Assembly: GCA_040954595.2 (NCBI GenBank)
Contig: CM082576.2
Span: 1,958,760 to 2,022,759, forward strand
Length of the DNA stretch: 64,000 nucleotides
Direction: 5' to 3'
DNA from: Balanoglossus misakiensis
Lineage: Eukaryota > Animalia > Hemichordata
The notes beneath the pieces were generated by a model. It was given only the letters and a program-made list of their open reading frames with translations. It ran no database searches and was not told the origin of the DNA. This document shows positions 1 through 64,000 of the stretch, piece after piece; the first letter of the stretch is position 1; each line of letters starts with the position of its first letter. The position numbers were made by a program, and so were the translations under genes.

Positions 1-681
1 GGACCAAAATAAAAGGCAAAATTTTGGGCTCACCTGTAACACCTGCTTAACTCATTAATTATGTGCATACCTAATTCTGGGCTAACTAATAGGGCTAGAG
101 GTTTTGTGCTTGTGGGACATGGACCAGTATAGGGTAAAAAAAAATTGCCCAAATTTTGGGTGACCTCAGGTGACCTTTGACCTACTTTTCTATATCTCGG
201 CATCCAGAGCAGGTACAGACTTGGCGTTTGGAGGGTTGGGACTAAAATTTAAAAGCCAAAATTGAGGGTCACCTGTGACACCTGCTTATCTCATTAATTA
301 TGTGCATACCTAATTCCAGGCCAACCAATAGGACTAGAGGTTTGATTTTTGCTGAACATGAACCAGTATGGGGTCAAAATTTCTTGCCCAAATTTTGGGT
401 GACCTCAGGTGACCTTTGACCTACTTTACCATATCTCGGCATGCACAGCAGCTACAGCCTTGGCATTTGGAGGGATGGAACTCCTGATGGAGACTTACAC
501 TTTACCTCATTAATTATGCACATACATAATTGTAGGCGAACCAATAGGGCTAGAGATTTTGTTCTTGTGGGACACGGACCAGTATGGGGTCAAAATTTCT
601 TGCCCAAATTTTGGGTGACCACTTATGACCTTTGACCTTCGGCTTAAGCTTGGGCCCGTCATCGCTGCTTGCAGCTATATT
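1..681 (+). mobile_element. 3' part of a non-autonomous Helentron-associated (HINE/DINE-1-like) element with internal ~239-bp tandem repeats; truncated by the window edge
   Basis: Near-identical reverse complement of ~56137-56817. Three repeat units (GACCTTTGACCT at ~171, ~411, ~628), then the subTIR GCTTGGGCCC, the 3' stem-loop GCTGC-TT-GCAGC, and TATATT running into a T tract. Confidence 0.8.
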
Positions 682-3600
682 TTTTTTTGGTTTTAGTCGT
701 AACAGTGATAAAAGATAAATACACATCATCAGCGAGAAATGATTTGGGCTGGCACTCCGAGTACAGAGCCAGCAGGTATTGTTGTTGTCTGTTTATCAGT
801 AACAACATACTGTAGACAAAATTTCCTGAAATAACTTTTTATGAATAAGGAATGGTAAATACCAATTGGGCAGTCATACATGTAGGTATTTGGGCACCAA
901 CACTAACTGAAACTTCCCCATCATAAAACAAATTCTTATCTGGACAACTGACATGCGTTACAAATGATTGCAGTTTAATACTAGACATTATCTGTTGGAA
1001 ACACAACTGTCACATTCTTGGCATACCAGTCTCATTCAGGCAATGCCACACAAACAGCAAAACAAATACATGTACAGCACCATGCCATGAGTTTACTTTT
1101 GTTATTTGAGGCATGAAAATGTGACTGAAATATTTTTTGATAATGTTCAAAATGGTTTAATATTTTATTTGAGTTTCGAATAAAATCCTGCCTTTGGTAG
1201 TCGTTCGCTTGAATCCCAGTGCACCATTTCAACTGAAAAACATACAATTTCGGTTTTCTGATATTTCAACTTATGTTAACAAATGGTAAAATTAAGAGCA
1301 ATTTTATATAATTATAATTCAGAGGTTCACAATTCAGGAAATTGCTTTACGATAATTTAGACTGATGTTATTTGATGAAGGAAGTAAAATTAATATAAAT
1401 CAGCTAATTATGAATATTTTGACGCTATTTTTAATTTTTACAATGCTCATGTTCCAAAATGCCTTTTCAAAACAGAAGTCCATCAGTTATAATTATGCAT
1501 AAAATACTGAGGATGAATTAATCCAATTCCAGGCATTTAAAATGAAACAGCTTTTCTGACATATGTTGTGATGACAGTCTTTTTCAGTACACATATGATA
1601 TTGAGACATTGATGTCTGAAATAGACCATATACCTACATATGTTGAACACTGAATTATTCACCATATTTGACTGGTCCAAGATCTGCACTCCATATTTAA
1701 GTGCTGAGAAGTACCCACTCATATTCATGACTTGAACTCCCAGGCCCCCTGCCAACTTTTTTGCAAATTGATACACATACACATGCACAGAATCTTGTGA
1801 TGAATTGGCACATTTTCAAACATTTACCCAATAATGCTACCCACGTTACACTGCAGAGGACAGCTATGTAGTCGTAAAACCAGACCCACAAAGCATTGTA
1901 GAGGTAGATCTGCAGTGACATTGAATTGACAAACCTAGCGTACCTGGAACTATGCCATCAATGTTTAACAACCACACATACATGTATGAAAGGATGGCAA
2001 CACCTCTGTTGGCCAAGTCTACAGCCGTGTAAGATAGGGATCACTTTATCCTTGGAGTGCATATTCCTGTTACATCATATCTCTGCAGCCAGCTGATGAC
2101 CTCTCTCATTGTTTGCCCAGTCTATATATCCTACATGATGGATGACCAGCACTGGTACATGTAATGGCATGATATTTGATCATTTATCACATGTTACAAG
2201 TCCAGCGAAGTCCAGATGTATGGCAGCAGACACAAAAAGATCTAGTGGTATCCCCCACATATATAAATGTTACGAACAATAATTTCGGTGAAACTGTATT
2301 CTTAATCATTATTGTAGAAGACCTATACACCAAATACAAACCTTTATGTACTCCCGATTCTACCTTTTCATACAAAAACGCCAAACTTCAATGAGGGTCA
2401 AGTTCAGTGTTTCTGCCACTATATGTTGCAAGGGTTCTTCTATTTTTAGGTCTTATGACAGACTTCATAAAGTGTGAACAAGCTGCAGCAGTAAATATAT
2501 CAAGGACACATGCCAGAAATTGTAGTCACATGAGCATACAGTGCAGAGTCAGTGTATATTTAGCTTCAAGCATATTTACACAAGAAGACAGTTAGAGACT
2601 CCTTATGTTTTGGGTCAATTGAGACTCCGCCTTTGACCTTGTGATATTTGAGTACATCATCTGTGTACAGTGCAGGTTATCAGACCTCCACAAAATGCCA
2701 AAACCTAGTTTTTAGTTCATTGATAACAAAAATAACTCAGGAGTGATTCTAAGTGCCAATACACACACAATGGAACAGTTATCCCATTGGCAGCTAAATC
2801 ATACTATTGACAAATGTTTTGCAAATGCTTGACAGTTTTATCTTGTGAAGGACAAGATACATGTATCCTCTCCAAATGTTACATATGTTTCTTAAAAATC
2901 CTAGAAACAGTTTCTCACTGCCAGTGTATGTTTCAGACTATGTGTTTCACTTTGCATAGGTGTATCTGAACTCTGAAAAGCCCAAGGCTATTTTTGTCAA
3001 AGAACGCATACCTGCCATTAACCCTCTTTTGTCTGCAAAGAATGTTGACAGTAGTGTAAAGAAACCCGATTGTTACCCAGACAAAACTCTCCATGAATTT
3101 TGCTTTTTTCTTTCAATTCACTCACATGCATGGATTGGAGCTGAAGGACTTCTAAACACAAAAACACAAACCACTGTTATTGTTGTTGTTTACACTATCT
3201 TACAGGATGCAAATGCCAAAAATATTTGTGAACATAAAAATTTCTCAATTGGTGCCACAGACAAGAACCAGTGTGAGAATCTAGTGAGGCGATAGTATGC
3301 CAGGGTACAAATACTAATGATATATACACATTTCAATATAGTATCAGTGATCACAACCATGACTTCGTAAAACATTCTGTTTACTAAAACACCTTCATAA
3401 AACTTTGAACATTCCAGATAAAGAGAGACACTGTAGATTTTTAAGAAGGTTGTACTTTAATTAATCTTCCTGTAGAGTACATGTAGCTGGCCACTTATGT
3501 GAACATGTAATTCCTTTGAAACACACCAAACACCCACAAGGCAAAACCATTCACGCTCTGCTCATACAATACAGTTCTTGTTACAGTGTATGTACTGTTA

Positions 3601-5786
3601 CAAATGAATAAAACCACAAATCCATGTATAAGTAATGCTTCCTGAATGATACGGCTGGATGTCTACGTAAACCATAACACAGCTGGGTTCATGAACATAT
3701 TATTATTTCAGCCTGTTCAAAGCACACAACTTAAAGAACTCCAAGTGCCATTAGATGTACTCTCTTATTTTACCTGCGCTTTTGTTTAGTCATTTACAAC
3801 AAACTTGAATTCTTCACACAAACAATGGCTTCCACCAGGACAAAAGTTTGTGACAATAGGATGTCTTTCCCTTGACAGTCCCATAAATCATGGCAGATAG
3901 TGAAGCTACAGCCCTCTTGCAACAAGACTTTGTTGTTTGGCAATAGTGGCACATAACAGCTATAAAATGTTTGAGATGATCGATGGACAAGAACACCAAA
4001 GGGCATGTTTGCATACACGTACATGTACATGTACCTCAGGCATGTAGTCTAGTGAAGACCTGGCATTACTTAATGGCTAGCTTCTCATCTTGTGCTTAAC
4101 TCATTAAAAGCTGGAAAGTGGAAATACCTGGCAGAAGAAGCAGAACTGCACAATCACCGGATACAAAACATAGTGTGTATGTCAATGTTCCAGGAACCAC
4201 ACACCAAATCATTAGAACATACATGTAGGGGAAATGACAGTGGTAACAACAGTGGTATCTTTTGTAACAGAAGGGGTCTGGAATGTTTCTTTCGGAAAAG
4301 GCATTGTCAAGGCTCAAGGCTGATCCCTCTTGGGAGCAAAAACCACAGCTGCAAGACTGGAAAACCAGATACCGTATCTAATTGACCAGACATTTCCTTT
4401 GCAGGTCTCCAGTGTGAGAGAATAGGATGCAACAGGATGGGGGTCCAGCAGCTGTGGTTATCTACATTCTGGAACACACAGGAGTTCTTCATTGAGTTCC
4501 CTATGGTGGAAATATAAAATAGATGCTGGGCAAAGCCAGATACGGCAGGCAACAAATACTGTGGCATTTTATGGAATTCTGTAATAAATATATCCTGCTT
4601 CTTTCAATGGAAGGGAAATGGCTCATCCGATGGCTCGAGAGGGAAATTGTATACACAAGACTTTGCATGTGTAGTGCAAAGTGTGAAAAATAATAATGTA
4701 TGTGTCATGGAGTTTTTCAATCACGGTGTACCGGGTATAACTTGTTTTTCATGACTTTGCCTTGAAGTTGAAGTTCCAGTTGGATAAATGTGTTGTCTTC
4801 CAACACAGTTTATCACAGTACAATTTACAAGGTGAATTTCTGGATATTTTAATCACCCGTCTCTCTACGGCTAGCAGAGGGACTGTGGCTAAAGTTATCA
4901 TGTACGCTCTGTGCTTTGGTTTGCTTTGTGCATACACGTGCCATCAGGACATGATGACGACAATATTCCAGATCACACCAATCACTCACGAAATTTATGA
5001 GTGCAATGTCACTGTTTACATTGTCCTTGTAGCATTTCCATAACAACTAGTGTGTGTTTGTACAAGAACAACTGCCCTCTGTGTACTATAAAAATAATTG
5101 AAGATTTTTGGTGCCTTTATGTGGAATTATCAAGGGGCTCTTGAAATGGCTCAGGACCTCCCTTAAAGTTATACATGCCAAGTGAAGCGGGTAGCTGCAG
5201 AAATCTCTCTGCTTCATAATATACAGTCCTGTTGCATATGCCAGTAGTACGAGTGGATTATTCTGTACTTTGCATATCTTGAGTGGACCATGTAGTACAT
5301 TAGTATACGTGCAGGTACTCTACTTTCAACAAATTCACTGAAACTACTTCAGCCTATATATTCATATACTCCATGTACTCAGCTGGCAAACCAGCTGACT
5401 GGGTGAATCTAGGAGTTGCTATTAAAATCACATTTAAAATGTAAACTCTTACACTTTATGTAACATGAACAATAGATATAGAGGTCAATATTTGCTAAAT
5501 ATTGCCTTTGTCAACTGTCTAGACCTTGATATACACCTTGCAAGAATGCACACCTTGGTGAACACAGCTTGCAGGTATAAGAATGATTTATGACCTTACA
5601 TGGGTTCTGAACTACAATAATATCTGTAAATATTCTCGGAGGGTTTTGAGGTTTTGAAAACTCTGCCTTATCACTAGCTGCAGTACTGTACACATGTATC
5701 TTGACGTTTTGCCTGGTGTTTGGATTGGAAGGCAAAGCCTGGGTCACAGGACCTCCCTTTATGTCATGGATTGTGGAAGTCTTTCA

Positions 5787-5855
5787 TATGGTGTGACCAT
5801 ACATGTACAGATGGAAGGAACTATTAGTTCGCTCCATCTGTATGGTCATACCATA
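5787..5855. repeat. Near-perfect palindrome (MITE-like foldback) with a 6-bp insertion in the left arm
   Basis: Left arm ATGGTGTGACCATA[CATGTA]CAGATGGAAGGAACTA; reverse complement of right arm ATGGTATGACCATACAGATGGAGCGAACTA. Confidence 0.85.
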
Positions 5856-6204
5856 CTGTTTAAAACTGAAACAAATGAATGATTCACCTCATTTCCATAA
5901 GCAAGGCACATATTATAACTTATATGTATTTAATGACAAATAAAACAATTGTCAAAAGTACCAATTTTGTCTCTTTTAACCATGATGAACAAAATTTCTG
6001 GACATGTAACAAGAAACACTACCCCTGCAGAAGTTGCCTGTAGGCATTGCCTGACTGGGATGTTTTCTGAATCAGGCTACTATCCAAACATTTTGAGTAT
6101 CAGTATTTTATGGCCTGAGGATAGGGGTGTGGTGACTGCAGACATAAAACAACTTGGTAGCTGAATATGTCAAGTGTCCAGGTAAACCAGAGTCATCAGA
6201 GGGT

Positions 6205-7290
6205 AAAGACTGAGAGGGTGTTTATTGAATCAGCATGCAATGATGTTGTGCGAACAGTTTAATATGGATTTGTGAACGGGTATGTAATTCCAAACAAGGC
6301 CTAAAAGGTTTTTGTACAATGGTCGGGGACAGAGAGGTCAACCAGCTGTCACTAACAAACAAGGGGCCAACAGCCGAAATTGTTTGGATGTGACTCCTGA
6401 CTGACCTTTCCAAACCCCAGGCCACTGAAGGTGTCTATTTCAAAGCATGGAATAAAAAATCTTTTGCAAGAGTTTCATTGCATTCAACCATGGATGCACC
6501 ATGATTCTACCATCTATTCAATCGAGGACACCAGTTGACACGTACAGCACATTCCGTGTACCCTTCCGTATGTCTTCACTTCAGTCCCCAGTACAATGTA
6601 CACGACACAATATACTGTTTAGTCAACACAGCGGAAGGGTAGGTTTCGGAAGTCACGTCACGCTCATTGGCGTTACCGTGAAATTAACTTTGAAATATGT
6701 GATCTATGACAATCACCTTCGCTCAACACATTAAGTATTACTATATTTGCAGATTTATTTGTAGATCCATGTATCTACCACCCAATAACGTTTCTCTGCT
6801 CTACACCGATCGGAAAGGTCAAATTCTACAGGCTGCACAACTGGTAAACTGGCAACGACAACGTAAAGAAACGTTCGTCGTAGATTGAGATCGCTGGTGT
6901 CTTAACTTGTGTATATCATCGGAATAAGTTGGTCATCAAGATCTCTCCAAATAGGCATGCTTTTGAAAACAAACTCGTTGTCAGTACGGTGTTAACCTGT
7001 ACTATACTCAGCTGTAATGTAACAGTAAGTTGAGTAACACTGAACCCACGTCAATGGTTGATCGGTTACATCGTATCTGTCAGTAGGATGGAATCCCTCG
7101 TTTATTTTCCCTGGTGATCGCCATGTGTTATACACGAAAATGTCTACAAGCACATATCCACTCACCTTACGTTGCATCGAAAGGTTTCCCGTATGTTACT
7201 TTCCCTGAGGAACTCTGTTTTAAAACGATCGCCGACGAAGCCGAAACTGGGATTCAAGCAGAACAACAACACTACCGATTAGTCACGTGA
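6205..7290 (-). ncRNA. Candidate spliced minus-strand transcript divergent from MEMO1 (lncRNA or small ORF)
   Basis: CpG-rich stretch with E-box GTCACGTGA (~7282-7290); strong donor AAG|GTGAGT at 7166/7165; acceptor ...ctttgaaatag| at ~6435; minus-strand AATAAA at 6221-6226. The spliced ORF (MQRK+TPSVAWG..., ~74 aa) resembles no family I recognise. Confidence 0.3.
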
Positions 7291-8814
7291 TCGTGTGTAA
7301 GAGGGCAAGCACTTGTGGTATTCCTCGCCACATTTAGTTGTGTGGTGGCGCTAGCATCTTAACAAATTTACAACTTAAAAAATTTAAAAGGAAGCGTACA
7401 CGACTTTCCACAATTATGATTCCTCAGTCACTTGCTGTCAAACTACTTGAAACACATACAAGATTAATATTTGCAAATTATTGAAATAATAACTAATGAT
7501 AGTAATACTAATTTAATCATTTATATTGCGTCTTTTACACAGTGATCTGATCATAAGCGCTTCTCAGAGAATAAATAATACATGTAAAAAGGAATATAAC
7601 AATACAAATACATTTATAAGTACATGTATAACTATTTATAAGTATAAGCCATAATTTCTAGGCGCATACATATATCCCGTTTCCCTTATTAGGTTAAAAG
7701 TGCGGCGCTCCTTGACACGCCCCCTCCGGTTTTGTTCGGTGCCCTTTTGCCCCACCCGTGCGACCCGTGCCCATCATCATCTGACATATCATGGATGACT
7801 CATGATTGCTTGAGGTATGGTGAAGTATCACCAGTGCAGTGTGCCCGCGCCCCGCACAGTACTATTCTGACGTCTTGTGGTCACATACAAAATATGTGAT
7901 CATGTGTACTTGTGTGACCCGAACAGAGTTTCCTAGCCGGTGCCAAGGTCGAATAAAGTACATGAATGTCTGTTTTTGTCAATATTCAGCGACTGAGAGG
8001 AATTCCGAGTATCGGGTTGTTTAATGTATGGGTGTCTCGAAGGTGTACCGTAAAGTAACAGCCATGCAGGTCACGTATCTGATCACAGTTCCCCAAAAAG
8101 GACTGCTATCTGACGTACGTTCAGTTCGCATACGGATTTGAATATGATTGCGCAGTTGCAATTTCGTGTAGGGTGTGACTAACTGTGTGGCCTGACCTGT
8201 ACACACAGGTGATTCTTACAGAAAACCGACGAATTCGTATTCACACTAGTACTGTTAGTTATCTATCTGTTGCAGTAATATAGATAGGACCACAGTCGCT
8301 TGGGAATTGCTCCTATACCTAAGTAAAGGAGGAAAAGTTTTTTGAAATTGAAGAAAGTTTTCATTTTATGATTTTATGTTTAGGCGAAAATTGCGATTAA
8401 AATATAGGTAGTCACGAGCCTTAAAAGCTGCCGAGTAGTTTTCGGTATCATGCCTTGTGAGGGAATAGGAAAGGGAGAGAGTTGTCATGGTAGCTGATGA
8501 CTACCAGACGGTGGCCGTGCAAATGTTACAAAACACCGGTAAATAAGAAAATATACTCTATCATTACGTACATATTATGACGGCATAATAGTTTTAAAAT
8601 AACAACTGTACCGATGATGAATGACAGAATGCTATCAGTGGTATTTCATGCGCATCCAGCTATGTGAGCTGACCGTGGAATATTCTCGTGTTCACAGCAA
8701 AGCGCCCTCAACTCCTTAGAGGGCGCTATAAGATTAGGGCCCTTTATACTTGCTGTGTTGACCGTGAATTGAAATTTGTCTCTCGTCGAAAATCTGGCCA
8801 AAATAGGGTCTAAA

Positions 8815-11496
8815 ATGTCTACAAAAACAAGGAGAGCTACTCATGCAGGTAGCTGGTATTCAAGATCAGGTAAGGTTTACTTCTTCAATGGTTTGAAGTC
8901 CGCAACCCGTTAATTTCTCCACGACCTTATCTTGGCCTTGCTTTGTTTTGAGGAGTGAGTAATGTGTTTTGATGCTGGGGCCAGTCAGTTTAGCTTGGGT
9001 GGTGGATTTACTTTGGTGCATGTCAGAAATTCGCTGACCTTCGCAAATAGAAATCATTATAACAAAGAATAATCCAAGGAAAACAGTTATATCAATCCAT
9101 ACATGATTTGTATACATGTATGCAGACTGAGACCAGGTCACCGAAAATGTTTACCTTTTATCCCCTTTAGGAAGGGATTTGTCTGCAGAGCTGGGGAATT
9201 GGTTGAGTGCAGCACAGGCCAACCATGATCACAGACCAGCAAGAGCTATAATTGCTCCGTAAGTGCATCACACGTCTTTTCAGTTGCAACAGCTGCGACA
9301 TTGTGACAAGAAGGTCAGGGTACATGAGGTTTATGTGATGAAGTTCCATTACCCTTTATGGAATGTATCATTCCATAAAACTGGTAAAAGAAATCTTATA
9401 AGTTATATCCATTTTTCTGCAGGCATGCTGGATATTTATACTGTGGAAAGTGTGGAGCCCATGCGTACAAACAGGTGGATCCATCAAAAGTGTAAGTATG
9501 AGAGGGATGCTTCTGTGATTAGAGCTCTCAACCATTTGGACCAACATCTTCAAGATTTCATCCAGAAAACTGCTCATTTCTTCACAGTTTGGTAATTAGT
9601 GCTGTAACTTTTTTAATGCTTATACTCTCAATTTTTGAAATCTTGATAACAGGAAGCGTGTGTTTATCTTGGGACCATCTCATCATGTTCGACTTAGTGG
9701 ATGTGCTTTGTCCATTGCAACCACCTACAACACTCCATTGTACAATTTACCAATTGATGCTGAAAGTAAGTCTGCAGGTTACATTTCACCAGAAGACAGC
9801 AGGGCAGCTTTGCCATAGTACCTAACAGTACAAGTAGTACTAGTAAATGTGTATGAAATTATCCAAGTTTGTAGCAGAAAACAGCATACATGTATGTTTG
9901 GCAAGTGGTGCTGATTGGGAACTTTGGACTAGACCTATTGTCTTGCCTGGGAGAATACACGTCTCTTCGGAAACATCAACAAACTTAAATCTGGGAGTGC
10001 TGCAGGCACTCTGTAACATGCTGTCGTCTAAAGACAAACTGACTGCCACTCTCCACTTTTCAGTTTACAGAGAACTGTGGGCTACGGGAAAGTTTGAAGA
10101 GATGTCATTACAAATTGATGAAGATGAACATAGTATTGAAATGCATCTGCCATACATTGCCAAAGTAATGGAAAGGTGAGATATGAGTAGATTTTTATTT
10201 GAATAAGTTAGTTTGAAGCAAGCCAGCCCATCTCTACAGGGAAGTGTAATGTGCATCTGTTGTATCTTTCAGCCGTAAAGATGATTTTACCATTGTACCA
10301 ATCTTAGTTGGAGCACTGAGTGTTGAGAAGGAGCAAAAGTATGGCAGATTACTTTCTAAATACCTGGCCGATCCTCAGAATCTCTTTGTTGTTAGTTCTG
10401 ATTTCTGTCACTGGGGTAAGTTGAAGCTGTGTGTCATTGATCTGTGGTCAGTTCTTAAATACTGGTTGTGGTAGACTGTGACCAGGATAACGGGAATGAT
10501 CCAACCAAATTGATGTAGTTTGTGTTGTTTTCACAGCATGCACAATATTTATGTAAAGAAAATCTCAGTGATACCCCCTGTAACATTTCTTGCACTAGAT
10601 GTCATACATTGTACTAAAATCATACACAAGTAGTTCGTTTCTGGAATCTTAACTCTCTTTCATGATAATTCTTTCATCATGTTTCTCTGAATGTAATTTT
10701 TCCAACCACATCAGGAGAACGCTTCAGATTCACACATTATGACAAATCTCATGGTGAAATCTACAAGTCTATTGAAGCACTGGACAACAAGGTAAAACTG
10801 GCAAACCATTTCTTAAAGTTTATCATTTGCAAAGCAGGATGTGCCAAAAATTCTAGATGTATATATTTCATTCTCTCACATACACCAGACATCACTACAC
10901 GTATATACAAGAAGAAGTAATAAATGCATAATTTGACGAGAATAAAATATAACATCTTTTCTACAATAATAAATGCATTGGATGAATCCACTCAGTTTAA
11001 TTGTGTCTCATCAAATTTGTAGATTCCATTATTGAATGCTCTTAGCTAACCATAATGTAAATGTTTATTGACAGGGAATGAAGTTGATAGAAGATCTTGA
11101 CCCTGCTGGTTTTGCTAGTTATTTGAAAAAATATGGCAACACCATCTGTGGTAGACATCCTATTGGTGTGCTTCTCAATGTAAGTCATGATGATTGTGAT
11201 GAAAGATTTCTGTATAGTGAGGGTTCTTAGCTAATGTAAAAGACTTGTATTGCCCTGATGAGGTACAGCAGAAGTTGAGATCGTAAGTTGCATTGCATGG
11301 TTAAAATGCTGAGGTTGATGTCAAACTCAGCTGCCTTTTCTTTTCTCTCACTTCTCAGGCTATTGCAACTCTCCGTGAGAAAGAAAATGGTCGTCAGATG
11401 TCTTTAAAGTTCCTGAATTACGACCAGTCCCAACATTGCCGTAGTATGGATGAGAGTTCTGTCAGCTATGCAGCCGCTTCTCTAGCTATGAGATAG
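8815..11496 (+). CDS. MEMO1: Protein MEMO1 (mediator of ErbB2-driven cell motility 1), 299 aa, 9 exons
   Basis: Exons 8815-8869, 9171-9258, 9423-9491, 9653-9765, 10064-10175, 10273-10415, 10715-10791, 11075-11179, 11359-11496; all GT-AG, 900 nt in frame. Motifs [69 protein letters not shown]. Confidence 0.97.
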
Positions 11497-13739
11497 ATTT
11501 CAGTTGCCCTCACAGGAACATCATTGAGTTTTGACTACTTGATAGTGTTCAGAAGCATTTTTCACATTTTTGTTCCTGACAAAAATCAGTGGTAGCGTGT
11601 AGATGTGGTGTGGGTTTGGTTCATGTGTAGGGTCATAGTTCATTTCAAATCTTGAGAGTGTATGAGGCAATGGTGTGAAGTAAGTCCTGTGCAGGTACCT
11701 GAATACATCTACACATTAATAATGAATGAAATTGTACTGACATAATCTGGAATTTGTGAAATGGCTGCAGTGAAGAGCTGGCCATGACCTACAGAGTGAT
11801 GTAACCCTTCCTCCCCAATTTTTCTGCGTACGAGGCCATCTCTGTATGTACAGCATTAGTGAAGGGGATAAACTCAGTAATACAAATACCAGTGACTGTA
11901 ATTTACTTCATCATCAACACCGACATATTCAGAGTGTAAGAATACCAGAAAACGACAGAAATTTACAATTGTCATCCAATTATTGGAAATTTACTCATTA
12001 TTTAGTAGAAGTATTGGAGTCTTTTTACTTGTGGAAAATGGTATTGAAGGCAATTTTCAGTGATGATAAATCTCTGAGATATTATTGCAGATGGAACTCT
12101 CTCTTTCCTCATTTCTTGGTCCAAAGATAACATTCTCTGTGTAGACTGTGCCATTTTGTACATTTATGACCAAATCTACGAATCACAAATCTTAAGTTTT
12201 CTGTACAGACCAGAAGAAATCCAGATGGTATATGAACTCATAACTGTATGTTACAAATATAAGATTCTAAATATTCTATTTCTTAAATTTGTACTTTTAC
12301 AATTTTACTGCTCAATTTATGATTCAGTTTTAATATTTTGGACATATTTCTTTCTCTGTAGACCAATAAACAGAAAGTACACAAACTATGTAGAATTCTT
12401 GCAACATCAGTTAGTTGGTTGTCTGAAGAGGTTGTACCTTACGGTTTTCTTTTCATTTCAAGTGTATCCCATGAAGGCAGGTTTAGAAATACCATCATGT
12501 ATATTCAGTACTTAAGCAGAATATGCAAATAAAAGAAGTACCATGTGAACATTTGCGCATTTGTAAGATTTTTTTGAACCAGAAATGGGGAAAACCAGTT
12601 ATGTTGAGAGCGCCCTCTATAACCGACATTGCAGGCGTGTCTGCAGCCGGATAACAAAATCGCGTTGTGTTCATTGTATTTATTATCCAGAAATAAGAGA
12701 TATTCAGACCGAAGAATAGCCTATTGTCTTGTGAAATACAGCGAATAAACGAAAACAAGGGAGAGATGAAAATAAAACATATGGCATCAAGATTTGGCCA
12801 AGAACTGAATTGTCAAGTGATTATAATGCTACATGTTCTATCTCTGTCTCTTGAAAATCCAAAGCAATATAAGAAACTGTCATTCAAGAGACTGAATAAC
12901 GTTCCCTGTCAAATTTTGTCCCTTCTTCTCTTGCTTGTAAATTAATCAAAAGAATTGCTTGTATCAAAACATTCCAGCATTGGCAAGTGATTGACATATT
13001 GGTGAAAAGTTGTTGTTTGGTCTCAGAGAACTTGAACTTGCACTATTTATCAGAGATTTAATGTTGGATAGCAAAGTGAGCAGTACAAGAACATCCTTTA
13101 AAGATTTTATGGCTTTATACATGTAAAATAGCTGTCATCACTGATCTATGAGACATTGGGATCTGCATTTGAAAAAAGATGACCCTGTTGGTATCAATAT
13201 TTTATGGTTTTGAGACCTGAAATATCTGTGACAAATGTGAGTTAGAAGACTGTGGGTAGATGACAAGGGGCAATGTACAATGACTATAATACTTGATACG
13301 AATCAAAAGAAAAACTGGATTGGTAAAAAAGGGGCCAATTCCATTAGAATATGAGAATGGACACTTTCCATATCAGATCATGGCAGTGCAACATCAGTTG
13401 CATTTACAAGTGCATTACATGTCAGAGTAAGATCTAGGTCTACGCTAGAGGTGACCAGGAAACATAAAAAAGCCTACGCATTTCGGTAATCTACAAAAGC
13501 CGAACTGGAGCTGTTGTGCGCGATAACATGGCATAATCAATTATCCTGGATAATCAAACGCCTGCGAAAGGACAACCTGGAAAAGTCACGTGGAATGGAC
13601 ATAGCCTCGTTGTGGTATATACTGTACACTGTATCGATCCAGTATAAACATCACATTGCATCGGAGCCAAACAAACCGTTATCCCTACGATCGACAGTCT
13701 CAGCCGCCGGTATCATGTAGGCTTCAGACGGAACCCGCG

Positions 13740-16700
13740 ATGAATCTTGAGGACGAGCTATTATTTACAGCTCACTCGGGGAAAAGGAAAGCCTTGGAGA
13801 AATTTCTGAAGAAAAATGGCAACAAAGTTGACATCAATTGCTCGTCGAACGACGGCGCGACTCCTCTCATTCAATGTGTACAGGGATCGCGAATGGCGAA
13901 GGATGCGACCAAGAACGAGTATTTACAATGCTGCAGACGGCTGATCGCCGCCGGTGCGGACTTGAACCGTCGAGATCAGCTGGGTCGCACGGCGCTCCAT
14001 TGGGCCGTCTTTTATAACAAATCAGATTTAGTCGCCGAGTTGTTGAACGAGTCAGCCGACCCGAAAATTGAAGACGATGGCGGACAGAATGTGTTTCACT
14101 TTGCCGTGCGAGTACATGCTGTTGAATCCCTCACAGTTTTGTGTGACTTGGGAGATTCGGAGGTAAAGATGCAGTATTGAAGCCTTTTTTGATTCATTCA
14201 TTCATCACGAGCAGTTTTACTACAGCCACAACATGTGTTTAATGATCACCGGTTTTGTGTACACCCCTCCCCCAATCTCATTGTTGTGCCCGACAGGTCG
14301 CTTTTTTATGCAAAGTCCGTCTTTTAGACTTCTTTTCACCTGTCCTGGTCCGAATCAGTGTGCTTTTTAAATGTGAAAAGGTCTGTGTCAAACGACAGTG
14401 CCCCTACGCAGGCACGATTGTTTCCACCAGGGTCGATCATTTCACCGTGTTTCCGTAGTAGCACATACGCTCAAAACATGCTACGGGGAGACAGATGTGT
14501 GGATCAATCGATCCTTTTGATTTGAACAGGAAGTCTTGTTGTACACGGGTCAGTGAAACCGCCCAATACTTCAGAAACCAAGAACAACTGTAGCGCAAAG
14601 TGTTCTTTCTTGTACACCACTGCTAACTGTACGCATGTATACGTGGCGTCTTGAGCGTCCACTGTTGTTATGCCGACCGGGGCAAGGGGTAAGTATTGAA
14701 TATTTAGCAACCAATAGTAATTAGCGTAATTATCACCACTCAAGAGGTGTCAAAAGCATTTCATAGGGGGTTTTCTCAGGGGGGGGGGGGGGGGAGGCAG
14801 TACCTGGCTTCATTATTAGAATTGGGTTAATAGGCTACCTGATTTATTGCCCATTTAATTAAGAAAGAAGGGTTGGATTTTACAACTGTAATTTGTCAAA
14901 GGGCCAAGGACAGAAATGTGACAAAGAATTTGGGTCCTAGTTGATTGTTCAGATTAAAGGTAGTGTCTGATCATGGCCGAGGGTAGGGGATGTATTAGCT
15001 GGTTTGCTTGCCAGTATAGTAGATTAAGTTTGTACTAGTATATTCACATGGAACTCAATCACTTGGGTAGTGACATACCCAAATAATGTTCAGATATTCT
15101 ATTGGTGATACATATCTAAAACAGACATTTACCAGTGAGCACTGTTATAAGACAGTAACATCATTTTGCCCACTTAAAATTATGATGTTTCAAATTCAGC
15201 TTAACTGCACTTGCTCCTTTGAATGTTGTTACAAAGTAATTAGAGGGAATTAGCAAATAGTGACTGTAACTGATAATAATGTTTATTTTTAAACCCATTA
15301 TGCAAAGTAGCCTCTTTCTGCAGTTGAAGCAGATGAGTAAATAAGGCTGTAAAACCGAAGAATGATGAAACATGAAATCCAGAATGTATTCAACATGATA
15401 AAATGGTTCAATATTATAATAAAGTAAATATCTAAAGATTGGGAGGACAGCTGTAGTGTTCCTAATGGGTTTAAAACTAGCTTGGTCACCCTAGTGCTTT
15501 AAGGTTTGGTTTGTCAACCATTAATGATATTTCTTGGAGGTCATTTCCAGAGAAATATGGAAGGTTAGTTTCATTATAAAGGGAGCCTTGTGTATGGTAA
15601 TTGTAGCAGTAAATTGCAGTCCTGCTGATCCAGGGTATATTTATGTTAATATTTAGACAGTCATTTAGTTGATGTGATTCCTGTCAGGTTGGCCATTATG
15701 CCTCATTAGTCATTACCTGGATTTATTTCAAGACCGTTATTCTAGTGTTAAAAGAGAAATGGTTACTCAGCCTTCATCAATGCTTTATGTTTACAAATAC
15801 TTTTGCGTTGAACAATGAAGTTTTGTATTTGCTCTTCAGCAGTGATTTAAACAAAAGGTGAGAATTTTATGAAAAGAGTAACAAACTGCACAAATGAACT
15901 TGCAAAAAAAAACACACCAAAAATTGGATAAAAATTAAGGTGCCGTTTAAGATTAGCCTCGGGTCTGGAAAAAAAGTGCTGTACATTTGTGAAAAGTGGC
16001 CAGTTCAAAAAGGTAAAGTAGTCTGCAGTTTGTGCGACTGCCTTCCTGCCCAATCCAATCTCTTTCAAATCAATGCAAGGTCAAAGCGTTATGAGTCACA
16101 CACACAAACACCATCGTGTTTTATCCAATCCAGTTCTATTCACTGTATGACTCATGATCCTGGGCCATGATCCCTTGTGATTGGAGTCAGATTATTTAAG
16201 TCACTGTCGCTTTTTATTGAGAAGAGGAAGTCATAAAACCAATGGGCATTGATGACTCCCATTTCTGATACATCTATACACCATTTTTGCATCTTGCATT
16301 ATGAATATTAAGTCACTGGAAAAATTTACACATTCATCCTGGTTTTCAAATGTGTCAAGTTGGCGACAACACATAATCATATTCAAAACAGAATGTGAAA
16401 AGCTGTTGATATTTTTAGTCAGAAAAAAGTGAATGCAGTGGTTGAATGGAAATGGATATTTTGGCCCTGAGGTGTATGAAGGAGTACAGTTACATCTTTC
16501 AGTTTTCTATTTTACATCTGTAATCCCCATGAGACAATACCCCCTGCCTCTTCCCAGTCTGTCGTGTTTTTGTGCGCAGGAGGGAAAAAACAAGATTAAT
16601 GTTTAAATGCTGCTGACAAGGAAATAGAAAAGTGAATTTTGTTGGAAGTCTAATTTCCTGTCAGATGGCTTTGTTTGGTTGCAAATAATTAAAATATGTG

Positions 16701-19700
16701 ATGTCAGCCCAAACTCTTTGTTATGGCTTCCGTTAGACTTGGGGTTTCTATTAAAAAGCTGTCTCAAGAGCGTAGATGTACGATATTTGACAATTTGACT
16801 GTCCGGATCTTAGCAGGTGGCACATTGTCGCCGACGGTGTGATGAAATGATGGAATAGTCCCATACAGTGGACCTGATTGAAACAGAATTTAGGCAACTC
16901 ATCATCGCTTTATTTTGTCTTGTACATATATCTGTGATGGAACACACATGTAAATGTAACTGAACTTACTTTGAGCAAAAACAAAATCAGCAGTTTTGAG
17001 TAACTATTATGGATCAACTCCCTAAACTTGAGTATACTGACCAAAAGTTAAAAAAATTCTGATTTATATTATGGCATTCAGAAATTCACTTCATAAATTC
17101 AAATTGTTTGAAATACTTGTATTTTAACTTTTGTTTGTCCATGCTTTTATCAAGTAAGCATTGTGATGGTATATTGTTCTGACCATGTTCTGACTCTGAA
17201 ATTTACATTCCTTAGGGATGGATATTCAGGCATTTTTGTCAGTTTTGTTAATTATTTACGCCTGCGGAAATGGAAGAAATTGATTACAGCATTACACCTT
17301 GTGCTGTGTTTTGTTTTCAATATCCTAGCAACAGTTGCTAAGCAGTACAAAGATCGGGTCAAGTATGTGTATAAGGTCAACAGCAGCTGTTACAAGGGAC
17401 AAGGACGTTTCCAAGGATTTTATGCTTGTTTTGTTAATTAATGGAATTTGATCCCTTGTGTTACTGGAAAAATTAAAAAGAGAGAGACCTCTTTTTCTGG
17501 AATAACTGTTATTTTAATATATGACTATCAACAACATGTATTTATAGCTAGTGTCTGTAATTATTGAATTTAATCAAAAGCAAATTTTTTACTGACATCT
17601 TTGAAATAAGTTAAAATGTAAGTTAGATATCATATAGCACTAACATTCACTATCATAGAATGAAAAGTTGGACAGTTAATTTCTATGATAAAACCATTGA
17701 AATAATGAAAGTTTGTCGTTTTTCTAATCCTGATCATGAATTTTCCCATGAATTCAATCACAGGGCATAAAACTTGACCATGGAGCAAAATTCAGACCCA
17801 CTGAAAGTAGGTTGTGTAAATTTAACTGAATCAAGTGACCATCTGATCGTGGCTATTATGTTTACATGTAACTAGGCAACCACTGCAGAGACGCTATAAC
17901 ACCCAATAGAGCATGTAATATGACTAGCTTTTAATAATCAGTCTCTTGAACACTCACCAAGAAGTGTGAATACTCATTCTCATCTCATTGTATGAATGAA
18001 TGAATAATATTGTGCCTTTTATGTTGAATGCGTGAATTTAAATTTTATGCACCGTTTTTGAAAATAATGAGGATCTAGTTGTGATAATCTTACTTGGTGG
18101 AGGGTAATTTCATTCATGATGTGATTTGAAAAAAAATGCAAGTTTCAAGACAAGTGTGTCTTTTCTGTCCAAGACTGCACAGAGTACTTCTATGGGGTAA
18201 AGAAATAAAAATCTTAAAAAGTGAAAATGAGATGTCTTGTTGCTTTTTTTCCCAAGGTTTTCATGTAACATACAATATATTGCATGATAATAAAATGTTA
18301 ATGTTTCAAGTTTATTATCCTGCTGTTTAAAAATATTTTCCAACTGATCTGAGGACACCTTGCCATGCAATGAGAAAAAGAAAATAAGGTTGCCCTTACA
18401 TTACTGTAACTGTCAGAAATGTAGTCATTAATATTATATGATTGGTGCTTAAAGGTTGATCTTTTGACCCTAGAAGGTTATTCCCACATTTGTCAAAGGT
18501 CATGTTTTTATTTGGTTTGTATGATTAATGAAAACTAATGTTCTCTTGGCATCATGAGAACATAAATTACCCATACCTCTTAAAAGATTTCTGTTTTGAT
18601 GTATTCCATTAATTTCCGACACAGCATTGCTATGGTATCACTAACATGTATATTTTATAAACAGTTTTCATGGAAGTGTGTGCTGTAATGGACTCTCAGT
18701 AAGGCAAAGTGTTTGTCTGGCTTCTTGCATAAGTGTTCCATTTTCAGAGAAATCTGGAAGTCAGTCGGTTCATCCAGAAGAAATCCTGCTGTTTTCTATG
18801 GAAAAAATGACACGAATAATTCACGAAGATTTTGCTAGATATGTGGAAGTTGTCAGGGAATGCAGTATTAAGGAAACTACCATACTTCAGGGGTGTATAT
18901 ATTAGCTATTTTAAGCTCAATGTTAATTAGTCGACAAAATTTCAAAAGTAGGCAATTAAATCCAAGAGGATATAATTGTTAGAGAGGGAAGGGATGACAG
19001 AGGGTGTTCTTTTTGGCAGAAAAGTAACTGATTAGAAAAGGCAAAGTAAACTGTCTTTTTGTCAACCTGCTGGCTACTGGCTTGTATATACACCTGTGTT
19101 ACTACAAATATAATGCCAAGTAACATTGGATTTTGTGTCACTGTACGATCTCATTGAAAAGACAAGATTAATCTGTCCAGCCTTGACTATTGTTGCATTG
19201 AACACTGTCCAACACAACAAAACAGGAACAGTTCCATTGTTATCATTTTGGATTTTTGTAATTTCCTTTCACCAGATTGAATTCCCAGGATTGGTTAGGT
19301 CATCATGACATGTGTTAACAATGTCGTGAAGTACAAAATGTAAATGTTGAGCTGGTTGTATGGAGAAGTTATTCAGCGCTCCCTAACCCTGTACAATAAT
19401 CTCTTGAATGAGAAATACGACACTGTCAAAATAGTCAATAAATGTCACTTTGGATTAGTTGTAAAAATTAATGTAATTAGCAAAGAAGTCAAATGTTGAG
19501 AAGATACACAATGCCAGCATTTCTCTTACTCTGCAAGGTTCAAATAATCTATGGTTTATCTCAGCATAAGTAAATGTGTATATGAAGCATCTGAAAGAAG
19601 GACAACATTCATTCACGGGCAACACGACACCATTGCATGTGCAATTAAACCGTCATAATTGCATCAGAATAAATGCACTGATGACGTAAATAGCCATACA

Positions 19701-22700
19701 TATGATCTGTAAACCCATTCAGTTGAATCCCCTAACCATCACAAGGGTAGACCATATGCTTGCTGTGTATCTACAGAAAAGCCATTTGAGTCAACCAGTG
19801 GGGGATGAAATTGCCTGAAATTAATTCTTTGTTGGATATTTAAAGTTTTTAGCTCTCACATGATGACAGGACATGTGCGGATATGCATTTGAATCTAAAG
19901 GACAAATAAAAGTCTCTTTTATTTGTTCTTTTTGAATGGAAAACTACTGAAATATCACTGTTTACATGTGATCAATCTTTAATAGTGTGGCTGATGAAAT
20001 AAAAATATTGAAGCTGGAGTTTGTAGTTTTATTTCCAGACTGAGCCATAGCAACGGACACACAGTCACATGACTTGTCTTAAGGATCAATTGCATTTCAT
20101 TAATTGCCATGGCAACAAGTTATGGACACCATTTTCATTTACGTGTATGTGTGAACGTCAGCAGGCAGTCGCAGTGACCTGTTATCATGTCTGTCAACAG
20201 AAGACACACCTGAACAAGAGACGGTCTTGATGAAATCTATTCACTTGTGCCATTGAAGAGCTCAGTGCATTGTTATCACATCTGTTGCAGCAAATAAAAT
20301 ACAGCTAGCCTTATTCTCACCATTCAATAGTTTTGCATGTATCCCCAGAGGAAGTATTGATGTCAGTGTGTATTTACTGTTTCAGCCATGTTCCCTGTTG
20401 TCCACAGCAGTTTAATAAACCTATAGATCATTTTCGGAACTTGAATTTGAACTCCGCCTGTCAAAACAGTGATTATCCGTCAGATCTTGAATGAACTAGA
20501 AATTTGATTCATTCTTTTATTACCATTTATCACTCTGGCGTTTATTGAATTTAATGTACATTTATCTTCACAGTCATCAGAAAGTCTTTATATCTGCCGT
20601 TTTCTCCCACATAAATTTATTGCTTTGTATTTTATTTATTTCCGACTGAAATACAAAATGTGTATCACTGATAAGCACTAAAGCAGCGATCAGTTTTTTG
20701 TTTTGAGCACCTTCAGAAAACTGTTTCTGCCAATTTTTCAATAATGTAACAATGTGTTATATGAACAATGATAAAGAGTAAATATGAGGTTTGTTTCCAT
20801 GGTGACAGTCACACAGAAAGCACCCATACAGCGTATCAGAGAAATAAACTATTTATCAACATCGCTTAATACCCAAAGGGAAATGTTAAAATATTGAAAT
20901 CTACCATGTATAAGTTATATCTGAATGTGTTTTGTACTGGTAAATTACATACATTTTATGACAGTTAACTATTATTCAGGTGACCAATTCTGGCAAACAT
21001 TTGATGGCATACAGAGACAGGGGAATTTCTTGACCATAATCATGTTAATTAATGCACTGATGTAATAGACTGTTTTCTCTTTACTAAGTAAAAATTGGTT
21101 TCATTGTCCATGCTATGGAGAAGATAGAGTCCCACAGGTACAAACAACATCCATTGACCTAGTAGTGATACATCTTAATGTATCAGAAGTCTACAGATTT
21201 TATTGTTCAATTGCATTTTACTTGAATTCATCACGTAATCAATTAATCCAGAAGGGACAGCAACAGAATTCCAGCAAAGAAAAAAAAATGATTTATATGA
21301 ATTTCACTGTACAGTTTTGTGCATTAATAGGATTGCCTCGGACAAAAATGTATTGCCGTCCAGTGGTAAATTCAATAGACCTCATAAACTTCATATTCAA
21401 TAAATCACATGTATGAATTGAATGTGTTATGGGAACATCATTTTGTTGGTGTTGGTTGCTAGGTAACAAGAAATAGTTGAAGCTTTGGATCACTGACAAT
21501 GCAGGTCAGACAAATAAAACAATTTTTAAAGTAAAATTGGGGAACCTACAATCCCATGACCCTGATCCAAACAACTGAGGAACTGCCCTGGGGTGTCCTG
21601 ACTTTGCATATTCTGACCCTGTATCTTAATTGGCCAATGAATGCTCTTCTCAGGATTATGTCATTGGTGGCTCATCTCTTGAATGAAAATCAAACGCCAT
21701 TGGCGAAACCTTTCATCAAAATTGAGAAAACATAATACATAGAAACAGAATTCCACGACCTTTGCATGTGATCTAAACAATGCATCAGTAACTTTTTTCT
21801 CATAATGTGAAGTATTCTCTGCTTTCAGTACTCACTGCGCTCCTGAAAGAACTGCCGTAGGATAGACCACATCTTCTTGAAAATAATTTCTCTATTGCAC
21901 AGAGGTTATTGAGTTAACTTTGATGTATGGAATCTCAACAGAGCAAAGTATAGAGCAGATACGTGCATGGTTTTTTACAAGACTTGGGGAATATGGGTAA
22001 AAAGTCTGGGGATTCCTGTAGCGCGAGAGCTGCATTGATATGATTGCATTGAAATTCAAAGTGGAACCCCCAATTTAAAGCGGAAATAGAAGTATTTACG
22101 GAGGATTAAGCTTTCTGCTTCTCATTTTAAATACATGTCTGGACGTGGTGAAATAACATCACTGAAGGCAGCTCCTGTAGACATGAATTTCTAGAGTTGT
22201 AGTAAACAAACAATGAAGCAGCCTTACGTATTTGATTATAAATTGTATTTGAAGTAGATTCTAGTGGTTTATTCCCAAAACATGCAACAAATAATAATAC
22301 TTTTGTGGCAGAAGTGTGTGTTGCATATTAAGGCTTGTTCTTGTCTCCGTCACTATGTAAATGTCTTCAGTCCCAGGGATTGAGCATGTCCAGTTTGAAG
22401 GATGTGATATCCTGGAAAAAATTTACCAGGGTAACACTGCTGTGAGCACTAGATAGACACAAGAACTGATACTGTGGCGCGTATATTTGTCTATTTCCCA
22501 GTGGTAATTATTTCTAGGTGGCTACATTGTATCTTCTCCGCTTTCCGTATGCCTGGACCGCAGGTCATCCCACTGACTGATAACAAACATCATCTGATGC
22601 ATGATGCATATCCGATTGGCTCCATTTTACCTGTGGATGAAAGTCTTACCCATCAATTTCAAGCAACCAGAATGATGATGATCACGTTGGTGCCTATATT

Positions 22701-25700
22701 TTTTTTTCTTCAGGTTCTTGAGGAGTCCAATAGCAAAGGAGTGCCATTGATCATTTATGCCATCCAGCAGGGCCACCTAGATAGCTGCCAAGTCTTAGTT
22801 ACTGCTGGGGTAAATGTGAACAAAAAGGAAGAGAGCGGTGTTAACAGGACAGCTCTTCACTGTGCAATAGAAGACAAACGACTGGATCTGCTCGACTTTT
22901 TACTGAGGTAAGTTCAGATGTTAGCTGTCACCATACCAGGGTGCTGTTGTTGTTTTCGTTTTCATAAAAATGTTTGGAATCATGAATTTCTGCTATAGGT
23001 TGGTTCATGTGTTGCGTCACACTCATTTAAGCTCTAAAAGTAGTTCATACAAGGTCACATGATTCTGTCATCCTTGTTTCCATGTAGATCTCCAAAACTA
23101 ATTTCAATTTCATGAATATTTGATATGACACATCTATATACATGAATACATGTAGGTTTCGTTGTCAATCAAATTGCAGATACAAAATGTTTGGATATTT
23201 CCTAAAATTTCAAGAAAAACTAAGAGAAACAAAATTAATGCTTTTCCCAGTAATTCACATCTAGCAAGTTGTGATGTTATCAACATATCTGGCCTTGACA
23301 GGATTGTGTTGCGTAGTACGGTATATATAGCAACCAAGACATTGGCCACATACTGGTGGTGTGCATATATGTGTGGTATATAGCAACCGAGAAAATGACT
23401 GTACAATAGTTGTGGAGTGTACAGACTTTGCTGTTTCCATTCAAATGCTAACCCCCGTGCTTGATTTGAATTAGTTAAAGCCTGATGTCTTGTTTGCCCA
23501 GTTGAATTGAGAGCCAGGACAGCTTTGAAAACCGGGTATTGTGATGCGTTGTTCCTTGAGTAAACTCACAGACCATGCTTAGCGATGTGAACACGACACC
23601 TGTATTCAACACAATCAAAGCGTAGTATTGTGGAAGTGTTTGATTGCCGCCAAAATAATCCAGCTCCCACTTGAGGGATCTATGGAAACAAGCAAACTGT
23701 AGAACTCGGGAATTTCAGTGATTTATATTGTTCTGGTTAAATCAAAGTGAGTTTTTCAACTTATGCTTTGATTCAAGAGATATCAAGTTAAGTAGTTAAT
23801 GTCTACAGGTATATACAGTCTTGCTACTCTACAAAAGTGGTGTATTGTTTGCCAGGTTAACTTTTCTTTAATTTTTGTAATTTTTTACAGTCATAAAATT
23901 TTTTACATCACAGAATCAGAAATCATCGATTGGCTTTAAAAGTGAAAAACTAGTTTCAGGTTTTTCCGTTTCTCTCTAAGTGTACTGTAGTATATCCTGC
24001 ATATACCTGAACCTCTAGTGAATGTCATGAGAGAGTTCTAAAATTTTAAGTGGTGGTGATAATATTGCGGTACTGATGCCATTTCAGGAATGGAGGCCGA
24101 GTGGATATTGTTGATGCCAACGACATCACAGTTGTAGATCTAGTGTGTATGGACAGTAATTGCAGGTATCTACAAACAATCATCAAATACCTGAAGGAGA
24201 AGACAATGACTACTCTAAGCTCTGCCAATGAGAAAGGAATCACGCCGTTGATGATTGCTTGCCAGAAAGGCAATGTTCAACAAGTCAAGTTGCTCATCAA
24301 GGAAGGGGTATGTACATGGAGTGGCGCATACTTTAATTCTTTGTTTGGTCATCTCCATGGAAGGGGTTGTTGTCACAGACTGTTTGGCAGGTTATCAGAT
24401 GATGTCATGCCTTGTGGACTTCTTAGGGTAATGGGGACTTATTGTATAGTAGTGTTTTATTATACAAATTTTGTCATCTGCAGTGTATTTTTCGTTTGTC
24501 CTCTTATACGTTGTGAGACAAGTCACACAGTTTTCAGAAGATAGAAAGCCATTGTGTGTAGCTACTGTCCTTACAGTCTGCCAACATTTTTATCGCATCC
24601 TCGTTGTGCTTAGATGTCAAACTGATGGACAGATATTAATATTTATAGCCACTTGTATCCATAGCATTATTTGTTAACATTGTGAATAAGACGTTCCTCA
24701 TGAGTGATATTCTAATGCATCAGATAAATTGACAGCACAGAGGCAGGTGGCTAGCGCATAGCAACCATCCAAGAAACTTGATATATCTTGAGACCATACA
24801 ACAGGATAACTGATTCTGTTTAATCACTTGTAATCTGGTTCATCTAATGCAGTGCTGTAAAAGGAGACTGGTGTCTGTGTTCCTGTCTTGTGCATTGTTA
24901 CCGTATATGGTAGAAATAAAAATTACCACTCTGTGTTGATCTTCAATATCAGATATTGATCGCTGATATTTTTCTTCAAGGCTAAATTTCATATTCTGTC
25001 TTCAGTACATGAAGTCTTTGTCTACTGTTTATATAGAAGGATGACATTTCGTTTCTTACATATCCTCACGCTTTATGGCAAGTTTCATATTTGTCATGTA
25101 TACAGTTCTGTCAAGTGAGAAAGTACGCAAATGCATCAAACAGCGCACGTGCAAGAAAGAAATACCCATGTAATTAATGTATGAATATCATTTCTTTGTG
25201 TAAAGAATTATGTTGTTGTTACTTCAGATCATGTTACCAGAATATCGTTCATGTTTCATATCATCACTGACACAGAGCAACTGTACTGCAGCAGAACTTC
25301 TGGGGCAATTAGGGATAACCGGGCCACTATCATTTAATTTTCAGAAAGCAGTAAAATTCATTTTATCACAACAATGCAATTTATCCATCTTCATGTCAGA
25401 ACGTTATGAAGAGAATATTACCGACTAACAGGCTATTAATAGGAATGGATGTACTGAACTTTTGCCTAGGGGAACGTTATACGAAGTCTGATAATTGCTT
25501 TTTGTAGACCATACCAAAATCCTGATGTTACCTGAATATGATTTTAGAATATTATGTCATTATTGTAATGTCTTTTTCATACCTCTGTAAGATCAGTGTC
25601 TCTAGCAACTTTCATCAAAATTGGTGCAGGAACTCTGACTTAACAGACTAACAAGCATGTTTAAATGGAGCCTACAGATGCAGATAAATATTCAGAAATT

Positions 25701-28700
25701 GGATATTGAATATGAATTGGTTTAACAGCCAATCCTGCAACTAAATATAATGAGGAATTCTCCTTCTGGCCTTCTCCAGGTTCCCTTGGACACAAGATGC
25801 AACAAAGGGAAGACAGCATTACACTACACAGTGGAAAACAAAGAAGCAGACTGCGCAGAGGCTTTGCTGGAAGCCAACAGCAGCATTGCTGATATCAGAG
25901 ACAAAGATGGACATACAGCATTACACTTGGCCACCATCGGTGCTAATAAAGTGTTGGTTACAGTACTAATTAAATATGGTGATATTAATGGCACCGATCA
26001 TGAGAAACACACGCCTGTTCACTGGGCTACTGGTAAGACACGACATAAGATAGTCTTTGTCAGGGAGGTTATACATGTATGACTCTTGTCACGTATAAAA
26101 TCACTGCAAAACATATTGTGAATTCAATCTATTTAGGTCATATTTAGAAATTTACACTTCTGGTGTAATTTAATACACCTTTCATTCAAAATGGAATGCA
26201 CAAAAATTCCCTGTATAACTAGAGCACTATACTTTTTATTCACAGTTTGTGGTCATGGAGAACTAATTGAATTCCTGATTCAGAACGGTGCCGACCCTTC
26301 ACTGCCTGATGTTCATGATGCTTATCCCATGCACTATGCGGCACAAATGTGCGGCGACAGCCAGGTACAGCACCTTGGATTACGCTGTCTTAAATCACTT
26401 CTCAAGAACAAAGCTGCCTTTGATTGTAAAGACAACAATGGCCGCCAGCCATTGCTATGGGCGGCCAGTGCAGGCAGCAGTGCAGCCTGTCAAATGTTGG
26501 TGCAAGCAGGTGCCTTCGTCATGGCAACTGATAAGGATAAACTAACAGGTAAGTTCTACTGCTTGGGTATTGCCAAGATAAGAGTGCTGACACTCCATCA
26601 TATAATGTGATAGACACCTAGGTCGTTTTGCGTCAATTTTCTTCGCAACACCGACAATTCTAAACAAGGGCAAAGATGAACTGATGCTTGGGGGCACTGT
26701 CTATGTCATTATGGTACACAGAAAACAAATAAGACAAAAACCATGGCAACAGTGAAGAGATGTAAATAGGATTTCTGATAAGCTCCAAGTGGTTAAGATG
26801 AAAGCTTCGTTATGAGGATTATGTTCCTGTAAACACACATGACATCCATGGTTTTCTTTCCATCTATGTCAGTTGCCTTGGTAACCGAATTGGTGAAAGA
26901 CATTTCCTTCCCACAAAGTGATCAGTTGTTAACTGTAACAATAATAATGGATAGCCGTCAACAAAATTTGAAGCTGTCAGAAAAAATGTGATAAACCTGA
27001 CCAAATGAAAGATGAATTGTTATTATATTTGCATAATTGATAGGTACTTACAAGTAACTAGGTACAGTGTTATATATCATCATCAATTGACTCTGAGGTC
27101 TCTTCCATTAGTAACATTTACATTTGGCTCTTTTTTTAAACAATTGTCATAAATTTTGTTCCATATTATATATAGAATATTTTCCTTTGATTATTGGTTG
27201 ATAATCTACCCTGTACCATTTAGTTTATATCTACAATTCTTGCAATAGTTAAAAAGAATCCTCAAAATTGCATATTGATAGATTTTGTTGTTTTTCCCAT
27301 CTTGAATGACAGCCCTTCACTGTTCAGCTAGCCGAGGTCATCAAGAGTGCGTGAAGACGCTGGTTGCAGATTGTAGATCTGATGTGGATGCCAAGGATAA
27401 GAATGGCTGTACTCCGTTATTCTATGCCTTGACTCTGGGACACATCAAATGTGTGGCTTTACTGCTGGAGTACAATGCCAGTACTACAACACAAGACATC
27501 AAAGGTAGAAGGTAAGGAAATTTCATTTTTTCACCCATGTTTGTCAGATTCCTATCCTCCTGGGGAAAGCCCCTGAAAATCCTGGAAAAATGAAATTTAC
27601 GCCCAGAAAGCATATTTGCCCATTTGATAAAATGTTTATAAGTATGATTTTTGTTCATTAATTTGGTGAAGGCACAAATCTTTCCCAGAAAATAGTCTTC
27701 AGATTTACAAAAATAACTAAAATATCCACACTACACCCATAGAACCTCAAGAATAACTCCATTCTGTCTGTATTTTTCATGCAAACGTGTTTGATAATTG
27801 ACTTCATATCCACTTATAGCCAGTCTGCAGATTGAAATGTTTCTATCAAACTTTTGACCTCGGGCTGGTTAACTATTATTACTAATGACAAAATCCGTAG
27901 TCACGACTTATACAGTAATGTGTGTGTGTTGGATCACATACAGGAGCCTTGTCATGTGATCTCTGCATTTATATTTTGAGTGTAAATGTTAAGTGTGTTG
28001 TACTTATGCATTGAAAGAAAAACAAGGCTCAGGTTCTCAATACTTCAGATGGAAAACATCTGCATAGAGAAAGGATGGCAATTTAGATTTAAACTGTGAG
28101 GGCAGTATATGCAGTGTATGGTTGAAACTTACTGGTCATAAAGAGTCGTTTATGGTCCTTTGACACTGTTAAACTTGATGTTAGCCTTTCTATTTCACAA
28201 TGAATGATGTAGTAAAATTGAACCAATAAAGGCCCTTTAATGTTTATAACAGTTTGTGATGAGGATTTGTAACAATTGTTGTGCCGTTGTTATGAATGGC
28301 CACAATGACAGTTTTAATGCACTACCTGAACAAATCAACATGACAATAGCTCTTAGATTGCAATAGCTGTTAACTGTAAGGTCACCTCTGGTTGCTATAG
28401 TAAACTTGTTTAACGTTCGATACTTAGTCAGCCGGCAGCGTGAAACACTTTGGGGGAATATCATCAGCCCATTCAAAAGCAACTGGTGTTTTTTGCCCTG
28501 GCTGTTTTCAATCCTGAATATGAAGGTACGGATGTATAGTAATGTCTTTTCGTCCATTTCTTTCTGCTTGACATGAGGTTGTCTGGGACAAATGCATTAA
28601 GACAGTGTTTTCAATAGCTATTATCTTGGTCTATTCAGTGTGGCGTGTTCAAATGCAGTCAAGTGTCCTCCGCACACTTAGGAAAAACGGTCATATATCA

Positions 28701-31700
28701 AAAGAAATCTTTTAAAAGTACATTCACACATGGGCCAGGCAGCTGTGGACCCATTTGCAGATCTTGCGGTGTTGGGTTCCAGTATATACTTGGCACATAG
28801 GGGCAACTTCGGTCTGAGCTAAGATTTCCCGTTCCGTCACGGCACCAAATTGGCAGCTGGTGAAGCAGCCATTGGAAAAATAATGAAAATTGCTCAAAAA
28901 GTGGTTTTTGATATCTTTCATTTTAACTATGTCTTGATTTTTGACAGTGTATGACCTACTTTGTCCGATTTCATGTCAGCACGACTCATATATGCTAATG
29001 AGCTTGAGTTAATTTGTACCAGTTGCGTGACACCACTACAACCTGCCCCTCTATTTAGTCATGACATTGCATTTAAACCCGTAACACGCAACCTGGCTTC
29101 ATATACAGCAGGGCTCCTAGCAACAAGGCAAAGCTGAAGTCTTGATAACTTCTCACAGAACACTTTTCACCTTGTACTTGAACCTCAACAGCCCAGCTCA
29201 CTGCGCAGCAGTCAAGGGTAACCTGGGATGTCTGAAATTACTCGCCAATGCCAAGGCGCCTCTGAATATGGAAAATAAGAATGGCAACCATCCGATGCAT
29301 GAAGCCATCCACAAGGGTCACAAAGGTGAGTTTCAAATCCCAACCTTCACTCACAGTCCTGCTATAGGGACTCTGGTGCACTCAATCCAGAGTGATATGC
29401 CTTAGTCTTTTTATGTCATGTTCTCTAACCGTTGTGTTTCGTTATTTTGCTCACAAAAAGGTTAACAAGTCAGTGTTATCCAGAAAAACTGAAATCACAT
29501 CCTCCATTAGTTTATTAGTGATCTGCAGGTACATCTGAATTACTAATTACCATAAGTATGCATTGTGTCTGCATTTGAGGTGCATCTGGACTTTTTAATT
29601 AAGAAGAAGTTTACAACAATTGGATAAATATGTACAGACTCCCTTGTGCACTTACACCCCTCCCAGATTACAAAGTGTGACATTCTTTGGTGGCGTAGAA
29701 ACCCAACTAGACAAAGAAATGTCCAAATAGAATTGTTGTCCAGAGAGAAATTGTCTTTACCGTCTTTACTCTAAATTTACCATTAACGAATCTTCCCATA
29801 AAGGGAGTACTAGTTACCCTTTTTCATTCGTTTTTATATTCATAGTGCCATATTTCAGAGGTTTCATTAATATGAGATGCTTTTTAGTTCTCAGAATACA
29901 TGAAATTTTATGGCGGGTACTATGGTTACGGTGACATATATGCACAAATTTGCTGTAAATAGTAAACTCTGTGGGAGTTTTATTTTTTCCACTAAACGCC
30001 AGTGGGAATTAGAAAGAGCTTACTGATGCCATGAAACTGTTCTTGAAAGTGTCCTTTATGGAGAAGGTTAATTAAGAAACCATGGGTTCGCAGTCATAAA
30101 CAGTCTCCAAATGATAGTCTTTGCTTTTGATGGGAATGGAATAATCAGAACTCTGTCATAAACATGCTGTAAAAGTCCGATTGGGTGCAGTTTATTGGTC
30201 CGCTGCTTGTGAAAGATAGATAGACCAGCTTCATAGTTCCTGCATTGTATAGATGGTATTGAATGCAGAAAATAATGGAGATGGGTCAGGTTCTCTTGAA
30301 CAATTAAAGGAGTAATGCCTGGAACTCAATAAAAACTCTAGTCATGAAATTTGATGTACAAGAAAAGATGGTCATTGCCCCATCATAGAACTTGTTTTCC
30401 TCTCTTCGTTAGATTTTTCTTTCTTTATATAAAATTAAAACAAGGAAAGTTACAAGTGGGTATATACCTCATTTTATTCTAACAAATTTTCTCGTCAGAT
30501 GTCGTGCAATATTTATTGGAGTTTGGATGTGATCCCAACTCGGCTAACAGAGCAGGAATGACTGCTCTCCACCAAGCAGCAGCTGCAAATAATGAAGCCA
30601 TCTGTAAAATGCTGGTCGATGCTGGAGCTCACATCAACATTCTCATGAAAGGCGAGGAGGTGAGTTCAACTTGTGTTTTGGAGTGAAGATTCAAGTGTAG
30701 CCACCAGGGGAGATTTACGACAAAGATACCTATCATTGTGCTGTTCAGTGTTGAAAGAAGGTTTTATTTTGATTTGTTGATAAAAGTATCCGTAAACTTG
30801 TGTCTCTAATTCCAAGGTGTGCCAGCTTCATTTACAGTACCTGTGATTTATATAACCAGTGACTAGACCAGAACAGAATTGGATGCATTTTTTTGCAAAA
30901 GTAATTGCCCCCAAAGTTACAGGCACATGAGCTGTAACTCTCTGATATTTGTGGATCTCAAAATATCTTCTAATTTTCTCAATTATACAATGAAGAAGTA
31001 TGTGACTGTGTCGCAACATATAGTCATACAGTTATTCATGCTTTGTATATTTTGACTCTACAGTTCAAGTACATAACGCCACTGGATTCAGCCATGGAGA
31101 AAGGAAATCGGGATGCATTGGAATATTTAAAAAGTGTGGGTGCCAAAAGGGCATCGACCGTTACCAACGATGCTGCCATCATCATAGGCAGGAACTACCG
31201 TCGCCATCAGAAACCCAAACAGGCAGGGGCAACAGAGAATGGGGAGACAACAGAAGAGAACCCGGAAAACACCAAGGACAATGATCAGGGAGAGAAAACA
31301 CTCTTTGAGAAGGTGGATGTTAAAAAACAAACTCACCGGGCAAATAAAGTGTCGCCCAGAAATAAAGCAGAACAGCAAAAGAAAAGTGAACAAAATAGTG
31401 AGGAGTCATCAGTTGCCATTACAGAAATCAGTGAAATGAGAGAAGACGAAGAAACTGAGAACAAGAAAGATGTGGACAAAAGTGCAAGGAAAAAGAAGAG
31501 TCCGTATCTCGCTCCTCAGCCGTGGCTGGACAAGAAGTCGGTCAGATCTGCACAGAGAGGGAATACATACAGGAGAGGACAAAATCCCAAAGACATTCAG
31601 GAAAATGGTGTGAAAAATGGGGAAGACAGTGAGCACAACCAGGGAAGTAATGCCGGAACCCCACGAACCGTCGGCACCCCAAGGAGTACTCCGAGAGGTT

Positions 31701-34700
31701 GGACTCGAATGACCAGAAGCGCCGGACCAAGGCGGATAGGAACAGGGAATAGTCCGAGGAGTGTCTCTGGTGATTCCACTGGAAGAGAAGAGAGGCAAAA
31801 GGCCCTCATTCAAATTTATCACCAACAGAACCCTAGAAACAGTAGACCCAATAGTCAGCCACAGATGCCCGTAGATCCTGTATTAATAGCAAACGGTATC
31901 CAAGAGAAGATATCAGACTGGGATAGATACTTAGAAGGTATTTATATATTTTTTATACTTATTTTTGTATTGAAATAGCAATAAATAAGGGAGAGTTAAT
32001 TGTTTTTATAGAGTATATGGTACTTCAAATTACCCAGCAGTACATTTGTATTGTCTCATGAATATAGAATACACTTGAAATGTCACTAGATATTTGTTTA
32101 TCACTGAAACCTAGATCTAGATCCTTGAGAATGAGTCAAATAGATCTTGAGAAGAACATGTATGCAAAGTTATGTATTTACAGTGTAAATACATGTTGTG
32201 ACAGACATGTCAAAATATTTTGCCCATTCTCCTTTAAACAGAAGAGTTGTCATTTCTGGATGAGATCATCAAGAGTAATCACCCAGTCCTTGATGAAATC
32301 CACGAAGAATCTGTACGATACAAAGCCGAGTTGTCCAGACACCTTAATGAACTCAAGCGCCGGGTGGATCACAACACCAAACAGTTGGATAAAATGCTCA
32401 AAAAAGAAGCAGTAAGATTCATTATTTATCGTTATTCTGGAACCCTTGTTCTGCCAGTTGTCGCTTGGAAATTTGATGTGCATTTCACATGATGATCTTT
32501 GCCACCTGTGTCAGTTATCTGAAAGATTTATTTTTATCTTTGAAGGAAAAAGACAAAGAAAACAATGATAAGGTGGAGCAGGAAATGCAGGAAGGACTTG
32601 AAAAAGCAGATGAAGCATTCAAGGTGAGATGGCAATTTTATAGAACTATCTGGTATTTTTTCTCCAATTTAATTGTATACCGGTATGTCGCTAAACTTGA
32701 TGTTTGTTTATTAAAAGCAAATCAATAAATGATAGAATGTTAACTGAAAGCCTTTTCACAGTCTGTAACTATATTTTTGTCCAACTGGAACTGAGACTGT
32801 TTTCATTATTCATATTAAAATTAATTTGACAGAGAGTTGCATCAGGAGCTAAAGATTCTGCAGTCACAAGTCAACAGAAGAACGACCAACAAGAAGATGA
32901 ACTGAATAGAGTGTCAGTTGGGAAAAGACCAACGCTGGAACAATGGTTACGTTATAAAACCATGGACTATGATTCGTCACCAGGCGCCGATCAAGAGGAA
33001 GAGAATGAGTATGAGTAAGTACATAAATTGGGATCAGACTAGCCTTATGCTGACATTTGAAATCCTCTTGATATGAGGGTAATCTCCGGGCCTTTACTGG
33101 CCAATCATACATGTACTTGCAGGGTTTATGCACTCCCGGAAAGAGAGGGAGAGTAAAAGTCTTCAAACTAATTGAACAGGTGTTTATTGTCCATTCAATT
33201 AATTCATGACGCTTGCTGAATGGTTGTGATGCAAGTCTGAGTTGTTATTGTTGTTGTTAATTACTTCTGGTGTCTCATTCACAAACATGAGTGTCAGGTG
33301 TGTTTACACCTCTTGGTTGCATTCAAGTGAAAACAAACTCCAATCACTTAACTGGAAACTGTTATGTTGACATGCTAAAGCACTGTTTACAGCCGTGGTG
33401 TAAACACTGACAAGTCTCAATTATGAAGCCCTTTCAGAATTTTTGGTTTGTTAGTAGTATCTGAATCCTAAATTTCCATGGAGACTAACACTGTGTCTTG
33501 ATTGTCAGGGATGTTGATATCGATGAGCTTAGAAGATCCAAACATGCTGAGTGGGTCAAGAAGAAGAATGAACAGTACGCCAAAAAGAGGCAATCAGTCC
33601 GTCCGAACAATGTCAGATTTTACAAAGTGAAGCCTGTCAAGTTGACCAGACCGGCAACAGCATTCAAAAAAGAAAGTGAGTTACCTACATGTTGCTGAAT
33701 GCAACTCTTACTTTTGTTATTTGTGTGAATGTATTTCTCAAGATTATGTATTGCTCTGCTGTGCTGAACATTTTCCCAGTACAGACACAAGTTTTCATAT
33801 ATAGGCTTATCTTTTCATCACTGTCAAGATGTTTCAAGTTGGATCAGAACCCTACAGAAGCATTAAGTCAGAGAAGGGAACAGTTTGATTTTGTTGAAAG
33901 TCAGTCTCTTAAGTTTAATTGTGTCATTTCAGAAATGAAGCCTGAATGGAGACCATTATCTGTCCAACAACAACGAACACCATCGGCACCACCACCAGCA
34001 ACTCCTCCACACTATACCAAATCACCATTCAGTCATCGCACAACAAAGGAGTGTCCACAGTATAAGAAGACACAGATGCCAAACAATTCAATGTTTCCAG
34101 GAAAATACAGCAATGCCCAAGTGAGGCTGATGAGAGGAAGTGAGTATACCACTTTGGATGGAGGGGTGCACAGGTGTCAGTGTAGTCTCAGAGGGACAGG
34201 ATGTGTTAATTTTCACTCAAATGCATACATTAACCCAAAAAGTAGTATGGTACTACTAGTAGAGTGTATGCAGATCTCAGATGTGTCATGTTGTGCTGTA
34301 GGTGAATATGTTAACTTCCCGTTTCTCACAGCAAAGTTACTTGCGCATTTTAAATATTTGAATTTTTAATCTAGTACAGATATTGAAGTGTGTTAACTGT
34401 TAAATAAAACTTTTATACAGATTCCCCAAACTCCATTGATGGGAGACCGTCAAGTAGCAGTGCCACTCAGGAAGAAACCTACGACTTGAGAGCATCTTTT
34501 GATAGTAAGTATTCATCATTTTTTGGAATAAATCAGTGTCTGTCTGTCTGTCTGTCTTTCTCTGTCTCTCAGTTTGCCTGCATCAACATGTATGAATACT
34601 TTCAGTCCATTTTCAATTGTGTGTGTACATGCACTTTTCACAGGCAATGATGGTGGTAAGGGCAGAAGTGGCATGAATGGCCTTGTTTCGGTGTCACATC

Positions 34701-34855
34701 AGCCACAAGGCCAGCAGACAAAAGGGCGGATTCGACCGAGAGGCAAGAAACCATTCCCACAGGGTAATGGAGCACGTGTTGTAACAGCCAGACATTCCTC
34801 AGTTTCATCTGATGGCATCAGTGGAGAAACATCGACTTCCGTCGAAGTTTCATAG
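13740..34855 (+). CDS. Inversin-like ankyrin-repeat protein (N-terminal ankyrin array, degenerate IQ motif, low-complexity/coiled-coil C-terminus), ~1286 aa, 16 exons
   Basis: Exons 13740-14162, 22714-22907, 24088-24307, 25780-26032, 26246-26548, 27313-27511, 29192-29325, 30499-30659, 31064-31937, 32242-32411, 32546-32623, 32833-33014, 33509-33675, 33933-34139, 34421-34504, 34644-34855; phases consistent, 3861 nt. Repeated GRTALHWA / GHTALHLA / GCTPLFYA ankyrin motifs, followed by AAIIIGRNYRRH. Orthology to INVS is not established. Confidence 0.88.
20041..28405. promoter_or_regulatory. Cluster of RFX X-box motifs in introns of the ankyrin gene
   Basis: ATTGCCATGGCAAC 20103-20116, GTTTCCATGGTGAC 20793-20806, GTTGCTAGGTAAC 21455-21467, GTTGCCTTGGTAAC 26872-26885, GTTGCTATAGTAAAC 28391-28405, plus several half-sites (e.g. 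CCATAGCAAC ~20045, CCATGGCAAC ~26741). Confidence 0.6.

Positions 34856-34856
<1 letters not shown>

Positions 34857-34889
<33 letters not shown>
34857..34889. repeat. (CA)n microsatellite just after the ankyrin-gene stop codon
   Basis: Direct reading of the CA run. Confidence 0.95.
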
Positions 34890-34890
<1 letters not shown>

Positions 34891-37211
34891 TTAAGTGTAC
34901 ATTAGAACATTTCTCACAAAATCACAGAACAGCTTGGTCCTGAAATATGATTTATCACTGTGAACATTGTGTGCATGAGGGAGATATTTGGTGTTTCATT
35001 TGAGGAGAGTTCAATACCACTGAGGTTGAATTTCCCTATTTTGAGATCTGCAGCAGCTATTTCTCTGAGGATTATATTTATACAGTGGTCTACCCAAAAA
35101 TTATGATATGCAACAGTTTCATAGTTCACATAATTATTTTATTATTTTTAATGAAAATTTGGAGAGAAAGTGGCACATCATTTCCCAATCAGATGAATTC
35201 AACAACTTGTAGTACACTTAAACAGCGCCCCCAGTGTCAACCTCAGTCCAACCTAGGAGCTGCAAATGTCAGTGAATCGAAGTGTCAGATTAAGTAGTTT
35301 AAGCAAATCTCTCGTGGTTTAGCGGTTTTCAGAGGCACAATACAAGTGGTTCCCTTTCATCAGGTTAAAAATCAAAATATATGTTCAATAAATTATGTTT
35401 GAATTGGGCACAGTTCAGGACAAGGTTCCGTAACACTAGACATAATTTCTAGCAGTTTTGGTAGTCATGCAAATATGACAAATTACAATGAATTCAAATT
35501 TCCTTTTAATGCTGCATTGGTTGTTTTGTTTTTGTTGGAGGTGCGAATTTGGCTGAGTGGTTTTGTGTCGACTTTTTTGCTGTGTGGATTGGTATGGTAG
35601 GTCCGAGTTCAATTACCACAGAATACAAGTTGACTTTCACAAACTTTCAAAAATTACACGTAGATTTGTCAGATGTAAAAATACTTTCTGTTGTATTATC
35701 TGAAGACAAACTGAAACATTAATTCTGTTGTGTTTTAATAATTAAACATATCACTTTGTGACTTGAGTAATATTTCAGGTGATGTATAAAATAATAATGA
35801 AATTTACATGGAAATGTTGCCTTACATAAATATTTCAATGAAAAGTAAACCTGTACATAACAGAAACTTTCTTAAGTAGACCTGTATATACTGATATTAT
35901 TGAAGTAAATCATGGTATACTGGATTCTATATTGATGATGTCAGCTGTTTAGAAAGCTACTCATTGAGTGCCATTCCTGAATTTCCAGACAAAAAGTCTG
36001 ATAAACTGTAAATTTGTACTTCCGAGAAGTATCATGAGCCCTTGAACAACTGTGTGTGGGTCTCATCAAAGAGCAGCCTTTTTGAGGTTCCAAGTATTAC
36101 AATATTATATTTAATACCACTACTCCGTCTGATATATTCACTTTGTAGTGAAGTTTCTTGGGAGTAGAGTATGTCGGATTTAACCTCACCCCTTAATCCA
36201 GCAATATAACATCACAAGAGAGGGGTTTTGCATTTATGTGTGCTTTGTATATAGGGATATATCTTCATAAATTTTCTTAAAATTCCAAATCTACTTGCAT
36301 GTGTGTACTTACCTCGAGGTAACCACTCAGCCAAGATGGGAAATACATCATTGAAATTTTCACAGCTGTAGTCTCCAGATGTAGTCATGAAGTTTTGTTT
36401 TCTTTGTGTGCCGTGCTATTATGTGTAGTTTATTGTCAATGCATAAGTTGCTTTAGAGGATACAGTCTGCAATGTCCTTTAGTTTATAACAGAAACTAGC
36501 ATAGCAGTGTACAGTACAGCGAGATTATGCAAGTCCGAAGGCACATGTCTGAGACAAGCATTCCCATAACTTACTTTCAGCGAATGTCTATAAAACCAAT
36601 AAACAGAGTATATTTTAGAGTAGGCTGGAATTTTATAGTATTTATTCTGATCTGAGAGATCACACACAAACAGCTGTTGTAAATATTAGGCAGAATTTGG
36701 ACCATTTCTGAGACTAATATTGAATGAGTTGAGTGTATATATTTGAACACTACTTTTGTCACATATTTTAAGTTTTCTTCAAATTATTTATTTTAAGTGA
36801 AGATTTAGTGAATCATGTCATGAATCTGTAATTATGCATTGTTGAGTTCATGTTTGATGATGTGAAGACGTTAGTGTTGGTTCTGACTGACTCCCTTTGA
36901 ATTCTCACTGTAAAATTATTCGAAAACAATTAAAAAACGTTTTATGATCTGAACATATGTTGTTTATTTCCAAAACATTCCACATCCAAAAGCTTAATAG
37001 TTCAGCAAGCGTAATTCAATTTCTGTTTTGTACCTTTGTGTGTAGAATTTTGATGAATTCCAAAACAAAGATGAGCATTTTTCTCCCTGTGGTTATCATA
37101 GTCTGAAGTGACACACCATAAGGTGTAAGACTAAAATCAAAATGCAGATAAAGTTAATTGGGCAAGGAGTCCATGATGGTGGGAAAGATGCTTCTGTTGG
37201 CTGGTTGAATC

Positions 37212-39683
37212 CTATTTTTCAACTTTTCCACTGAACTGAATGACTGCAAAGTTTCCACTGATCATCCAGTCCCTGTGTTCCTTCTGTACAGCTTCTGCTT
37301 GTCCTTCTTCTAAGCCAGCCACAACATCAGCCTTGAGGGCCCTCAATGCACAGTGAGGCGCTGGGTGAAAACCTCTCAGTGTGACCTCATATGGAGTGGT
37401 GGATTTCCAGTTGAGATCTCCAACCAGTTTGCGATAGTTCAAGTCCCCTTTGAAGAAACACAAGGCAGATTCATTCAGATCTTCGTACAAGTCTGGGGCC
37501 ACTGATTTCATTTTGCTGAAGTCATAATGTGTCGTCCAGAAAGCATGTCCTTTGGCGATCCAGGATCCATCCTGCAAACGCTTTTGCCAGCATTTGCCCA
37601 ACTGGCTCACAACTGCCTGAGGATCTTCGGCCATTGTCTGCAAGGTCCATGTGAAGTCAGATGAGGTCACATCAGACACAAACCAAGGCATGGCTTTATA
37701 ATGCAAATGAACGACATCGGCAAGGGATGACCGCAACAGATATTCCATGAAGCAGAGATCACCGAAGAGTTCAAATCCGGCATTATCCAGAACAATATCA
37801 ACCCGGACTGGATTGACACTTTTCCTGGCATCTTGCAGAGTCTGCCAGAGGTTCTTAGTGTTGTCCACAAGGATCTTGGATCGCATCTCTTTGAGGTGGG
37901 CCAGGGGATCTACTTTTTGCGAATTTTCCACACCTGCAGAGATTGACAAATCACACTTGTTGCCCCACAGCGCAATCTAGAACAAAAGTAGAGAAAGGGC
38001 AAGAATATGTTATTGAACCAGGCAAGTGGGTACAGTTTTTACTCAACGTGTAGAATGTAACTTTATTACTGAGAGAAAATCTGCCCTGTGAAACATCTAG
38101 CTTTCATGTATAAACATTATCTATGATTGTGATTCATACACAAATGGTGTAGAAATGTAACAAATCTCCCTTGATCATGGATAACCATGTGTGTGTGTGT
38201 TGTGTAGAAAAGCACAAAATTATAGCATATGGCAGTGATGTTCTTGAGCACAAATTAGAGCGAATTAACGGCAATTCCAATATGAGTAGAATCCCACCTG
38301 AACAAATTCTGCAAATGCTTCATATGTAGCAGTCTTGCCATCTTTTGTGACATCATTCAGATAGTGAGTGAGAAGAGCCTCTGCATCACAGGATGTGAGG
38401 AACGCCTGTCTTTTTTGGCTGCCGAATTGATCAAAGTCTTTCAGCTTTGTGCTGTAAGGAAAAGTGGATGATATAGAAGCTTTAAAGAGATAAGAAATCT
38501 GAAAAATAATGGTGGCAAATAGTGCTATTATAGAGAAAATATATTTAATTATGATTGTCTTATGACTGTTGAATATTAAGTAGATTGTTTCACTCTAAAT
38601 GATAAATGCTAATCATAGGCAAAGTAAGGGTGTCAACCTCAATTAATGCTGTTGTAAATAGAACTAGATCATACGGGTACCTCAATCTGATGACATCATT
38701 GATTCTCCTATACATGTAACATTCTACCAGTAACCATGGTGACTTGAACCAACTTGGAAAATCACTGCCTAACTCTTGTTTTTCTCTCTCAATAAATTCA
38801 TTCCACATTGCCAGGTCTTCACGATCATCTTCCAGAGGCACCAAACTCTTGTCAGTCTGAATTTGATTTTTCAGCTCCGATAATTTACTGACAATAAATT
38901 TACAATCTTCCCGTCCATCCTGGGAAAATCAGACAAACAAAACTGAAGAAATTTGGAAACATCAAGATATTTTACAGTCACTGACCTATTCAAAGTAGCT
39001 GTGGTACGCAGCTGTACCGTTGGGGGTGTGTACCACAGCTATCTCAAAGTAGTCTTTCAAAAGACTAGCTGTCCTGAAAACTTTCTTGCACTTTTACTAT
39101 GATAAATGGAAATTACTCACCTCACCATATTGCTCAAATGCTTTGTTTTTATACTGGTACACTGTATCAACAACCTTGGTAAGAATAGTTGGAAGACGGT
39201 CCTTTATGGTTGGATAGGCAAACTGGCTGTTGGAAAATGATTTGACACTACAGTGAGTGAACCGGTAAATGAATGAATGAATGAATGAATAAATAAATAA
39301 ATAAATAAACAAACAAACAAACAAACAAACAAATAAATAAATAAATAACATATCAACTTGAGTTGTAAGATGCATGGTTGCCAACATTTTTGTTGGCCTT
39401 TAATAAGTTTCAGCATGACATGATCTCACTTTGCAAAAATTGACGTCGTCATGGATGCTGCAATGCATACAGGGGTGTACTGTACTTCCGGGGTGTACTC
39501 GGTTTCAGTGCACTGTGCAGTAGCTCGTGACAGTCAACGATTTATACACTATGCATGCTGTTTTATACATCCGTGTGCCGCCCACGATCACTCCATACAT
39601 GAGTGGAGTGACATTGACACGACTTACTCTCGATACTTCGCAGACAGCGCTTCAGGAAGTTTCATCTCCCCCTCCATATTCAT
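37212..39683 (-). CDS. ARMT1: Damage-control phosphatase ARMT1 (DUF89 family), 439 aa, 5 exons
   Basis: Exons 39683-39628, 39226-39121, 38919-38681, 38451-38298, 37976-37212; 1320 nt in frame. Motifs FAYPTIKDRLPTILTK, SPWLLVECYMYRRI, LWGNKCDLS, DIVLDNAGFEL, PWFVSDVT, FKGDLNYRKL, LRALKADVVAGL. Confidence 0.96.
39268..39347. repeat. Compound tetranucleotide microsatellite (TGAA)n(TAAA)n(CAAA)n(TAAA)n in ARMT1 intron 1
   Basis: Direct reading. Confidence 0.9.
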
Positions 39684-39848
39684 CGTGGTCCGAGCTAAGC
39701 TGGCTCTAAGTGCAACGTCACTAAGTTGACCTTTCTTATGACCTAACCAGTGAGGGCGCACTGAGTCAGCTGTTGCGTCTGCCATGCTGGATAAGGGAAG
39801 GGGTGTGGAGCTCGAAATGATGCGATATACTTATTAAATGGTGTCAAG
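39684..39848. promoter_or_regulatory. Compact bidirectional promoter between ARMT1 and NAA80
   Basis: Only 165 bp between the two start codons. Contains AP-1/ARE-type TGAGTCAGC (39762-39770) and CTCF-like CAGTGAGGGCGCA (~39748-39760). Confidence 0.7.
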
Positions 39849-41216
39849 ATGGCAAAAGAATTGAGTGTGTATGCTCTACATAAAAGACCAGACTTGAAAG
39901 ACAATTGTGCCGATTTACTGAACAGTGAATGGTCACGAAGCAAAACTGCAAGGTAAAAGTTTGATATCCGCACGGCTGCACTACAGCACGTCCCTCCTTG
40001 CGATAAATTTACTGCAGTTTGTGTTATTATCAGTTGGCATGAACAGTGGTCTGCTTCTTATTTAGCCTCACATATTGTTTGCTGTGAAGTTCCTGTGATA
40101 GCGTCAAAATATTGTTGTGCACTCCAACTGGTACATCATCATCATCATCATCATCATCATACCTCCACACCACCATCATCATCATCATGCTGAATTATTG
40201 GACAATTGGATGTAAAACTGACATCTTAACTCTCAGTGTTATGGTGATGAAAACATCTCTTTCATTCAGACTCCACACACTAGACAAATCCACAGATGAC
40301 CTCCCATATTCTCTTGTGATGGTTGAAAGAGACGCCAGTGGCCATGAGCAAGTTTTGGGCCACAGCAGACTTTGTAAGGTTATTGGTGAGAGCAATGCTG
40401 TTCTGGTGGAGTCGGGTAAGTTGATCTAAACTGAATTAGAACCAGGTGCACTGAATTGCTATCCCCTGGTAATAGCCAACTCATATGTACCCTGTAATAG
40501 CAACAATTCTGCATAACCTATGTAGTATATTCCTCTTGGTATTTAACCAGTGGTTGTTGACAAATCCAGAAGAGGACAAGGTCTGGGGCGGAGGCTCATG
40601 CAATTTACAGAACAGCATGCTGCAGACACAAGACATGAAGTCATGTATCTGTGCACTAAGGATAAACAAGATTTTTATGAACACATAGGATATGTTTATT
40701 GCAAGCCAGTTAACACAATGGGTGCTCAGGTAGGCGGGTTTTCTGTTCATATAGCTGTTTGGAAAATTGTCTGTTGAGAGACACAGAACATGTAGATGTG
40801 GTTACATTGGTTTTAAAAAGGTGCCAACACTGACTGAAGTAAAGGTCTTGTCTTGCAAATTATCATACTTTTGTGGCTGCAAAACAATGCCATTTATATT
40901 TAATAAAACAAATCATGGTGATCACCTTTATTTTTTTATATTTTATGTCTGACAGATGTTAGAGACGTGTGACTGTCCAATGCCAGGACCAGACAACAAT
41001 CTCACTTGCCAACAAGATTGCAAAAGTTCACCATGTCAGGGAAAGCAAGATACGTCATCCTGTGCTCCCAGCAGCTGTCAAGCCATCAGTGATTCTTGTT
41101 GTTCTCCCTCTCAATGTGCCCCTCCACCACCTCCCCTTCCCCCTCCTCTCAAGTCAATTGAAGCCCCATCATATACTATACACTGGTTAAAGAAAGCCAT
41201 CAAGGACTTCAGATGA
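39849..41216 (+). CDS. NAA80: N-alpha-acetyltransferase 80 (actin N-terminal acetyltransferase, GNAT), 229 aa, 4 exons
   Basis: Exons 39849-39952, 40270-40415, 40551-40729, 40956-41216. Motifs LHKRPDLKDNCADLLNSEWSRSKTARLHTL, VLGHSRL, VESVVVDKSRRGQGLGRRLM (acetyl-CoA binding), YLCTKDKQDFYEHIGY, a polyproline tract and terminal WLKK. Confidence 0.93.
40134..40188. repeat. (CAT)n microsatellite in NAA80 intron 1
   Basis: Direct reading; interrupted CAT repeats. Confidence 0.85.
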
Positions 41217-41895
41217 AGTTCAAGAATTTCGACAATGTCGACGACAACAAATGTACGGTGCTATGCAAGACGTCATATGTTTAAGCAATAACCCCTACCG
41301 CTAGTCAAAATGTCTGAATACATGTAATTGCTCTGCTATTTAGTGATCAGTAGAATGCATAGTGTTGCATTTGGCTGAAATACCCTATTAGAGTAGTGTT
41401 CTGTAATGTCAACAACTTATCATCTTTGTGATAGATAATCTAAATCTGTGTGCCTTTTGTTCTCTGATAAAGCTGTGCATGCAAAGGTTGCTAATTATAG
41501 GAAATTATAATGAGCAATGCTTCTTGCTGGTCTGAGAGATGCCAGTTCCATAATGGCATCGTCATTCAGGACATTAATGAGACAATGTAAGTCGGCATTC
41601 ATTGAAATCCATTTATTCAAGTAAAATAACATTCAAAATAAATATAGAAGCAAACAAAAAACAGCTAGGGAAAAGAATGCCTAGTCATTTGCTGTTTCAA
41701 ACAGTACATACATACCATGTTATCATTCAGTCATTCACAATTACAAGGTATTAAGAAGATCAAGGTTGCTGCAAAGAAAATATTCCTGAAGACCTCGACA
41801 GAAGCTCCTCTTCATTGTGAATATATATTAAAAACCAATTATGGATTCTGTAAATTAATTATTATATAGCATGTCACCCAGAAAATGCCAGCAAT

Positions 41896-42872
41896 TCACT
41901 GTTCACCGAGTGCTATCACCTTCCTCTCCAATTCAAAGAGGTGATAATCCTCTATGCCATCAAAGTTCTCCCTGAATGCTTTGGCTAACTCCAGTAAATA
42001 CTCAATGTTCTTGCCACTTGGACCCACTGATTCATATATTTGTTGGGCTATATCATCCAGAGGTGCCTCTCCGAGGTAGTTTGGATTCCTTTCTGAGCCG
42101 ATGTAAATGGTGACTGGGATGGGTTTGATGCTGTTGTCAACTGGATGAAAGAGGACTGTGGTCGCCGAGTAACCACCCTTTTCTCTGTAGTCCAAATGGT
42201 CCTTCACTTTTTGAATTTCTTCTTGAGGTACTTCATAAGCAACTCCCCACACAGTCTCCTGTATGATCAAAGAATAGTGTGATACCCAAATGGAAATAAT
42301 GATACATTACATGGTATCAAGCACTCCTATTGAAAGAGCCACATATAAAGTTTATTGTTCATGCTCATATGGCAAATCTATAATTTCAGTATTTAAAACA
42401 GTTTTGCTATTCTGAACTACATAAATGATAAAAAAATTGTTTTGGAATTGGAACTCACCGTTGGATCCTCTATAAGAGTCACAACTCTGCCAGGCTGAAA
42501 AAAAAAATATAAATATTACGTAAATGGGACAAATGATGCTGAGCAAGGTCACTCTAGCTGCAGCTAGGTCACTCGGAGTGATCATGACAATCAAACGGTA
42601 AACACAACCATGTCACGCGACACGTAGAGTTATAGAACGGTGAGATCCACCGAAAACTGCTGTCTTGAAACGTCTACTACAAAATGATTTGAAATCATGA
42701 TTCCAGCAGATTAGGCTGGACCTTCACAATCACATACCTTTCCTGGAACACCTCGGTGATCGGTGCTGCCTTGCCAAAATCTCCTCTTGAACCCTCGCAC
42801 GTAACCACTTATCCTTCTTGTGAACGGAAAATCTACTTTCCATATTAAAGATCCATATCCGAATACCCACAT
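41896..42872 (-). CDS. CHAC2: Glutathione-specific gamma-glutamylcyclotransferase (ChaC2-type), 177 aa, 3 exons
   Basis: Exons 42872-42738, 42494-42459 (36 nt, [12 protein letters not shown]), 42258-41896. Starts [16 protein letters not shown]...[23 protein letters not shown]; also [25 protein letters not shown]. Lacks the ChaC1-type N-terminal extension. Confidence 0.95.
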
Positions 42873-45609
42873 GTTAAAATATGTCTGTGCACCAGGTGTA
42901 CTGTCGTACCCGCTCAGTGGTGCAGCTGCTGTAATCTTGTGTTTGGCGTCTGCAGCGCAGCCAGCCGGTTAAAGTTATGGCAGCTGATCGTAATGCCGGT
43001 ATATTTTTGCTTTAGTTTGTGTGCAAGAAAGAGCCCCCGATGATTACAGAGAGCTAAATTAATTCAAAATATACATAATTTTAGCCTTTACCAACACCAA
43101 GTCGCAAATGTAATGGATTTTGTGCTTCTTGATATTAAATGAAACGGCGTCTGTTAATTTGGAGCACTTTGAGTGTCCTCGCCTAATTTGGCTGTTTGGA
43201 GGCGCTCTATTAGTATCTGATACGCTCAAGTAGACCTTCCTTTGCTATGATGTATACTAGTCTACCACCCTCAATCGCTATTGGTGCTTTATTAATTAGG
43301 TTATGTCCATTTGTGTTTGGTCATATCAACTTCACACAGCTTGAATCTCCAGCTTTAGTCCACTTTGTTGAAATTAGCATTGAATCCCAGGTTATGAAGT
43401 AAGGCAAACACCAAAATTACTACCAAGTTTAATGCTGAATTTGATAGCTTTATTCAACAATCAAGTTTTGTGCATATACATTAAATTTATTCACAAACTA
43501 ACATCAAATACATTTTAATAATTTGCACATAAAAACCTTTGAAAATACTTTATTTGTTGCATTGAACAGAGAAAAAAGATAGTGGTCTTCCTGAAATCAA
43601 TATGGCAGCTTTGAAATACATGTACATGTATCACTAATGCAAATACTTCAAATGTGAAGTGAAATTTCACAGCAAAATTTGACAAAATATTCATCAATAG
43701 ATTACCTTAAAAATCAACATCATGTTACAACTACATTGGCAAAAGCATGAAATGTACTGGAAGACATAAATATAACACAAACACATCAATCCACTGCATT
43801 CACTCCACTGGGATACTTTGGAGCCAGCTAGGCCTGGCAGTTTTTCATTTTTGGAGACAAATTTAGCCCCATATGCATTGAAATGGCAGGCAATTATTTA
43901 GGAATGATAACATCACTCACTCACAAAACAATTAAAAAGAAGAGAAATAATGTAAGTTGTCATGGTCTTTCGATATAAACTTATTGATTACAGTACACAT
44001 TAGATTCAGTCCTGTGCAGGCACTCCAACACTCTGTGTCACAGTGACCTTCAATCATATGAAGGTCAAGGTACACTGTACCAATAAAATCTACATTTACC
44101 CAATATAAACATGTAAATGTCTTATATGGAAATTGTGCAAAGTGTAATGGCATTTTGCATTGTTTTTAAATGTCTCTTGCTTTTAGACTTTCATCAATAT
44201 GTGCACCTCCAGAATTAACATTGAATCCATTTATGATCTCTGGAGGCTGACAAATCAAATGAAAATTGCCCTTTAAAAGAACTGACCTAAAATATTTGAA
44301 CTACAGGAATTTCCCATAAGGAAATATTGGGGGGGGGGGATACTTAAGTGATAAAACAGCATAAATGTATGAAGAATTCAATTAAGAAGTAACATAAACA
44401 TGCAAAGCATTCAAAATAATTCACACCTAGCAACAGGTGGTTGTAGGCTTTATGCAACGCAAAGCTTCACAATATGGCATGTTTAAACTGCACTGTTTGA
44501 CAATTCAATGCAATGCTATTTACAGAAAAATGCCAACAGATAAAATTGTACCTCGACAAATCTATATCAGTTCAAAAGAACACAGACATTTTATGGTCTC
44601 CTGCTGGCAATGGAGCACAAGAAGTCTTTGGAATCACTGCTTTTGGGAAGGTTTGTCCATGGTCCAATGCAATATACATGTAACAGGCAGTGAAAAAGCT
44701 CACAGCAGTCAGTGTTGTTTGAACTGTGAAGAAGCAGACATCCCAATGTATTGATGAACACATCTTCATGTAATTACATGTATGCAAAAAAGGGGTAAAG
44801 AATCTATTATATCGACAGGTACACTATGCTTATTTCCATTCAAAGAACCCCTGAGAAAGGTCTAGTTTGAGAAAACTTAAATCTGGGCGAACAGCTGCAA
44901 TACCAGAAACTGAAATTTGGCAGTAGACATAAAATAATATACAAGCAAATACATCCTCATTGCTATGAAAATTTACTTTCAGTACAGTTAATCTGAAGTG
45001 GTGTCAGTTACAGTAATGATACAACTGTATATATAATAAAATAGGATTCTTTCCTGTAAATCAGGTGTCTTTTTTACTGTGATATATTCAAATTGGAAAA
45101 CCTTGGATCCCATATATCTACTGTAGAGAATCACATCATTTAATTTTTCTTGTTCAATTTAAATTCAAAAATTCATCTCTAAAAATATGTTTTGTAAATT
45201 TGGTTTCATTTAAACAAGTTTCATCCTTACATCCATATTTGCTATTTGCACCATTGTTAAGTGTGAAAACTGAATCATCAACTGACTTTTCTTTGGTAAA
45301 ACTACAACACACTGAAAACAGTGGAAGTTAAAATTCAACAGTAAATGTCCGTGTGCTGCCATTCTTCAGTTTTCTTCAGTTCTTTTCATCTCCTCATCAT
45401 GGAAAGCGCGTTCATATTAAGCACAGAATTTTGATATTGCCATTAACAAAATAAACATAAATATCTATGTATTGCTTTTATATCACTCATTCAAATTGCA
45501 GACAACTATTTTTAAAAGACACAAATACTAAGTCTCCTGATGAGTGAGTCCAGTGACTCACGAAACAGCGTTGTAGAAATTTTACCGCCTTTCGTTTCTC
45601 CTACCACCC

Positions 45610-45732
45610 TACATACATACATACATACATACATACATACATACATACATACATACATACATACATACATACATACATACATACATACATACATACATAC
45701 ATACATACATACATACATACATACATACATAC
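45610..45732. repeat. (TACA)~30 microsatellite in the probable TMEM229B 3' UTR
   Basis: Direct reading; source of the spurious MYVC/HTYI ORFs. Confidence 0.97.
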
Positions 45733-45996
45733 TGTGAGGTAAAAACAGCTGCCTTGTAAAAGTAAATGTGCACTACACTGGTGGTGCTTCTACTACTCAT
45801 TACTCAAATACAACAACATGAAAAGTGTACATCATTCTTTTCAAGATGGGCTGGAAATAAACCATCATGAAACAGTGACTTATTAGCCTTGTCTTCCTTC
45901 AACATAACAGGTGATATATAATCCAATCCAAAAATAGATGCTCTTCATCTGTAAATGGATTCACATATATTCAACATGAGCTCTCACATCTTTCAT

Positions 45997-46521
<525 letters not shown>

Positions 46522-48425
46522 TTAATTTAAGGAATCAATTGATTATTCCATGGACCAATGTCAGCACTGTTCTCACATTGTTCTGTACTGATTTGCATAC
46601 ATAATTGCCAATTCTCCCCAGCGGTCCATTCATTTATACATTTAAGCCACATTTCCCCATAAATGTGTCAGCAAATTAATTCATCCTTTCATCACATTTC
46701 AGTTGAACTGTAAGCTGTATCAGCTTATAAATTACAAGCTAGAGTTATTGCATGCTAATTAACCGCTGGTCTTTTTACATAATACAGTGTACACACATTA
46801 CATGTATATATACATGTACATATGAAATACACATATTTTTATACATGCAGATGTCCACTGATTGCACAATATTACATAATGAAGATCATTCAAACATCAT
46901 ATTGATCAAAACAAACCCTTCTACTGGCTATGAACCAACCAACACTTCAAGTGCATTATCTCCCTACACCATGATTAAATAAATGCTTGCATAATCCCTC
47001 AATTTTGCATTCTTTTCTTGCCATATCTGAAAATAATTGCTGTGACTGTCAATATTTCATGAATTGATGAAAAGTCAAAATAACATTTTGCAATGAAAAA
47101 GAAAGATGTAAGCTCCAATGTATTCACTGCTGAATGACAAGTGATATGGGTGGGTTGTCAAGCTGGACAAAAATAGCGTGACTGTCTGTGTTTGTATAAT
47201 GTGTTGTTGTTTTTAAGGTGGTACCCCGTAAATACTTGTGCTACCAGTATGGTCCCCAGTCATTTACCAGGGTTCCTCTTGAAGCGCTTGACAAGGCTGC
47301 TGTAGTAGCTATACCCATTAGTCTGCATTTTCTCAATATCTTATGACATTTTCGTCGTTTGAATGTTTTCGAGTGACACTTTATAAGAAAAGAAATCATG
47401 TGGGAAATGAAGTGATGCATGTTGCCCCGGGTGTACCATATCATATGTACTGTACATCCACTGATCCAGTGTTCAACACGATCATGTACATTGTACGATA
47501 TTGTGTTCCGAAACATTACTTTGTTTACACTTCAGTGGATTGTTCAGATTGCATGAGCACTGGTCTTTGTCATGTCACTAGTTACCTTACCTAGTGTGTC
47601 CTGATCCTGCTGATGTTCCGACGACGATGCCTAACATGTGTTGCCTTGACTACCGGGGCATGCGGTGATCCACAGTAACGGTACCGGTTGTTGTCAGCCG
47701 GGTCGCGACGCGTTGCAACGGTAGGCACCGGTAAAGGTCACTTTCTGCTCATTATGCAAGGTCATGTCATGTCATTTCCCGTTGGTGCTTTTTCCCGCTA
47801 GAGGGCGTTTTCCTTCTACTGGGGAAAACGGCGATGGAATCTAACCAGGCTACATTTCTCAAGGCATTGCCTTACATTTCCCTTTAGTCTGGTCCCCTAC
47901 CCCATCCCCGCCGCTGGCTACACTGTGTAGTGCCAGCAGTGTGAGACAGTTTAAGGCGGCAAGGGGTGGGGGCAGGGAATTGAACGATTTCCCAAAGACT
48001 GGTGAGTAAAATGGCCTCTCAGACATGGGAGGGGGTGTGAGTTTGCTTTTAGTGGAATTTCCAAAAAGTTATTGACCCCGAACCGCCTCCCCTCCCGGGT
48101 CCCCCTGGCAAATCCCCCCTCCCAAAATCCCTGGTAGAACATTAGTTGTCCCATCACCAAATAACACGAGTAAGCTCAAATCTTTAGATATATTATTTTT
48201 TTTGTTTTACTAAAAGACTGGCAACAGCATGACACATGAAAGTCAGGTACATGTACTCTTTTTCTACTAAATATTTTCAAATACAAGACTTGTGTCATGT
48301 TTCTACCCAACTGGGATACCTTTATATATATTTTATGTTCCATTTTCTAAAAAGAGTGGGAATATAACATACACATAAATATACTGTGTCTAATCAAAAA
48401 AGCTGTTGAAGTTGTAGGACTTCCT

Positions 48426-51400
48426 CTACTGACTATAACTGCCGCGTCTTTTGATGTAAGTTTGGCAGCCATCTTTTGGTCTGTTTGTCATCAGATCTAG
48501 CATTTCATATGACTGTTCAGGTACCCAGGTGAAATCAAACTCCGTCAACAATCTTGCCATAAGCACCTTGACTTCAATCTGCAAGATGATGATATTCAAT
48601 GGAGGATTGTAAGATGAAATTTCTATTAATGGAAGCGTGGACGGCAGGATGTCATGTATAGTAAAATATAAGTTCCGAAAGAGGGACAAGCTTTCTTTTT
48701 TCCTGTTTGTTGCCACTAGGAGAGGTCAACCAAAAACAAATCACACATTTACCAAGAAGTGCATTCATTTACATAATTGCAAAGAAATCAGAATCACATG
48801 GACATACCAACATTTTGACGGTTGGTCAAATTTTCCACCTGGACAAATGCTTTTATAATGAGACGAATTAACTTTTAAAACTCTGAAAAATGAGTCTTGA
48901 GTTGCTGTAGACAATAGGCAGTGCTACGTCAAATGGTCCCCAAGTCACGTTTCTTGGTTTTTCTTACCTGTGCAAAAGTTTTACCGATGCAGTTTCTTGG
49001 ACCCAGAGAGAACGGGAAATATGCATAGATGGATCTGTGAAAATAAATTTTGTGAGGAAATTGCAAATAATTGTAATGGAGTGCTCTGTGGCTAAAAACT
49101 AAGTATCGTTCTCTGGCGATAAAAATATTCATGTCGCAATAAAGGATGATGACTTACTTTTTTCCGAATTCATCAAATCTGTCAGGATTAAACACAAGCG
49201 CATCTTCAAAGAAGTCTTCCATCCTGCTCATAACATATGTGCTAAGCTGTCAAATGTGATGGAAACATGTAAAATACTTGAGTCTGTGCAGGCATACATA
49301 CTTGCAACGTATGTGAAGTGGTAGGTAATGCGTGGCGTGCGAAAATGCAAGTCGATTTTCAACTGTTTACAGTGAATTAAAACACGAAACCATAACCTAA
49401 TGTGTCAATTTGTGGGTACAAAAACAGCATCATACATAAAACGTCTACAAATGTCTACTTGTAAATGGCAAGACTACTTCTTCTTGCATAAATGCAAACA
49501 ACTTTTCCTGATAGTTCTTTATGGCCTGCAACTCATGCGAAACAAAATGTGACCTACCATAAGATTGCTGTGGGCGGGTACTTTTATACCAGCAAATACT
49601 TCATCTTTAGTGTTCTCGCGCATTATGCGTGTCGCCGGTGGATGGAGTCTCAAAGATTCCTTCATAACCTGCAATAAAATATCCTTTTTTTAAAAACCAT
49701 TATTGATTCATCACCAAAATCGTTTGCAAAACTTCCAACAGATAACATCCTCACATAATCTCCCTTTGTACGGAAACTTTTCAAGGAAATCCTGCGTTTT
49801 GTTTGCATGATGTCTTCTGTCCTACGTGAACATGATGAAACAAGATTAACATATTCATAACTTTTTAAAACAGCCTTTTCTCCAAGTGAGTTCAATACCT
49901 TGGATGTGTATGAGAGTTTGCCAAGGTCTTCATACTCCACAAATTTTCTACCATTCAAAACATAATCAATTTCGGTTTTTAATCTGTAAATGACACAATA
50001 TTTTTTTTAATTTTCCACGCTGATGGTATTATGATATACGCAAAATTAGCGATGTCCAAAGAATATGCTTGCATTTAAAAGGGACATAGTTTCTAACTGT
50101 AGCTAAAACATCGCCGTCCACTTGTACAGAGATGATGCAGTAACATTGACTATAAATTCCTCATTGCACCATCTATATAAGGTTTTAAAACAGAGGTTGA
50201 TTGATGTAAGTCATTTCGGCCACATCTTGGTGAAATTATTACAGGATGTACATCAACAGCACATGCAGAAACGATGGTCCGAAATTCGATCATCAAGTGT
50301 TGAAATGTTGAGATCTTGTGGTTGTTTCTCATGCCATTTAGAATATATAATCACCGACCTCTGTTCAATTTCAGGGTATCTCAGTAATTCCATCAAAGTA
50401 GATGACAGCTGATTCGCCGTAGTCTCTTGTCCTATTTGTTATAAGAGTAGGAAAATATGATTATAAATGATTATAAAGAAACATTAAATTCTTAGTGTCC
50501 AAATACATGTACCATCTGATACAGGCAACATAGGGCTTTATCGCACTAATTCTCTACTGTACAGGAAAAAATCTTCCTTTTAACTTAATTTGATATAACT
50601 TGTACGTCTATTGTGCTTCCTATATTGGACTCGTTGAGTTTTCTGAAGTTTGTTGCAAAATAGACTCTACCATCTTCTAACCATACCAGAAATAACAGCA
50701 GCACTACCCAACATAATGTTAACATCCCCTAAGAACGGAAATTTGTAAACAATGGAATGTCTTTACAACAAATAATTTAAAACTCTACCATGAAATTCCG
50801 AAAACAATATATTTGGTACTTACCAGCTACAAAGAACGTTATAAACTCATCCACAACATCTACCATTTGAAAATCCGGATCACGCAGGTAATCTGTAAAT
50901 AACAACAGACGCAAAGTAGCTGACTTTAGTTTTGTGCGCCGGCAAAGGAAGAGGAAGAGTGGATGCAATCATCTTGATAAATTGTCTCATTTGATTTGAC
51001 CAAATAAGCAACTTTCCTAATACGGTAGCTTGCAGCCAATGTGATATTTTATCTGCTGATATGTGCGATATTATTGATATGATATTGCCATTCTCTACTG
51101 CTGTATAGCCCGTTTCTACAAGTGTATGTTAAAGTGTATACCCGATGCTTTCAGGATACATCCCAACAGATCACTTTTCGCGTCCTGCCCTCTGGAGAGA
51201 GCAGCTAGCCTCCTTTCAACTTCTTCTTGGCCTATTCTTCGGAGAGCTCTAATAGTTCTTCGCACTTCCTCTCGAACGCGTGCCTTGAAAGGATTATACT
51301 GTGAACACAATTTTTTAAAAGTATGATGAGTAAACGATTCACTAAGTTATGAATTCATTCGCTGTTTCCTACAAACAGAGAAAACATTCATTCTGGTCAA

Positions 51401-54163
51401 ATTTTCCGGTCATTTCTGTTGCATATGACTATACATGTTTCTATAGAATATAATTGTCTGAATATATTATTTATACAGCTAACAGCTTTGATTTACAGAA
51501 TCCAGCGTTGTGATTTACAACGACTAGGAATAAAAGTATAGTAAGTGTTTGTGGCATCATTTCCTATACCCTCAGGTCTTGCGACATCATATTCTTACCT
51601 CTTCAAATGGATTAAAAATCTTCTGTACGAGCGCCTCCAGACACAGCTTTACGTCTTTTGAGAATGAACTTTCTACCTCGGAAAACACGTTCAAATCCAT
51701 ATCAAATGCAACCTGTTCATAAGAGTTCGGACATTCAGACATGACGAAACAGCCCTTGATACACTGTTTTGCTATATAAGAGGCGGACATGAAATATGGA
51801 TATTATAAACTATTTGAACTTAAATACACTGTTCGGTAATTGTACATTTGAAGGGTAAGGAATGCAAAATATGGGACGAAAAGAAAGAAAAGGGTCAATA
51901 AATCATTACTTTATGATATGACTGGTATTTTCGTGAAAATTTGGTCAAACCTTTGCGATAATATCCAAGGCAACGTTGCTGAATTCTTCAATCATGACCA
52001 CCGGAGTCTTCCCATCAGCCACTGTTATCAGTTTCTTGATCAACAAATCGGCGCTGTTGTTATATTGGCCCATTAAGTTCATAAGCAATCTGAAAGATGA
52101 AAATACGTGAGTCACATGAGTGATAGAATCAAGGGAAGTATTAAAACCAGAGAATCCTAAACATATGTATATTGTGAGAGCGATGGTGCATCTTGGGTGA
52201 TTTTTGCATTACATGTGTTCATGTGCTTCTCACTGTGACGACAGGACAGTAGTGTTTACAAGATCATGAGGCATGGTATATATCGCTCTAATGGATGGTT
52301 TGCAGTTCTTTGAGAGACTGATATTCTATAGACGATGTCAGTATGGGGAATGTTCAGGAAGTTTTGAAACGGTCTTGTTCACAACTTAAATTCCTTCCGT
52401 TTATTGAGTAAGATACCACTGATGTGTACTGTATTTGTTGGTAATATTTACCGACTGAAAGGCGATGTCTGTGACCAGTTTTTATGACTTTTAATAAAAT
52501 AACAGACAGTGGAGCATTAATTTGTTTCTTCTTACTTGCGATGGAAAACTGGGTCAAGCAGTTGTCTCCTCTTCAACCCTTTTGCACGATCGATCTCAAA
52601 TGGTAGACCATGGCCCACGAACCGCTCGCCATAAATAGAAGAAATTGGTTCGTATGCACTTCTTGGCTTTGGTGCATTCATTGTAATTAGCAGGTACTGA
52701 GAAAAGCCAAGAATAACGCCATCATGATCAAACTGATATGTTTCATCAAATCTTGTAGCACATGTATATTTGTTTATTACATATGCACTTGACGTTTAGA
52801 ACGAAAATTGGATATTCACTGGGAACATGATAACAAGCAAAAGGACATCGTAAGGCTGTTTGACAGTACGTTAAACTTTTAAATATCTTCCATCTATACA
52901 TTCACGCACGCACGCATACACAAACAGACCTTTACAGCAGCAGGATCCAAGACAATCACAAAAGCTTGGTGCATAAAAAACAAGACAAAAACTGGTCCGT
53001 GTTCCTTGGTCCTAAAGGGTAGAAATAAAAGTAACAACGCAAGAGCACTTTCATGATCACTCCAAAACACTCCAGAATATTTCGTCACGTTTTCAGCGAT
53101 AATAATTGTGTTTAAACAACACGAGGCGGGTGGTCACTCATCAACATTTGAAGCATACTGCTTGTTTGTAGACTGGAAACAACTTGCACTTGCATATCGT
53201 ATTTCACCATTTATTATGATCAAAACGCTTAAGTTTGTGAGTACTTCTTCCACGGAGTTCCAACCGTTAGTATGATCACATATCCAATTTGACTTGAACG
53301 CACGAGAATTAATTTAAGTGATTTTTAACCAAACCTAAACATTAAACCGAAATTAAACTTCTAAACTTCTTCTGTATTTCAAAAACTGAGGAAGTGGTTG
53401 TACATTTTGACAAATAGCTTGAGTTTGATCAGTAATCATGCTTACCACTCGTAACAAAATTCATGCATCCCCTTGCCTTTCTTTGAGCCTTTCATCAGTT
53501 CTGGCAGGTTTCCAAGAAAGAAACTGTGAAACAGAAAAACAATAACACAGTTATCAAAGAAAGGTCCTTAAAATATGTGAAACATATATCGACTGTGATA
53601 AAACTTGGAAAATTTGCAAAATATTTCCTAAGTGACTGCACCAAATTTGCTGAAACATTCTGTTCATAAAGACATCTGATAATACGTTGTGTAAACTTCT
53701 GTAGCAAACATTTGCCATTAGAGGAATGAACCCAGATTTACCCGGCCGACCCCATTAGCCTAGCCCTGGGTGCAAATTATGACCGAAGAGTAAACAAACG
53801 GAGCATATTCAGTACATATCTGGAAGTAAATCATTTTGCTATAAAAAATGCCAGAACACAATATCACTTGTAAGGTGGTGAATGTGTGTGTACGGTAGGA
53901 TGACCATGACCCCTCGCCCTGCGGCCCTACAAGTTTAACATTCGCGCACCCAGCAGCGTATAGGCCTACGTTTATGAAAGGCCAAATGGGTTTTTTGTAA
54001 ATGCCTACCTGTTTCTCTTTGGTCCTGGTATATGTCCGTACTTCCAGTGTTGGCGAAAAATGTACAAACTGAACCCTGACACACATATGAGTATTAAGGA
54101 GAAAGCACTCAACACAATCACGGTCAGGAAAGACCAGACGTTGGAAAGGAGAAATAGCGTCAT
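48426..54163 (-). CDS. CYP46A1: Cytochrome P450, cholesterol 24-hydroxylase-like (CYP46 family), 510 aa, 14 exons
   Basis: Exons 54163-54009, 53523-53446, 53011-52930, 52696-52536, 52089-51951, 51712-51599, 51298-51142, 50892-50824, 50431-50359, 49983-49899, 49668-49558, 49246-49158, 49034-48968, 48578-48426; 1533 nt in frame. N-terminal membrane anchor plus HIPGP, I-helix FFVAGQETTAN, ExxR (ESLR), PDRF, heme motif FSLGPRNCIG. The symbol is family-level only; this may be a lineage-specific paralog. Confidence 0.9.
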
Positions 54164-54782
54164 AGTTTTGGTTGGGGTTCGTATCGTTTCGCTGACTTCG
54201 TTGTTGTGCTGCGGCCAATGGATGACGTGCGTATACCAATTGGCTATCAACTGACAAAGGTCGGGCGACACCTGACACTTTTGATAAGGTGCTCAAAAGA
54301 GAGATAGTGAACGTTACGTGTGCGCAGTCGCAGTATACATGTATTGACTTTTTTGCCTGGAATGCAGCATTACAAACTCCTAGACTTTTAACGGACAAAT
54401 GTACAGTTTGGGTATTAGAAATGGCAGAAGGCTGAATTTTGTGTAAAGGTGTTCTGGTGGAAAAGTTTATGTAGGGAACGACACTAGACCGTGTAAGCCC
54501 TAATATTTAGGATTAACAATTTGATTTCCAAGGAAACGGTAGGAAATGGATATTGCAACAGTTTTTTTTTCTGGACACCACGATCGATCCCCCCAGTAGG
54601 TCTTTTAAGCACAGAAGAAAAAAGTGATCAACCGTTAGTCATTATTTTTCCTAACTGACATGTGTTCGTTTTAAACACGGGAAATCAGCAGACAAAGCAC
54701 TTCTGCCAATACTGTCAAACGAACAAAACTAAAAAAAAGAATATCTTGTCATCTACAATTTTTTTAGAAAGATTAACAACAA

Positions 54783-57360
54783 AATATAGCTGCAAGCAGC
54801 GATGACGGGCCCAAGCTTAAGCCGAAGGTCAGAGGTCATAAGTGGTCACCCAAAATTTGGGCAACAAATTTTGACCCCATACTGGTCCGTGTCCCACAAG
54901 AACAAAATCTCTAGCCCTATTGGTTCGCCTACAATTATATATGTGCATAATTAATGAGGTAAAGTGTAAGGCTCCATCAGGAGTTCCATCCCTCCAAATG
55001 CCAAGGCTGTAGCTGCTGTGCATGCCGAGATATGATAAAGTAGGTCAAAGGTCACCTGAGGTCACCCAAAATTTGGGCAAGAAATTTTGACCCCATACTG
55101 GTCCATGTTCAGCAAAAATTAAACCTCTAGCCCTATTGGTTAGCCTGGAATTAGGTATGCACATAATTAATGAGATAAGCAGGTGTCACAGGTGACCCCC
55201 AATTTTGGCTTTTAAATTTTAGTCCCAACCCTCCAAACGCCAAGTCTGTACCTGCTCTGGAAGCGGAGATATAGGAAAGTAGGTCAAAGGTCACCTGAGG
55301 TCACCCAAAATTTGGGCAAGAAATTTTGACCCTATACTGGTCCATGTTCAACAAAAACCAAACCTATAACCCTATTGGTTGGCCTGGAATTAGGTATGCA
55401 CATAATTAATGAGATAAGCAGGTGTCACAGGTGACCCCCAATTTTGGCTTTTAAATTTTAGTCCCAACCCTCCAAACGCCAAGTCTGTACCTTCTCTGGA
55501 TGCCGAGATATATGAAAGTAGGTCAAAGGTCACCTGAGGTCACCCAAAATTTCGGCAATTTTTTTTTTTACCCTATACTGGTCCATGTCCCACAAGTACA
55601 AAACCTCTAGCCCTATTAGTTAGCCCAGAATTAGGTATGCACATAATTAATGAGTTAAGCAGGTGTTACAGGTGAGCCCAAAATTTTGCCTTTTATTTTG
55701 GTCCCATTTTGCTCACGGGCCAATAGAGAGTCACAGTACAGGACCATTGCACAGATGTGGACATAGCATCATAGCTTAACTATAGAAAGTATAGGCCTAT
55801 GGCTGGGTCCAAAAAATATGAAATATAATATTTAAAAATCTTCTTCTCAAAATTGACTTGGCCCAGAGCCTTGAAATTTGGCATGTAGGACACTGACCAT
55901 ATGGTCCGCAAAATGATTTCACAGAATTTTGATATCGTCATTCATATGCAAATTAGGCCCATTTGAAAACTTTGCCCATATATGGTCATCAGGTCACGTG
56001 ACTAATTAAACATTCACAAGAGTACAACTCATGCTCTCATTGGCCTGCACCATTGTGCCAAGTTTGAGATTTGTAGGTTCAGCCGTTTTCAAGATGTACT
56101 TGACGAAAAAAACTACACAAGAAAAAGAAGTAGAAGAATATAGCTGCAAGCAGCGATGACGGGCCCAAGCTTAAGCCGAAGGTCAAAGGTCATAAGTGGT
56201 CACCCAAAATTTGGGCAAGAAATTTTGACCCCATACTGGTCCGTGTCCCACAAGAACAAAATCTCTAGCCCTATTGGTTCGCCTACAATTATGTATGTGC
56301 ATAATTAATGAGATAAAGTGTAAGGCTCCATCAGGAGTTCCATCCCTCCAAATGCCAAGGCTGTAGCTGCTGTGCATGCCGAGATATGGTAAAGTAGGTC
56401 AAAGGTCACCTGAGGTCACCCAAAATTTGGGCAAGAAATTTTGACCCCATACTGGTTCATGTTCAGCAAAAATCAAACCTCTAGTCCTATTGGTTGGCCT
56501 GGAATTAGGTATGCACATAATTAATGAGATAAGCAGGTGTCACAGGTGACCCTCAATTTTGGCTTTTAAATTTTAGTCCCAACCCTCCAAACGCCAAGTC
56601 TGTACCTGCTCTGGATGCCGAGATATAGGAAAGTAGGTCAAAGGTCACCTGAGGTCACCCAAAATTTGGGCATTTTTTTTTTACCCTATACTGGTCCATG
56701 TCCCACAAGCACAAAACCTCTAGCCCTATTAGTTAGCCCAGAATTAGGTATGCACATAATTAATGAGTTAAGCAGGTGTTACAGGTGAGCCCAAAATTTT
56801 GCCTTTTATTTTGGTCCCATTTTGCTCACGGGCCAATAGAGAATCACAGTACAGGACCATTGCACAGATGTGGACATAGCATCATAGCTTAACTATAGAA
56901 AGTATAGGCCTATGGCTGGGTCCAAAAAATATGAAATATAATATTTAAAAATCTTCTTCTCAAAATTGACTTGGCCCAGAGCCTTGAAATTTAGCATGTA
57001 GGACACTGACCATATGGTCCGCAAAATGATTGCACAGAATTTTGATATCGTCATTCATATGCAAATTAGGCCCATTTGAAAACTTTGCCCATATATGGTC
57101 ATCAGGTCATGTGACTAATTACACATTCACGCGGGTACTGCACGAGCTCTCATAGACCTGCACCATTGTGCCAAGTTTGAGATTTGTAGGTTCAGCCGTT
57201 TTCAAGATCTACCTGAGCAAAAAAACTACACAAGAAAAAAAAAAAAAAAAAGATGAAAAACCCCAGTAATACCAATAGGGCACAAGCCTGCTTGGCTTGT
57301 GCCCTAAAAAACCCCAGTAAAACCAATAGGGCCCAAGCCTGCTGGGCTTGGGCCCTAATA
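54783..57360 (-). mobile_element. Head-to-tail dimer of the HINE/DINE-1-like non-autonomous Helentron element
   Basis: Copy A ~54783-56136 has four repeat units (54826, 55042, 55281, 55520; spacing 216/239/239). Copy B ~56137-57360 has three (56180, 56396, 56635). On the minus strand: 5' hairpin containing subTIR GGGCCCAAGC, T-rich tract, core, tandem repeats, 3' subTIR GCTTGGGCCC, stem-loop GCTGCTTGCAGC. A/T-rich flanks, no obvious target-site duplication, no transposase ORF. Confidence 0.82.
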
Positions 57361-58203
57361 ATTCATTTATAACACAACGCACATAAGCTTGCATTCTGGA
57401 TTTAATAACATACGCCCTGAGCAATCAAGATGTCTGCTTGTAGAACCCAGAAGACAATATCTGTTGATCATTTCTTATTTTTAGAATTAATAGGAATCGG
57501 ATATATAGCAGTGTTCGACAACATTAATTTATAAGTAATTTGACGTTCGGGCAGTTTGTTGAAGTTCCGTTATATTATTTACAAATATATACAAGGACTT
57601 CCCCTATACGACAGTTCTCAACGAAATAGATTTTCCACCATATACATATATTTTATTAAAATTAAAAAAGGACGTTCGTATGGTGTCTACATGTCATTGG
57701 CATTAATAATTTATTCCTTGGTTCTGGGTATTCAATTATGGGAACAGGCCCCTACTTTTGACAGTTGTACTTACTGATTTTTCAAAATGCTTGAAAATTA
57801 AGCACGAAACTGACGCAATATTTGGCGTTTCCAAAACTATTTTGGATGAAATATCTGGTGACGAAGACAATACACCAACATTCGTGGACAATGAGGCTTG
57901 AAAAGTCGCTCATGACAAATTCGCCGTAAAATGCCCGGGAAATGACACACTTTGCTTCCTTTAACATAATTTCAGGGAAGAAATGAAATTTAATACCACG
58001 AACTTGGTCTCCGGACATAATGAAAGTTATAAACGATCTCCTCTTACATTTTACGCGGTCGATGACCATCTCGCATCAGTTCACTTATAACAAGGTATTT
58101 TGCTTTACAGCATCAAAACCCAAATGACTTAATCTTCCTTCAAATCAAATTAATATATAAATTATTTTTAAAACTGATGCATTTATTTCCTCCTTGTGTA
58201 TCT

Positions 58204-58211
58204 TATAAAAG
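58204..58211 (+). promoter_or_regulatory. TATA box of the putative cytokine/hormone gene
   Basis: TATAAAAG about 90 bp upstream of an ATG in good Kozak context (ACAATGG, 58292). Confidence 0.6.
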
Positions 58212-58291
58212 GCTCTCATTATTCGCACAGAACAAAATATATTTCAGTGATCAACTCTGTACCTACGGGCAATACTTTCACTGTTGTAACA

Positions 58292-59611
58292 ATGGCGATG
58301 TACAAATTCAGTTGGTAAGTTAAATTGTCGGATTACGTACAAGACGAAGACTTGCAACTGTAGTCTTATGACGACAGATTTACCTGGAAGTTTCGTAAGA
58401 ATCGCCACTTTGCTGCTTCAATCACATTCTTATCTCCTTAAAGTTAGAATTGTAGAGTGGTTATTTATAATCGACCGATTTTTGGCATTAAGGGAAAAGC
58501 AGTGTACTTTTATTCGTGTACGCATTCAGAGCGAAATGTGCTGTCGTCGTTCCCAAAATACACGATTAGATTAGACTAGACTAGTTGCATGCTTGATATT
58601 CTCCAAGCAAGTCAACTCTCAGGGTAATATTAGACTAATATCATTTCGATTTTTTTTATCATCCACGACTTTCCGTGTAATACAAGACATTGTGATTTCA
58701 TTGTACACGAATTGGGGAAGGGTTGATGAAACTCACGCATGCTAGTTTTAATTGGCTCATTGCCAAGATTTTCTGGACATGCATGCTTTGCTCCCCGTAC
58801 GATGATAGAAGGGTGATGTCACAATAACCAGTTGAGTTATATTGACATTGAGGTTGAGATTATGATCCAAAAGAACGTAGCTATAAATTAGTCAAATTTC
58901 GATTCGTTTTGGGAAGTTGGCCGGGCCCACTCACAGTTGCTTCCTGTGCGTCCACAGGACGGTGCGACCTGCGTGTGCGTCTGGGTAAAGGTGGTTACTT
59001 GTTGAGTAATATAATCGCAAGCTTACTAGTATTTTAATCTGTTTCAGGGTTTTTATCTCGGGTGTCATATTTAAATTGTTGTGTGGCGTAAGTTGTCATT
59101 CCGGGTCCACCAGTTACCATGGTTGCCAAGAGATGACCACTCAGTTTTACAACGCCATCAACGGTGTGTCGAAATTCATCGGAAGTGACGTATACAGAAT
59201 TTACAGAAGCAGTGTAAGTTGACATGCCTTCATTTCCCGGATGTACACTGTATACAGCAAATTTGTCAGAACATTGGAGGGCCCTGTCGATAGGTAAAAG
59301 GGTACAGCCAACTGAAACACGTACAAACAGTTCCAAACGTCTGCCTGTCTTTTATACCAGGTACAAGTGATAGCCAAGGCCAAGATTGCTGACGTCAGCA
59401 AAACTCCACACATTGAAGTTGTAATCATACTGTGTCCTCCAAGTTCACCTGTGACAAACCTTTAAATTTCAGAGGAATTGGAGCCTGCAGCCATCAGACC
59501 TGGCCCCTTTCGAAGTTTATAGAAACATCAGTACTTGTTATAACGAGTGGCAGGTAAATATCCTCCTCCTCCTCCTCCTCATCATCATCATCATCGTCGT
59601 TGTCATCATAA

Positions 59612-59645
<34 letters not shown>

Positions 59646-60753
59646 TGCAGCCTGTCCAAAAGCTAACATTTCTCACAAGAAAACTGACATATTGTTCCCT
59701 GCCATGGATGTTAAGAATCAAACATCATATGCACGATTCAGAACTTGGAGACAGCGACTTACTATCGGGATTGTACACAATTACACAGGTTATGGAGGTA
59801 AGAAATTGACACTTCATAAGGGGTGCGGTTCCAAATTGAAGATGGCGATTTCAACGGATACTTTTCGAACAGATACACTTTTGCTGATGTTTTGAATCGG
59901 CAGACATTGAATTCAATCCGATTCTCTAATGATCAACATTGATAAATACTGGTTATACCACTTCTGTACATGGCTTGGATGAACATCTCTTATCATGGCC
60001 AAACGGCAAAGATTTGAATATTTAGATCGTCAGTGGGTCACACCTGCTAGTATTTAATAAACAATACATGTACATGTACATGTATTTGGAACGCAATCAC
60101 AAATTATTGACTGAGCTCTAAGTCAGCTTTACTTTGTAATTATAAATTTTCTGTTAATTATTCCCACAACAGTAATTACCGTGAAGTTTGTTCGCTCTTA
60201 TTTGTAGGAAAGTTTACCGCAGCTGGAAAACTGCCAGGATCCGCCCTCTGGAGACGGGCCTCGGTGTGGAGTGAATGATGTTGTTCAACTGTTGGAAAAC
60301 TGTATTTGGGTAAGTGCGTCAAAGTTTTATCCTTGGAACGGTTACATCCCCAGAGAGAGGGGTGAAAAACAGCGACGGAGAGAGAGAGATAGACAGACAG
60401 AGACAGACACAGAGGGAGACAGACAAAGAGAAAGGGAGAGAGACGGACAGATGAATAAGCGATTTGAACATTTTCTGTCTGTCCGCTTTTCCGTCCGTCC
60501 ACCGGTTCACTCCTTATTATCACCTACAGGCTTCAGTCAAAAATTGCACAATCAATATATTAACAACTATATATTTGTTTGTATCCATCAGGAGTCCAGT
60601 TCTGTTGAAGAGTGGGATATACTTGCTTTGCCAATAGACGAGAGCAAATTCTACCTAAGCGTCTTGTATGACTTTACTATGGACTGGGCTAAACTGCAAA
60701 TAACTCTCCAAACTTTCCGCAGTGACGACTGGGATAACCAATACATTGATTAA
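58292..60753 (+). CDS. Secreted 226-aa protein, putative long-chain four-helix cytokine (growth hormone/prolactin-like), 6 exons
   Basis: Exons 58292-58314, 59048-59213, 59473-59553, 59651-59797, 60208-60309, 60592-60753; all GT-AG, intron phases 2,0,0,0,0, 681 nt with no internal stop. Protein: MAMYKFSWVFISGVIFKLLCGVSC-HSGSTSYHGCQEMTTQFYNAINGVSKFIGSDVYRIYRSS|RNWSLQPSDLAPFEVYRNISTCYNEWQ|PVQKLTFLTRKLTYCSLPWMLRIKHHMHDSELGDSDLLSGLYTITQVME|ESLPQLENCQDPPSGDGPRCGVNDVVQLLENCIW|ESSSVEEWDILALPIDESKFYLSVLYDFTMDWAKLQITLQTFRSDDWDNQYID. The gene model is well supported; the family assignment is inference. Confidence 0.75.
59562..59645. repeat. Compound trinucleotide microsatellite (CCT)n(CAT)n...(ATT)n filling intron 3 of the putative cytokine gene
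   Basis: Direct reading; lies between the donor at 59554 and the acceptor at 59650. Confidence 0.9.
60378..60450. repeat. GA/GACA-rich simple repeat in intron 5 of the putative cytokine gene
   Basis: Direct reading. Confidence 0.85.
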
Positions 60754-61484
60754 ATGTAATATCGAGATGTGTCGACGATAACCGTTCATGTTGATGAATA
60801 GAAAATATGTAGGTCATAATGACCAGTGATATTCGCATTAATTTTTTTCTCATGTAGGTCATACTGACCAAAATAACTATAACGTGTTCCTTCTGACCAT
60901 AACACATAATATGAATTTCCTCTCTCAATAACAATCAAAACATAAAATGTCGATCTTTATAGCATCATTATCCTTAAACATCATCCGCGGTTGTTTCATT
61001 TTCTATATACTTATTAGTCAGTGTCTTTTACTAGATGATCTCAACATTTACTTCCGAACACTTTCTGACCATCTGTATCACTGAACAGTTGAACCGCAAG
61101 GCATTAGAATGTTTTCCCAATGTATTTCACTTTGTGATTTACTATGACTTGGTACTTATGCAAGAAGTGTGCATGCATCCTACACATTAATAAACCCATG
61201 TGACATTCTAGAAGTTGATATGTTAAGGGGATAAGCTTTATTAAGGAAACTTGAAAGTAAAACTACATGTATATTAAACACATAATTATACTCCATAGCA
61301 TAGCATAGCATGGCTATTTTGCTCTTTTGATGAAATTCTCATTAGTTTATAGATTAAAATAGAGTGTAATTAGTACCTACGCAACTTGTAAAATAAATTG
61401 CGTCATCATACTAGAATTTTGATCACGGCTAAGATTTATGGAGAAAATAAAGAGTAAAATGAAAATCTACGTGATGGAAATTGT

Positions 61485-63313
61485 TCACAGCGAATCAAGT
61501 GGACAAAACGACAATGCAATGAGCATGCGCACGTCTTCCATATCCTTCTGCAGATGTTCACCTGTTAAAAAGAACAAAATGGCAAAACGTTACTCCCCTC
61601 GGGGACAAATTTTCAGAAAAAATGTTGGTCCTCCAAAGCTTTCATTTCTTTGCTATATTTAAGTATGTGCTGGGTTTGTTTGAAATCAAAGAAGAAAACA
61701 TGGTGTTATCTTAGCATTTTCCTAAACATCACTAACTTTAATTTTTCTCCACAAAGTCAACAGAGATTAGCAGCACCTACCTTTGAATATTCATACACTC
61801 TATACTGTGTTCAAACTACTGTGGGTCAATGGCGTCAGTTCGTTCACCTGAAATGTTGTGAAATGTCCCCAATTATTAACCATATACGTCATTTAATGAA
61901 GTTCAACATTTAGTACAGAAAAATATGTGAAAAGTATGAATTGTGTATTATTCCTTCCGGACTCACTCTGTTCATAGTGTTCCGTTTCACGAATTTAAAT
62001 ATCTAAGACATTTTACAAAGATAAAAAAAAACGTGTCGATGTAAAGTTTCAATGAAAGACTTCTGTACTCACAGTAATATTTCACTTCTAAGTATTTGAA
62101 TGTGTTGAAGCATGGATCGCCGAATACGTTATTGCTTGCCCTGACACTGCAGGATTTCTTGTTTTCACACGTCTCCTTGACAACGTCAATACTACCCTCA
62201 GCGCCACACGCTTGGTCACTGGTCTTTGGGTGTGGACAAGTCTCGCCATTGGCAGTTCTGCCGTAGTTGGCTGATACCACGTGTATGGTGCCGTCGCTGC
62301 ATTGTAAACCCATCGTTTCATGTTCGCAGACCAGTTCGGTGTTTACGATGGCGTAGACCTGGTTCGCGAAGGAACCTCCCTCGCCATCATCCCGACATGC
62401 ATTTGAAGGTCCGTACCTGTAATAACGCTGCCCAGCATCTTGACTAGAGGCACACCAACCGCCATTTTGGACGGCAAAGACACCGAAGCCTCGGCTTTCT
62501 GCAGCAGCTGCACATTTTGGGATTGCGTCCTCTCGCTGTTGATAACGGCCATCCAACCTAAAATCGGCGCCCTCCAAGGTCGGAATGGCCCGAGTTGGTC
62601 TGTCCTGATAACATCCTATGGTTTCTGTTATCAAATAAGGTAATTCACAACGTCAAAATGGGGGGGGGGGGGTATGCACAAGAAAAGTAGAGTAAACATA
62701 CTTTTATTACTCTGGTCGCGTCAAGGTTAGAAATTGAATGGAACATTAACACGGGCATTAATTTTCCCCTGAGACACTTACCTATACTTACATATACAAT
62801 TGCACTTACCGTAGTCAACATCTTCTACACTAGGTTCGGTAGCAGGGGGGCGATTCTCGGTCGTAGGACTACGTTCTGTCGGGTTGGGGAGTTCTGGCGG
62901 GTCACATTCTTCTACTGTCAAGATATCATTCGACAATTCTTCACAGTCTGGCAGACTGCACGCAGCTGCAATATAACAACAGAGGCTCGCACTGACATCG
63001 TTTCTCGAAAAAAAGGGTTGCCAACCAGCTGTGAGAAAAGTGATTGTCTCTCTCTACAAAAAAATGATTCTAGGTAGGCGGATGGCGAAGCTCTCCATCC
63101 CTGGTTCTCTTCAGTTGGAGAAACAATGACGTGTAACATTATCTTTTTTTGCTCGTATGATTGCAAAAGAAATCAAGTACATGTACGTAGTTGCCAATTC
63201 CGTGTTGTATTTTCCTAGATTAAGAGGGAGAGAGAGAGAGAGATCTTACCTGATTCTGCCGTGCAGGACAAAACAGTCAGTACCAACACCCAAAACGCAG
63301 ACAACCGGATCAT
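61485..63313 (-). CDS. Secreted protein with Pro/Thr-rich linker, WSC-like Cys-rich domain and SUEL/rhamnose-binding (Gal_Lectin) domain, ~282 aa, 4 exons
   Basis: Exons 63313-63250 (signal peptide MIRLSAFWVLVLTVLSCTAES), 62965-62810, 62624-62073, 61561-61485; all phase 1. WSC-like GCYQD...CAAAAESRGFGVFAVQNGGWC; SUEL motifs CEHETMGLQC, ANYGR, CENKKSCSV, FGDPCFNTFKYLEVKYYC. The last Cys codon is split T|GT across the final intron, and the last exon is less certain. Confidence 0.85.
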
Positions 63314-64000
63314 CTTTTCTTTCAATTCAATTTCTTTTTCAGCGCCAGGAAGTATTTATCACTGTGGGGAGAGAAATAAGACAGAATGAATTGTTTGTGA
63401 TAAGTCTGTCTGTCGCTTGCATACCTGCAAACTCTACGTACATGTTTTGCAACTTAATCAGTGTAAAATAACTTCTGATTCTATTGTACTGCATATCATT
63501 CTCTCTAAGAATTGCCTTTCTCCCTTCGAGGGAAACAAATTGGATAGGCATAAATGTAAACTTAGCCAGGAGTTCTCATTACGTCAGGTTTTCAGACTCT
63601 TGTCAGGACATGGGAAATATTTTCAACGAAGGGTGTTCATGTCCGGACAATTGCTCATGTGGATACTTTTACAGTTGACTCACCAAACTTCCCGTTGGCG
63701 ACAGAACGAATAAAAATCTGATGAACAGCGCAGCAATATTATATCACAGAGTTTGTCGCGACGCGGATTCGACCGGGATTTGACCGGCAGCGCAGTTCAG
63801 TGCAAACGCAAGATGAAACTTGTAAAATCCGATTTTGAAAAAGTAACTAATAATGACAGGATGTGACTGGGCAGGAAGACCTGTCAGATTTTACGAAGAA
63901 TTGATTCAGATTTTGACCAGCAGGCCTGCTATAAATCACTGCGATTGGAGTAGGGCCTGGAGTGACCGTAAGACAACAAAAGATAAGCTAATCTTCTCAC

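What the first reader, a model, noticed from the sequence alone, without database searches (positions are those of the whole stretch)
58292..60753. Hidden six-exon gene encoding a growth-hormone/prolactin-like four-helix cytokine in an invertebrate
Seen: TATA box, Kozak ATG, a 23-nt first exon and five more GT-AG exons splice into one 226-aa ORF. It has a ~24-aa signal peptide, six Cys in the mature chain, two N-glycosylation sequons (NWS, NIS) and four amphipathic segments. The ORF track shows only a chimeric piece of it. Established: GH/PRL genes have a tiny first exon, signal peptide plus helix 1 in exon 2, phase-0 internal introns and ~200-230-aa precursors. By-eye matches to human sequences recalled from memory: CQEMTTQFYNAI vs PRL CQVTLRDLFDRAV and GH LFDNAM; DVYRIY vs GH DTYQEF at the end of exon 2; WQPVQKL vs GH WLEPVQFL; VLYDFTMDWAKLQITL vs GH helix 4 LLYCFRKDMDKVETFL (LYxFxxDxxK[LV][QE]xxL). 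Inference: a deeply diverged class-I helical cytokine or hormone, possibly a JAK/STAT receptor ligand; such ligands are poorly known outside vertebrates. Caveats: the helix-4 Cys is Asp, the C-terminal disulfide is absent, and intron 1 is phase 2 rather than phase 1. An IL-6/CNTF-like or independent lineage is therefore equally possible.
Basis: partly seen in the sequence, partly recalled or inferred. Interest (0 to 1): 0.92.

Follow-up and report, generated by a model that had tools for sequence, protein, structure and literature searches.

The report
Acorn-worm helical cytokine candidate
A six-exon reading frame in what is likely an acorn worm (hemichordate) would encode a 226-residue, likely secreted protein predicted to fold like growth hormone, interleukin-6 and interferons; if so, it would be a candidate hormone or cytokine in an animal group where we found none reported.

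Summary
The gene model is as described: six exons, five GT-AG introns (phases 2,0,0,0,0), 226 aa, hydrophobic N-terminus, six mature Cys, two sequons. It beats 30 of 30 shuffles, but no transcript was seen. A neighbouring gene points to an acorn worm (82% Glandiceps, 76% Saccoglossus). No relative was found for the exons searched, and the spliced protein could not be folded. The growth-hormone likeness is partly real: 6 of 15 identities in helix D, ending at the same distance from the stop, and a helix-C Leu-x-x-Gly like the receptor site-2 glycine. 8 of 30 GH/PRL-invariant positions match (P 0.003 with recalled intron anchors, 0.056 without; helix A 0 of 10). It fails GH/PRL membership: the four-Cys framework is absent. 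A tiny first exon plus four phase-0 introns is also the IFN-lambda 2/3 layout, and exon 5 holds a fifth amphipathic helix. Best reading: a long-chain class-I cytokine signalling through JAK/STAT (0.5). Class II-like 0.17, unrelated helical protein 0.28, no gene 0.05. Folding the spliced product decides it.

The parts
58204..58210 (+). TATA box, 88 nt upstream of the ATG
   Evidence: sequence
58292..58314 (+). Coding exon 1 (23 nt, residues 1-7 plus 2 nt), ATG in ACAATGG context; phase-2 intron follows
59048..59213 (+). Exon 2: rest of the predicted signal peptide (to about residue 24-26), Cys34 and amphipathic helix A (36-63, about 59130-59213)
   Evidence: periodicity peak 99 degrees, P 0.004; SignalP not run
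59473..59553 (+). Exon 3: inferred A-B connecting loop (64-90) with both N-glycosylation sequons (65, 81) and Cys85
   Evidence: loop assignment inferred
59651..59797 (+). Exon 4 (91-139): inferred helix B with Cys105 and Pro108, a break at Gly123, then helix C with Leu127-x-x-Gly130
   Evidence: single-sequence AlphaFold2: helices 92-122 and 124-138, pLDDT 65; helix C periodicity P 0.012; by-eye match to hGH and hPRL helix C
60208..60309 (+). Exon 5 (140-173): Cys148, Cys159, Cys171 and an extra amphipathic helix (160-173) in the inferred C-D connection
   Evidence: peak 96 degrees, P 0.011
60592..60753 (+). Exon 6 (174-226 and stop): Trp181, then inferred helix D (about 189-217) with the GH-like Leu-Tyr-x-Phe-x-x-Asp-x-x-Lys core at 198-207
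   Evidence: periodicity not significant (P 0.43)
61189..61194 (+). First AATAAA after the stop; candidate polyadenylation signal
   Evidence: untested

Best explanation
Six exons join into an open 226-codon frame that likely encodes a secreted, glycosylated long-chain class-I helical cytokine of a probable acorn worm, predicted to fold as an up-up-down-down four-helix bundle and likely to signal through a class-I cytokine receptor and JAK/STAT. Shown: the frame, splice sites, hydrophobic leader, Cys and sequon positions, helical periodicity in three segments, and the likeness to GH/PRL at helices C and D. Inferred: exon 2 = leader and helix A, exon 3 = AB loop, exon 4 = helices B and C, exon 5 = a long CD connection with a fifth helix, exon 6 = helix D. 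Helix D (198-212) with helix A would form receptor site 1. Gly130 would let a second receptor chain dock at site 2, as G120 does in hGH. Trp181 ahead of helix D could serve as a site-3 aromatic, as IL-11 W168 does on gp130, so a gp130/Domeless-type receptor is as plausible as a GHR/PRLR-type one. Its six cysteines would form a non-GH disulfide set, e.g. Cys34-Cys148 tying the N-terminus to the end of helix C (inferred from topology only).
For: Precursor of 226 aa against 227 for hPRL. Helix D: 6 of 15 identities to hGH 163-177, and both chains end 29 residues from the first matched Leu (by eye); the GH=PRL-invariant helix-D motif scores 4 of 10, P 0.002 stop-anchored and 0.04 with free register. 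Helix C: 4 of 8 identities to hPRL 126-133 including the glycine (by eye); G120K blocks hGH site 2 (PMC10410519). Pro108 lies 17 residues into exon 4, as GH Pro89 and PRL Pro94 do if my recalled intron places are right. All four helices together: 8 of 30 invariant positions, shuffle mean 3.5, P 0.003; with +-5 slack 10 of 30, P 0.014. Helical periodicity in 3 of 5 candidate helices; exon 4 is modelled as two helices. Lancelet GH-like proteins also lack the four Cys, are <18% identical to vertebrate proteins and were modelled on IL-11 (PMC9546618), so such divergence has precedent. An IL6R-like receptor, and a JAK with only its kinase domain, are reported for Saccoglossus (PMC13203501).
Against: No Pfam family at significance for any of exons 2-6 (one DUF at E 0.099), and no relevant PDB sequence hit. 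Without intron anchors the motif score is 12 against a null mean of 9.9, P 0.056. Registers were chosen after looking at the sequences, and the GH/PRL intron places are recalled, not checked. Helix A matches 0 of 10 invariant positions and helix B 2 of 6. Helices B and D lack significant periodicity. Both helix-D cysteines are replaced (Asp200, Ser217). The first intron is phase 2 and there is an extra exon in the CD connection. No orthologue was found for exons 5-6 among 1.84 billion representatives, although Glandiceps and Saccoglossus proteins are in the related collection.
Confidence: 0.5

Rival explanations
1. A class-II helical cytokine (interferon/IL-10 type): five or six helices, acting through CRFB-type receptors in antiviral or immune signalling.
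For: A tiny non-phase-0 first exon followed by five exons with phase-0 introns is the IFNL2/IFNL3 layout, and the other introns match IL-10-family positions (PMC2654155). IFN is defined by about 200 aa, a leader, five helices and 0-0-0-0 phases, and is now reported in lancelets (bioRxiv 10.64898/2026.05.30.728932). Exon 5 carries a strong extra helix (P 0.011). Ser177-x-x-x-Trp181 early in the last exon resembles the IFN Ser-x-Cys-Ala-Trp motif.
Against: The IFN-alpha1/beta invariant motif scores 4 of 16, P 0.16; its Cys, Ala and Arg are missing. Pro187 interrupts the helix after Trp181, and 45 residues follow that Trp against 24-25 in the printed IFN peptides. The remaining tail resembles GH helix D.
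Confidence: 0.17
2. An unrelated, lineage-specific secreted alpha-helical protein (mucus, cuticle, venom-gland or matrix protein) whose likeness to cytokines is generic amphipathy plus chance identities.
For: All searches were blank. Unanchored motif P 0.056. The same sequence can be aligned by eye to GH, PRL and IFN alike. In lamprey only 1 of 14 small secreted 0-0-0-0 genes was helical and an IFN, so the layout alone is weak evidence.
Against: Size, leader, phase pattern, one or two helices per exon, and anchored matches at helices B, C and D coincide (P 0.003). In the lamprey screen the one helical gene was the cytokine.
Confidence: 0.28
3. Not an expressed gene, or spliced differently from this model.
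For: No transcript was seen. Intron 5 (282 nt) is open in frame, and exons 3, 4 or 5 can each be skipped without a stop, so other chains are possible.
Against: Canonical donors and acceptors, TATA, Kozak context, poly(A) signal and a leader fit one chain; 0 of 30 shuffles reach the real chain length; coding GC 0.44 and GC3 0.50 against 0.36-0.39 in the surrounding 2-kb windows.
Confidence: 0.05

Closest known systems
Vertebrate GH/PRL/somatolactin family
   Same: Precursor size, leader, tiny first exon, phase-0 internal introns, helix-D core (6 of 15 identical to hGH), helix-C glycine, helix-B proline.
   Different: The four-Cys framework that defines the family (PMC9956162) is absent; extra exon and helix in the CD connection; phase-2 first intron (phase 1 in GH/PRL, recalled); helix A has 0 of 10 invariant positions.
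Lancelet GH-like proteins (GHl, three Bfl genes)
   Same: Invertebrate deuterostome, about 200 aa (208), no GH cysteines, very low identity to vertebrate hormones, four-helix model.
   Different: They did not appear in the searches with exons 5-6; their alignment figures are not held as text, so no direct comparison was possible. They are cloned and assayed; this gene is not.
IL-6/IL-11/CNTF/G-CSF long-chain cytokines
   Same: Leader plus helix A, loop exon, B+C exon and last exon; a 147-nt B+C exon as in IL-6 and G-CSF (recalled, unchecked); an aromatic before helix D as in IL-11 W168; Asp-Trp in helix D as in IL-11 (recalled; the paper search found no printed sequence).
   Different: One more exon; no profile hit; these ligands are reported only in vertebrates (PMC13203501 abstract in the listing; PMC12284397).
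IFN-lambda 2/3, IL-10 family, lancelet and lamprey IFNs
   Same: Six-exon layout with a tiny first exon and then 0-0-0-0 phases; a fifth helix.
   Different: C-terminal IFN motif not significant (P 0.16); longer last exon with a GH-like helix; first intron phase 2 rather than 1.

Membership tests
GH/PRL/SL family | Four conserved Cys forming two disulfides | tested here: not met
   In the helix-D register the two Cys are Asp200 and Ser217, and there is no Cys after 171 (definition from PMC9956162)
GH/PRL/SL family | Five to six exons with the family's intron positions | tested here: inconclusive
   Six exons fit the count; two internal introns fall in register with recalled positions and one is 2-3 codons off; the first is phase 2; intron 5 has no recalled counterpart
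GH/PRL/SL family | Match to the Pfam Hormone_1 profile | tested here: inconclusive
   Single exons gave no such hit; the whole protein was not scanned
GH/PRL/SL family | Binds GHR/PRLR-type receptors | not testable with these tools
   No genome held for this window
Class-I long-chain helical cytokines | Secreted protein of about 200 aa with a signal peptide | tested here: met
   226 aa, hydrophobic residues 6-24; hydropathy only, SignalP not run
Class-I long-chain helical cytokines | Up-up-down-down four-helix bundle | tested here: inconclusive
   Only fragments were modelled: exon 4 helical, pLDDT 65; exon 5-intron-exon 6 read-through pLDDT 42; fold searches generic or blank
Class-I long-chain helical cytokines | Signals through a WSXWS receptor and JAK/STAT | not testable with these tools
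   Receptor-like genes are reported in Saccoglossus; no assay
Class-II cytokines (IFN/IL-10) | Five core exons with 0-0-0-0 phases (extra tiny first exon in IFNL2/3) | tested here: met
   Phases 2,0,0,0,0; positions relative to IFN helices were not aligned
Class-II cytokines (IFN/IL-10) | C-terminal Cys-Ala-Trp...Arg motif of type I IFNs | tested here: not met
   4 of 16 invariant positions, P 0.16; Cys, Ala and Arg absent. This motif is specific to type I IFN.
Class-II cytokines (IFN/IL-10) | Five- or six-helix IFN/IL-10 fold | tested here: inconclusive
   Five candidate helices; no whole-chain model

The most novel reading that the evidence does not exclude
An ancestral-type helical cytokine from outside the chordates that carries growth-hormone/prolactin receptor-contact motifs (helix-C Gly, helix-D Asp-x-x-Lys) on an interferon-lambda/IL-10-type six-exon, five-helix frame. 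It would be a living intermediate between class-I and class-II cytokines, dating the ligand family to the deuterostome ancestor and giving the orphan ambulacrarian cytokine receptors a ligand.
Probability: 0.2. Interest if true: 0.93.

Novelty: new variant of a known kind. Interest (0 to 1): 0.72.

Why it matters
Cytokine receptors, JAK and STAT are reported across invertebrates, but their helical ligands are mostly missing because they evolve too fast for BLAST. [quoted passage not shown] IL-6-family ligands and leptin are reported only in jawed vertebrates, and a 2026 preprint found the IFN fold only in lancelets and vertebrates. A search for 'hemichordat' with 'helical cytokine' returned 0 papers. 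If the fold is confirmed, this gene moves the origin of GH/IL-6/IFN-type ligands back to the deuterostome ancestor. It also supplies a concrete ligand to test on hemichordate receptors, and it shows that screens fixed on 0-0-0-0 phases or on annotated proteomes could miss such genes (inference).

Tried and rejected
No whole genome is held, so paralogues, receptors and synteny could not be examined. No RNA holder was listed; this is no evidence on expression. Word-index search with exon 6 among proteins of 88-280 aa: no candidate. phmmer of exon 5 + intron 5 + exon 6 against 1.84 billion representatives: 3 hits at E<=0.001, all 3 on the read-through intron (query 40-131), rejected as low-complexity noise. 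Exons 2-4 were not searched in these two protein collections. Pfam on 5 single exons and on the read-through piece: one DUF (E 0.099) and one PH-like domain on the intron (E 0.071). PDB sequence searches: DHX15 on the intron, ribosomal L35 at E 1.5, none for exons 6 and 4. ESM Atlas: no usable hit for exon 6 or exon 2. Metagenome contigs: 381 pattern matches, 0 confirmed; degenerate pattern 0. tblastn of the model against the window: no paralogue, best non-self E 0.40. AlphaFold2 of the read-through piece: pLDDT 42, exon 6 drawn as strands at pLDDT below 50, uninformative and not fold-searched. Exon 4 model: Foldseek 0 matches; VIA-align best Z 5.1, rmsd 4.2, long helices and coiled coils, no cytokine among the 50 rows shown, uninformative. 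The ARMT1 search did not place the host (best 58%, full-length proteins excluded by length); the exact look-up of the TMEM229B frame was blank. A STAT-type site at 57971 is at chance frequency (23 against 22.75 expected); ATTTA motifs in the 3' region 2 against 1.84 expected. Earlier-findings look-ups were empty. Human GH/PRL intron positions could not be confirmed from papers. Paper searches found nothing; searches listed no hemichordate cytokine ligand in titles or abstract starts.

Full report
OBSERVATION. All five introns are GT-AG; four donors are GTAAG, and they are 4 of the 6 such sites in the region. TATAAAA is at 58204, the ATG context is ACAATGG, and the first AATAAA is at 61189. A search for the longest open exon chain with permissive splice rules gave 237 aa on the real region and 41-192 aa on 30 shuffles. 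The protein has a hydrophobic N-terminus (peak 2.08, residues 6-16), Cys at 20, 24, 34, 85, 105, 148, 159 and 171, and sequons at 65 and 81. The mature chain would be about 23.5 kDa, pI 4.6. No transcript was seen. I put the gene's reality at about 0.95.

HOST. The single-exon TMEM229B neighbour (46000-46497, minus strand) is 82% identical to Glandiceps talaboti, 76% to Saccoglossus kowalevskii and 67% to Asterias, among 41 hits at E<=1e-60. In a tree of 14 rows (13 chosen from the 41 hits) its nearest rows are the two acorn worms, but no strongly supported clade holds it. The host is therefore probably an enteropneust hemichordate, on the evidence of one gene. No genome is held.

RELATIVES. 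None were found: word search with exon 6, phmmer of exon 5-intron 5-exon 6 against 1.84 billion representatives (3 hits, all on the intron), Pfam, PDB sequences, ESM Atlas, metagenome contigs and the window itself. Only unbroken exon pieces of 27-55 aa or the read-through piece were searched, so sensitivity was low, and exons 2-4 were not searched in the two large protein collections. The spliced protein was neither profile-searched nor folded. Fragment models: exon 4 forms helices 92-122 and 124-138 (pLDDT 65), matching only generic long helices; the read-through piece failed (pLDDT 42).

ANATOMY. Alpha-helical periodicity is significant for 36-63 (P 0.004), 125-146 (P 0.012) and 160-173 (P 0.011), and not for 91-117, 190-217 or the loop 64-90. 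I compared the protein by eye with hPRL and hGH as printed in PMC6121189 and PMC10410519 (a G120K, T142C, H151C construct). Helix D: residues 198-212 share 6 of 15 residues with hGH 163-177, and both proteins end 29 residues from that leucine; the two GH cysteines are Asp200 and Ser217. Helix C: residues 127-134 share 4 of 8 with hPRL 126-133, including Gly130, the counterpart of hGH G120, whose substitution blocks site-2 binding. Helix B: Pro108 is 17 residues into exon 4, as GH Pro89 and PRL Pro94 are from the start of their B+C exon (intron places recalled). Helix A: Cys34-Gln35 lies 30 residues from the exon end, as in hPRL (intron place recalled), and the hydrophobic spacing fits, but none of 10 GH=PRL-invariant residues is kept.

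STATISTICS. Using only the 30 helix positions identical in hGH and hPRL, the protein matches 0/10, 2/6, 2/4 and 4/10 (8 of 30) with A, B and D anchored on introns or the stop: shuffle mean 3.5, P 0.003 in 100,000 exon-wise shuffles; with +-5 slack 10 of 30, P 0.014. With order only and no anchors: 12 against 9.9, P 0.056 in 2000 shuffles. Helix D alone with free register: P 0.04. The registers were picked after inspection and the anchors are recalled (searches did not confirm them), so this is suggestive, not proof.

MECHANISM. Most likely (0.5) a secreted long-chain class-I cytokine. Helices A and D would form site 1, and helices A and C around Gly130 site 2, dimerising a WSXWS-type receptor and activating JAK/STAT. 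Trp181 ahead of helix D could act like IL-11 W168, which stacks on gp130 at site 3 (PMC10920896). An IL6R-like receptor is reported in Saccoglossus (PMC13203501). All receptor steps are inferred. Rival 1 (0.17) is a class-II cytokine: IFNL2/3 have a four-codon first exon followed by five exons with phase-0 introns (PMC2654155), the same layout as here, and IFNs have five helices; but the type I IFN C-terminal motif scores 4 of 16, P 0.16 and Pro187 breaks the expected helix. Rival 2 (0.28) is an unrelated helical secreted protein; in lamprey 14 small secreted 0-0-0-0 genes yielded one helical IFN. Rival 3 (0.05) is no gene or another splice form; exons 3, 4 or 5 can be skipped in frame and intron 5 is open.

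COMPARISON AND NOVELTY. It is not a member of the GH/PRL family as defined by the four-cysteine framework (PMC9956162). The nearest precedent is the lancelet GH-like group: 208 aa, low identity (PMC9010856), lacking the four Cys, <18% identical to vertebrate proteins and modelled on IL-11 (PMC9546618). [quoted passage not shown] PMC12284397 reports leptin and IL-6-family ligands only in jawed vertebrates. The IFN preprint found no IFN fold outside lancelets and vertebrates; its custom structure set names two sea urchins and a tunicate, and its species list was not visible. Drosophila Upd ligands are a known invertebrate case. 'hemichordat' with 'helical cytokine' gave 0 papers; the library lacks most subscription papers. 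I rate it a new variant of a known kind, conditional on the fold.

PAPERS SEEN. Passages only: PMC9010856, PMC5376476, PMC12284397, PMC13203501, PMC6121189, PMC10410519, PMC11855606, PMC10920896, PMC10722180, PMC2654155, PMC4690019, PMC9956162. PMC9546618: passages plus supplement parts 1, 5 and 6 and term searches (alignment figures not held). bioRxiv 10.64898/2026.05.30.728932: passages and section 5; supplements not seen. PMC10531307: term search, no hits. Li et al. 2014 and Ocampo Daza and Larhammar 2018: not read. Exon sizes and intron places of GH, PRL, IL-6 and G-CSF, and the IL-11 Asp-Trp likeness, are recalled and come from no call.

VERDICT. About 0.67 that it is a helical cytokine of either class; interest 0.72.

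Noticed in passing
window 60310-60591: Intron 5 is 282 nt and open in frame, so retention would give a 320-aa form with an Arg/Glu-rich insert; exons 3, 4 and 5 are each skippable in frame.
   Followed up: partly
window 57811-57990: A CRE-like site (57811), a perfect STAT/GAS site (57971-57979) and an adjacent IRF-type AANNGAAA (57981) lie within 500 nt upstream of the ATG; each is at chance frequency for the window.
   Followed up: partly
window 54982-55706 and 56336-56819: Two arrays of the same 239-bp unit (3 and 2 copies, 84-89% match) upstream of the gene, plus a 51-bp duplication at 57256-57358; satellite or small mobile element.
   Followed up: no
window 9847-46497: Conserved neighbours: Memo-like (about 10 kb, +), a multi-exon ankyrin-repeat gene (about 13.6-32 kb, +), ARMT1 (37.2 kb, -), ChaC (42 kb, -), TMEM229B (46 kb, -); usable as synteny anchors.
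   Followed up: partly
window 61987-62634 (-): Convergent downstream gene piece with a weak WSC-like and a SUEL (rhamnose-binding) lectin domain.
   Followed up: no
window 59571-59645: Intron 3 (97 nt) is mostly stacked trinucleotide repeats, ending in (TAT)11 just before the acceptor.
   Followed up: no
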